From contig NC_043021.1 in NCBI RefSeq assembly GCF_006345805.1, positions 4,340,001-4,404,000 on the forward strand: a DNA stretch of 64,000 nucleotides, written 5' to 3'. The first letter of the stretch is position 1, and each line of letters opens with the position of its first letter. Below the pieces are notes generated by a model that worked only from the letters and a program-made list of their open reading frames with translations, did no database searches and was not told the DNA's origin. This document shows positions 1-64,000 of the stretch, piece by piece. Made by a program: the position numbers and the translations under genes. Source of the DNA: Octopus sinensis. Lineage: Eukaryota.

Positions 1-574
1 GAAACAGACTGCTAAAAGTGTATTATGACCCAAATTTCTGACATGGCATCACTAATCAATCAATATTCAACATTTATCTGAACTCATTCCCTGAGCAGAC
101 AATATGGCTAAGTTTACAGTCTGTTCATATAATCATATTACTAAAGCAGGCCACCCCTGCTGACTTTGCTGGATATATGATGTATTATTAATATGTTTAG
201 TTACACGTATTGCATAAGAGCTCTCAGGTGACAACAAATATACTATATATATACACAAGCTCACACAGACTCATCATCATCATCATCATCATCGATTTAA
301 TGTCCACTTCTTCCATGATCGCACGGGATCAAAGCGAGTTTATTGATGTAGATTTTCTACATTCAGATACATTTCCCGTCAACAATCCTCATCTGTTTGA
401 AGCAAGGTAATATTTTCCCATGACCAGATTACTGGAAATGAGTGGCACAGCTTGTATAACTGCTACACCCATTTACAACTATGGCACAATGTCGAGACAG
501 GGAGACACACATATACATACACAATGAACTTCTATCAGTTTCTATGTACCAAATTCACATCCAGTCCACGCTAT

Positions 575-1009
575 AAAGTGGTTGGTGCCTGTAAAAATCA
601 TGCCAAACCAGACCTCACCAGTGCTGGTTCCACAGAAAAAGCACTGTCTACTGTAGGGTGGTTGGTGTTAGAAAGGGTATCCAGCTGAAAAAACCATGTC
701 AAAGTAGACCTCACTAGTGCTGGTGCCACATAAAAAGCATCTAAGCCATTCTGTAAAGTGGTTGACATTAGGAAGGGCATGCAGATCTAAAAACCATACC
801 AAAACAGACCATGCTGGTGCCACAAAAAAGCACTGTCCATTCTGTAAGGTGGTTGATGTTAGGAAGGGTATCCAGCAGAAAAAAATATGCCAAGGCAGAC
901 CTCGCTAGTGCTGGTGCCACATAAAAAGCATCCAAGCCATTCTGTAAAGTGGTTGACATTAGGAAGGGCATGCAGATCTAAAAAACCATACCGAAAGAGA
1001 CCATGCTGG
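575..1009. repeat. Tandem array of ~90-97 bp units derived from the RTE-type SINE tail, with two alternating unit types
   Basis: Repeated GCTGGTGCCACA...GTGGTTG...TTAGGAAGGG(C/T)AT units; 707-895 recurs from 896 onward as a ~189-bp dimer. Confidence 0.8.
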
Positions 1010-2317
1010 TGCCATAGTAACGAAGCTGAAGCACACAGAGTAAAGCTCCTAGGCACAGGCTGACTTTCAACGCTACTGTGCATGCACACTAAGTTTTAAC
1101 GTTTTAGCTCACTTCCACTGTTTACAGCAGTGCTTGGAAGGAAGGTGTGTAGTGTGTGATCATTGCACTGATTTACAGCAGTGCTTGGAAGGAAGGTGTG
1201 TAGTGTGTGATCATTGCACTGACCATGGCAGAGAAAGCTGAGCAGAGAACCTGCATTACATTTTGCCAAAAGCTTGGTGACACCTGCTCAGAGGCCTATG
1301 CAAAGTTTTCAAAAAGTTTTCATCATTCGTGACAGCATCAAGGAGATCTTCTGCAACTGAAACCCGAGTGTCTTTTTGGTCAGCTGAAAGCAGTTTTGGC
1401 ACAAACTTGGCAGACATGCATCTCATACCCAACTCTTCAGTTATAATGGACTGAACTGAACCGTAACTGTACATCCTCTGATAATTCACGGATGGTGATT
1501 CAACAATTTCTCCTCACAGCTGCATGCACATCTGCAATGATTTTCTCAGTTCCACTGGTTGCAGGTCTCCCCAGAACATTCATCAATATTGGCATCTTTG
1601 CAGCCATCTTGGAAACATCTGTACCACTCGTACATTTGTGTAGGATGTGCAATGGCCCAGTGGTTAGGGCAGCGGACTCGCGGTCGTAGGATCGCGGTTT
1701 CGATTCCCAGACCGGGCGTTGTGAGTGTTTATTGAGCGAAAACACCTAAAGCCTCCACGTGGCTCCGGCAGGGGATGGTGGTGATCCCTGCTGTACTCTT
1801 TCACCACAACTTTCTCTCGCTCTTACTTCCTGTTTCTCTTGTACCTGTATTTCAAAGGGCCGGCCTTGTCACTCTCTGTGTCACGCTGAATATCCCCGAG
1901 AACTACGTTAAGGGTACACGTGTCTGTGGAGTGCTCAGCCACTTACACGTTAATTTCACGAGCAGGCTGTTCCGTTGGTCGGATCAACTGGAACCCTCAT
2001 CGTCGTAACCGACGGAGTGCTTCCACCACATTTGTGTGCAGCTCATACACTCCTCTCCATACGCTTTCTGCAACTTTGCGTAGGCCTCTGAGCAGGTATC
2101 ACCATGATAACTTTCTCTGTCATGGTCAATGTGACAATCACACGCTACACACCTTCCTTCCAAGCATTGCTGTAAACAGCGAAAGTAAGCTAGAATGTTA
2201 AAACTTAGTGCGCATGCACAGCAGTATTCAAGGTCAATCTATGCCAAGCAGCTTCACTCTGCATGCTTTAGTTTCGTTACTATGGCAACAGTCCAGATAC
2301 TTATTGATAAGACCTCA
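1010..2317 (-). mobile_element. Non-autonomous mariner derivative with an inverted duplicate of its 5' end
   Basis: Minus strand gives a decayed mariner N-terminus (EAYAKLQKAYGEECMS...ITIRELSEDV...SAKFVPKLLSADQK). Plus strand 1225-1307 gives a second N-terminus MAEKAEQRTCITFCQKLGDTCSEAYAK. Arms 1010-1307 and 2072-2288 are inverted. Mariner-like TIR ends at 2317 followed by TA. Confidence 0.85.
1642..2027 (+). mobile_element. tRNA-derived SINE (family D) inserted in the mariner relic
   Basis: A box TGGCCCAGTGG and B box GGTTTCGATTCC; 10-bp TSD ACATTTGTGT at 1632-1641 and 2028-2037; related copy at 22975. Confidence 0.85.
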
Positions 2318-2458
2318 TATATATATAATTGTTAAAGAGGGCAACAAACATTAAGGCAAAGCAAACATCTCAAGTCATCAGCACTTACCTAGTGTACCTA
2401 ATTGCTTAGATCACCTGTGAACTAAACCCTCATACTTTGTAGGTGTGTGTATGTGTAT

Positions 2459-2869
2459 TACTCTTTACTCTTTTACTCTTTTGCTTGTTTCAGTCATTTG
2501 ACTGCGACCATGCTGGAGCACCGCCTTTAGTCGAGAAAATCGACACCGGGACTTATTCTTTGTAAGCCCAGTACTTATTCTATCGGTCTCTTTTGCTGAA
2601 CCGCTAAGTGACGGGGACGTAAACACACCAGCATCGGTTGTCAAGCAATGCTAGGGGGACAAACACACACACACAAACACACATATATATATATATACAT
2701 ATATACGACAGGCTTCTTTCAGTTTCCGTCTACCAAATCCACTCACAAGGCATTGGTCGGCCTGGGGCTATAGCAGAAGACACTTGCCCAAGATGCCACG
2801 CAGTGGGACTAAACCCGGAACCATGTGGTTGGTTAGCAGGCTACTTACCACACAGCCACTCCTGCGCCT
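2459..2869 (-). mobile_element. tRNA-derived SINE family A (internal TA/TG microsatellite, GTAAAAGA tail)
   Basis: Head AGGCGCAGGAGTGGCTGTGTGG...GGTTCAGTCCC; more than 10 similar copies in the window. Confidence 0.9.
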
Positions 2870-3042
2870 ATTATATTGCGCCCAACGTGTATGTGTATAT
2901 AGGGCAGGCTTCTTTCAGTTTCTATCAATCAAATCCACTTAAAGTTTTGGGGCTACAGCAGTGGGGATGAAACCATAAATCACATGGTTTGGAAGCAAGC
3001 TTGTTACTCACACAGCCATTAAAGAAAACGTTGTACACAATG

Positions 3043-3083
3043 CTTTGCTGATGAGGTTTACTAAGACCAAAACATGTCCAGAG
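3043..3083 (+). ncRNA. Minimal type-I hammerhead-like motif (Penelope type), G12A variant
   Basis: Stem I CTTTG/CAGAG, core CTGATGA, stem II GGTTT/AGACC, AAA in place of GAA, palindromic ACATGT, GUC triplet. Confidence 0.65.
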
Positions 3084-4240
3084 TTGTCACTATACAGACA
3101 AAAGGTAAACTTATTCTGTTCTAGTTTAATTAACATTAAACATAAACTGACCTGAGTTGTCTCCCATGTCCTTTTTAATCAGAGTTAGTTGTTAAGATAA
3201 CAAATGGTTCTGTCCACTGTGGCTGTAAGGTTTATTAATTGAAATCTCTTTGTTCACAACATTAAACACATTAGCTTCCACTTAATTATTGGTTTCTTAT
3301 AACTGAGTCTTTGTCCATTAAAATTTTATACATTACCTACCCATATTATATGTATTTCTTTACTACCCACAAGGGCTAAACACAATATATATCCTCATGG
3401 CCAGATGTATTTTTGTTGAATAAGGAAAATGAATGACACTGCTTGTATAACAGTGATGCTCGTTTCCAGCTGTCACACTTTTTCAAGACATGGACCCTTC
3501 CCCCAACACACACACACACATGATGGATTTCTTTCAGTTTCTGTCTACCAAATTTATTCACACACTTGGTTGGCCCTTGGTTATAGTAGATGACACTTGC
3601 CCAAAATGTTTCATAGTGGGACTGAACCTGAGATCTCATGGTTGGGAAACAAGCTCCTTAACTACACAGCCATTCCTGTGCCTATGTTAGAGTCAAATAA
3701 TCTGCATTTCTTTTTGCTTCTTTGTCGATTGGGGATCAAAATAGATTTAAATGATAGAGACAATGTTAATAAGGTGGATGGATTGTGTGACAGTAGTGCA
3801 TCAGAAATGGATGATTATCAAGACAGAGTTAGATTCTGTAGCGGCATTGGTAAGATAAGTGAGAGAATGATTGCTGAGGCACCAAGTAATTGACAGGGAC
3901 GAAGTTTGTTAATTAGAGTAGAAGATCTTTAAGTAGTAAAGAGATATCGGATACAACAGAGGGAAAGGAATTTACAGTCGAGAGAGATGAATAAATAGAA
4001 AAATGGGTGTTCGATGAATGATTATGATACTATTGATTTTATTATCAAAATTAGCCTGTAGATTCAACGTTGATTCTCAGTTGAAGTAATTACATTTCGC
4101 TTAAGTCACTAATGACCATTAAAATGACATGACTGTCACTCGCTCATATAGTTCCTTTGCAAATGTTCTATTAAACCTTAGGCTTTGGTTGTATTCAGAG
4201 ACCGTTTTATTATATATTTATAATGTCATATAATATGGGT

Positions 4241-4473
4241 AGGCGGCGAGCTGGCAGAAGTGTTAGCGTGTCGGGCGAAATACGTAGCCGTATTTCGTCT
4301 GTCATTACGTTCCAAGTCCAAATTGCGCCGAGGTCGACTTTGCCTTTCATCCTTTCGGGGTTGATTAAATAAGTACCAGTTATACACTAAGGGTTGATGT
4401 AATTGACTTAATCCGTTTGTCTGTCCTTGTTTGTCCTCTCTGTGCATAGCCCCTTGTGGGTAGTAAAGAAATA
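4241..4473 (+). mobile_element. tRNA-derived SINE family B (Meta-domain-like core)
   Basis: GGCGGCGAGCTGGCAGAA head; GTCGACTTTGCCTTTCATCCTTTCGGGG...AAGTACCAG core; AAAGAAATA tail. Confidence 0.9.
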
Positions 4474-4999
4474 GGTAGCATTTGAACTGAAAATGAAAAG
4501 AGCTAAAAGAAAAGCTGTTAAGTATTTTGTCTGGGTGCAGAGATGATTCTACTAGCTCATTACCATTTTGAAAAGCAATAATCACAACGACTGAACAATG
4601 CTATACATATTCTATAACAGAATATATGTAGAGCATCTGTCATTGTGTCTGACATAAGTTGAGAGAAGACTTAGTGATTTATGTTGTCCTACAATTTATG
4701 ACTTCTAAAATTCATGTTGTCATCATTTTAAATGAAGATTATTTTTATATTCTTTTTTTAATGTGGATATTAAATGAAGATAGCATACTGGCTCTGCCAA
4801 AGAAGTTTTTACCCAGCAAAGATCCCAAGAGATTTTTGGTGGATAAAATTATATCAAGGAAATCTTGTGTGTGTATGTGAACTTAAATGGTGGGAGAATG
4901 TTAAGTAACAACGTATCACGCAAACTGTATCCCCAGTTGATATTCATACCCATCTTCATTTTGGGAACCAATTTGGAGTATTTTACAAGGTTTTGTTGA

Positions 5000-5480
5000 A
5001 GTGAAGTAGGTATTAAACTCTTCTAATCGATACAAGCTTTCGAATTTGATGTGGCAGGTGATGGCAAAGGAAAAAAACAGTGTGTTCTATCTGGTTTCCA
5101 AATGTTCTTTGCCTGTGTAAAATGTCACAAATAATTATAAAATCAATAGAATAAGTAGAGATGGAACATCCGTGTTTTAGTGTGAGGAAAAAATCTTGAG
5201 ATGCTTTCTTTCTTTGGTTGGTTTACTTTACAGTTTAGCAAAAAGATAAGAGTAAAACATCAGACTTTTGTCTCTGTAGAACAAAAGTAAGATTAGCTGA
5301 TTAGTTGGTTATCTTTTTTAGTACAATACTAAATGTTAGGAGTGATAAAATGGAGTAGAAGCCAGTGTAGTGAAACTTTTTGGTAAGAATTCTTTTTGGA
5401 GTCTGTTAGAATTTTTGGGGTTGAAGCACAGTTTAAGCATACTTAGTTTTTTGTTCACACAGGATCGTTAAAATACATAC
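5000..5480 (-). mobile_element. Heavily decayed CR1/L2-type LINE remnant
   Basis: Broken minus-strand translation (GMYFNDP...LLLHF...VLQRQKS) loosely resembles the CR1 ORF2 C-terminus; many stops. Confidence 0.35.
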
Positions 5481-7106
5481 CAGATCAATAAAAAAAAAAG
5501 AGATCTGAGTTTTTTTCTATCCTTTTCTTTACTTGTTGTCTGAAGGAAAGGACAGTAGCCATAGTTTTCACAGACTTTCCAAGACTTGTGAGATTGATAT
5601 CATTAATATTCCTTTTGACCATTGCAAGCCAACACCTGTGGGAAGGAAATAAACTGAGGCTTGACATGTGGGGGAAGGACTGGGTGTATTGATGAGTGCA
5701 AAGGTTGAGTAGGAACATATTCAGATGACCTGCTCAGGTACAGCCATGATTTGGCATCCATAGCAATGGGTCACTTCTCTCTTGTTTAGCTTACCATCAG
5801 TGTCCTACAAAGTGCAAACACCTTCCCCTTATAATGGCGAAAACAGGCAGACCTCCATACAGCTGTTTGTTGGTGGGGTGAGTTCTCCATCCCAGTTCTT
5901 AACTGGAATTTTATAAATTGTGAAGGGATGAAAAAGCTAATTCGACCTTGGTGAGAGTTGAAATTAGAATGTAAAGGACCAGAACTAAATATCTCAATGG
6001 AACTAAAATTTCCAATGTCTTGCAAGTTTCTTGGTGACCTCAGTGGAACCATGGAAAAAGTACCTAATATACTCTGTAAAAAGAGTTGGTATTAAGAAGG
6101 CCATCCAACCAGCAAAACCATGCCAAAAGCAGACATTGGAGCTTCATGCTGTCCTCTGGCTAGCCAGTTTCAACTGAACCATTCAATCTGTGCCAGCATG
6201 GAAAACAGACATTAATTAAGGATGAGGTTCTAACAATTCCATTAATCAATTGCCTATAATTTAAAAAATAATTATACAACCAATCTACCAAGCTGATGTG
6301 TCAGTCAGTTGTATCTGTAAATCTCGATAGCAAATGTGAACTTGCACCTAAGATTTGGATTGGCAACATACTAAGTCAGATCAACCCTTTGTGACCATAT
6401 TTCCAAAGAAATACTTTCTTTAGCTGATTTTAGTCACAGATTTTAGTCACAGAACCAAAGCCACATTGGGCACTGCCTTGAAAGGGTATTAATCAATCAT
6501 ATCAGCTTTGGTATTGATCTCCATTTATGGAAGTTACCTCACCTTTTAATCATCTTTTATCATTTTACACTAGTTTCAGTCACCAGACTGCGGCCATGCT
6601 GCAGCACTGCCTTGAAGGGTTTTAGTTGAACAAATAAACCTCAGTACTTATTTTTCTTTTCAAGTCTGGTACTTACTATACCCATTTCTTTTGTCAAACT
6701 GCTAAGTTACGGGGACACAATTTAACAACAGTCGTCAAGTAGGGTGGGGTTACAAAAACAAAGGCACACACACACACGCACATACACATACACACACATA
6801 CATATGTACATATGATACACACACAAACATACAAAAACACACACACAAACATACATATACACATACATATACACACATATACATGCACACACAAATACAT
6901 GCACAATGGTTTCTACAGTTTCCAAATAGCAAATTCACTCACAAAGCAGTGGTCAGCCCTGGGCTGTAGTAGGAGATACTGGCCCAAGGTGCTGCACAGT
7001 GGGACTCGGAACTATTTGGATTGCAAAGTAAGCTTCTTAATGCCTGCATAAAGTTTTACGCAACCAAACGCAGACACACACACACACATAATACCCACAT
7101 ACCAAT

Positions 7107-7137
<31 letters not shown>

Positions 7138-7216
7138 CATACATATATACACACATACATAGATACACACACATACACATATACATTTATATAAACATAC
7201 ATATAAGCTTTCAAAA

Positions 7217-7406
7217 TGTGACCTCGTGTGTACCGTTGGCGATTTTTTTTCCTCTGTCTTCCCTTTTCTGGATCTTTCCTTCTCCTATGTTTCCGACGAA
7301 GAGCTCCACTCGAAACGTTAAACCCTCCTTCTTTCCTGAGCGTCCAATAATACTATATTTGTTCCACGTCCTCGTGTTGTTGTGTTTTTGTGCTTTCTTG
7401 TTTGGA
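7217..7406 (+). mobile_element. Penelope-like element terminal fragment carrying a hammerhead-like motif
   Basis: Pyrimidine-rich segment with CCGACGAAGAGCTCCACTCGAAACGTT, the typical Penelope terminal-repeat pattern. Confidence 0.6.
7289..7323 (+). ncRNA. Minimal type-I hammerhead-like motif, U4C core variant
   Basis: Stem I GTTT/AAAC, core CCGACGA, stem II GAG/CTC, GAA, palindromic ACGT, GUU triplet. Confidence 0.55.
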
Positions 7407-7410
7407 TTAA

Positions 7411-7632
7411 CCCTTTTGATACCAACCCGGCTGAAACCACCTCTGGCTCTGTAGCATAAATGTCTTGTTTTCATAAGTTTTGAATTAAAATCTTCCACCA
7501 AACCTTGGTCACAATTTATGTTCCTAACACTAGCTTCATGATAACCAAGTTATTTTACTAAATTCTTTGTTTTATTTGAAATTAATTGACTGAAATACAG
7601 AGCATCTCAAAATAAATACGGTAACAAAAGGG
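7411..7632. mobile_element. piggyBac-type MITE, family 1 (222 bp)
   Basis: TTAA TSD at 7407-7410 and 7633-7636; TIRs CCCTTTTGATACC / GGTAACAAAAGGG. Confidence 0.85.
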
Positions 7633-8240
7633 TTAACATATATATATATACATTTACACACACACACACAAGTTATAACAGTTTCTGCCTATTAAATTTT
7701 CTTCTGACTAAACACAAACAATACCAAAATACACAGACATTTGTATTAGATGTCTAAAGTGCACTATCAGTAAAAAAAAAAAAAAAAGGAGAAAAAAAAA
7801 ACAGTAATTCTCACAAAGTAAATTACCCCATACTCGCTTTCACCTCATTAATAATGACTTAAGGAATTTCAAAAACTAACTTTAACAAGTTCACTTTCAA
7901 CTCAACAAGTTCACACTTGTTGTCTTTGAAGACAACACCTCCACACACACACACACACACATACACATGTTTATAAACACACACTAACGTCCTATGATCA
8001 TGTGATTCCAAAAGCTAACAACCGTTTTTGATTGTAATTGTAGCTTTTGTTAATAGGTTACACATCAGGCCTTTTATATCCACTAGCAGGACACGTGAAT
8101 ATTGCATGAAATAGTAAACCTATTGGGTTATTACTGCAAAACAACATTTGAGCGAGGTCGTTGTTAGAGCCGCTGTTTGTCCACACATGAAATGCCCACG
8201 GTTCTATGTTCTTTATCAGTCGCAATCAGGTTTTTCTAAC

Positions 8241-8790
8241 TCATCATCATCATCATCATCATTTAACGTCCGCTTTCCATGCTGGCATGGGTTGGACGGT
8301 TCAACTAGGGTCTGGGAAGCCAGAAGGCTGCACCAGGCCCAGTCTGATCTGGCAGTGTTTCTACAGCTGGATGCCCTTCCTAACGCCAACCACTCCGTGA
8401 GTGTAGTGGGTGCTTTTCACGTGCCACCGGCACAGGTGCCAGACAGGGATGGCAGACAGCCACAATCGGATGGTGCTTTTTACGTGCCACTGGCACGGGG
8501 ACCAAACGAAGCTGGCAACTGCCACGGTCGGATGGTGCTTTTTATGTGCCACTGGTACGGAGGCCAGTCGGGCGGCGCTGGCTACGGCCACGTTCGGATG
8601 GTTCTCTTACGTGCCACCGGCACTGGTATCACAGCTACAAATTCCATTGATGTTGATAGATTACGATTTTGATTTTGATCTTGATCTTCACTTGCCTCAA
8701 CAGGTCTTCACAAGTGGAGTTTTGTGTCCCAAGAAGGAAAGGAATGCATAGGTGGGCTGGCTACATCCCAGGTGTAGGCCACGGGATTAC
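8241..8790 (-). mobile_element. RTE-related SINE family C with internal ~50-bp hairpin minisatellite
   Basis: (GAT)n tail, RTE-like GGAAGGGCATCCAGC 3' motif, repeated GGTGCTTTTTACGTGCCACCGGCAC units. Confidence 0.8.
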
Positions 8791-9330
8791 GGGCCCCACT
8801 TGTCCTATGTAAAATTCTGGTAGCTCATCAATTCTTTTTCTCTAGTAAACTTTCGTCTGAAAAAGACCTGCCCAAAGCACTGGATTCTCCACTCCCGATA
8901 GCAAGTTCATTGTACTCTTTTGATTGATTTCACTAAACAAAACATACACACACACACACACACACACAGGGTACCAAGAAAACAAATCCAGAAATGAACA
9001 GCTGTCAATCAATTATTAATAAAATTCAATATTAAATGTAAAAAACTATCAGTTGAAAAAAACAATTAAGCAATTCTCAATTTGATCTTTGCTGGTCCAC
9101 AATTGCATTTTTATTTTTAATCAAAACAACCTTCGGTGGAATTTGCCACTTTAATATCAAACAAGTTTTATTCTTTCGTAATCCAGAGAATAAAAAATTC
9201 CAGAAATTTAAAGGAAAATTAACTCAGGACATTAAAATTAGAATCATACAAACAACACCTGTTCCTCTCCTACAATTCCACCACAAACAACAGCAATTCC
9301 ACCATTTTATGCATTTCATATTAATTTCTG

Positions 9331-9546
9331 GAATGGTTGTATACTGTCAATCTAACAAGAACGTGACAGTAGGGGGTACACCACCGCTGTATAGCCCTAG
9401 GAAGCATCGAACGCCTCCTGATGGCTTTGACACATTTTTCCCTGTGTCAAAGCCATCAGGAGGCGTTCGATGCTTCCTAGGGCTATACAGTGGTGGTGTA
9501 CCCCCTACTGTCACAGTCTTGTTAGATTGACAGTATACAACCATTC
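9331..9546. repeat. Near-perfect fold-back inverted repeat (104-bp arms, 8-nt loop)
   Basis: 9331-9434 is the reverse complement of 9443-9546 with 3 mismatches; near-identical ORFs appear on both strands in the track. Confidence 0.95.
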
Positions 9547-9920
9547 TATCGCCCCACCACCATACATGTCTCTACGAGAGATTTAGAAATTCAGTATTTC
9601 TTATATTAATTTCTATTTTTCTGAAATTTCAGACACTTTTCTATATTCAACCTATCTTATTCAAAATGATCTTACATCATTCAGTAATTAATAAGAATAT
9701 CATTAGAATGACAGGTATGTAAATGTCAATTGAAAACAAAGCACAAGTGAGGTTCAAAATGTGGGTGAGCCTTCAGGATGAACAAAAAAATTATTTCTCA
9801 AACTAGCATAAGGTTAACCCTTTTGATACCAACCTGCCTGATCTTGCCCCTGGTTCCCTGATATAAACTTTGATGGCACGCAATGCTCTCTCACTCAACA
9901 ACAACAACAATAATAATAAC

Positions 9921-10323
9921 ACTCTTTACTCTTTTACTTGTTTCAGTCATTTGGCTGTGGCCATGCTGGAGCACCGCCTTTAATCAAGCAACTCGACCCC
10001 AGAACTTATTCTTTTGTAAGCCCAGTACTTATTCTATCGGTCTCTTTTGCCGAACCGCTAAGTAACGGGGACGTAAACACACCAGCATCGGTTGTCAAGC
10101 AATGCTAGAGGGACAAACACAGACACACAAACATATACACACACATATATATATATATATACACATATATATGACAGGCTTCTTTCAGTTTCCATCTACC
10201 AAATCCACTCACAAGGCTTTGGTCAGCCCGAGGCTATAGCAGAAGACACTAGCCCAAGATGCCACGCAGTGGGACTGAACCCGGAACCATGTGGTTGGTT
10301 AGCAAGTTACTTACCACACAGCC
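9921..10323 (-). mobile_element. SINE family A
   Basis: Near full-length match to other family A copies. Confidence 0.9.
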
Positions 10324-10381
<58 letters not shown>

Positions 10382-11599
10382 TGTCAAATGCTTTGGTGTA
10401 TGACTTTTTGTCTACTCTGTACATTTTATTCAGCTAAGGCAACTCCAGAGCCTCAGAGTGGAATCTAAATCTACAAGAAATAACAGCCATAATCGCCTTC
10501 AAATCACACTATTGGAAAAAAAAAATAATAAGACATAAGATAATATAGGTAAGCCGTTGTGACAGCTGGAATGTCTCTGATCAAAGGTCTGCTCAATCAA
10601 GGTTGACCTGGGGTTAAACAACAACATTACTTGTCCCACATTATCATATCTAGTTCCAAGTGTACTTTCTATTCAAGTGTTTCAATGTCATTGAGTAAAG
10701 AAAAAAAAAAGCAAGAGATCAATTTACCTCTCTCTCCTTTTTTTTTTTTTTCTGTTTTGCTTTGTTTTTTTTTACATTATTTCTGAAATTCCGAGTAAAA
10801 TTATACACTATTCACTCTTTAATCAGAAGTAATGGAAATTGCCAACCAGACATTAACACTTTCATGACAACAGTGTTCTAATAAATAACACCCACTTCGC
10901 TTTTCAGAATTTAAAAACAAAAATTTGGTGAGATTTTGTGTGTGTGTGTGTGTGTGTATGTGTGTGATCGTCATCATCATCATCATTTAACATCTGTTGT
11001 CCATGCTGGCATGGGTTGGATGGTTTGACCAGGGCTGTGAAGTTGGAAGGCTGCACCAGACTCCAGTCTGATTTGGCATGGTTTTCTACAGCTGGATGCC
11101 CTTCCTAACGCCAACCACTCTGAGAGTGTAATGGGTGCTTTTACATGCCACTGGCATGGGTGCCATTTGCATGGCACCAGTATCTGCCATGACTGTGACT
11201 GCTCAGCTTGATGGACCTTCTCAAGCACAACATAATCCCAAAGGTCTCAGCCATTGCCTCCATTAGACCTAGTGCTCAAAAGGAACTCAGCTACTTTGCC
11301 TCTGTGAGGCCCAACGCTTGAAAGGAACTCAGCCACTTACATATAGGGCCAACACTTGAAAGGAACTTAGTCATTTACATATAAGGTGTGATAGGTAAAT
11401 TGTCACTATTTCATACTATCAATTTTGCACATGTGCATTGTTTGTTTTTGCTTATACTATACTACACAGTATAGTAGGGTCAGGTGGGCACTGTCTCTGA
11501 GAAAAACAGCACCATGACACAATTCACTCTGCTAGAAATTTGGAAAACAATATGCTGTACTGCTCGGCATTCATGCCAGAAGCTCCAATACAAACATGT

Positions 11600-11975
11600 A
11601 CTGAGAGTGATAAAAATCAAACATCCAGTCAGCATCATGGTGTTTGGAGTGATCACTAATGATGGCAACGTTAGGTCTCCAGTCATCTTCCCACATGGCC
11701 TCATCAAGTGCCTGGAAGAGGTAGTGCTGCCCTCGGTCAAGAGGGTGGCTGTTAGAAGACCCTATGTCAGGCAACAGGACTCTGCACCATGCCATGCAAG
11801 CAGGAGAACCCAGTCATGGTTGCCAGGCATCACCCCTAACATCTGACCACCTAATCCCCAGACTGCAACCCCCTTGATTATTATGCATGGGGCACAGTTG
11901 AGCAAGAAACCAATAAAACTCCTTGTAACACCGAAGATGAACTGAAGGCAAGGACTATGGCAGCATTCCAGAAAA
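11600..11975 (+). pseudogene. Decayed Tc1/mariner-superfamily transposase, catalytic half (maT/rosa-like motifs)
   Basis: KHPVSIMVFGVIT...QQDSAPCHASRRTQSWL...then a frameshifted PLDYYAWGTVEQETNKTPCNTEDELKAR. Confidence 0.75.
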
Positions 11976-12234
11976 GTTGCAGGAAGGCCGTGGTCAAAGC
12001 CAACGACAATTTTATTGAATGAATTAACACTTCAGTATTTCAAGATATTTTTATATAATTTTGCTAAATACATCTGTCAACAAAATGAAAACAAGACTTT
12101 CAGATAAGTGCCAAGGTTTATATGACCAATTAAGCACTTGTAAGAAGTACACCGCCATGGCCACAGTCCAATGAATGAAGCCAATAAAAGAGAATGGACA
12201 TTAAAATAGATTGAATGGGTGTATGTGGGCATGA

Positions 12235-12630
12235 GACGAAGCGGATGAGAGAAGGCAATGAGAGAAGATGGTGTAAGAAAGTGATTAGAGAAGAGGAGGA
12301 GAGAGAAGAGGATAAGAGGAGAGGAGAAGGAGAGAGAAGGGGAGAGAAGAGGAGAGAGAAGAGGAGAGGATGAAAGGAGAAGATAAGAGAAGAGGATAAG
12401 AGGAGAGGAGAAGGAGAGAGAAGAGGAAAGGAGAGGATAAGAGGAGAGGAGAAGGAGAGAGAAGGGGAGAGAAGAGGAGAGGAGGAGAGAGAAGAGGATG
12501 AAAGGAGAGGATAAGAGAAGAGGATAAGAGGAGAGGAGAAGGAGAGAGGAGAGGAGGAGAGAGAAGAGAAGAGGATAAGAGGAGAGGAGAAGGAGAGAGA
12601 AGAGGATAAGAAGAGAGAGAGAGAGAAGAG
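12235..12630. repeat. Polypurine (G/A) minisatellite
   Basis: Repeats of GAGGATAAGAGGAGAGGAGAAGGAGAGAG; almost no pyrimidines on the + strand. Confidence 0.9.
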
Positions 12631-12883
12631 ATTCATCAAAGTTTACTTATTATTTACATTTTTTCTTATGTTTGTTTTTAGACTTCATTCCAGAGTGAAA
12701 CAAATTTTGAAATCCTCAGAAGCTTAAAGGAAATTACATTTTCATGACATAACATAATGTAAATAAGACATTCCTAAAAGAGAGCGGATGGTGACAGCTG
12801 GAGTTCGTCTGATCAAAGGACTGGTCAATCAATACTGGCCTGGGGCTAAACAGCAACATTACTTGTTATACATTCATCATCAT

Positions 12884-13289
12884 AGGCACAGGAGTGGCTG
12901 TGTGGTAAGTAGCTTGTTTACCAACCACATGGTTCCGGGTTCAGTCCCACTGCGTGGCACCTTGGGCAAGTGTCTTCTACTATAGCCTTGGGCCAACCAA
13001 TGCCTTGTGAGTGGATTTGGTAGACGGAAACTGAAAGAAGCCCGTCGTATATATGTATATATATATATATATATATTTCTTTACTGCCCACAAGGGGCTA
13101 AACATAGAGGGGCGAACGGATTAAGTCGATTACATCGATCCCAGTACGAAACTGGTTATTTATTTAATGACCCTGAAAAGACGAAAGGCAAAGTCGACCT
13201 CGGTGGAATTTGAACTCAGAACGTAACGACAGACGAAATACGGCTACGCATTTCACCCGGCGTGCTAACGTTTCTGCCAGCTCGCCGCC

Positions 13290-13372
<83 letters not shown>

Positions 13373-13552
13373 TTGTGTGTCTGTGTTTGTCCCCCTAGCA
13401 TTGCTTACGTCCCCGTTACTTAGCGGTTCGGCAAAGGAGACCGATAGAATAAGTACTGGGCTTACAAAAGAATAAGTCCCGGGGTCGAGTTGCTCGATTA
13501 AAGGCGGTGCTCCAGCATGGCCGCAGCCAAATAAGTAAAAGAGTAAAAGAGA
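12884..13552 (+). mobile_element. SINE family A interrupted by a minus-strand family B SINE (13074-13290) in its (TA)n tract
   Basis: The family A halves flank an inverted family B copy bounded by TA repeats. Confidence 0.9.
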
Positions 13553-13722
13553 GTATTATCATCATCATCATCATAAAGGTGACAAGCTGGCAGAATTGCT
13601 AGCAAGCTGAGAAAAATGCTTAGCAGCATTTCATCCTTCATTATGTTCTGATGGGAACAACCAACCCTGCCCCTGAAATTGTTGTAGATGACTCTTATTC
13701 AGTGGTTGCAGAATTATCATCA

Positions 13723-14022
13723 TCTTTATATATAAAACTGAAGTTGTGTGAGAGTCTGTCTCCTCCGATTTAGATTCCTAACTACTCCCACATTTTGCGG
13801 TGCAGTTTAACCAAAACCGGGTATCTTATAGTCGTGATTCATATCGAGCCCTTCTGGGTATTAGCGCGCGTCTACGATGAGTCTACGATTTAAAAAAAAT
13901 TTACCATCATTTTTTCGTTTTTTTAATGCATTTTTTGCTTGGTTTAAGCGAAGTAACTCTCTAAAAATGCTTATATAGTTATTTCCCTTACAAACCCGAG
14001 CAACGCCGGGCGATACTGCTAG
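13723..14022 (+). mobile_element. Non-autonomous Helitron
   Basis: 5' TCTTTATATATAAAA; 3' hairpin CCCGAGCAACGCCGGG then CTAG; inserted between A and T with no TSD. Confidence 0.9.
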
Positions 14023-14487
14023 TTTAACATATTTAGACTTCAGTATCGATAGAACATGACAGAACTACATATGAATGAAAGAACCAGCTTTTCTTTGTAT
14101 CAATAATATAGATTGTGAAGTTCAGCAAACAAGAATGCAGCTAAACTGTGATGATGTAGAGATTAAGATGTTACAATTTGTATCAAAACAACAACGAAAA
14201 AAAAAAAACTGGGATGTAAATAATATAAATAAATAAAGTTTTCCAACCATGCTGGCATAAACTAATTAATGTAAAAAAAAAATGAAACCTGAAAAAAAAA
14301 AACAAAAACAAATTCAAAAATTCAGTTGTAACTTGAAGCGGAAATGTCAACCCAATTGAAGCAGACAGTTGAAAATTCATATTATAGACATGTGTGAAGT
14401 TGGAGGGTGGGGGGATTTTTAAAAAAGTGTTTAACTCAATCTAGATGGCATACACACACACACACACACAAAATTATATATATATAT

Positions 14488-14653
14488 AGGCGCAGGAGTG
14501 GCTGTGTGGTAAGTAGCTTGCTTACCAACCACATGGTTCTGGGTTCAGTCCCACTGCATGGCATCTTGGGCAAGTGTCTTCTGCTATAGCCCCGAGCCGA
14601 CCAATGCCTTGTGAGTGGATTTGGTAGACGGAAACTGAAAGAAGCCTGTCGTA

Positions 14654-14696
<43 letters not shown>

Positions 14697-14890
14697 TGTT
14701 CCTCTAGCATTGCTTGACAACCGATGGTGGTGTGTTTACGTCCCCGTCACTTAGCGGTTCGGCAAAAGAGACTGATAGAATAAGTACTGGGCTTACAAAG
14801 AATAAGTCCCGGGGTCGATTTGCTCGACTAAAGGCGGTGCTCCAGCATGGCCGCAGTCAAATGACTGAAACAAGTAAAAGAGTAAAAGAG
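14488..14890 (+). mobile_element. SINE family A
   Basis: Full-length copy. Confidence 0.9.
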
Positions 14891-15046
14891 TATATATTCA
14901 TATTTTTTATATTTTTATATATTTATACAGTGAAATTTGATTTAATACTGAATTGAATTTTTCCTGTAAGTTTGGAGCTATACTCCCTAATATTATTATT
15001 ATATATATATATATGTATACACACACACACACACACATTGTTTTAT

Positions 15047-15429
15047 CCTTTTATTTGTTTCAGTCTTTTGACTGCAGCCATATAGGAGCACCGCCTTTAG
15101 TTGAGCAAATTGCCCCCAGGACTTATCTTTGTAAGCCTAGTACTTATTCTATCAGTCTCTTTTGTCGAACCACTAAGTTACAGGGATGTGAACACATCAG
15201 TATCAGTTGTCAAGTGATGTCGGGGTGACAAATACAGACACAAACATACACACACACACATATACAATGGGCTTCTTTCAGTTTCCATCTACCAAATCTA
15301 CTCACAAGGCTTTGGTCAGCATGAGGCTATAGTAGAAGACACTTGCCCAAGGTGCCAAGCAATGGGACTGAACCCAGAACCATGTGGTTGGTAAAGCAAA
15401 CTACTTTCCACACAGCCACTCCTGTGCCT
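15047..15429 (-). mobile_element. SINE family A (older copy, inverted relative to 14488)
   Basis: Diverged full-length copy. Confidence 0.85.
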
Positions 15430-16292
15430 GTAGCCACTCTATACCTATATATAAAGTAAACAACAGGTTGTATGGAGAGCGGCGGCATTGATAAATAAAA
15501 GGTAGGCCAAAAAGAAGACAACAAGCAGAATTGAACAGAAGACAAGTGGGAAAATAGATGATAACATAACAAAGCGGACAGAAACAAGATACACAGACCA
15601 TTCGCAGCAAATTTTCTCATCAGTTGGTTTCTGGAAAGTCATTATATACACACACACACACACACATACCCTCTCTCTCTCTCTTTCGGAGAGGCACTGA
15701 GCACCTACACGCACACATACACACACAGCAGTAACTTCCGCCTACCGAATTCAATCGCAAAGCTTCGGTCGGCTCGGGGCCATAGCGGAAGACACCTACC
15801 CAAAGTGCCACACAGTGGGACTGAACCCGAAACCATGTAGCTAGGAAGCAAGCTCCCTAACCACACAGCCATGCCCGCACCTACTATATATAAATATACA
15901 TATCTATATACACACACACACACATACATACACACATTTATTTGGTTTGCTAGATCTTTGATGGGAATTCGTGTGTTGAAACGAATTCTGTTGTGTCTTG
16001 GGAGAGTCATTAAGCCAATAACAACAGATGCACAATTTCAATTCCATTTCCCTTCATGTTCCAAAGTGTGAGCAGACTTTACAGACCTACCATTATTGAT
16101 GTAATCACTCTTCCAAGACACAACAGATTAAATTAATATTTACATACATATGTATATACATATATGTATGTATATATATGTGTATATATATATATATATA
16201 TATAATATATATATATTATATATATATGTGGTGTATATGTGTGTATATATTTATTTATATGTGTGTGTGTATATATATTATATGTGTGTGTG

Positions 16293-16343
<51 letters not shown>

Positions 16344-16399
16344 GTGTGTGTGTGTGTATATATATATAATATATATATATATGTATATGTGTGTGTGTA

Positions 16400-16435
<36 letters not shown>

Positions 16436-16781
16436 TGTATAATCTGCGATTTGAATAGCATCATTATTTACTTGTTCTATAATTCTATTTGTCAAGTTGC
16501 CATGAGCAGCGGTGGTTAGACTTTATAGAACTATGTCTAAATATCTACTCTACCACACTGGCTCGACTTGGCTTGGCTGAGGAGTGCAGTCTTTATATTC
16601 ATGCCCAGGAGTAAAGTCAATTGCATCAACCACCAATGTTCAACTGGTTCTTATTTTATCAACCCCAAAAGGATGAAAGGTGAAGTCAGACTTTGAAGAA
16701 GTTGAACTCAGAACGTAAGGACAGATGAAATACTGCTAAGCATTTTGCCTGGCATGCTAATGTATTATAACAAGAACCAAA

Positions 16782-17212
16782 ATCGAAGTTGATCAACATC
16801 AATGGAAATTGCAGCTATGATACCAGTGCCGGTGGCATGTAAGTGAACCATCCGAATGTGGCCGTTGCCAGTGCCGCCCTGACTGGCCTCCGTGCCGGTG
16901 GCACGTAAAAAGCACCATCCGATCGTGGCCGTTGCCAGCCTAGCCTGGCCCGTGCCGGTGGCACGTAAAATGCATCATCCGACTGTGGCCGTTTGCCAGC
17001 CCCGTCTGGCACCTGCGCCGGTGGCATGTAAAAAGCACCCACTACATTCACGGAGTGGTTGGCATTAGGAAGGGCATCCAGCCCGTAGAAACACTGCCAG
17101 ATCAGACTGGGCCTGGCGCAGCCTTCTGGCTTCCCAGACCCCAGTTGAACCGTCCAACCCATGCTAGCATGGAAAGCGGACGCTAAATGATGATGATGAT
17201 GATGATGATGAT
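16782..17212 (+). mobile_element. RTE-related SINE family C
   Basis: Internal GTGCCGGTGGCACGTAAAAAGCACC repeats and (GAT)n tail. Confidence 0.85.
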
Positions 17213-17882
17213 ATCTGCTTGATGAAGGCTGATTTGGGACTAAAGAGTTACCAGCTTTGGCAATAATGACCTTATAGGAGAAATTGCTGTATGAAGTATG
17301 TTATTAAGTAGCGAGTACGATACCTGATCAATTCTAATTGATTAGGAAATATATTGCTGTTAAAATCAATTTGTGGTCATTCTCCTTGTAAAGAGATTAC
17401 TGAATGGTAATTGGTGGTTAGAACCGTTCAGAAATGGTTTTTTTGCTCACTTGGCTGAGATTGCCCACTCACTCAAAATGATTTCTTCGTGTTACAGGAA
17501 ATGAATAATTAATTTTTTTCAGGGGTGGGGTGAGGTGGGGGAGGTTAATTCAAAGGTGATATACTGAAGTATCACCTTCTGAAAAGTGAAGTCATGCAAG
17601 GAATAAAATAGACATTATTGACAGGAATGCAAAATGCAACCAGATACAAAGATTCACATTTTATGGCGAAATGACCAGAAATAAATTCTATATAAGTAAT
17701 CAAAAGGAATAATCAGGTATCAAATTGTATCACCATCATCATTTAATGTCTGTCTTCCATGCTGACAGTTTGATCTGATCCAATGAGTCAAAGAACTGTG
17801 TCAAGCTCTGATATCTAATTTGGAATAATTTCTGTGATTGGATGGCCTTCCTAATATCAACCACTTAGTAGAATATACTGAG

Positions 17883-18278
17883 TTGTGTCCCCAAAGTCCA
17901 TCCCTTTCTCACCGTGATGGGGATGCTGGCAACGGGTAGTGTCAGAGCTATGCCGTTGGGAATTTCGGATCCTGGTAGGGCGGATTGGTCTGACACCCAA
18001 GGCGGATTGGTCTGACACCGAGTGGTATTAGGACCACAACCCGGCAGACGGGGCTCTGGTGAAAATCCTTGGAGTGTCTACTTCGGCAACCGGCGGTTCC
18101 TTGGTCGTTCTGTCCCTGCGTCTGCGGACAATCTGCGGCAATCCTGCATGTCTCTACATGCAGAATTGTTGGGGACCGCTTGTGAAATCCACACATTCCC
18201 ACGAAACTTCTTCCAAGGTGGAAGAAGCCGACTCAACCCACCCAGGGTGAATGTTGCCACAAGTACAAGTAAGTAAGT
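17883..18278 (+). mobile_element. Unclassified GC-rich retro-insertion with (AAGT)n tail
   Basis: 11-bp TSD AATATACTGAG at 17872-17882 and 18279-18289; CAAGTAAGTAAGT tail; CpG-rich. Confidence 0.7.
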
Positions 18279-21120
18279 AATATACTGAGCGCTTTTTGCA
18301 TGACATCAGCGCCAGTAACTTTGGTATTGTGACATGAGCCCTTGATGCAGAGTACATGCAAATACTAAACAGAACTGAAACTAGTATGCTCCGTTGGATG
18401 GATATCAGTGTGCCTTTATGACACCTCATCACCACCATCTTTGCACATCCACCAAAGCATATTGACCTCATTCCTTTCTTGTCTCTGCATGTCCTCTGCA
18501 TTCAAGGCCTATGTTGGAATATTTTCTTTGCAGGTAGGATCAGATCCATGTCAAAGAATAATGACCTACTTACAGAACCATCCTGGGAAAATAGTCCGTA
18601 GTTCTAATGTACTATGTGGAAACCTCACAGCAAGAAACCCACACTTCCGACATTCCAGCGACCACCATGTAGATCCTCCCACAGTTTCTGTCATGTGGTG
18701 TTAATGTCTAGCAAGGGAAGTAACTCCCTATCTATAAAAGCACATCGAACATGTTGGAATATTACATGTTTCACTACTATGTAGCATTGCTGTTCACACA
18801 CATGCATCATATCACAGACGCACACACAAGGAATGCTTACAACCAAACTTATTTCCAATCATTAGGAAAAGAGAGTTCTTTTATGAGGAATTGTGTCATG
18901 GTTTCCTCTTGGGTTTCCAACAAGAAGCATTTAGAATTTATTTCAAATTTCATCCTACTGAGGTTTTGCTGAGCTTTTCTGTGGCACTGAGCAGACCAAA
19001 GAGAAAACTTACATTTAGCCATTACATTTATAGGTGCAGGCATAGATGTTTGGTTTTAAAGTTAGCTTTGCAGTCACACGAGTTCAGGTTCAGTCCCACT
19101 GTACAGTACCTTCTACCATTGTTTCTTGAATTAATTTGGTTGACAGAAACTGTGCAGAAGCCTATCATATATGTGTGTGCCAGTGAGTGCAATTGTGTGT
19201 GTCGACCACCATCATTTGGCAACCAGTATTGGTTTGTTTATGTCCCTGTAACTTAACAGTTTGGCAAAAAGTGACTAATACAATAATAAGTACCAGACAT
19301 AAAATAATTATTAAGGTTGATTTCTTTGGCTAAACATTTCAAGGCAGTGCCCGAGTATGGCCACAGTCCAGTGACCAAAACAAGTGAAATACATAAAGGA
19401 ATTACCTGTGGAGGCCCATAGCTTAGTGGTTAGACATTTAACTCGTGGTTGTAAGGTTGTGGTTTTGATTCCTGGACCAGATAATGCCTTGTATTCTTGA
19501 GAAAAGCACTTTGCTTCATGTTACTCCAGTCCACTTGGCCAGCAAACACGAGTAATCCTGTGACGGACTGGCATCTTGTCCAGGGAGGAACATATACACC
19601 AGAGAAACTAGGACACTGACCTTATGCCCCTTACAGAATGATGTGGACTAACTGATTACCTGACGAGCCAAAGAAGGCTAAAATCATTTGAGCAGTCATT
19701 TTTATTGTACCTCCAAAATTATGTAATGCTAAATAATGATACCACCGGACCTGATGGATTGGGGGTTTCAGTCACAACTAAGTAAATAACCACATCATCA
19801 TCATAATTATCATCGTTTAACGACCGTTTTCCATGCTAGCATGGGTTGGACGGTTCAACCGGGATCTGGGAAGCCAGGAGGCTGCACCACGCTCCAGTCT
19901 GATCTGGCAGTATTTCTACAGCTGGATGCCCTTCCTAACACCAACCACTCTGTGAGTGTAGTGGGTGCTTTTTACGTGCCAGGCGAGGCTGGCAATGGCC
20001 ACGATCAGATCGGTGCTTTTTACGTGCCACCGGCACGGAAGCCAGTCAAGGTGGCGCTGGCATCGGCCTGCAAATAGTAATCAAATACACACTGATTGAT
20101 ATGCTGTAGCAAAACAATCAATACTGGTTTCACATTTTGGCACAAGGCCAGCAATTTTGGGGAGGGAATAAGTCAATTACATCAACCCCAGTGTTCAGCT
20201 GGCACTTATTTTATCAACCCTAAAAGGATGAAAGATAAAGTCAACCATGGCAGAATTTAGACTCAGAACCTATGTAAAAATGGACAAAATGCCGCTAAGC
20301 ATTTTTCCTGGCATGCTAATTATTCTGCCAGTTTGCTGTCTTCAAACAACAGATACAAAAGGATGCTGTAAAGTTCCTAGATTTTGGTAAAAGAAAATAC
20401 AGAATAATCAGTTGTGTTTTTTATTCAACATATTTCTGTTTTTCTTAGCCCTTAAAAGAACTCAGAAGGTTGGGCCCCTAACTAGGCCTTTCACAATACC
20501 CTAGAAACTAAGAACTTTTCAGCAGCCCCTCATATATTAATACATTAGCAGTCAGTAAGACAGTAGCAGATATGCTTTGATGTGTAATTAACAGTCAATT
20601 AGGATCAGCAAACTACAGCGTAGGGGTCAAATCCAACACATCAACTATTCTGAATATGAAATTTCACATAAAATCTTTGTTTTCCTTATTAATCTTTGAA
20701 GTGGACTGGAACAATGTAAAATGAAGTATTTTGCTCAAGAACACAACACACCACCAGGCGTGGGAATTGAAACCACAATCTTGTGATTGTGAAAGCAACA
20801 CAAGTAGATATTCAGGAAAATGACAGTAGTTAATTAGACACTGATAGATAGTCTAAGATGTTAGTAGTTAATTAGACACGAGTAGGTGTACTATGTCAGT
20901 AGCCAGAGACTGTTAGGAATGCTATGATAGTAATTAGTTCTTGCTAATTTTGGCACAAGGCCTGACATTTTGAGGAGAGGGAAAAGTCAATTACATCAAC
21001 CCCAGCACTTGATGGGTACTTTTTTATCCACCCCAGTACTCAACTGTTACTTATTTTATCAACCCCAAAAAGATGAAAGGTAATGTTGACCTTAGCAAAA
21101 TTTGAACTCAGAACATAAAG

Positions 21121-21283
21121 AGGCGCAGGAGTGGCTGTGTGGTAAGTAACTTGCTAACCAACCACATGGTTCCGGGTTCAGTCCCACTGCGTGGAATCTT
21201 GGGCAAGTGTCTTCTGCTATAGCCCCGGGCCGACCAATGCCTTGTGAGTGGATTTGGTAGACGGAAACTGAAAGAAGCCTGTC

Positions 21284-21328
<45 letters not shown>

Positions 21329-21566
21329 ATGTATGTGTGTGTATATGTTTGTGTGTCTGTGTTTGTCCCCCTAGCATTGCTTGACAACCAATGCTGGTGT
21401 GTTTACGTCCCCGTCACTTAGCGGTTCGGCAAAAAGAGACCGATAGAATAAGTACTGGGCTTACAAAGAATAAGTCCCGGAGTCGAGTTGCTCGATTTAA
21501 GGCGGTGCTCCAGCATGGCCGCAGTCAAAATGACTGAAACAAGTAAAAGAGTAAAAGAGTAAAGAG
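21121..21566 (+). mobile_element. SINE family A
   Basis: Full-length young-looking copy. Confidence 0.9.
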
Positions 21567-21883
21567 AATCAGAAGATATGCAGCTAAACATTTTGTCTGA
21601 TGCTCCAATGAATCTGCCAGCCTGTAAACACACACATAACTATTCTATATATTAGTAGTTAACTAGGCACTGGTAGATATGCTAGTAAATTAAACAATAG
21701 TAGATACAGAAAAAAAAATAATACCCACCAAACTCACCAATACACTCCAACCACTCTTCCAAAGATGTTATATATCTAAACCCCTTTGCCCATTCAAAGC
21801 ATTTTTATAAGTTTATCTTAAGTGCCCATGCTTGTTTTCCACACTTTTACTTCGCCCTTATCAGCCTGAGTAATATAAATGGG

Positions 21884-22078
21884 AAGCTTACGAAAATAAA
21901 CAAAAGACGAAGGCAGGTGGAGTACAAACAAACAATTGTATTAGTATGGCGCTCAGGAATAGAAATAAAACAAGTCTTTTACGTTTCGAGCCTACGCTCT
22001 TCAACAGAAAGATACACAGAAAAGAAACACGGAGAGAAACAAGGAGAGAAAAAAAATGCGTGCAGGAGCTAACGATTT
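21884..22078 (-). mobile_element. Penelope-like element terminal fragment carrying a hammerhead-like motif
   Basis: Minus strand CTGTTGAAGAGCGTAGGCTCGAAACGTAAAAGAC within a pyrimidine-rich segment. Confidence 0.6.
21975..22012 (-). ncRNA. Minimal type-I hammerhead-like motif, A6U core variant
   Basis: Stem I TCTTT/AAAGA, core CTGTTGA, stem II GAGC-GTAG-GCTC, GAA, palindromic ACGT, GUA triplet. Confidence 0.6.
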
Positions 22079-22552
22079 AATATCTTTCCTTTCATAAGAC
22101 CCAAGTTACTCTGGTGGTCGAAAAAACAAAATTTAGAATGTCTATCATGTATGATGCATGAAAAGCAGGTAAATATGTCCTGTGTGTCACAGGTAAAGGG
22201 TTGTTAACTAAATTTTTCTACCATTGTGACAATAACCTCTGATCCTTGGAACTGATTAGTTTCATGCCACCTCCATCCATGGCCACCTGATTCACTAATC
22301 TGTCATCACCCTCAGCCCTTAAACTAACCACTATTTGTAAACCCCTCTCTCTAGAACATCTTCCATTTGGAAGGTCTTCCATGTACATGTTATTCTTGTA
22401 GTTTCAGAATCAGTTTTATTGATTTCAATGGCCTTGAAGGGTCTGTTAAGATTAAGGACACAACACATTTTTGGGGGGAAACTTAACACAACATATCACA
22501 GCATACTCCAAAGCAGCAAAGTACAAAAATAGGACATAAAAATTTAACTTAC

Positions 22553-22672
22553 CAATGATTCATTTTCATTCTTCAGAAGCATGGTTTTCCTTTCAAGTTT
22601 GAGAACCTGAGACTGAAGTTCTCCTACCTTCTTCTGTAGGGGTTTCTCCTTCTCTTCAAAAAGCCTTTTGTT
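22553..22672 (-). CDS. Internal coding exon of a coiled-coil protein (NKRLFEEKEKPLQKKVGELQSQVLKLERKTMLLKNENESL); JAKMIP-like resemblance only
   Basis: Poly-T tract plus TTTAG acceptor, TTG|GTAAGT donor, 120 nt, phase 0/0, open frame, heptad pattern. Similarity to the JAKMIP segment EKD..RFQLKIAEL.S.IRKLE is from memory and unverified. Confidence 0.8.
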
Positions 22673-22974
22673 CTAAATAAAAAAAAAAAAAAGACAAAAA
22701 AAGCAATCAAATTAAAGTTTAAAATTATTATTTTAGAGAAGATGAACAAAGCTGAACATTCAGATAATAACAAAGGAAAAGATCTTTCTTTTAAGGTTTA
22801 TTAGATTGGTACAATTCTATATTTACTGAGATGAGGAATTTATATTATGAAAGCAATGACTAAGATGAGGAGGACAGCAGACATAACATTTTGGCTGCTG
22901 TATGCTCCAGCCTCCTTCAGACACCAGCCAAAACGTATTAAAAACATCAACCAAGATGAGGAGAACACTAGTCT

Positions 22975-23187
22975 GTGGAGGCACATGGCCTAGTGGTTAG
23001 AGCAGCAGACTCGCGGTCGAGGGATCGCTGGTTCGAATCTCAGACCAGGCGATGTGTGTGTTTATGAGCGAAACACCTAAGCCCCACGCGGCTCCGGCAG
23101 AAGGTAATGGCGAACTTCTGCTGACCCTTTCGCCACAACTTTCTCTCACTCTTTCCCCCTGCATCTTGCAGCTCACCTGCGACGGAC
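22975..23187 (+). mobile_element. SINE family D, 3'-truncated
   Basis: TGGCCTAGTGG A box and GGTTCGAATC B box; body matches the 1642 copy. Confidence 0.8.
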
Positions 23188-24272
23188 TATAATTTATAGT
23201 CTGGCTTATCAAATCTTTGTACATCAAAATCTAAGGCCAAGGAACAAGGAGCAGTGTCTGTTAGGAAAGGGGCTGAGGGAGTCAACAGAAATGATAGTGG
23301 GTATAGTCATAAAACTATCAAGATTAATTTGAAGCAATATAATGAGATTTGGTAAAGGAAAATCCTAAATCAGGATGTTAGTTATCAATTAAAGGGGCAA
23401 GACTCTAGTAAAACCAACGATGATGATACAGGGGAAATTTTATTATGGAGTACTATAGTTGAATACTTTAAACAATCATTGCTATCAAGAAGATTATTAA
23501 GAAGATTATGACCAAAAGGATAAAAGAAGATTATTAAGATTATGACTAAAGGGTAAAATTTTTGAATGCTTTTGAGCATATACCAAAATTTACCACAAGA
23601 GAGGGAGGAAATAAATTACATAGAAATTGTTTAATATTTATTCATACTACATACTGAAATATTAACTTATTAAATAGCATCTATGAAGATTAATCATTGG
23701 CATTTACTGGTATTTAATAAAGGAGTAATGAGGTGAAAGAACATGCGAACTATATATTAATTAAATTATAATCTAAGCAGTTTATTATAAGTTGTGAAGA
23801 TACCAGTACTGTTATATATAAGGTAAGTATGAATTTCTAGGGGTACAAAAATTAGGTTTTTTCATAAAATAATAAAATGATCAGGTGGGGTAGAACACCA
23901 TAGAAAAGGAATGAAATAGCTTAATCACTAAAACCATGATGAAGTATATATACCTTAACATCAATAGAGAAGATTTGTAGAAAATGTATAATAATTTAAG
24001 TATTTAAACTAAAAATTGTTTATTTACTTATTTAGTTTGTATCTGTAAAGACTGATACCTGGTATTAACTAAAGGAATATTGATGTTATAGGAATGCTAA
24101 CTATATACTAATTATAAACTAAGAGGTATAATATAGGTGTAAAAAGTTTTTAGTGTTAATCCATACATGATTTTAATCACCTTACTTTGAAACTGTATGG
24201 ATAATACCATACTAAATTCTGGTGCCTCAACATAAGTACCTAATTCATCTGAATCTAAATTTTTGTTTATAT

Positions 24273-24322
<50 letters not shown>

Positions 24323-24325
<3 letters not shown>

Positions 24326-24800
24326 CATCATCATCATCGTCGTTTAACGTCTGTTTCCCATGCTAGCATGGGTTGGACGGTTCAACTGGGGTCTGGGAAG
24401 CCAGAAGGCTGCACCAGGCTCCAGTCTGATCTGGCAGTGTTTCTACAGCTGGATGCCCTTCCTAACGCCAACCACTCCGCGAGTGTAGTGGGTGCTTTTT
24501 ACGTGCCACCAGAACAGGTGCCAGGGGAGGCTGGCAATGGCCATGATCGGTTGGTGCTTTTTACGTGCCACCAGCATGGAAGCCAGTCAAGGCGGTGCTT
24601 GCATTGGCCATGTACAGATGGTGCTTTTTACGTGCCACCGGCACAGGTGCCAGGGGAGGCTGGCAGCGGCCACGATTGGTTGGTGCTTTTTACACGCCAC
24701 CAGCATGGAAGCCAGTCAAGGCGGTGCTTGCATCGGCCACGTACAGATGGTGCTTTTAACGTGCCACCGGCACAGGTATCACAACTACAATTTCCATTTG
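24323..24800 (-). mobile_element. RTE-related SINE family C
   Basis: Same tail and internal repeats as the 8241 copy. Confidence 0.85.
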
Positions 24801-25706
24801 ATTTTTTTTGCTGGCATGAATTGGACAAATTTTCTGAAGTAATGTTGTATAACTGATTGCTCTTCTTGTCATTAACCCTTTTAGTTGGTGCATGGCTCAG
24901 TGGTTAGAGAGCTAGATTCACAATCATGAGGTAGTGAGTTCAACCAGGCTGTGTGTTGTGTTCTTGAGCAAGACACTTTATTTCACATTGCTCCAGTTCA
25001 CTCAGCTGTAGAAGTGAGTTGTGATGTCACTGGTGCCAAGCTGTATTTGCCTTCACCTTTTCTTTGGATAACATCGGTAACATGAAGAGGGGAAACTGGT
25101 ATGCATGGGCAACTGCAGTCTTCCATAATCAACCTTGCCTGGATTTGTGCTTCGGCAGGAGATGAACTTTCTAGGTGCAATCCCATGCTTATTCATGACC
25201 AAAGGGGATCTTTTATTTTTTTATGACACAGGGGGAGACAGAGTGACTATTCTAAAACCAGGATACACCTTTTATTTCAATAATCTCCCTCCTTGACCAG
25301 TCATCTTGTGAGTAGGGGTTAGTCAATTACATCAACCCCAATGTTCAGCTGGTACTTATTTTATCAACTCCAAAAGGACGAAAGGCAAAGTTAATCTCAG
25401 TGGCATTTGAACTCAAAAAGAACATAAAACCAGAAGAAATTTCTACTTAGCATTTTGTCTGGCAAGCTGACAATTCTGCCAACTCCTCACCTTCATTATA
25501 ATAATATTGATTTCAAATTCTGGCACAAGACCAGGGAGAGGTTAAGTCAATTACATTGACCTGAGTGTTCAACTGGCACTTATTTTATCAACCTCAAAAG
25601 GATAAAAGGCAAAGTCACCCTCGACAGAATTTCAATTCAAAGCATAAATAAAGGTGCCAAGCATTTTGTCAGCTGTTTTAATGAGTCTGCCAGGTCATAG
25701 CCTTAA

Positions 25707-26152
25707 CCCTTTAGCGTTCACATTATTCTGCCAAAATTAATGCTTTTTAATCCACGTTGTTTTGAGCTAATCCTGCATTATCTTGTAGTTATGAGATTTT
25801 GATGAGGTAGCTGTTAATTTTTAAAACGATATTGTAGGGTTGGTGTGAGAGACCAGATCTGGCCAGTTTGAACATAAAACAGGTAGAATATTTTTGGCCG
25901 GATATGGCCGGTTTAAATGCTAAAGGGTTAACCCTTTAGTGTTCACATTATTCTGCCAAAATTAATGCTTTTTAATCCACATTGTTTTGAGCTAATCCTG
26001 CATTATCTTGTAGTTATGAGATTTTGATGAGGTAGCTGTTAATTTTTAAAACGATATTGTAGGGTTGGTGTGAGAGACCAGATCTAGCCAGTTTGAACAT
26101 AAAACAGGCAGAATACTTTTGGCCGGATATGGCCGGTTTAAAAGCTAAAGGG
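25707..26152. mobile_element. Tandem dimer of piggyBac-type MITE family 2 (2 x 221 bp)
   Basis: TTAA at 25703, 25928 and 26153; CCCTTTAG...CTAAAGGG TIRs; the two copies are nearly identical. Confidence 0.9.
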
Positions 26153-27072
26153 TTAATAATAATGGACTCTCCCATTGAAGATGACATATGAGTGTTCAGC
26201 TTTTTTGTTGAACAGCCTGCACAAATGATTTGTTTATAGGGATCATATGTATGCGCTGTATGTTATCTTGCTCCCTCCGTCAAATCAACAATACCTGAAC
26301 AGGTGCATGGGGTACCAGACATCAGGTGTCAAAGTGATTGCAGAGCAATGCAAGATGAAGTGCTTTGATGAAGAACACAACGCACCACCAACGCACTCCA
26401 TCAATTACGATGACAAAGGTTTCAAATGATCCAATCGAAGGTACTGCTTACTTGAGAAATTAGCAAGCAAGTGGCTGAGTACCCCACAGACATGCATATT
26501 CCTAACATAGTTTTCAGGGAGATTCAGAGTGACACAAAATGACACCTGGCCTGCTCTTTGAATTACAGGTACGTCCCATTTTGGTCAGCTGATTAGACTG
26601 GAGCAACATGAAATAAAGTGTCTTGCTCAAGGATAAAATGCACCATAGGGAATTGAACTCACGACCTAGGCCAACGGGTCTGGGGGTAAGGGGTTAAGTC
26701 AAATCAACCCCAATGTTCAACTGGTACTTAATTTATTGACCCCAATATTTTTACATGCTATTATTTATACCTCTCTATATGTGTGATTGTTGAGATATGC
26801 CATTGCAGAAAATGCATTATTTCACATTCTCTCAAAAGTTTATAAAATTTTCATGGATGGACACACACACACACGAAGGGTTTTAACTTAATTTCAATCT
26901 AGCAAATTCACTCACAAGACATTGGTCGGCCCAGAGCTATTATAGAAGACACTTGGTCAAGATGACATGCAGCAGGACTGAACCTGAAACCACATGGTTG
27001 CAAAGAGAGCTTCTTAACCACACAGCTATACCTGTACCAAGCCACATATTTTTTTTTTTTTAATTTGGCACA

Positions 27073-27492
27073 AGGCGTAGGAGTGGCTGTGTGATAAGTA
27101 GCTTGCTTACGAACCACATGGTTCTGGGTTCAGTCCCACTGCGTGGCACCTTGGGCGAGTGTCTTCTACTATAGTACGGGTCGACCAAAGCCTTGTGAGT
27201 GGATTTGGTAGACGGAAACTGAAAGAAGCTTGTTGTATGTATATATATATATATATACATGTATGTGTGTGTATATGTTTGTGTGTCTGTGTTTGTCCCC
27301 CCACCATCACTTGACAACCAATGCTGGTGTGTTTACGTCCCCGACACTTAGCGGTTCGGCAAAAAGAGACTGATAGAATAAGTACTGGGCTTACAAAGAA
27401 TAAGTCCCGGGGTCGATTTGCTTGACTAAAAAGGTGGTGCTCCAGCATGGCCACAGTCAAATGACTGAAACAAGTAAAAGAGTAAAAGAGAG
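27073..27492 (+). mobile_element. SINE family A
   Basis: Full-length copy. Confidence 0.9.
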
Positions 27493-29154
27493 TAAGGCTT
27501 ATACATTTTGAAGGAGTTGCAAAAGTCAATTTAATTGTAGGTGCTACTTTATTTTACCAGCTTTGAAGGGATCAAAACCAGAGAGGATTTCGACAAGGGC
27601 TGAACTTGAAATGTAGAAAGATCTAACTAAACATAGCAAAAGTATTTAGTCCTTTTCTTTTCTTTTTCTTATTCACAGACTTCTCTGTAAAATTTAATTA
27701 ATAAATAAAAGAATGAAATAAATGAATAAATAAAACAAAAAAATAACTAGCATAATAAATAAAAGTACAAACCAATTTAGTCATTTTGTATCTTTGCTCA
27801 CAAACCATTTTCCAATAAAGTTTAAAGTGGAGATTGACACAATCCCAGAGAATATTGACAAATCAATAAAGTTTGATGAGTTTAGATTTGTATATTGTTC
27901 ATACTGTTGTTGTTTTGTTTTTGCTGTTTTTCTCTTTCTTTCCTTTTCTTTTCAATTGATAAAAGATTAATCATTATCCCCACCCTTCCCAAAGTATATT
28001 TTTGAAGTTTTTGTTTAACGAAATAGTAACAAAATAGGAAAAATAAGCCAAGAAATATCCAGTAAATCCTGAAGACTTTTTTTTTTTTTTGAGAGACAGA
28101 AAATCAATCAAAAAAATGTAACAGTAAAATAATCCAGGTAAAATAAAATATACAAAAAAGAAAATAAATGCATGCTTGATTTTTTCTTTTCTTTTTGGTT
28201 TGCTGTATTTTTCTTTTGTTTGTTATCCTCCTATATTTTATGGTAAATATTTTTTCTTTAAAATGTCTCTTTATATTTTCCTAAATGTTCTGGTAAACAG
28301 TGTCGAAGGAGAAAACAAATGAATCGTATACTGAACAGTTATATATTTCCTCGGTGAAACAAACTCAACGAAAGATTTTAAATACAAATGTATTATTTAA
28401 TAATCTCTGCTACTTTCAAGACATTTTCATTTACACCGTTAATAAACGTGGTTGGTGGGACGACAGGTAAAAGCACTTCCATACACACACATTTACCTGT
28501 CTCTGTCTGTGTATCTGCACCCACACATATACAAACATATGTATACGTATGTATGTGTGTGTATGTGCATTTATTTCCCCACCTCCTTCAAGGTAAGATA
28601 GCACAGGAGTTTTCTCTCATATGAAGACACGAAGAAAATAGCAACAGAAAAACTTTTATAAAGTTTTCCCCAAGAGTCCTGCAGTTCTTGCAACAGTTGC
28701 AATAGTAGTAGTAGTGGTGGTGGTGGTGGTGGTGGTGGTGGTGGTAATTAACTCCAGAAATGTATATAAAATGAATTATAATAATACTAGTAATAATGAT
28801 AATAATAATAATAATTATTATTATTATTATTATAACAATAATTTGCTGCACTGGAAATAAGGAAAAATCTGGATACTAAGAGACAAACCAACACAGATAT
28901 TCTAGATCGTCTGATTGTTTATATTTAGCAAAGGCCAACTTAGTTCTCGGTCTCAGAGAATAGAATCAGCATGGGTGACAACAGACTTTCATTTGAAACA
29001 AAAAAAGAAAGAAAGAAAAAAAGAAAGAAAGAAACAAAGAAAGAAAAGAGACCTCATCAAGCGTTTGGGAAGTTTTTGTATTTTTTCGTTGATTTGTTTG
29101 TTATTTGCTTTGCTTTTTGTTATTTATTTACTTTTATGCCTACCATGAAGTTGA

Positions 29155-29227
<73 letters not shown>

Positions 29228-29574
29228 AAGCGAGGGAGCTGTGTTTGAGAGACTGTATAATATACCTAAGAAAGTAACAAGCTGTTAGCAGGTATGAAAT
29301 GTATACACACACACATACACATTGCTATACACGCACTCAGGTATATTCACACACACATATACCAAGCTGTTCAGGTGTGTGTGTGTGTCAGTAGTTCATT
29401 ATCTGATGATGTATGACTGTAGCAGTAGCTAAGTTAATGTCCTTTATTTAAGCAGGAGGAAAGGTGAGACAATTTAATGAAGTAGACACAAGAGGAACGG
29501 TGGGTGGGTGGGAAAACAGTTAAATTATTCCGGTGTTTTTGTTTTTATTTCTTTTTAAAAAAAATGCAATAATT

Positions 29575-30075
29575 ACTTGAGAGAGGGGAGAGGAAGAATG
29601 AGGGTAGAAAGAAAAAGGTGAGGTAGAGAGAAAATGGAAGAGACGAAGAGGAAAAGAGAGGGGAAGTAGAAAGGAGGAGAAAATGGAAAGAGGAAGACAA
29701 AAGCTAGGGGGTAGGAGGAGAAAAGCGACAGGGTAGGGATGAGGGAGAGGTATAGAGAAAAGGGAGAAGAGAGAAGGGATAGCGAGAAGAAAGAGTAAAG
29801 AGAAGAGAGGAGTAGGGAAGGAGAAGGGAGAGGGTGAGCGAAAAGGAGAGTGAGCAAGTAGGGAGACGGAGAGCAAAACGGAAGAGGGTGAGTGAGAAGG
29901 GTGAGAGAGAAGGGAGAAGATGAAAGAGAAGGGAGAGGGTGAAAGAGAAGGAAAAGGTTGAGAGAGAAAAGATAGGATAAAAGAGAAAGGAGAGGGAGGG
30001 GTAGGGAGTTGGATAAAGAGGAGAGGGAGGGTAGGGAGAGGATAGTAAGAAGAGGAAGGGGAGAATAAGGGAATA
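29575..30075. repeat. Polypurine low-complexity tract
   Basis: About 500 bp of mostly G/A on the + strand. Confidence 0.85.
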
Positions 30076-30351
30076 TTTGGAGGTGGTGTTGTCCAGGGCA
30101 AGTTATTTCATTTGAAGTCAACCAGATTTCTCCTGGTGACACTGGCCCCTGCCATCACCACACTACCCTGCCCCAATAATTAGCAAAAGGCGAGGGAGGG
30201 GGGAGCTTCAAAACATAGCAAAGGATGTGGTTATGTGAAGTAATCACAGTTCACTAATTAAGTACTAGCACTAGCAAACTCTAGGCCTAAAGAAATCACG
30301 TTTGTTTTAGTCCATTAAAAATATATAAACAATAAAAAATAATAATGATTA

Positions 30352-30934
30352 TCCTTTCTACTAAAGGCACAAGGCCCGAAATTTTAGGGGAAGGGACTAG
30401 CCAATTAAATCGACCTCAGTGTTTCACTGGTACTTAATTTATCGACCCTGAAAGGATAAAAGGAAAAGTTGACCTCGCCGGAATTTGAACTCAGAACTTA
30501 ACGGCAGACGAAATACCTATTTCTTTACTACCCACAAGGGGCTAAACACAGAGGGGATGAACAAGGACAGACAAACAGATTAAGTCAATTATATCGACCC
30601 CAGTGCATAACTGGTATTTATTTAATCGACCCCGAAAGGATGAAAGGCAAAGTTGACCTTGGTGGAATTTGAACTCAGAACATAACGGCAGACGAAATAC
30701 TTATTTATTTACTACCCAAAAGGGGCTAAACACAGAGAGGACGAACAAGGACAGACAAACGGATTAAGTGAATTATATTGACGCCAGTGCATAACTGATA
30801 CTTATTTAATCGACCCCGAAAGGATGAAAGGCAAAGTCAACCTCGGCGGAATTTGAACTCAGAACGTACTGATGGGCAAAATACTGCTAAGCATTTTGCC
30901 AGACGTGCTAATGATTCTGCCAGCTCACTGCCTT
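30352..30934 (-). mobile_element. Head-to-tail trimer of SINE family B
   Basis: Junctions GACGAAATAC|(C/T)TATTT at 30516/30517 and 30700/30701; 184-bp period. Confidence 0.85.
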
Positions 30935-31432
30935 AATAATAATAATAATCCTTTCTACTATAGGCACAAGACCTGGAATTTGTGGGGCGGGGGGGGGGTG
31001 TTGATTACATCAACCCCAGTACTTGACTGATACTTATTTTATTGACCCTGAAAGTATGAAAGGCAAACTGAACTTTGGCAGAATTTGAACGCAGAACATA
31101 ATAGTGGCAGATGAAATACTGCGAAGAATTTGCCCAGCATGCTAACGATTCTGCCAGCTCATCGCCTTTCAGTAATAAGAAGAACTATGATTAAAGGTTT
31201 CAAATTTTGGCACAAGACCAGCAATTTCTAAGGAGGGCATAAGTGAATTACATCAACTCAGCCGGTACTTATTTTATCAACCCTGAAAGGACGAAAGGCA
31301 AAGTCAACCTCAGCAGAATTTGAACTCAGAACCTAAAGACAGACCATATGCTGGTAAGCATTTTGCCTGGTATGCTAACAACTCTACCAGCTCACAGCCT
31401 TAAACCTGTATAACATATTGATCATTGATAAA

Positions 31433-31590
31433 GAGTGGCTGTGTGGTAAATAGCTTGCTTGCCAACCACATGGTTCCGGGTTCAGTCCCACAGCATGGTA
31501 CCTTGGATAAGTGTCTTCTACTATAGCCTCGGGCCGACCAAAGCCTTGTGAGTGGATTTGGTAGACAGAAACTGAAAGAAGCCTGTCGTG

Positions 31591-31636
<46 letters not shown>

Positions 31637-31852
31637 TGTGTGTCTGTGTTTGTCCTCCCCCCCCCACATCGCTTGACAACCCATGCTGGTGTGTTCATAT
31701 CCCCGTAACTTAGTGGTTCGGCAAAAGAGACCGATAGAATAAGTACTGGGCTTACAAAAAGAATAAGTCCCGGGGTCGATTTGCTCAAGTAAAGGCGGTG
31801 CTCCAGCATGGCCGCAGTCAAATGACTGAAACAAGTAAAAGAGTAAAAGAGA
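31433..31852 (+). mobile_element. SINE family A
   Basis: Near full-length copy. Confidence 0.9.
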
Positions 31853-32653
31853 GAATTGAAATTTTTGCAAAGAATACTTCCGCGAATATCAATTGCAGAA
31901 TAAGGAAAAAGCTTTTACAGCAACGAGAATATCCTTATAAGATTAAAAGACTGCAACATAATGTCAGACAGTGACTATATTTAACTTTAATGCAGAAAAT
32001 GTACAGGTGGAAGTTACTACAGAAAGCATAACATTACTAGAAGCCACTGTTTAATAGGAGACAATGTAATTTAAGAAGTGATGCAACACAGTTTATAAAG
32101 CTGCAATGGTTCTTACACAGGATATATACTGCGCAAATGGATTTCCTAGCCAATGCATAGGAATTGGCTGTGTAGTTAAGAAGCTCACTTTGTAACCATG
32201 CGGGTTTGGGTACAATCCCATTGCAAGGTATCTTGGGCAAGTATCTTCCTCTCTTGCCCCTGGCCGACCGATGCCTTGTCAGTGAAATTGGTACATGGAA
32301 ACTGAATGGAATCCCATCGTGTGTGTGTGTGTGTATTTGTGTTCATCCCCCACTCACCACTTGACAACCAATGTTGGTTTGTTTACATCCTCATAACAGT
32401 TTGGTAAAGGAGTATGATGGAATAAGTACCTGCTTTTTTTTAAAAAAAAGTAAAAATAATTATGCGAGTCAATTTATTTGACTAAATTCTTCAAAGTGGT
32501 GCTCCAGCAGGGCCAGAGTTTGATGGCTGAGACAAATAAAAGACAAAAAATAAAACCAATCAATGAAGACATCACTCATTTATTTGGACACTTAATGGTT
32601 TTTTCCTGTGCAGGCATGGGTTGGACAGGATTGTATGACTTGATACTCTTCAA

Positions 32654-33204
32654 CAGTGATTCTCAACTGGGGGTCCATGCAACAAAATAGTAAATTGGGG
32701 ATCCACAATAGTACTTAAAGGGTCCCTGAAAAAATTTTGCCTTAGGTGTATGTATTGGTATGTATTGCAAGAAACATCTGGGTTTCTTTCTTTAGCATTT
32801 TACATAATTCAACCTACACAAGTTAATGTGTGAAACACAAAATAGGAATTTAAAAAGAAGCAATTTTTAAACATCAAATGACTAGGGGGAGGGGTGTCCA
32901 CCAGAATAGAATAGAAGACGGTGAGCTGGCAGAAACGTTAGCATGCCAAGCGAAACACTTAGTGGCATTTCGTCTGTTGTTATGTTCTGAGTTCAAATTC
33001 CGCCGAGGTTTACTTTGCCTTTCATCCTTTTGGGGTCGATAAATTAAGTACCAGTTATGCACTGGAGTCGATGTAATTGACTTAATCCATTTGTCCGTCC
33101 TTGTTTGTCCCCTCTATGTTTAACCCTTTGTGGGAAATTAAAAAAATAAGAATAGAATAGTAATCAAAGGGGTCCATAGAGGAAAAAATAGTTGAGAACT
33201 CCTG
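32654..33204. mobile_element. hAT-type MITE with a nested family B SINE
   Basis: TIRs CAGTGATTCTCAACT / AGTTGAGAACTCCTG; degenerate 8-bp TSD CTCTTCAA / CTCTATAA; nested SINE flanked by GAATAGAATAG. Confidence 0.7.
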
Positions 33205-34281
33205 CTCTATAACAAAACCTTAATTGTTTTTTAAGTAAGGGATTATTTTATTCTACAGATCTTCAAAGACTTGGACAACCTGTCATCATCGCAACAAGGA
33301 ATGTCAATATCATTCACCGTTTTGCTCAAGCAAATAAAAACTCCCTTCAGTCACAAATGACCCTGGGATTGCACACAGAAAGTCCCTCTACACTCTAACC
33401 ACTGAGCCATACACCTGCATAACAAGGAATGTCAATAACATTCATGGTTTTGCTCCAGCAAAGCCATGGGAAACCATGGGATTCAATCAAATTCTTGCAT
33501 ATAAAGACCTCCTTCAGTCACAAACAACAATGGCCTGGCCCCTAAGAAGTTCCCCTCCAAGGCACAAGTCCAGGCAAGGTTGTTTATGGAAGACCAGCAG
33601 TCCCCTATGTATATCAGCCTCACCTCACCACAGCACTAATGTTGCCCAAGAAAAAGACAAAAGCCGATATAGCAACTCAATTCTACAGCTGAGTGGACTG
33701 GGGCAATGTCAAAAAAAGGTATCCTGCTCAAGAATACGACACACATCCTGGTCCAGAGCTACACTTTAACCACTGAGCTATGTGCCATCACCATTCTTAC
33801 ACACACACACACACACACATGTAGATCTTGCCACTGCTGGTGCCACATGAAAAACACTCAGTCCACTTTGTAAAGTATTTCGAAATAAAATGAATCACTG
33901 ATCAGGCACTTATATGTAAATAGAGAGAAGTCTGTTTGTTGATGTGCTGTAGCATGGCACATGTGAAAGGAAATTAAATTATGAATTAAAAGCAGTTCTT
34001 GTAATCATTACCCTTTGCACATACATAGTGTATGTGTTCTAATTTATATGTTGATTTGCTGCAAGACAGCATCCAAGGAAAGCTCCCTACACGACATCAA
34101 GTGTTAACACTTAACAACCAGTGTTGGTGTGTTTATGTCCTTGTAACTTGGTGGTTCAGCAAAAGAGACAGAATCAATACCAGGCTTTAAAGAAATAAAT
34201 ACTGGGGGGCAATTCGTTCAACTAAAACCTTTCAAAGCAGTTTCCCAGCATGGCTGCAGGCTAATGACTGAAACAAGTTAC

Positions 34282-34697
34282 AAGCGCAGGAGTGGCTGTG
34301 TGGTAAGTAGCTTGCTAACCAACCACATGGTTCCGGGTTCAGTCCCACTGCGTGGCACCTTGGGCAAGTGTCTTCTGCTATAGCCCCGGGCCGACCAATG
34401 CCTTGTGAGTGAATTTGGTAGACGGAAACCGAAAGAAGCCTGTCGTATATATGTATATATATGTATATGTGTGTGTGTGTTTGTGTGTCTGTGTTGGTAC
34501 CCCTAGCATTGCTTGACAACCGATGCTAGTGTGCTTACGTCCCCGTAACTTAGCAGTTCGGCAAAAGAGACCGATAGAATAAGTACTGGGCTTACAAAGA
34601 ATAAGTCCTGGGGTCGATTTGCTCGACTAAAGGCGGTGCTCCAGCATGGCCGCAGTCAAATGACTGAAAACAAGTAAAAGAGAAAGAGAGTAAAGAG
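34282..34697 (+). mobile_element. SINE family A
   Basis: Full-length copy. Confidence 0.9.
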
Positions 34698-35129
34698 ATG
34701 AAAGATAGGTACCAGGGTGGGTACGGTTTGTTTGGGGGGGAAGGTTGTTTTTTTTTTTGTTTTTTTGGGGGGGGGTTTTTTCAGATGGGGAAGATAAACT
34801 TAATTATGACAGCTTACTGTTGCCCCCCACTACTCTTTGCAAATTTCTTTATCATCTCAATCTACCTCCCTCTTTCAAACAGTCATTATAAAAAATGTTT
34901 TGTTCCAGTCACACAAAAAAGGGGGGGGGGGGCAAGGAGGTGATTTTTCCCAAGACAACAAATTTTTGGAATAGTACTTTTGATGTGCATCATGTAAGAA
35001 TTTTTGTGGTGGAGGGAAAAGAAATTCAGTGATCACTCTAGGGAGCACCAACTCTAGCTCTGCCACTGATTCCAGTTCTACATTCTTTAATGCATACGTT
35101 AGCTTCTGGATAATTGGTTTGTGTGTTTC

Positions 35130-35760
35130 ACTAATTCTTAGCAGATTTCATGACAGTATGAAAACAGATTTCACGGTTTCAAGCAAGTATGGAACAACAG
35201 ACAGACAATAATAACAATGAAACTACTAGCAGATTTCACTGATTCATGAAAGCACCCACTACACTCACGGAGTGGTTGGCGTTAGGAAGGGCATCCAGCT
35301 GTAGAAACATTGCCAGATAAGACTGGAGCCTGGTGCAGCCTTCTGGCTTCCCAGATCCCCAGTCGAACCGTCCAACCCATGCTAGCATGGAGAACGGACG
35401 TTAAACGATGATGATGATGAAAGTATGAAACAGCAAACAGACAACAATAAAAATGAGACTTTTCACGATTTCAAGCAAGTATGGAACAACAGACAGACAA
35501 TAATAACAATGAGACTTCCAGCAGATTTCACTGATTCATGAAAGTATGAAACAGCAAACAGACAACAATAAAAATGAGACTTTTCACGATTTCAAGCAAG
35601 TATGGAACAACAGACAGACAACAATAACGATGAGACTACAAGCAGATTTCGCTGATTCATGAAAGTATGAAACAGCAGACAGACAATAAGAAAGAGTAGA
35701 CTTCCAACACACTCTTCTAGTTCAAAGAAGTATGAAACAACAAACAGGCAATAATAATGA
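35130..35760. repeat. ~120-bp tandem repeat interrupted by a family C SINE 3' end (35258-35420)
   Basis: Repeated CAAGCAAGTATGGAACAACAGACAGACAATAATAAC...GATTCATGAAAGTATG units. Confidence 0.8.
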
Positions 35761-36829
35761 GGAGATGGAAGATAGACAGAAAAAACAAAGAGGAAGTTAA
35801 AAGGGAAACAAGAAACCTTTTAATTCGACTTCATAGCTCTCTCTGTTTTATGTTGGCAGAAAGTGAGATGAAATTGTGCATCAATAAACTCCATTAGGAT
35901 CTGATGAAATAGAGTTTTAGAGGAAAAATAGCCCGTCGTATATATGCTGGTGTGTTTACGTCGCCGTAACTTAGCAGTTTGGCAAAAGAGATCAATAGAG
36001 TGAGTACTAGGCTTACAAGTCCTGGGGTCAATTTGCTTGACTAAAGGCGGTGCTCCAGCATGGCCACAGTCAAATGACTGAAACAAGTAAAAGAATAAAA
36101 AAAAGAGTAATTCTTTAGCATCTAAACTGACCAAATCCACCCGATATTCTGACATGTTCAGACTGACCGTATCCAACCTTTCCAACATATATTTCTTTAC
36201 TACCCACAAGGGGCTAAACACAGAGGGGACAAACAAGGACAGACAAAGGGATTTAGTCGATTACATCGACCCCACTGCATAACTGGTACTTAATTTATTT
36301 CCAACATAGCCTTCAGTGTCATTCTAAGAATGAAACTATCACATCATTGAAATGTCAAAGCTATGGTTAATACAAAACAATACGAATAAATAAGCATTAC
36401 ATTTCACATAATAGTCTGAATGCTAACAGGTTAATTAGTACATTAAACAATCGATTAGTTGGTTAGGTATTTAACCAATTGATTAACAAAGAAATGATAT
36501 CAAACTATTGTGTGTGTGTGCATGTGTGTGTTGTTATTGGCATAATGACCCACCCACCCCCAAACCGAGACACAACCAGATTTGTTTCAATGCATGAATT
36601 CACATCAAGAATCTTGTTAATCAGGTATGAAAACGAAGTACACTAATGATGGTAATTAAGTAGCAAATACATTCTTATTTGATGAATGGGGATTTTTTTT
36701 TTACTATCTGATGGAGACTTGAGCTGGTGGCTGTGACCTTCAAGCAAGAAATCCACACGATTTTTAACTGACTGTTATGATGCAAATGTTTAGTAAAATA
36801 TAACAAACAGGTTTCCTGTCATTTGAGAG

Positions 36830-37787
36830 AGAGAGCCAGTCAGACAGAGAGACAAAGAGCGAGACAAACAGAGAGAGAGAGAGAGATTGAGAGGGAGAGA
36901 CCGACAGACTGACAGACAAAGAGCGAGACAAACAGACAGAGAGATTGAGAGGGAGAGACCGACAGACTGACAGACAAAGAGCGAGACAAACAGACAGAGA
37001 GATTGAGAGGGAGAGACCGACAGATTGACAGACAAAGAGCGAGACAAACAGACAGAGAGATTGAGAGGGAGAGACCGACAGACTGACAGACAAGAGCGAG
37101 ACAAACAGACAGAGATTGAGAGGGAGAGACCGACAGCTGACAGACAAAGAGCGAGACAAACAGACAGAGAGATTGAGAGGGAGAGACCGACAGACTGACA
37201 GACAAAGAGTGAGACAAACAGACAGAGAGATCGAGAGGGAGAGACCGACAGACTGACAGACAAGAGCGAGACAAACAGACAGAGAGATTGAGAGGGAGAG
37301 ACCGACAGACTGACAGACAAAGAGCGAGACAAACAGACAGAGATTGAGAGGGAGAGACCGACAGACTGACAGACAAAGAGCGAGACAAACAGACAGAGAG
37401 ATTGAGAGGGAGAGACCGACAGACTGACAGACAAAGAGCGAGACAAACAGACAGAGAGATTGAGAGGGAGAGACCGACAGACTGACAGACAAAGAGCGAG
37501 ACAAACAGACAGAGAGATTGAGAGGGAGAGACCGACAGACTGACAGACAAAGAGCGAGACAAACAGACAGAGAGATTGAGAGGAGAGACCGACAGACTGA
37601 CAGACAAAGAGCGAGACAAACAGACAGAGAGATTGAGAGGGAGAGACCGACAGACTGACAGACAAAGAGCGAGACAAACAGACAGAGAGATTGAGAGGGA
37701 GAGACCGACAGACTGACAGACAAAGAGCGAGACAAACAGACAGAGAGATCGAGAGGGAGAGACCGACAGACTGACAGACAAAGAGAG
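36830..37787. repeat. 58-bp purine-rich minisatellite, about 16 copies
   Basis: Unit GAGAGATTGAGAGGGAGAGACCGACAGACTGACAGACAAAGAGCGAGACAAACAGACA. Confidence 0.95.
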
Positions 37788-38844
37788 CTACTGACTTCGA
37801 CTGGGTAGGATTTCTACTTATTCATTTTTCTACTATGTCAGAAAAGCAGGAATGATGTGTCTGATTCTAAGCAATGAAATTGTTTATTACTAATCTATGC
37901 AAATATTATTGAATATAAAACGTGGGGGGGAAATAGTTTGGTGTGAAATTTAAAACACCCCCATTCCCTGCCCACCCCATTTCCTCCCATGGAAACAAGT
38001 TTTCTTTTACACATGAAATGGCACGAAACGTTTGTCACGTATTACAATACTGATTAAACCAAATAATCACAAGTTATTTTCATAGATTCAACGAGACTTT
38101 TGTCAGCCTGGCCTTTGTTCTCGTCTTCGTCAAATAAAGGTTGGCTTGAGAACTGACGCGTTCTTAATTTCTATGCTCAGCTCACCTGAAATTTTCAGGT
38201 AAAATCTTACCTTAAAACAGCTAAAAAATCTCCATTATGAAAAATGAAAAAAAAAAACGTGACCTTAACTCCTTAGCATTTAAACTGGCCACATCCAGCC
38301 CAAATATGATCCTTGATTTATGTTCTAACCAGCCATATCCAGTCTATGGCACCAACCTTTTAATGCCATTCTAGAAATATATACAATCACATCATCAAAA
38401 TTTCAAACTATGAGACAATGTATGATTAATTAAGAACAATCATCATCATCATCACTGTTTAATGTCCCCTAACGATTCTGCCAGCTCGCCGCCTTAAGAC
38501 TATACCAACCTACTGTGTCTATTTTGGCATGGTTTCTACAGATGGAATGCCATTTCTAACATCAACCATCCCACAGAATGGACAAATGTGAAAGAAAAAG
38601 TATTACATTTGACAAAATAATCTGAATGTTGAAGGGTTACTAAAAAAAGATGCCAATATGGAAGTGGTGGTGTTTTACGAAAGGAGACCTGTTTAGTCCT
38701 TTCATTATTGTATATCTAACCAAATACACTGCTTTTGCGTCAGTTAATTTTGAAAAATGATGAAGAATTTATTAGAAGAAAACTATATCATTATTAATCT
38801 GGTGTCTACAGCATAATTAAAGACAAAATTTTTGACGGGAGATT

Positions 38845-39658
38845 TTAATTTATTCTTTTACTTGTTTCAGTCATTTGACTGTGGCCAAGATGGAGCACCT
38901 CCTTACAGGGTTTTAGTAAAAAAAAATCAATCCCAGGACTTATTCTTTGTAAGCCTAGTACTTATTCTATCAGTCTCTTTCGCTGAACCAGTAAGTTACA
39001 GGGGTGTAAACACACCAACATCAGTTGCCAAGCAATGGTGATGTGCACACACATAAATACACACATATATACAATGGGCTTCTTTCAGTTTCCATTTTTG
39101 CAATCCACTCACAAGGCTTTTGGTCAGCTTGAGGCTATAGTAGAAAACACTTGCCCAGGGTATCACACAGTGGGACTGAACCCAGAACCATGTGGTTGGG
39201 ACTGAAAGCTTCTCACCACACAGCCACACCTGCACCTATTTACTCTTTTACTTGTTTCAGTCATTTGACTGCGGCCATGCTGGAGCACCGCCTTTAGTCG
39301 AGCAAATCGACCCCAGGACCTATTCTTAGTAAGCCCAGTACTTATTCTATCGGTCTCTTTTGTCGAACTGCTAAGTGACGGGGACGTAAACACACCAGCA
39401 TCGGTTGTCAAGAGATGTTGGGAGGACAAACACAGACACACAAACATACACACACACATACATACACATATCTATATATATATATACATATATACGACAG
39501 GCTTCTTTCAGTTTCCGTCTACCATATCCACTCACAAGGCATTGGTCGGCCCGGGGCTATAGCAGAAGACACTTGCCCAAGATGCTACGCAGTGGGACTG
39601 AACCCGGAACCATGTGGTTGGTTAGCAAGCTACTTACCACACAGCCACACCTGCACCT
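38845..39658 (-). mobile_element. Two tandem family A SINEs (38845-39238 and 39241-39658)
   Basis: The tail of the second copy abuts the head of the first. Confidence 0.85.
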
Positions 39659-39859
39659 ATTCAGATAATTTTAAATCAGAAAGTGTGCGTCGTAGCTCCG
39701 GGGCAGTTTCAGGTAGGTTAATATTAAAACAGTTAAACCATATCTTGTAGTCGTGACGATGGGACACTGCTGAAGACATGAAGTATCAATTTAGTATTCC
39801 TTTATTTCATCTGTTACACATATTTCTGTTTTTGATAATTGATAATGTCATATTATAAA

Positions 39860-40256
39860 CTAGCAGTATTGCCTGGCGTTGCTCGGGTTTGTAAGGGAAA
39901 TAACTATATAAGCATTTTTAGAGATGTAAAGTATTATAGCCATCTCGATATGGCTAACCACAAAGGGTGGGGTGTTACTATAGATTTTTACGTTCTGAGA
40001 TTTAATAATAAATTTTTAGAGAGTTACTTCCCTTATATATGCCAAAAATGCACTAAAAATGGGAAAAATTGATGGTAAATTTTTTTTTAAATCGTAGACT
40101 CATCGTAGACGCGCGCTAATATCCAGAAGGGCTCGATATGAATCACGACTATAAGATCCCCGCTTTTGGTTAAACTGCACCGCAAAATGTGGGAGTAGTT
40201 AGGAATCTAAATCATAGGAGACAGACAGCACACAACCTCACTTTTATATATAAAGA
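39860..40256 (-). mobile_element. Non-autonomous Helitron carrying an extra internal segment
   Basis: CTAG at 39860-39863, hairpin, and TC terminus at 40255-40256; homologous to 13723. Confidence 0.9.
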
Positions 40257-41128
40257 TGTAACTTACAAAGAATACGTGTGTGTATGTGTGTGTGTGTGTG
40301 ACTTTGTGTTTGTCCCTCACCACCATTTGAGAACTGAAGTGGGTTCCTTTATAACCCCACAAATTTGTGGCGAAAGAGACCAATTGAATACGTATAAGAC
40401 TTTAAAAGTCTCAATCCTGGGATTGATTTGTTCCACTAAATCCATCAAAGAGGGGCCCAAGCATAGCGGTAGTCCAATTACTGAAACAAGTAAAAGATAA
40501 AAAAAAAAATTTTTTTTAAGTACTTTATTGCTTGACAACCGATGTTGGTATGTTTATGTCCCAGTAACTTAACGGTTTGGCAAAAGAGAACACTAGAATA
40601 AGTACCAAACATACAAAGAATAAGTCCTGGGATTAATTTGTTTGACTGAAAGTGGTGCTCCAGCATGGCCACAGTCAAATGACTGAAACGAGTTTAAGAA
40701 TTAAAGAATATGAAGTCAAATAAATTATGATAGTAACATATTTTATTACCTACATTCACTAGTATGCAGTCATGCATATATTGTCTTTGTTCTAGAATGA
40801 ACAATCAACAAATTTATCCATGCATGGGTAAATTTCAACAGATAGTACCATAGTGAAGTGTAACAACAGATACTTTTTTTATAGGGTTCTATTCTTCTGT
40901 ATTAAATCCACAAAGACAGTATCTTGTCTCAACAGCAGTACATTATCAGTAACCTCAATCTCTTCTGTCTATGAGGCATTTAGTTCAGTTTACATTACAA
41001 TACAAGCGTTTATGTTGTTCAGCCCTGAGTAAATCCTGATCAAGCAAAGAAAGGCATCCTGACTGTGATCAACTCCACTTTTTAGTTTTCAGGCCTACAA
41101 TATATATGTATATATATACATATATATA

Positions 41129-41515
41129 CTTGCAGTATTGCCCGGCGTTGCTCGGGTTTGTAAGGGAAATAACTATATAAGCATTTTTAGAGAGTTATAG
41201 CCAAAAAATAGCAAAATAATGCATTCAAAATGGGAAAAAAATTATGGTAAATTTTTTTTTAAATCGTTGACTCATCGTAGACATTTTTAGAGAATTACTT
41301 CCCTTATATAATAGCGGAAAAATGCATTAAAATGGAAAAAAATTATGGTAAATTTTTTTTTAAATCGTAGACGCGCGCTAATGCCCAGAAGGGCTCGATA
41401 TGAATCATGACTATAAGATACCCGCTTTTGGTTAAACTGCACCGCAAAATGTGGGAGTAGTTAGGAATCTAAATCGTAGGAGACAGACACACAACTTCTC
41501 TTTTATATATAAAGA
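41129..41515 (-). mobile_element. Non-autonomous Helitron (CTAG mutated to CAAG), with an internal duplication
   Basis: Same termini and body as the 13723 and 39860 copies. Confidence 0.9.
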
Positions 41516-42548
41516 TATATATATATATATCTTCAATATCCTGTGTCAATTGCCTTTGTGCTAGTATGGTGGTTGGTTATGATTCCTGAAAAATTTCACT
41601 ACTATTTCTGGTAGACAAGCAAACATCAATTGATAAAAATGATGAACAATCTTAATCAATGTTCAACAGTTATTGAGGTCTCATCAGAGGTGACTGATCA
41701 CTTTACCAATCCCAGAGAAACACGTAGCTACTCTGTTTATATACACAACAAATCCAGTAGCTTCAGAGAGTAACTTCTTTAATTTATTTCAGTCATTTGA
41801 CTGTGGCCATGCCTTGAAGGTTTTAGTCAAACAAATCAACGACAGGACTTATTTTATTTGGGGTTTTTTAAGCCTAGTTCTTCTTCTGTTTCTTTTGCCA
41901 AACCACTTAATTACAGGGATGTAAACACACCAACACAGGTTGCCAAGCAGTGGTGGGGGACAAACACAGACTCAGAAATATAAGACAGGTATCTTTCGGT
42001 TTCTGTCTACCAAATCCATTCACAAAGCTTTGGTCAACCCAAAGCTGTAGTAGAAGACACTTGCCCAAGGTGTCATGCAGTGGGACTGAACACAGAACCA
42101 CGTGGTTGGGAAGCAAGCTTCTTACCACAGTGTCACACTTATTATTATAAGTATTTAACATTTAATCTAAAATTTGCTGCCTGTCAACAGAGATCCCAAT
42201 CCACACAGTATGATACATATATATGATATATATATATATATGTGAGGTATACTAGCCATCTCAATATGGCTAACCACTAAGGGTAGGTGTTACTGTAGCT
42301 TGTAGCCCCAAGAGATCATCGTCTCCAGCTGGCTTTAGGCTCACTTTCTGTGCCCTTATGGTATTTGCAAAGGGAGGTCATCCCTCTCTCGTAAGCCTAA
42401 GTGATACACACGGACTGCAGTTTCTAAGTTTTGACCTGCCCTCAGCGTACGACAATCACCAGTTTTCGATGAAGAGAGACCCAATGCAAATCCTTATAAC
42501 GTTTTTCCAGTAACTTTTCGTCACTGATCTCGAAAAACTGTATACAAG

Positions 42549-42757
42549 CAATAATAAATCTCTGAACGAGATGTAAACAGTAACTGCACGACAATGTGAG
42601 GTATACTAGCCATCTCAATATGGCTAGCCACTAAGGGTGGGTGTTACTGTAGCTTTTAGCCCCAGGAGAACATCTCCTCCAGCTGACTTTAGGCACACTT
42701 TCTGTGACTTTATGTCGTGCAGTTACTGTTTACATCTCGTTCAGAGATTAATTATTG
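42549..42757. mobile_element. MITE-like element with ~45-bp terminal inverted repeats
   Basis: 42549-42593 is inverted at 42713-42757 with 1 mismatch; the ~120-bp core is directly repeated at about 42239-42360. Confidence 0.7.
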
Positions 42758-42799
<42 letters not shown>

Positions 42800-43677
42800 A
42801 TAAATGATAACATATATAAACAATCCTCTATTTATCTGATATCAAGGTCTCATTCTTTTGTTGTCACTTTTTGTTATTATTATTATTATTATTATTATTT
42901 TATATACATATATATATATATAAGCATGATATATATGAACTTAAGTAGTAGGTTTTTGCCTTGCAGCTGAAGAGGTTTGTGGCTTGCAGGTTACTTGATG
43001 ACCCTGTCAGTGGTGGTGATGCCATGCAAAAATAGTACCCATGCAGGTGCCATGTAAAAAGCACCCACTCTGTAAAGTGGCTGGCATCAGAAAGAGCATC
43101 CAGCTATAGAAACCAAGCCAAAACACATGACTGGAACCTGGTGCAGCTTACCAGCTCTGGTCAAACTGTCCATCTCATGCCAGCACGGAAAACAGATGTT
43201 AAAGGATGAATTAATTAGCAGAGTGAAGTATTACACAATTCTGGAAAAGAAAAAGTTTTAGGTATTGACAATACCTACAAACTCGAGCATGTCCAACCAC
43301 CACCACCACCACCACCACCATCTAATCGTAGGCTTAAAAACTAGTCTCGGAAAGTCAAACTATACACAACACAAACATATACAGTGACAGAATGCATCAG
43401 ACTATAAATACTGACGATGGTTGCTATTTGTTTTCTTTTACCGAGGAGCAGCAGCGGAAGCAGTGAAGAAACACGAAGCATTAAGTCACTACCTACAATA
43501 CAGCAAACAATAGCTATAAGTAACACCAATGTCAGTAGGTGTTAAACATCTAAAAATATATGCCATAACCTAAAAGATTAGAAGCATGGGGTTATGAAAA
43601 CAGCATTACTTTAATCCTGAAACTACTTGAAAAAATAATAATTATAATATCATTTTGAATTAACTTCGTTGCCTCAC

Positions 43678-43773
43678 CTTGCATCTTTATACTGTGATTG
43701 CGTGTTTTGTTAAGTTTTTTTGGGGTTTTTTTTTTGCTTCTATCAATTTCTCTTTTAAGTCTTAACTCCTTCT
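43678..43773 (-). other. Candidate spliced exon (96 nt), possibly 5' UTR ending in ATG CAA G
   Basis: TTTTTCTCTCCAAG acceptor and AAG|GTGAGG donor; lies in a SINE-free island. Confidence 0.35.
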
Positions 43774-44180
43774 CTTGGAGAGAAAAATAACAAAACAATC
43801 TCACTTGGACAGATTCTCTAATGACAATTCATTCGTGCATTCATTTATACTTTTTCATTTAACATAGGTGAGGGTTAGACAACAGTTATGATTCATGCAT
43901 CTTCTAGCTTTAACCTCTTGCCTTTCAAAAACATTTTCATTAGTTTTGTCTTAGACACACATGCTCATTTTTAGACTATTAGTTAGTCCTTATTTCATAT
44001 GTCCTGCATAATATAAAACTTTCTTTTCCCAAGTCCCATGTTACACTTGTGGTCAAAGAAAATTGGAAACTTGTATCATACATGATGCATAATACAAAGG
44101 TACTAGGTGGTTCAGAACTATCTAATTTCATGAATAAAAATACTAATCAGTCTCAAATCTTACTTTGAAGATTAGAGTTT

Positions 44181-44299
44181 TGTACCGGAATGGACATAGC
44201 CAGTCTGAAAGAAGTGGCCCAGGATAGAACTGACTGGAGGACACTGATCCAACGAGTGACCGAGAGTCGACTTCGACTGAGCGGTTAGAAGAAGAAGAC
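44181..44299 (+). mobile_element. 5'-truncated RTE (BovB-like) LINE 3' end
   Basis: CTGMDIASLKEVAQDRTDWRTLIQRVTESRLRLSG* followed by an (AGA)n tail. Confidence 0.8.
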
Positions 44300-45678
44300 T
44301 TCTTTGAAATTAATAAATGTCACTCTTCAAAAAATCTGAAAACTTCTAGACTGCATCTTGAAGGGTCAGAAAAATGTTTAGAAAGACTGCTAGTATAAAA
44401 TATTCTTTTCCTTGTTAAATTGACATGGAAGTATACTCTGAAGGGTAAAATAAAAGCTAGTGGACAAAAACCTAATCATTGTCAGTTGCACCTGTACAAC
44501 CAGTGCACTTAACATGGCAGATTAATAATATGAAACTAGAGCGCATCAAAGGAGGTAATTGTTTCAATTACCTAATTTTTACAAACAGCTCAGTACCAAA
44601 TTAGCCATACAATTAAATGTGTAAGAAGACACTACCTTTTAATGCAGTCTTTCCCCAGCTAATTAATTAGATGACCAGTGGGTAGGAAGAGCCAAGTAAA
44701 ATTGAAAATGTCACAACAAATATAGGAGTGAAAGTACAAAACACAGGTAAAGATATAAAAGATAAACAAAAAAAAAAGCAAAAGGGGCAATTCTGCATTC
44801 AAATACACTTTGTATTTTTATTCACACTTAGGATCAAATATTTTATTCTAATCTTTATCTTTTCCTTTCTTTTTACTTTTCTTCGGTCATTCTGGGTTGC
44901 AGAATTGAAGAATTTTTTTGTGAAATGAATCGACCCATGTATTTATTTTTTAAAGCCTGGTACTTATTCTACTTATTCTATCAGCCGCTTTTGTCTCAAC
45001 TGTTAAGTTGCAAGGATGTAAACCCACCAACACTGGTTGTCAAGTGTGTGTGTGTGTGTGTGTCTGTATGTGAAGTGGGGACAAACACACACACATACAC
45101 ATATATACAACAGTCTTCTTTCAGTTTCCATCCACTAAATCCACTCACAAGGCTTTGGTTAGCCTGAAGCTATAGTAGGAGACACTTTCCCAAGATTCCT
45201 AACAGTGGGAGTGAAACCAAACCCATGGGATTGGAAGCAAGCTTCTTACCACACAGCCACACATGCACCTATATTGTTGAGGATCTTTCTAAACCATGCA
45301 CACATCAACATAGGTAAGACTGGGATTCCACTTTGGGGCTAGAAAATTATCCAGCCTGCAATGATTGATAAACCTTTTGTAAAGGTCCAAGTGAGACCCA
45401 CAATGGACTACTGCTCCCACAGTTGTTGTTATCAGCTGCTACACACACATATCCTAGATAAATAATAGGCTACTCATGTGAACGGGAGCAACGTGAAATA
45501 AAGTGTCTTGCTCAAGAACACGACACACAGCCTGGTCTGGGAATGGAACTCACTAACGACAAGTTGGAATAGTTGCAGACTGGAACAGAAACAGTGTGAA
45601 TTGACATGAAAATACTGAAGCTGACAAAATGTAAACTTCTCATTTTGGAAATGGTTTTTTCAGAACTCTTAGGATTAA

Positions 45679-45896
45679 CCCTTTAGTATTTAAACCGGCC
45701 ATATCCGGCCAAAATAGTTAATCTGTTTTATGTTCAAACTGACCAGATCCAGGCTCTCACACCTACCCTACAATGTTATTCTACATTAAGTAATAACACC
45801 ATCAAGATCTTGAAGATATGAGAAAATGCATGATTAATTGAAATCAATGGGAATCAATAAGCATTATGTTTGATTGATAATCTGAGCACTAAGGGG
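45679..45896. mobile_element. piggyBac-type MITE family 2 (218 bp)
   Basis: TTAA TSDs; inverted homologue of the 25707 copies. Confidence 0.85.
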
Positions 45897-46111
45897 TTAA
45901 AGAACAATGGAAAATTTGAAAACCAAATGTTCTACTGCAATCGTTTATATAAAGCTTGATTAAACAAAGGTTCCATAAAGATTATGAAAATGGAATCTAC
46001 AAATAAAAATCAGATCAATCATTGTGAAGCTCAGGTTTTTAGAAGTTACAAAATAAAAAAAAAATAAAGAGAAACATAAAAACTTGGGTTGTTATTTGTA
46101 TTCTTTCTTTT

Positions 46112-46516
46112 CTTTCTTTTACTTGTTTCAGTCATTTGACTGCGGCCATGCTGGAGCACCGCCTTTTAGTTGAGCAACTCGACCCCGGGACTTATTCTTT
46201 TGTAAGCCCAGTACTTATTCTATCGGTCTCTCTTTTGCCGAACCCCTAAGTGACGGGGACGTAAACACACCAGCATCGGTTGTCAAGCAATGCTAGGGGG
46301 ACAAACACAGACACACAAACACACACACACACACATATATATACATACATATATACGACAGGCTTATTTCAGTTTCCGTCTACCAAATCCACTCACAAGG
46401 CATTAGTCGGCCCGAGGCTATAGTAGAAGACACTTGCCCAAGATGCCACGCAGTGGGACTGAACCCGGAACCATGTGGTTGGTTAGCAAGCTACTTACCA
46501 CACAGCCACTCCTACA
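46112..46516 (-). mobile_element. SINE family A
   Basis: Full-length copy. Confidence 0.9.
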
Positions 46517-47871
46517 CCTCAATTCTCAATTTCAGAGGTGGAGATGGATGGATGGATGTGTTTGTGTGTTTGCATGCATAATGGTTGTGTGTGTGTGTGT
46601 GATGGATGCATGTATATGTGTGATGGTTGTCGGTGTGTGATGGATGTACATACGTGATGGATGCGTGTGTGTGATAGTTGTGTGAGTATGTATGTACATA
46701 TGTGGGGTACCTTTGGGCTGACCGCTGTCTTGTGAGTAAATTTGGTAGATAAAAACTGTGTGGAAACCTGTTGTGTGTGTGTGTGTTTATAACCCCATGA
46801 CCATTTGATACCAGTGTTGGTTTGTTTACATCCCCATCACTCGGCAGACCAGCAAAAACAGACTGATAGAATAAATATCAGACTTTAAAAAGAAAAAAAA
46901 AAGTACTGGAGTCAATCTGCTTAGCTAAAATCCTTCAAGGTAGTGCCCCAGCATGGCCACAGTCTAGTGACTGCAACAAGTAAAAGTCTCACACAAGCAA
47001 GCAAACTGGTATATCTTTTCCCGTACATCAGTGGTAGATCTAAACATCACTGACAAACAGTTGCTGTTCAAAGTCCTTGTCACTATTTCACCATCAGAAG
47101 CATACTGAGTCATGATTGGCCCAATTAGAGATCTATAACCAATAATATTATTGACTATTAAATGTGCTACCAAATACGATAAAATAAAAAGCTATGAAAA
47201 ATATGGATCAAAGATTACAGAGCAAGCTTTTGAAGTGTAACATATTGTCTTGTTAAAGGAGCTTCAAACTGTAGAATGCTGGTTTCAGTCATTGGATGGC
47301 AACCATGATGGGATACAGTCTTGAAGGGTTTAATCAAACAAATTGACTTCAGGACTTATTTTATTCTATCTCTGATCAAACTGCTAAGTTACAAGTGGTG
47401 ATGGCTGGATAGAAACGTTAGCATGCCAGGCGAAATGCTTAGCAGTATTTCGTCTGCCGCCACGTCCTGAGTTCAAATTCCGCCGAGGTCGACTTTGCCT
47501 TTCATCCTTTCAGGGTCGATTAAATAAGTACCAGTTATGCACTGGGGTCGATGTAATCAACTTAATCCATTTGTCTGTCTTTGTTTGTCCTCTCTGTGTT
47601 TAGCCCCTTGTGGGTAGTAAAGAAATATATATTCTTTTATTCTTTTACTTGTTTCATTCATTTGACTACAGCCATGTTGCAGCACCACATTAAGGGGTCT
47701 CAGTCGAACAGCTCTACCCCAGGAGTTATTCTTTGTAAGCCTAGTACTTATTCTATCAGTTTCTTTAGAAACCTTTTAATTAACAACATTCATGGATTTA
47801 TTTATGGAGATTTGACACAGAATGAAAGAAAAACACCTGAGTGAAACAGAACCAAACTAATTTGTGCATCA

Positions 47872-47925
<54 letters not shown>

Positions 47926-48500
47926 GCATGCAGCATCTAACACACGTACATGTACCAAAACACACATGCAACAAATAACACATGCACATACACCAACACA
48001 CACGCATATCCAACAGCACACACACATGCAACAACAGACACACCAACTAATAAATATAGACATGCCAACTTGCACCTCAACACACATGCACCAACACTAA
48101 CTTACACATCAACAAACACACACACACACACACACATATATGTACACCTGAACCAACGGATGCATACAAATCCACCTACCAATACACTCACACACCAACA
48201 CACACGCACCAGCTATCACCCACCCACCCACACACTCACCAACTACCACTAACACACACACACACATGCACCAATTAACACACACCCCACTAACATAGAT
48301 AAGGAAAATAAACTTGGCGATGAGTCAGTCAGTAAGAGATAAATCAAAGTTAAGTTTTAAAATTTGACAACTCCAAAGAAAAAACATTCAGAATCTTATG
48401 AAAATCTAATAAACCCGTTAGCATTTAAGCCAGCTAAACCCAGCCAGAATATTCTGCATGTTTAAGCAATGTGTTCATGGATGATTAAGGGGTTAGATGG

Positions 48501-48592
48501 ATGGGGGATCACTCGGCTCGTCCGTCGATGAAGAGCGCGGCTATCCGCGTGAACTGATGCGAATTGCAGGACTCGGTGAACATCGACACCTC
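48501..48592 (+). pseudogene. 5.8S rRNA fragment (5' portion, retroposed)
   Basis: GGATCACTCGGCTCGTCCGTCGATGAAGAGCGCGGC...GAATTGCAGGAC...CATCGACAC aligns without gaps to the conserved eukaryotic 5.8S as I recall it; no ITS or 28S flanks. Confidence 0.9.
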
Positions 48593-48597
48593 TTAAT

Positions 48598-48830
48598 GAA
48601 GGTGGCGAGCTGGCAGAAACGTTAGCACAGCCGGCAAAATACTTAGCAGTACTTCGTCTGCTCCTACGTTCTGAGTTCAAATTCCGCCGGGGTCCACTTT
48701 GCCTTTCATCCTTTCGGGGTCGATTAAATAAGTACCAGTTATGCACTGGGGGTCGATGTAATTGACTTAATTCCTTCGTCTGTCCTTGTTTGTCCCCTCT
48801 ATGTTTAGCCCCCTGTGGGCAATAAAGAAA
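48598..48830 (+). mobile_element. SINE family B fused downstream of the 5.8S fragment
   Basis: Full family B body; 15-bp TSD TAAGGGGTTAGATGG (48486-48500 and 48831-48845) encloses both parts. Confidence 0.9.
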
Positions 48831-50368
48831 TAAGGGGTTAGATGGGTACTGATGAAGGGACAAAATCTCCTGAAACATGGCATATATGCCCATCACTTTT
48901 TCATCTTCAATTTCATTGTTTCAGGTATGAAATGCCATAACAAAAATCAGTGCTGGCCATAATTTCTATAGAACACCCATAGAGAAAATCTTAACAAGTG
49001 ATGTCTGTTTTATGTTCAAACTGGCCAGATCCAAATCTCACACCTACCCAACAATGTCATTCTGAAAATATACCATCACATCATTGAAATCTCAAAGCTA
49101 TGAGACAAAATAGGATTAATTCAAAACAATGTGAATAAATAAGCATTACATTTCAGAGAGGGTCAATCAGCCTTGAAAGGTTTAGTTAAAGAAATCACCC
49201 CCACCCCCGTGCTTTTTTTTTTTTTTTTAATGCAAGGTACTTAATTCTATCAGTCTTTTTTTCCTGACCTGCTAAGTTATGGGAAAGTAAACAAACCAGC
49301 ACAGGTTATCAAGACTAGTGGTGAGAAACACACACACACACACACACAACAGGTTTCTTTCAGTTTCCATCTACCAAATCCAATCACATGGCTCGCTCAA
49401 GGTGCCACACACTGAGACTGAATCCAGAACCATGTGGTTGAAAAACAAACTTCTTACCACACTGCCACTCTTGCACCTATATATATATTACTCTTTTTTT
49501 TACTCTTTTACTTGTTTCAGTCATTTGACTGCGGCCATGCTGGAGCACCACCTTTAGTCGAGCAAATCGACCCCGGGACTTATTCTTTGTAAGCCCAGTA
49601 CTTATTCTATCGGTCTCAAAATGGGACATGGGACTATCTTCTACTATAGAATTGGTTTTACCCTAGTTCATCTAATGAGCCCCAGTTTATTACTAGTATT
49701 TAATTTGAATAAGGAAGAAAGTCGAAGTATGCTCAGCCAGGGTTTAAACTAGGAATGTAAAAAGAACATGACTAAATCCTGTTAGGGGTTTAAACTAGTG
49801 CCTTACAAAATGTAATGGGGACTAGAGGTAGCAGTGGAGGGGAAAAAAATAAAATGGAAAAGGGTAAATACTTCCAGCGAATACAAACACCCAATACTTC
49901 ATAGCAAACACGTCCTCAGTACATAGGTACAGAATGTAAAGAGAAGTGAAGTGGTTGGTACTGAATGCAAATACTAGCATCACCATCACCATCACCATCA
50001 CCACCACCCACATGACCAATCTGAAGTAGGTTAATTATCATGGTATCTATTTCCGCTCTACCTACGAGGGAATCTATTAAAAAATTACTTTCAATAAAAT
50101 GATAGTCCACTTCAGTTACTAGTCTCTCTGCTTCTTTCAAACTTCCATTGAACGGACAAAGTAAATTTTTTTTTTTAGGGCAGAAATAGGTGACTGTAGC
50201 AGCAACAGCTGTGGTACCAACATTTAAAAGAAAGAATGACAAGTCACTGACAAGATGGTCTCATACACACAATACTTCTCTATCTATCTGTATACACACT
50301 TGGAAAAAATCAATAGCTACTTATAAACATTTATATACCTCAACACTGCCTGTCCGTCTGTCTGTTTG

Positions 50369-50398
50369 TAGATAGATAGACAGATGGATAGATAGATG

Positions 50399-50486
<88 letters not shown>

Positions 50487-50487
50487 C

Positions 50488-50536
<49 letters not shown>

Positions 50537-50557
50537 TATAGGTAGATAGATAGATAC

Positions 50558-50589
<32 letters not shown>

Positions 50590-50652
50590 GGACAGATAGA
50601 TAGACAGATGGATAGATAGATAGATATATATATATAGATAGATAGACAAATG

Positions 50653-50683
<31 letters not shown>

Positions 50684-50690
50684 GGATAGA
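50369..50690. repeat. (GATA)n microsatellite
   Basis: About 320 bp of imperfect GATA, running into a SINE A tail. Confidence 0.95.
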
Positions 50691-50777
50691 TTTTACTTGT
50701 TTTAGACAGATTGTGGCCATGCTGGAGCATGGCCTTGAAGAGTCTTTAGTCAAATGAATCAACCCCAATACATTATA

Positions 50778-51179
50778 TACTCTTTACTCTTTTACTTGTT
50801 TCAGTCATTTGACTGCGGCCATGCTGGAGCACCGCCTTTAGTCGAGCAAATCGACCCCGGGACTTATTCTTTGTAAGCCCAGTACTTATTCTATCAGTCT
50901 CTTTTGCCGAACCGCTAAGTGACAGGGACGTAAACACACCAGCATCGGTTGTCAAGCAATGCTAGGGGGACAAACACAGCCACAGAAACACATACACACA
51001 CATATATACATATATACGACAGGCTCCTTTCAGCTTCCGTCTACCAAATCCACTCACAAGGCATTGGTTGGCCCAGGGCTATAGCAGAAGACACTTGCCC
51101 AAGGTGCCACGCAGTGGGACTGAACCCGGAACCATGTGGTTGGTTCGCAAGCTACTTACCACACAGCCACTCCTGCGCC
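50778..51179 (-). mobile_element. SINE family A
   Basis: Full-length copy. Confidence 0.9.
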
Positions 51180-51335
51180 TATATATATATATATATTTTT
51201 TTTTTGAGCTTGGTACTTATTTTATCAGTCTGTTTTGCTGAAATGCTAAGTTACAGGAATGTAAACACACTAACACCAGTTGTCAAGCAGTAGTGGGGGA
51301 CAAACAAAACACACAGACAGACAGACAGACAGACA

Positions 51336-51366
<31 letters not shown>

Positions 51367-51796
51367 TATATATACATACAATTGGCGTCTTTTGGTTTCC
51401 ATCTAACAAATCCACTCCCAAGGCTTTGGTCAGCTCGAAGCTATAGCAGAAGGCCCAAGGTGCCATGCAGTAGGGCTGAACTTAGAACCATGAAGTTGGG
51501 AAGCAAGCTTCTTAACACAAAGCCATGTTTTATATATGACTGTCCACTAAACAACTACGACCAAACTGCACAAACAATGTCTTCAATGAGAAAATAGCCC
51601 AGGAGCATCATGTGTCTAGTGGCCTAATTCTGATATATGGCTTTCTATCAATAAACTAGCACTTATAAGGCCCACTGCATCAATTTGCCCAGGGACCAAT
51701 GATACTGCTAAGACAGGCCCTGTGTAGAAAGTGCCAAAATGTTTTCTTATAAAGTTTGTTCATAGAATTCTAGTATCAAAACACAATTGTCTAAAG

Positions 51797-51975
51797 CAGT
51801 GGTTTTCAACCAGGGTTCCGCAAGAAGTTACAAAACTGCTAAAATCGACAGTAATTTTTAATTCTCCTGTGCAGATGTGTGTGCATAAGACAATTAAATT
51901 ATTAGCCAGGGGTTCCTCGAGCCAGTGGAATGTTTCCTTGGGGTTCCGCTCCAGCAAAAATGTTGAAAAGCACTG
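51797..51975. mobile_element. hAT (Charlie-like) MITE, 179 bp
   Basis: TIRs CAGTGGTTTTCAAC / GTTGAAAAGCACTG; perfect 8-bp TSD GTCTAAAG. Confidence 0.9.
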
Positions 51976-53490
51976 GTCTAAAGTGTTGTTTTTTTTTTAT
52001 ATTTTTTCCTTTAAATTTTATCTGGCAGTTAACCAGAAGTAAAGGAATTTTAGCATTAAGTTCATTTTAAAATAATATTGAAAGGAAAAAGAAAAAAAAA
52101 TCAATGAATTTCTAAGTTTTCTAATCACATTTTCTGAATTCTCTTGTGAAAGTTTCAGTTTCATTCTAGCAATTTTAGACAAGCATTCAAAAACAAATAA
52201 AACTAAAAATATTTAAAAACTAAATGAACGTGGGGGTGCAGTGAGAAGCTTACTTCCCAACCATATGATTCCAGGTTCAGTTCCACTGTGCGTCACCTTG
52301 GACAAGTGTCTTCTATAGCCTCAGGCTGACCAAAGACTTGTGAGTGGATTTGGTAGACAGAAACCAAAAAAAGCCTGTCATATATATATATATATATTTG
52401 TATCTGCTTTTGTGTTTATGTTTGTCCTGTCAGCACTTGACAACCAGTGTTGGTTTGTTTACATCCCCATAACTTAGCAATTTGGCAATAGAAACTGATA
52501 GAATAAGTACTAGGCTTAAACAAAAAGTAAGTATAGAGGGGTAAATCATTCAACTAAAAATTATTCAAGGTGGTGCCCCAGCATGGTTGCAGTCTAAGGA
52601 CAGGAAAACTTTAATTTCATGACCAACTGAATTTTGTAAAAAAAAAAAAAAAAAGAATCAAAGAACAGAAAAATAGGAGAGATTTACATTCACGTAATTT
52701 ATATATATATATATATCATCATCATTTAATGTCTGCCTTCCTTGCTAGAATGGTGGGACTTGTATGTATATATACACATATATATATAAATGAGGGTGCA
52801 TGGCATAGTGGTTAGGGTGTTGCACTTACAATCGCTAGATTGTGATTTCAATTCTTACACTGGGTGGTGAATTGTGTTCTTGAGCAAAACTGTTTTTTTT
52901 AAAAAAAGTCAAGGGCGACAATCTAGAAAAAATTTTAAATTTTATACAGTTACCACTATACAGTTGTCGGTTTTCCAACCCCACTGTTTATATGAATTTA
53001 AACAAATGTCCAACTCAACTGCTTATTCAACCCCCACCCCTTTTATTTGGTATATGGAGAGTATGTATGTATAGGAAATAAGTGGTGCTGGTTGTGGGGT
53101 TATGGAAATAATAGTATAGTGAAAGCTATTCAGTGACAAAAGAAATAATTATGATACAACTTCAAGCTGTGAAATATCAATGTGGCTGCAGATTTCAAAT
53201 GTCATGTGGAAACATAACAGGAAATGTACTTAATTCAAATAGAAATTATTGTAGCTTCAAATTCAGGCACAAGACCTGGAATTGGGAGGGAAAAAGCAGG
53301 GATTGGAGAGGAGGGGATTAATCGATTAAATCGTCCCCGGTATTTGGCCAGTATTTTATTTTATTAGGAATTCTGCAGGGATGAACAACAAAACTTATCT
53401 CAGCAAGATCTGAGCTCAGAATGTAAAGAGCTGGAACAAATATTGCAGTCATTTCATCTGACAATAACAATGCTACTAATCTATCAGCTT

Positions 53491-53491
<1 letters not shown>

Positions 53492-53534
<43 letters not shown>

Positions 53535-53619
53535 GAAGAAGAAGAAAAGAAGAAGAAGAAGAAGAAGAAGAAGAAGAAGAAGAAGAAAAAGAAGAAGAAG
53601 AAGAATAATAATAATAATA

Positions 53620-53718
<99 letters not shown>
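53492..53718. repeat. Compound (AAT)n(AAG)n(AAT)n microsatellite at the tail of a family C SINE (53716-54064, minus strand)
   Basis: Direct reading of the sequence. Confidence 0.95.
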
Positions 53719-54831
53719 CGTCATCGTTTAACGTCCGTTTTCCATGCTGGCATGGGTTGGACGGTTTTGACTGAGGGCTGGCGAACCAGACGGCTGCACC
53801 AGGCTCCAATCTTGATCTGGAAGAGTTTCTACAGCCGGATGCCCTTCCTAATGCCAACCACACCGAGAGTGTAGTGGGTGCTTTTTACGTGCCACCTGCA
53901 TGGGGGCCAGTCAGGCGGTACTGGCAATGACCTCGCTCGAATCTTTTTACACGTGCCACTGACACAGGTGCCAGTGAAGCGACGTTGGTAACGATCACGC
54001 TCGAATGGTGCCCTTTTTACATGCCGTGGGTACGGAAGCCAGTTGGCTGCTCTGGCAACGATCACATTATTTTTATTATTACTATTATTGGCAAAATTGT
54101 AGCATGCTGGGCAAAATGCTTAGTGGCATTTTGTCCATCCAAATACTGCCAAAGTTGACTGTACCTTTCATCCTTTTTTTGGTGGGTGGTTGATAAAATA
54201 AGTACAAGTTGAGGCCATTGTAATCGACTTATACCCTGCCTTGAGCTTGATGGCCTTGGGCCAAAATTTTAAGTGATTATTATCATTATTACTAAAGCTG
54301 GCAGAATTGTTAGCACGCCATGCAAAATGCTTAGCGACATTGCATCCATCCTTATGTTCTGAGTTCAAATTCCGCCAAAGTCAACTTTGCCTTTCATCCT
54401 ATCAGGATCAATAAAGTACCAGTGAAACACTGGGGGCCAATCTAATCAACTAGTCCCCTCCCCCCAAATTTCAGGCTTTGTGCCTTTAGTAGAAAAGATT
54501 ATTATTATTATTACTGAAAAGTAATGTTTGTTGCCACTTCAACATGGCTGTTCTGTTGATTCTCACAAGGACACCCCTATCCCACCCGCAGAATAGTAGC
54601 ATAACAATACTTCTTAAGCAATAAAATAAGTTGAGTAAACAAAATATATATCCACATAGGTGCATGCATGACCACGTGGCAAGAAGTTTGCTTCCCAACC
54701 ACATGGTTCCAGGTTCAGTCCCACTGTGTGACACCATGAGAAAGTGTCTTCTCCTAAAGCCTCAGGCTGACTGAAGTCTTGTCAGTGGATCTGATAGATG
54801 GAAACTGAAAGAAGCCTGTCATATATATGTA

Positions 54832-56102
54832 CTGGGCCATCCCATAAATAACAAATTTTTTTATACTTCTTTTATTTTTCAAAATTAAGAAAAACAAAGT
54901 TTTTTTTAAATCTAAATATACTCTCCTTCATTTCCTACAATGCTCTCCCATCTATCTGGTAGACTTGCAAGGTCCTTTTTCTAAAATTCACTTGTCTGTG
55001 ATGAAAAATATTCCTCCAGTACTGTTCTGACCTCATCTACAGAATTCATATTTTTTCTGTCCAAATGATTTTGAAGACTGTGGAATAAATGATAATCAGA
55101 TGGGGCAATGTCTGACGAATATGGTGGGTGGGGCATCGTTTCCCATTCAAACTGCTTCGGCCTTTGGAATGTCATCCCTGTTGGATGTGGTCAAGCATTA
55201 CCCTGATAGAAGAACACCTTTTGTCTTGAAACCAAAGATGGTGCTTTTCTTCTAGCGCTGACTTAAGCTGCTCATAGAAGATCTCCTTTGTTATCATTTG
55301 GTTTGGGTTTAAAAGTTCAAAGTGGACTAAACATTTCATATCCCACCAAACAGATAACACCTTATGTGGATGAAGACCTTCTTCAGCCTGGGGTGCCAGT
55401 ATTTTTCCTTTCCTTACCCATTGTCTCCGGCACTTGACATTTTTATAGAGAACCCATATCTTGTCACTAGTCACTATTTGGTCCGAAAAAGGTTCATTCA
55501 TGAGATGTGACAGCAAAGAAGAGCACACATTCACTCTCTGTGTGAGATTAGACTGGGAAAGTTTGTGATGAACCTACTGACCCAATTTGCTGGCTTTTCC
55601 AATGGCACGCAAGTGTCAATGAATGGTTGAATGACCAAATCCAATCTTCTTTGCTAGTTCGACAGTTATGAGGAGATTTTGTTCCACCAGGGTTTGCAGG
55701 ACATCCTTGCCAAGCTCTACAGATCTTCCAGGACGAGGCTCATCTTCTAGGATGTAATTTCCGGATCGGAATTTCTGGAATCACCGTTGACACTGGCTTA
55801 TGCTTATTGTCCAATCCCCATATACTACATTAATATTCCTCGCACTTTCCATTGCATTGTTGCCTTTATTGAAGGCATAAATCAAAATATGTTGAATATG
55901 CTCCTTTGTCACTTCCATTATAGCTTTGAAAAAATAACTATTAAAACTGAAGTACACTCTTCAAAACTTGCACTAAGAATAAGCATGAGGTAAAATTACT
56001 ACCTGCTTTTATAGCAAATTGATGCAGGTAGTTTATCCTGTCCCTCTCCGACTTTTAGTTCATGTAATTGAAAAAAACTGCATTATTTATGGGATGACCC
56101 AA
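54832..56102 (-). mobile_element. Full-length degenerate mariner element (1271 bp) inserted in a family A SINE
   Basis: TIRs (C/T)TGGG(C/T)CATCCCATAAATAA with TA TSDs; SINE halves on both sides (about 54658 and 56310). Confidence 0.9.
54930..55918 (-). pseudogene. Mariner D,D,D-type transposase pseudogene
   Basis: MEVTKEHIQHILIYAFNKG...EDEPRPGR...*VHHKL...DQIVTSDKIW...HPPYSSDIAPSDYHLF, with stops and frameshifts. Confidence 0.9.
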
Positions 56103-56368
56103 TATATATATGTGTGTGTGTGTTTGTTTACCACTTACTGCTTGACAACCGGTGTTGGTGTGTTAACATTCCTGTAACTTAGCAGTTTGGTTTGGCGAAA
56201 GAGAGCAATAGAATAAGTACCAGGATTTATAAAAATAAGCACTGGGATTAATTCTTTTTTGGACTAAAACTTTTTAAGGTGATGCCCCAGCATAGCCACA
56301 ATCTGAAACAAGTAACAGATACACATATGACATACATACATGCATATACATCTATGTATATATATATC

Positions 56369-56419
<51 letters not shown>

Positions 56420-56940
56420 TCACCCACAAGAAATACGTTAGGATATAAAACTAATTAACAAGAAATGGAATAGCAGCATTAAGTTACGTATCAATAACGA
56501 GCGTATTTAAGTCAAGCTTAAGTGACTAACTTTTATTAAGCTGTTGCTCAAAAGTTTACTCATTCCGTTACTTCAGGAGGGGGCTGCGCATTTCTTGACA
56601 ACGAGAGCTTTTCTACATCGTCGTTCAACCTGCTAAAAACTACTGTCAAAATCTCCCAAAAGCATACACTACTATTATAAAAAGGAAGGAAAAGTATGTT
56701 AAATAATAATAATAATAATAATATGTATAGTCCTACTTGCTCTCTCTCTCTCCCTACACACACACTCACACAAATACCAAGCTGGTTACGGTCAGAATGC
56801 TTTTGATCATAGGTAGGTCTGCGCAATCAAGGTTAACCCGATGCCAAACAGCTACTTATTTCTCCACTGATTACTAATTAAGGTAAAAAAAATTTTTTAA
56901 AAAAAACAACTTCAACATTAAAAATAAAGATCAGCCTTAC

Positions 56941-57008
56941 CTGTAACGAAGCTTGTCCATGCTCCTTTTTGTGTATGGAGTCGGATCGTAATACTACACA
57001 TTCCATAG
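56941..57008 (-). CDS. Candidate ATG-containing exon MECVVLRSDSIHKKEHGQASLQ (phase 0 donor)
   Basis: Poly-T tract plus GTCAG acceptor, CAG|GTAAGG donor, CpG-retaining unique sequence; phase compatible with exon 22553-22672. Confidence 0.4.
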
Positions 57009-59263
57009 CTGACAGCAGGTGGTAAAAAAAAAATCTACGTCAACTATCAATATACATAAATATATATATATACCTTTATATATACATATATTTATATATG
57101 TATGCTAGATCGTTTGTGTATATATTAAAGTATATACGTATTCATATGTGTATAGAAAGTATGACAGCAATGTTTTTTAAACTCTTAGCTTTCGTAAAAG
57201 AAGCATTGAAAATTTTTTTGCCAGTTTTTAAATAATCAAAACCAACAAGTAACGCCAGTATTAAAAACCTACATCCGCCCTAGATGTAACTTTAAAAATA
57301 TATTCCTTCATAGACATATATTTATAAGCTGATATGTGTAAGGTATTTCCATTAGTGCACGGAAGTCCAACAGGTATTAGAGACAGATATAAATAAAAAA
57401 AATGTTATTAAAATTCTATATTAGAGATCTGAGAGGAGAGTAGGAGGAAAGGAAGGAAGAAAAGAAGAGCACTTTAAATGATTGCTGACTGACTGATTGT
57501 TACGATGTGGGTAGGTAAACATCAACATATCCCAGCTTTTGCATATACACACCTTAATGTGACCAGGTAACAGCGGATTTTGTGTATACACACTTGTAAT
57601 CAAACACACACACACATGATTTTTCCCACTTTATAATAAATAGTAGGCTTTGTCACTCCCTGACTTAGTTTAAAAAAGAAAAAGGCCAGCGAGAAAGCTT
57701 GTCAGTCTAGTATTTGATAGCCTTCATTGAAGGTCAGTATATAAATATATATAAGGTATACCTTTTCAATACCTGAAGTTACCTTTTTTTTTTAGCAAGC
57801 TGGTGGTGAAACACGATTAAAAATATATTAGCAAATAAAAGGAGAAAAAGTTTGATTATTTATTTTACAATATGTTATAGCCATCGTCACTCACTTAACG
57901 TAGTTTTCCATGCTTGCATGGGTTAGATTGAATTTTGTTGAGGAAAGTTTCCGATACCTGTGTGCTCTTCCTGTCACTAATCTTAACTTGTTTCCAAGCA
58001 ACGTATACTTCCACATGGCCAGACATGGTTTTAACATTAGAATGAAAATGAACAACCCCTCTTGTGCGGTGATGCTCGTTTACAACAGGACATAGTGTCT
58101 AGACAAAAGTATACACACACGCACATGCACACAATATATCTTTTATCTGTTTGTCATTAGACTGCGGCTATACTGGAGCACAGTCTTGAAGAGCTTTTAG
58201 TCGAATGAATCGAGCCTAATACTTTTTTTTCCCCCCTCAGCCTGTTATTCATTCTGTCTCTTTTTGCCAAACTGCTAAGTTACAGAGACGTAAACAAACT
58301 GACAAACGGTGGGGAGACACACACACACACACACACACACGTATATACAACAGGCTTCTTTCAGTTTTAATCAATCAAATCCACTCACAAGGCTTCGGTC
58401 AGCCTAAGGCTATACTAGGAGATACTCACCCAGGGTGCCACGCAGTGGGACTGAACCTAGAACCATGTGGTTGGAAAGCAACCTTCTTACTACACAACTA
58501 TGCCTATATAGATACACACACACACACATCCATGACTGCATACACACACAAGCACAATGGGCTTCTTTCAGTTTCCATCTATCAAATCTACTCATAAGGC
58601 TTTTGTCAGCCCTGAGCTATAGCAGTAGATACTTGTTCAAGGTCCCATGAAATAAAAGTGAATCCAAAATTACTTGGTCAAAAAGCAAGTTTCTTAACCA
58701 CTTATGCCTTTTTTTTATATTGTAAAATAATATTTGAATAAAATATTGATATTGTAAAAGAAAAAATAACAAGTCCAGAAAAATGAGAGCTGAAGAAATG
58801 TAAAGTTAAAATCAACACAAAATGAAGTCTTTTATGGTTTAAACTTTTTGCAGTTACAGATGCTGATGCTTGTGGTAACAAGCTTCCCTCCCAACCACAC
58901 GGTTCTGGGTTCAATCCCATTGTGTGGCACCTTGGGCAAGTGTCTTTCTACTATAGCCTCAGGCTGACTGAAGCCTTGTGAGTGGATTTGGTAGACGGAA
59001 AGATAGGATAAATATTTCAATTACCTGAAGATTGACTGTAACCATAACTTGAATTATTACGAATTGGACAGCCATGAAACGATTGTAGTGTTTTACTCAT
59101 TATCTTTTATTAAACTTTTAATACTTTTGATATATATTTAAAATAATATAAATTAATTAATTTTATGTATTGGCTTAAGTTTTTCATTGTTTGATTTGCC
59201 TAATAGTGGTTTTATCTCTAATTTAATATAATATATATAATATATAATATATAATATATATAT

Positions 59264-59560
59264 ATTCTTTTACTTCTTTCAGTCATTTGACTGCAGCCAT
59301 ACTGGAGCACCACCTTTAGTTGAACAAATCGAACCTAGGACTTATTCTTTGTAAGCCTACTACTTATGCTATCAGCCTCTTTTGCTGAACTGCTAAGTTA
59401 CGAGATTCTTTCAGTTTCCATCTACTAAATCCACTCACAAGGCTTGGCTAGTCCAAGGCTATAATAGAAGACACCCAACATGCCACACAGTAGGACTGAA
59501 CCCAGTTAGGAAGCAGGCTTCTTACCACACAGCCACTCATATATAATAAATATATTATAT

Positions 59561-59621
<61 letters not shown>

Positions 59622-60281
59622 TTAGGGAATAAATTATTATTCCAACCTTACAGGTAAAATTCAGTATAATAATATTAGACCAAATTCGTAATATATAATA
59701 TATGTATATAACTAATTTAGAGACGAACCACCATTCCACAACTCAGTCAATGAAGAACCCATCCAAAACCATGTTGTAAGACATATACCATACAAAATAC
59801 TAATCTATAATTTTAATAATCTATAATATTGAACAGAAGGCGGCGAGCTGGCAGAAACGTTAGCACACCGGGCAAAATGCGTAGCCATATTTCGTCTGCC
59901 GTTACGTTCCGAGTTCAAATTCCACCAAGGTCGACTTAACCTTTCATCCTTCCGGGATCGATAAATTAAGTACCAGTTACGCACTGTGGTCGATGTAATC
60001 GACTTAATCTCTTTGTCTGTCCTTGTTTGTCTCCTCTATGTTAGCCCCTCGTGGGTAGTAAAGAAATATATAATATTGAACAGTAAGCTTATTGCAATCA
60101 TATAATATATCAGAGCAAATACTTTTAAAATCACAGCGAATACCATAGTATAAAACATTCATCATAAAAATATTAATCTAAAATCAAATAAAGTATAAAT
60201 TGAACAATAAAATTAGTAATATAATGTATAAAAGTAAGTACTTGGACATTGACTACGCGCATTTCACGGCTGAATTAGGGC

Positions 60282-60315
<34 letters not shown>

Positions 60316-60609
60316 ATATATATTATTCTTTTACTTCTTTCAGTCATTTGACTGCAGCCATACTGGAGCACCACCTTTAGTTGAACAAATCGAACCTAGG
60401 ACTTATTCTTGTAAGCCTACTACTTATGCTATCAGCCTCTTTTGCTGAACTGCTAAGTTACGAGATTCTTTCAGTTTCCATCTACTAAATCCACTCACAA
60501 GGCTTGGCTAGTCCAAGGCTATAATAGAAGACACCCAACATGCCACACAGTAGGACTGAACCCAGTTAGGAAGCAGGCTTCTTACCACACAGCCACTCAT
60601 ATATAATAA

Positions 60610-60671
<62 letters not shown>

Positions 60672-61337
60672 AATATTAGGGAATAAATTATTATTCCAAC
60701 CTTACAGGTAAAATTCAGTATAATAATATTAGACCAAATTTCGTAATATATAATATATGTATATAACTAATTTAGAGACGAACCACCATTCCACAACTCA
60801 GTCAATGAAGAACCCATCCAAAACCATGTTGTAAGACATATACCATACAAAATACTAATCTATAATTTTAATAATCTATAATATTGAACAGAAGGCGGCG
60901 AGCTGGCAGAAACGTTAGCACACCGGGCAAAATGCGTAGCCATATTTCGTCTGCCGTTACGTTCCGAGTTCAAATTCCACCAAGGTCGACTTAACCTTTC
61001 ATCCTTCCGGGATCGATAAATTAAGTACCAGTTACGCACTGTGGTCGATGTAATCGACTTAATCTCTTTGTCTGTCCTTGTTTGTCTCCTCTATGTTTAG
61101 CCCCTCGTGGGTAGTAAAGAAATATATAATATTGAACAGTAAGCTTATTGCAATCATATAATATATCAGAGCAAATACTTTTAAAATCACAGCGAATACC
61201 ATAGTATAAAACATTCATCATAAAAATATTAATCTAAAATCAAATAAAGTATAAATTGAACAATAAAATTAGTAATATAATGTATAAAAGTAAGTACTTG
61301 GACATTGACTACGCGCATTTCACGGCTGAATTAGGGC

Positions 61338-61371
<34 letters not shown>

Positions 61372-61380
61372 ATATATATA
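59264..61380. repeat. Near-identical ~1.06-kb tandem duplication bounded by (TA)n
   Basis: 59264-60324 is repeated at 60325-61380; visible differences are single-base homopolymer indels and TA-tract length. Confidence 0.95.
59837..60068 (+). mobile_element. SINE family B with 15-bp TSD (duplicated copy near 60893)
   Basis: TSD TATAATATTGAACAG at 59822-59836 and 60069-60083. Confidence 0.9.
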
Positions 61381-61414
61381 TATTAGGACTATATATATAT
61401 ATATATATTCTAGC

Positions 61415-61462
61415 AAAAACTGTCCGATGAACGGCAATGTGAAACTCAGAGTAACAGGTTTT
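61415..61462 (+). ncRNA. Type-I hammerhead-like motif, U4C core variant, in a probable Penelope-like fragment
   Basis: Stem I AAAA-A-CTGT / ACAG-G-TTTT, core CCGATGA, stem II ACG-GCAA-TGT, GAA, stem III ACTC-A-GAGT, GUA triplet. Confidence 0.65.
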
Positions 61463-61560
61463 GTAGAATTTTCTGCTGCTTTAAATAAAGCATTTTACTC
61501 TACCACTGGTATTTGAGTACTCTTTTTTTCCACCTTGTTTCACATTTATGTGTTTACTCC

Positions 61561-61598
<38 letters not shown>

Positions 61599-61839
61599 TG
61601 TTTTGCAAGATTTTTGATGTGAAATCGTGTGTTGAAACAGATATTGTTGTATTTAGGAATGGTCATTTTGCCAGTTTAGCCAATAAAAACACACGCACTA
61701 TATAGTTGGTATTACTTTGCTTCAGCGTTATTTATTTTTTACATTAATCTTAATCTTATTTCGGCCAGAGTTCTTTATATATATATATATCGTGCTAGCG
61801 TGGAAAACGGACGTTAAACCATGATGATGATATATATAA

Positions 61840-61887
<48 letters not shown>

Positions 61888-61894
61888 TAGAGAG

Positions 61895-61952
<58 letters not shown>

Positions 61953-62253
61953 ACTAAATATGTGTGAGTGTCTCCCACCACTGCTTGACAACCGGGACTG
62001 GTATGTTTACATACCTGTAACTTAGCAGTTCCTGCAAAAGATACTAATAGAATAAAGTACTAGACTTAAAAATAATAAGTCCTGGGGGTTGATTTGTTTG
62101 ACTAAGAAACACTTTAAGGCAGTGCCCCAGCATGGCCACGGTCAAATGACTGAAACAAGTAAAAGACAAAAGTTTCAGAAATAAGAGCCAGAAACGAAGG
62201 CATGGCAGAGATTGAGAAGAAATGAATGTGGTTATCAAAATTTTGCAAACAGT

Positions 62254-62631
62254 GCTAACCAACTACATGGTTCCAGGTTCAGTCCCACTTCGTGGCATCT
62301 TGGGCAAGTGTCTTCTGCTATAGCCCCGGGCTGACCAATGCCTTGTGAGTGGATTTGGTAGACGGAAACTGAAAGAAGCCTGTCGTATATATGTATATAT
62401 ATATATATATATATATGTGTTTGTGTGTATGTGTTTGTCCCCCTAGCATTGCTTGACAACTGATGCTGGTGTGTTTACATCCCCGTCACTTAGCGGTTCG
62501 GCAAAAGAGACCGATAGAATAAGTACTGGGCTTACAAAGAATAAGTCCCGGGGTTGATTTGCTCGACTAAAAGGTGGTGCTCCAGCATGGCCACAGTCAA
62601 ATGACTGAAACAAGTAAAAGAGTAAAAGAGT
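62254..62631 (+). mobile_element. SINE family A
   Basis: Near full-length copy. Confidence 0.9.
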
Positions 62632-63015
62632 GAAATGGAAAAGAGAAAAACATTTCATCATCCGTTGGCAGAAATATAAAATATTTGACAAGAATGTTTT
62701 TATGTTAAAGAATGCAGTACATTGACTGTGTTTGGCAAAAGCAAGAATTTGTTGGAAACTATTCAGTGTAGTATAAAACAAGCTAACCTCAGATATTTAA
62801 TGATTTTTTTTTTTTTGATTTTGTTAACACAAAAGGTAATATTCTGAGAGATATTCATTCACTATGTAAGGGAAATAAACTGACACTGATAGACTGCGGA
62901 CAATACAGTATGTTGTTGTTGTGAAGGGAGATTTGGCCATCAGGCTGATAGAAGACATGATGTTAGTGTTAACAATGGTGGTGACCAGCCCAAGGAAAAA
63001 CAAAAACCTTTGATA

Positions 63016-63754
63016 AAAGACCTGGGTGTTATTGTCGACAGTGATTTGCGTTGGACAAAATACATCGCTAAAATTGTTAAGAAGGCTGAGGGTGTCTTGG
63101 CATCACTCACCAAATCCTTTGTGAGCCACTCTCCGACTATCTATCTGCGGCTTTATATAGCTATGGTAAGACCTCACCTGGAATTTGCATCACCGGTCTG
63201 GAACCCCTATCTTGCCCAGGATATCAATCCTCTGGAAACCGTTCAGCGACGTGCAACTAAAAGAATACCCTCCATCAGGCATTTGCCATATCCTGAAAGC
63301 CTTACTTCCCTGGGCATGGACACATTGAAACTCCGACGTCTGGCAGCTGACTTGGCAGACACCCATAAAATTATCAACCATCTTACAAACAATAACTCTG
63401 AGCATCTTTTCAAACTCCATCCATCTAACACCCGTGGACATATTTACAAAGTCAGAAAACAGCACAGCTCCCGTGACTTCAGGAAACATTTTTTCACGCT
63501 GAGAGTTGCTGAAGCATGGAACTGCTGGCATCAGTTGTTAGTTGTCGGAGCACTGCATCCTTCAAAACTTCCATGCTTTCTGAGATTCGCCAACACTACA
63601 CCTGATTTTCTGCCCTCCATACACACACAAACATGTATCTGACTCATGCATTGTTCGCTTTCCAGACATTTGTACATTACTGCATGTACTTTATACGCAC
63701 TTTCTGACAAGTTGTGGTGCACCTGAGCACTGTATACTATAATTTCATTATTAT
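63016..63754 (+). mobile_element. 5'-truncated CR1-type LINE (ORF2 C-terminus and 3' UTR)
   Basis: KDLGVIVDSDL...MVRPHLEFASPVWNPY...VQRRATK...TRGH...FFTLRVAEAWN; frameshift near 63520; (ATT)n-like tail. Confidence 0.9.
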
Positions 63755-64000
63755 AAGGCATTCCAGCCAAACCATGCTGTTGTTTTATATATCGGGAACT
63801 ACATTGTCTGATATGTTTTTCCTCTTTGAAAAGGTCAGTGTGTATGATTTGTAGGAGATTTGGTTTTTGTTTACAGATAACTGAATGACCCTGTAGATCA
63901 GTGTTTCCCTACCATTTTGATTACTATTTTACTTAGGTATACTCACCTAGTCATCTGATGTTTAAAAATCATATATTTTAATAATTAAATATTATCAGGA

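What the first reader, a model, noticed from the sequence alone, without database searches (positions are those of the whole stretch)
48486..48845. 5.8S rRNA-SINE chimera inserted as one retrotransposition event
A ~90-nt 5' portion of 5.8S rRNA is followed after about 5 nt by a complete family B SINE, and a perfect 15-bp TSD (TAAGGGGTTAGATGG) encloses both. The fragment keeps its CpGs and a compensated GCGG/CCGC stem, so it looks recent. SINE heads from tRNA, 7SL, 5S, U1/U2 and 28S are established; I know of none from 5.8S. The simplest model is a template switch from SINE RNA to 5.8S rRNA during target-primed reverse transcription, like U6-L1 chimeras. If repeated elsewhere, it would be a new composite SINE.
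Basis: partly seen in the sequence, partly recalled or inferred. Interest (0 to 1): 0.75.

Follow-up and report, generated by a model that had tools for sequence, protein, structure and literature searches.

The report
5.8S rRNA piece fused to SINE
A 92-base piece of the animal's own 5.8S ribosomal RNA was copied into the genome head-to-tail with a mobile SINE element in what looks like one retrotransposition event; it is a tidy single example of a known kind of accident, with an RNA partner I did not find reported.

Summary
A perfect 15-bp direct repeat (48486-48500 and 48831-48845) encloses three parts:
- a 5.8S rRNA fragment (48501-48592);
- six unmatched bases, TTAATG;
- a complete 232-bp SINE (48599-48830).

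Both RNA-derived parts lie on the + strand.

I recovered cephalopod rDNA contigs through spurious database "proteins". Against them the fragment equals 5.8S nt 9-100 with 2 differences in 92 (97.8%). The "compensated GCGG/CCGC stem" is simply the normal cephalopod 5.8S sequence. No ITS or other rDNA is present in the window.

The SINE starts at the same base as other window copies that carry their own 12-15-bp duplications. Neither part has a duplication of its own. The last three bases of the duplication (TGG) match 5.8S nt 6-8.

The best reading is one target-primed reverse transcription event. The enzyme copied the SINE RNA to its 5' end, added or copied six bases, jumped to a 5.8S RNA at nt 100, and the cDNA end joined by microhomology.

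I found no sign of a propagating 5.8S-headed SINE family: 1 of about 20 SINE copies in the window carries the fragment, and 5.8S has no internal promoter. The genome-wide search and the orthologous empty-site check could not be run.

It is a new member of a known kind, of modest interest.

The parts
48486..48500 (.). 5' copy of the target-site duplication, TAAGGGGTTAGATGG. Its last three bases TGG (48498-48500) also match 5.8S nt 6-8, a microhomology at the 5' junction.
48501..48592 (+). 5.8S rRNA-derived fragment, equal to nt 9-100 of the 159-nt 5.8S of cephalopod rDNA contigs L011 and L012. It has 2 differences: C->T at a CpG (48502, nt 10) and A->G (48575, nt 83). No ITS1 lies upstream.
48593..48598 (+). 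6-nt filler TTAATG. It matches neither 5.8S (GAACGC at nt 101-106) nor the SINE consensus start. It is read as non-templated addition at the template jump, or as a short 5' leader of the SINE transcript.
   Evidence: cmscan can force a weak alignment to 5.8S nt 101-106, but 3 changes in 6 nt is out of line with 2 in 92 elsewhere.
48599..48830 (+). It has box A-like and box B-like motifs and the family's non-poly(A) tail ...GGGCAATAAAGAAA.
   Evidence: The SINE part hits an Octopus bimaculoides protein.
48831..48845 (.). 3' copy of the target-site duplication, TAAGGGGTTAGATGG. The first TA may belong to the SINE tail.

Best explanation
This is a bipartite chimeric retrocopy made in one target-primed reverse transcription (TPRT) event in an octopus-lineage genome. 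The proposed steps are:
1. A LINE endonuclease/reverse transcriptase nicked the target at ...GATGAT|TAAGG... and primed on the 3' tail of a SINE RNA.
2. It copied the SINE to its very first nucleotide.
3. It added six bases (TTAATG), or copied a six-base leader of the SINE transcript.
4. It jumped to a second template, 5.8S rRNA, entering at nt 100. That acceptor was either a 3'-truncated 5.8S fragment or an internal single-stranded site at the edge of a helix.
5. It copied the 5.8S to within 5-8 nt of its 5' end.
6. The cDNA end was joined to the staggered second-strand break through a TGG microhomology, which produced the 13-15-bp target-site duplication.

Shown: the anatomy, the near-identity to cephalopod 5.8S, the absence of ITS, the single duplication and the precise SINE 5' end. 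Inferred: the order of events, the jump itself and the identity of the enzyme.

The product is most likely a dead end. The 5.8S part brings no promoter, and the SINE's internal Pol III boxes would start transcripts at or near the SINE's own first base, which would leave the 5.8S part out of any progeny.
For: - Single perfect 15-bp duplication around the whole 345-bp insert. The best repeats flanking the SINE alone (7 bp) or the 5.8S alone (5 bp) are within chance.
- The SINE begins at exactly the base where two independent copies with their own 12-15-bp duplications begin, and it ends with the family tail.
- The 5.8S piece equals nt 9-100 of the 5.8S in two cephalopod rDNA contigs, at 90/92 identity.
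- The whole rDNA unit gives no other hit in the window, so there is no ITS1 and no 3' half.
- Both parts have the same orientation.
- TGG microhomology lies at the 5' junction.
- The breakpoint at nt 100/101 sits at the 3' edge of the Rfam helix formed by model positions 40-43 and 99-102, just before the single-stranded GAAC stretch.
- Chimeras of LINE-1 with U6, U3, 5S, tRNA, 28S, 7SL, 7SK and Y RNAs, often truncated at loops, are documented (PMC13174262). So are chimeras involving a SINE in a fungus (PMC2104539).
Against: - No orthologous empty or half-filled site, no second genome copy and no read-level support could be examined.
- A read-through transcript from a SINE that had earlier inserted into a 5.8S gene or pseudogene would give the same final structure.
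- The six filler bases are not diagnostic of a jump.
- The partner LINE was not identified.
- The 5.8S of the window's own species was not available. Only close relatives were (L011, L012; organisms not named by the tools).
Confidence: 0.68

Rival explanations
1. Co-transcript model. A SINE had earlier inserted into a 5.8S gene (in an rDNA unit or a dispersed rDNA fragment) at nt 100. An RNA running from the processed 5.8S 5' end through the SINE was then retrotransposed as one template through the SINE tail. No template jump is needed.
For: It gives the same anatomy: a precise SINE 5' end, the same orientation, one duplication and no ITS if the 5' end was processed. Dispersed rDNA fragments do exist in a cephalopod genome (L013, L014).
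Against: It needs two rare events plus transcription and 5' processing of a disrupted 5.8S. No source copy was seen. 5.8S rRNA itself is far more abundant as an acceptor template (inference).
Confidence: 0.12
2. RNA ligation before reverse transcription, as proposed for U6/LINE-1. A cleaved 5.8S 5' fragment was ligated to a SINE RNA, and the fused RNA was then retrotransposed.
For: The two parts are joined in sense orientation at an internal 5.8S breakpoint next to a single-stranded stretch. Ligation is discussed as an alternative to template switching for such chimeras (PMC13174262).
Against: The six extra bases at the junction are not explained unless they are a SINE leader. A Pol III primary transcript has a 5' triphosphate, which is not a ligase substrate of that pathway (established knowledge, not tested here).
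Confidence: 0.08
3. Two sequential, independent insertions that happen to abut. Either a SINE inserted first and a 5.8S fragment later landed exactly between the duplication and the SINE's first base, or the reverse.
For: None specific. It cannot be formally excluded without an orthologous locus.
Against: There is no second duplication around either part. It would require insertion at one exact base. The 5.8S piece has no A-rich or LINE-like tail of its own with which to prime.
Confidence: 0.05
4. A member of a propagating composite SINE family with a 5.8S-derived head.
For: SINE heads from 5S and 28S rRNA and from snRNAs exist (PMC13174262 and PMC4494074).
Against: - Only 1 of about 20 full or partial SINE copies in 64 kb has the piece.
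- No database ORF carries the junction.
- 5.8S is cut from a Pol I precursor and has no internal Pol III promoter (established knowledge).
- The 5' truncation with target microhomology and the filler look like a one-off junction.
Confidence: 0.04
5. Assembly artefact that joins an rDNA read to a SINE.
For: rDNA and SINEs are both high-copy and prone to mis-joins.
Against: A mis-join would not produce a perfect 15-bp duplication of unique flanking sequence around the pair, nor a 5.8S piece with private substitutions.
Confidence: 0.03

Closest known systems
U6/LINE-1 and other small-RNA/LINE-1 chimeric insertions (U3, U5, 5S, tRNA, 28S, 7SL, 7SK, Y RNA) in mammals
   Same: They are bipartite. 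The cellular non-coding RNA lies at the 5' side in sense orientation and the retroelement at the 3' side. One target-site duplication surrounds both. The RNA partner is often truncated at a loop. They are explained by template switching or RNA ligation during TPRT (PMC13174262).
   Different: - The partner here is 5.8S rRNA. It is not in that catalogue and did not turn up in my two full-text searches.
- The 3' part is a full-length SINE, not a LINE.
- The host is a cephalopod, whose SINE has a specific non-poly(A) tail, so the enzyme is not L1.
- The 5.8S piece is 5'-truncated and joined by microhomology.
MINE / WEIRD / Mg-SINE bipartite and tripartite chimeric retrogenes of Magnaporthe grisea
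   Same: They are chimeras that include a SINE and an abundant non-coding RNA, are flanked by one duplication, and are attributed to template jumps of a LINE reverse transcriptase (PMC2104539).
   Different: They occur in a fungus with a different LINE and different RNA partners, and they are recurrent there. Here a single locus is seen.
rRNA-headed SINE families (SINE3 from 5S rRNA; SINE28 from 28S rRNA)
   Same: An rRNA-derived 5' part lies in front of a LINE-dependent 3' part.
   Different: Those are multi-copy families that keep transposing. Here there is one copy, and the head lacks a promoter. SINE-family membership was tested in the window and not met.
Octopus tRNA-derived SINEs (OK, OR1, OR2; Ohshima and Okada 1994, cited in PMC4824008)
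   Same: The 3' part is an abundant octopus-lineage SINE with box A/B-like motifs and a LINE-type tail.
   Different: I could not assign it to a named family. ARAGORN and Rfam tRNA models do not recognise its head.

Membership tests
Chimeric retrocopy formed in one TPRT event (U6/L1-type) | Two unrelated RNA-derived segments joined head-to-tail in the same orientation | tested here: met
   5.8S nt 9-100 on the + strand followed by the SINE on the + strand
Chimeric retrocopy formed in one TPRT event (U6/L1-type) | One target-site duplication around the whole insert and none around either part | tested here: met
   15-bp perfect repeat around both parts. The best repeats for the SINE alone (7 bp) and the 5.8S alone (5 bp) are within the chance range.
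Chimeric retrocopy formed in one TPRT event (U6/L1-type) | The 3' segment is a retroelement with its normal 3' end, able to prime TPRT | tested here: met
   The tail ...AAAGAAA(TA) is as in other copies that carry 12-15-bp duplications
Chimeric retrocopy formed in one TPRT event (U6/L1-type) | The 5' segment derives from the processed cellular RNA, not from its gene plus flanks | tested here: met
   A whole rDNA unit matches only at 5.8S nt 6-100. No ITS1 or ITS2 is present.
Chimeric retrocopy formed in one TPRT event (U6/L1-type) | Orthologous site is empty in relatives, with no half-filled intermediates | not testable with these tools
   No octopus genome collection was available. The ORF-based look-ups found no orthologous contig.
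SINE family with an rRNA-derived head | Many dispersed copies with the same head-body junction and different duplications | tested here: not met
   In the window, 1 of about 20 SINE copies carries the piece, and the rDNA query hits once. Genome-wide this was not testable.
SINE family with an rRNA-derived head | The head supplies an internal Pol III promoter | not tested
   5.8S is processed from the Pol I precursor and has no known internal promoter (established knowledge). Box A/B-like motifs lie only in the SINE body.
Functional 5.8S rRNA gene (Rfam RF00002) | Full length of about 155-160 nt, lying between ITS1 and ITS2 in an rDNA unit | tested here: not met
   Only model positions up to about 100-106 are present. 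The match is cut at the 3' side when the piece alone is searched. No 18S, 28S or ITS lies nearby.

The most novel reading that the evidence does not exclude
The locus is one of a recurrent class. Octopus LINE reverse transcriptase would regularly jump from SINE RNA onto a specific 5' fragment of 5.8S rRNA (nt 1-100). This would yield many 5.8S-SINE chimeras, or even a propagating 5.8S-headed composite SINE, which would be the first mobile element with a 5.8S-derived part.
Probability: 0.05. Interest if true: 0.6.

Novelty: new member of a known kind. Interest (0 to 1): 0.3.

Why it matters
If the single-event reading is right, two things follow. First, template switching or RNA capture during TPRT also operates in a mollusc LINE/SINE system with a specific, non-poly(A) tail. 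Second, a nucleolar or ribosomal RNA (5.8S) can be captured. Nucleolar RNAs are reported as under-represented among mammalian retropseudogenes (PMC5322556), and 5.8S is absent from the 2026 catalogue of LINE-1 chimeras (PMC13174262).

The locus is a clean textbook-style example, with every junction readable. It does not open a new question, and it is most likely an evolutionary dead end.

A practical by-product: spurious database "proteins" translated from rDNA can be used to retrieve rDNA of poorly covered taxa.

Tried and rejected
1. Metagenome scan for 5.8S with the GCGGC...CCGCG stem. It returned eight GC-rich, apparently coding stretches unrelated to rRNA and two unrelated protist- or fungus-like 5.8S sequences.
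2. Protein search with the 144-aa ORF spanning the whole chimera, to find orthologous loci or other copies. The only hit was one Octopus bimaculoides protein matching the SINE part, and its contig is not on record.
3. Search for host exons in the window, to fetch orthologous loci through annotated genes. Nothing was found but repeats, microsatellites, a mariner remnant and a LINE-like ORF.
4. Full-text search for the sequences themselves and for the assembly accession. Nothing relevant came back, so the organisms of L011 (GCA_024449705.1) and L012 (ERR13252635) remain unnamed.
5. ARAGORN and permissive Rfam searches on the SINE head. There was no tRNA call, and the sub-threshold miRNA/snoRNA hits lie on microsatellites.
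6. RNA folding of the fragment alone. The z-score was 0.28, so folding energy says nothing here.
7. The idea that the AT-to-GC differences from a generic 5.8S reflect compensatory evolution or RNA editing within this copy. I rejected it because the same bases are in cephalopod rDNA.
8. The idea that TTAATG is diverged 5.8S nt 101-106, which cmscan can align. I judged it unlikely, because 3 changes in 6 nt is out of line with 2 in 92 elsewhere.
9. A possible SINE-only duplication, T(A/G)ATGAAGG. It is 7 bp exact, partly made of the SINE's own AAGG, lies beyond the 15-bp repeat, and is within chance.

Full report
**What is there.** The window is 38% G+C and consists almost wholly of SINE copies, microsatellites and transposon remnants. 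I found no host exon. At the reported place the sequence reads as follows:
- ...GATGAT
- TAAGGGGTTAGATGG, 48486-48500
- ATGGGGGATCAC...GACACCTC, 48501-48592
- TTAATG, 48593-48598
- AAGGTGGCGAGCTGG...GGGCAATAAAGAAA, 48599-48830
- TAAGGGGTTAGATGG, 48831-48845
- GTACTG...

The 15-mer occurs only at these two places in the window. It is the longest repeat between the two flanks. The analytic chance of such a match within +/-10 bp of both boundaries is about 1e-6. An empirical null built from random window positions reaches 15 bp or more in about 1% of trials, which I attribute to the window's tandem repeats and microsatellites. The focal 15-mer is not low-complexity.

**The 5.8S piece.**
- Rfam's 5.8S model is the only family that reaches its gathering score in the 64 kb: 58 bits against a threshold of 42. 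Searching the piece alone gives 59.4 bits, E 4.8e-15, with the match cut at the 3' side.
To learn whether these are decay or native, I needed cephalopod rDNA, which no DNA collection on hand contains.
- A metagenome pattern scan returned only two unrelated 5.8S sequences.
- I then concatenated the six-frame peptides of the fragment and searched the protein database. This hit 29 spurious "proteins" that are translations of 5.8S plus ITS. One is named as Acanthosepion pharaonis, a cuttlefish.
- The two best hits, P0002 and P0003, led to contigs L011 (NCBI GCA_024449705.1) and L012 (Logan ERR13252635). L011 carries 18S at 1080-3944, 5.8S at 4238-4396 and the 28S from 4844 onward. Both are genuine rDNA by Rfam.
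- Their 5.8S sequences are identical to each other over the relevant part. They match window 48501-48592 at 90 of 92 positions, corresponding to nt 9-100 of the 159-nt 5.8S.
- The two differences are C->T at a CpG (nt 10, window 48502) and A->G (nt 83, window 48575).
- The stem GCGG/CCGC, the loop TAT and every other "odd" base are therefore the native sequence of this cephalopod lineage. The other hits, including the cuttlefish, carry CAG in the loop instead of TAT, and are more distant.
- BLAST of the entire L011 unit against the window gives one hit only, nt 6-100 on 48498-48592. So there is no ITS1, no 3' half of the 5.8S and no other rDNA.
- The extra three matching bases (TGG) are the end of the duplication, which makes them a junction microhomology.
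- After nt 100 the rDNA reads GAACGC and the window reads TTAATG. cmscan can force a weak alignment there. However, three changes in six bases does not fit a copy that is 98% identical elsewhere, so I treat the six bases as filler.

**The SINE.**
- BLAST of the region against the window finds about 8 full-length and more than a dozen partial copies of the same element. None has 5.8S sequence upstream.
- Copies at 60892 (with its recent tandem duplicate at 59837) and at 32915 have their own 15- and 12-bp duplications. These abut the same first bases (AAGG/AAGA) and the same tail (AAAGAAATA).
- The focal SINE is therefore complete to its first nucleotide. The focal duplication length of 13-15 bp is typical of the family.
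- The focal copy differs from a leave-one-out consensus at 11% of sites. Only 9 of 232 differences are private, the fewest of the eight copies.
- Together with 2/92 differences in the 5.8S part and 0/30 in the duplication, this points to a few percent of post-insertion change: fairly young, but not brand-new.
- The SINE has box A-like and box B-like motifs, but ARAGORN and Rfam do not call a tRNA.
- Its translation hits an Octopus bimaculoides protein. This, with the rDNA result, places the window in the octopus lineage by inference.

**Mechanism.** Five features together are what a single TPRT event with a change of template produces:
- one duplication around both parts;
- no duplication around either part alone;
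- the same orientation for both parts;
- a SINE that is intact exactly to base 1;
- a processed-RNA-type 5.8S piece.

The likely sequence of events is this. The enzyme primed on the SINE tail, ran to the SINE RNA's 5' end and added six bases (or copied a short leader). It then continued on a 5.8S RNA from nt 100 towards its 5' end. The cDNA was attached at nt 6-9 through the TGG microhomology.

Nt 100/101 lies at the 3' edge of a helix in the Rfam consensus (model positions 40-43 paired with 99-102), just before the single-stranded GAAC stretch. This is reminiscent of the loop-associated truncation points reported for 5S, tRNA and U3 partners of LINE-1 (PMC13174262; PMC5322556).

I cannot distinguish an end-to-end jump onto a pre-cleaved 5.8S fragment from an internal switch. 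I also cannot exclude prior RNA ligation, or a read-through transcript from a SINE that sat inside a 5.8S gene. Sequential independent insertions and an assembly artefact fit the junctions poorly.

**Is it a new SINE family?** Nothing here says so.
- One copy in about twenty carries the piece.
- No database ORF carries the junction, although octopus DNA is barely represented there.
- 5.8S brings no Pol III promoter.
- The 5' truncation with target microhomology is the signature of an individual integration, not of a family consensus.

I put this reading at about 4-5%.

**Comparison with what is known.** Chimeric insertions of LINE-1 with U1-U6, 5S, 7SL, 7SK, Y RNAs, tRNAs and 28S rRNA are catalogued. 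SINE-containing bi- and tripartite chimeras are known from Magnaporthe. SINE heads are known from tRNA, 7SL, 5S, 28S and snRNAs. Nucleolar RNAs are reported as under-represented among human retropseudogenes. I found no report of a 5.8S partner in two full-text searches; absence from that library is not proof.

The locus is thus a new member of a known kind. It has a new RNA partner, a SINE rather than a LINE as the 3' part, and a cephalopod host whose SINE tail is not poly(A).

**Limits.**
- The species' own rDNA, the rest of its genome, sister-species orthologues and reads were all out of reach.
- The organisms behind L011 and L012 are not named by the tools.
- The partner LINE was not identified.

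Noticed in passing
window 59600-60325 and 60655-61380: Near-identical tandem duplication of about 725 bp, differing by two single-base indels only. It carries a SINE copy together with its 15-bp target-site duplication. It is either a very recent segmental duplication or an assembly duplication.
   Followed up: partly
window 36823-37785: 58-bp minisatellite, 16.6 copies, 96% matches. Other arrays: (TAGA)n at 50369-50691, a 225-bp unit x2 at 25703-26156, and a 121-bp unit x2.3 at 35417-35693.
   Followed up: no
window 30402-30865 (also 30390-31401, minus strand): Partial units of the same SINE arranged head-to-tail with a 184-bp period, 2.5 copies at 89%. A SINE-derived tandem array.
   Followed up: no
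window 55175-55573 (-): Mariner-type transposase remnant (Pfam Transposase_1, E 5.7e-14). ORFs at 11478-11843 (+) and 1259-1513 (-) look transposase-like by eye but gave no Pfam hit.
   Followed up: partly
window 62893-63639 (+): 249-aa open frame resembling the C-terminal region of a non-LTR retrotransposon ORF by eye. It has no Pfam hit. It was not tested as the SINE's partner.
   Followed up: partly
window 48575: One of the two differences from rDNA 5.8S is A->G (nt 83). Mutation, an rDNA variant, a reverse-transcriptase error or A-to-I editing of the template cannot be told apart from one site.
   Followed up: no
L014 6095-6644 and 4443-4560; L013 4910-6662: In the cuttlefish Acanthosepion pharaonis (GCA_903632075.3), a lone piece of about 550 bp (ITS1-5.8S-ITS2) sits in a 739-kb scaffold, 1.7 kb from a 5S rRNA gene. 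A 5.8S plus partial 28S sits in a 1.48-Mb scaffold. Both are annotated as proteins. Cephalopod genomes therefore carry dispersed rDNA fragments.
   Followed up: partly
proteins P0002-P0030: About 29 entries in the public protein collection are translations of cephalopod 5.8S/ITS in two frames. They are spurious gene calls, but useful as handles to fetch rDNA.
   Followed up: yes
L011 1080-3944: The 18S rRNA of this cephalopod contig is 2865 nt long, 62% G+C, with long GC-rich insertions relative to the Rfam model.
   Followed up: no
window, many sites (e.g. 13286-13363, 16298-16439, 56354-56424): Sub-threshold Rfam hits to mir-297, mir-1277, mir-3149 and SCARNA7 all lie on TA/CA-type microsatellites and are far below their gathering scores. 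They are artefacts.
   Followed up: yes
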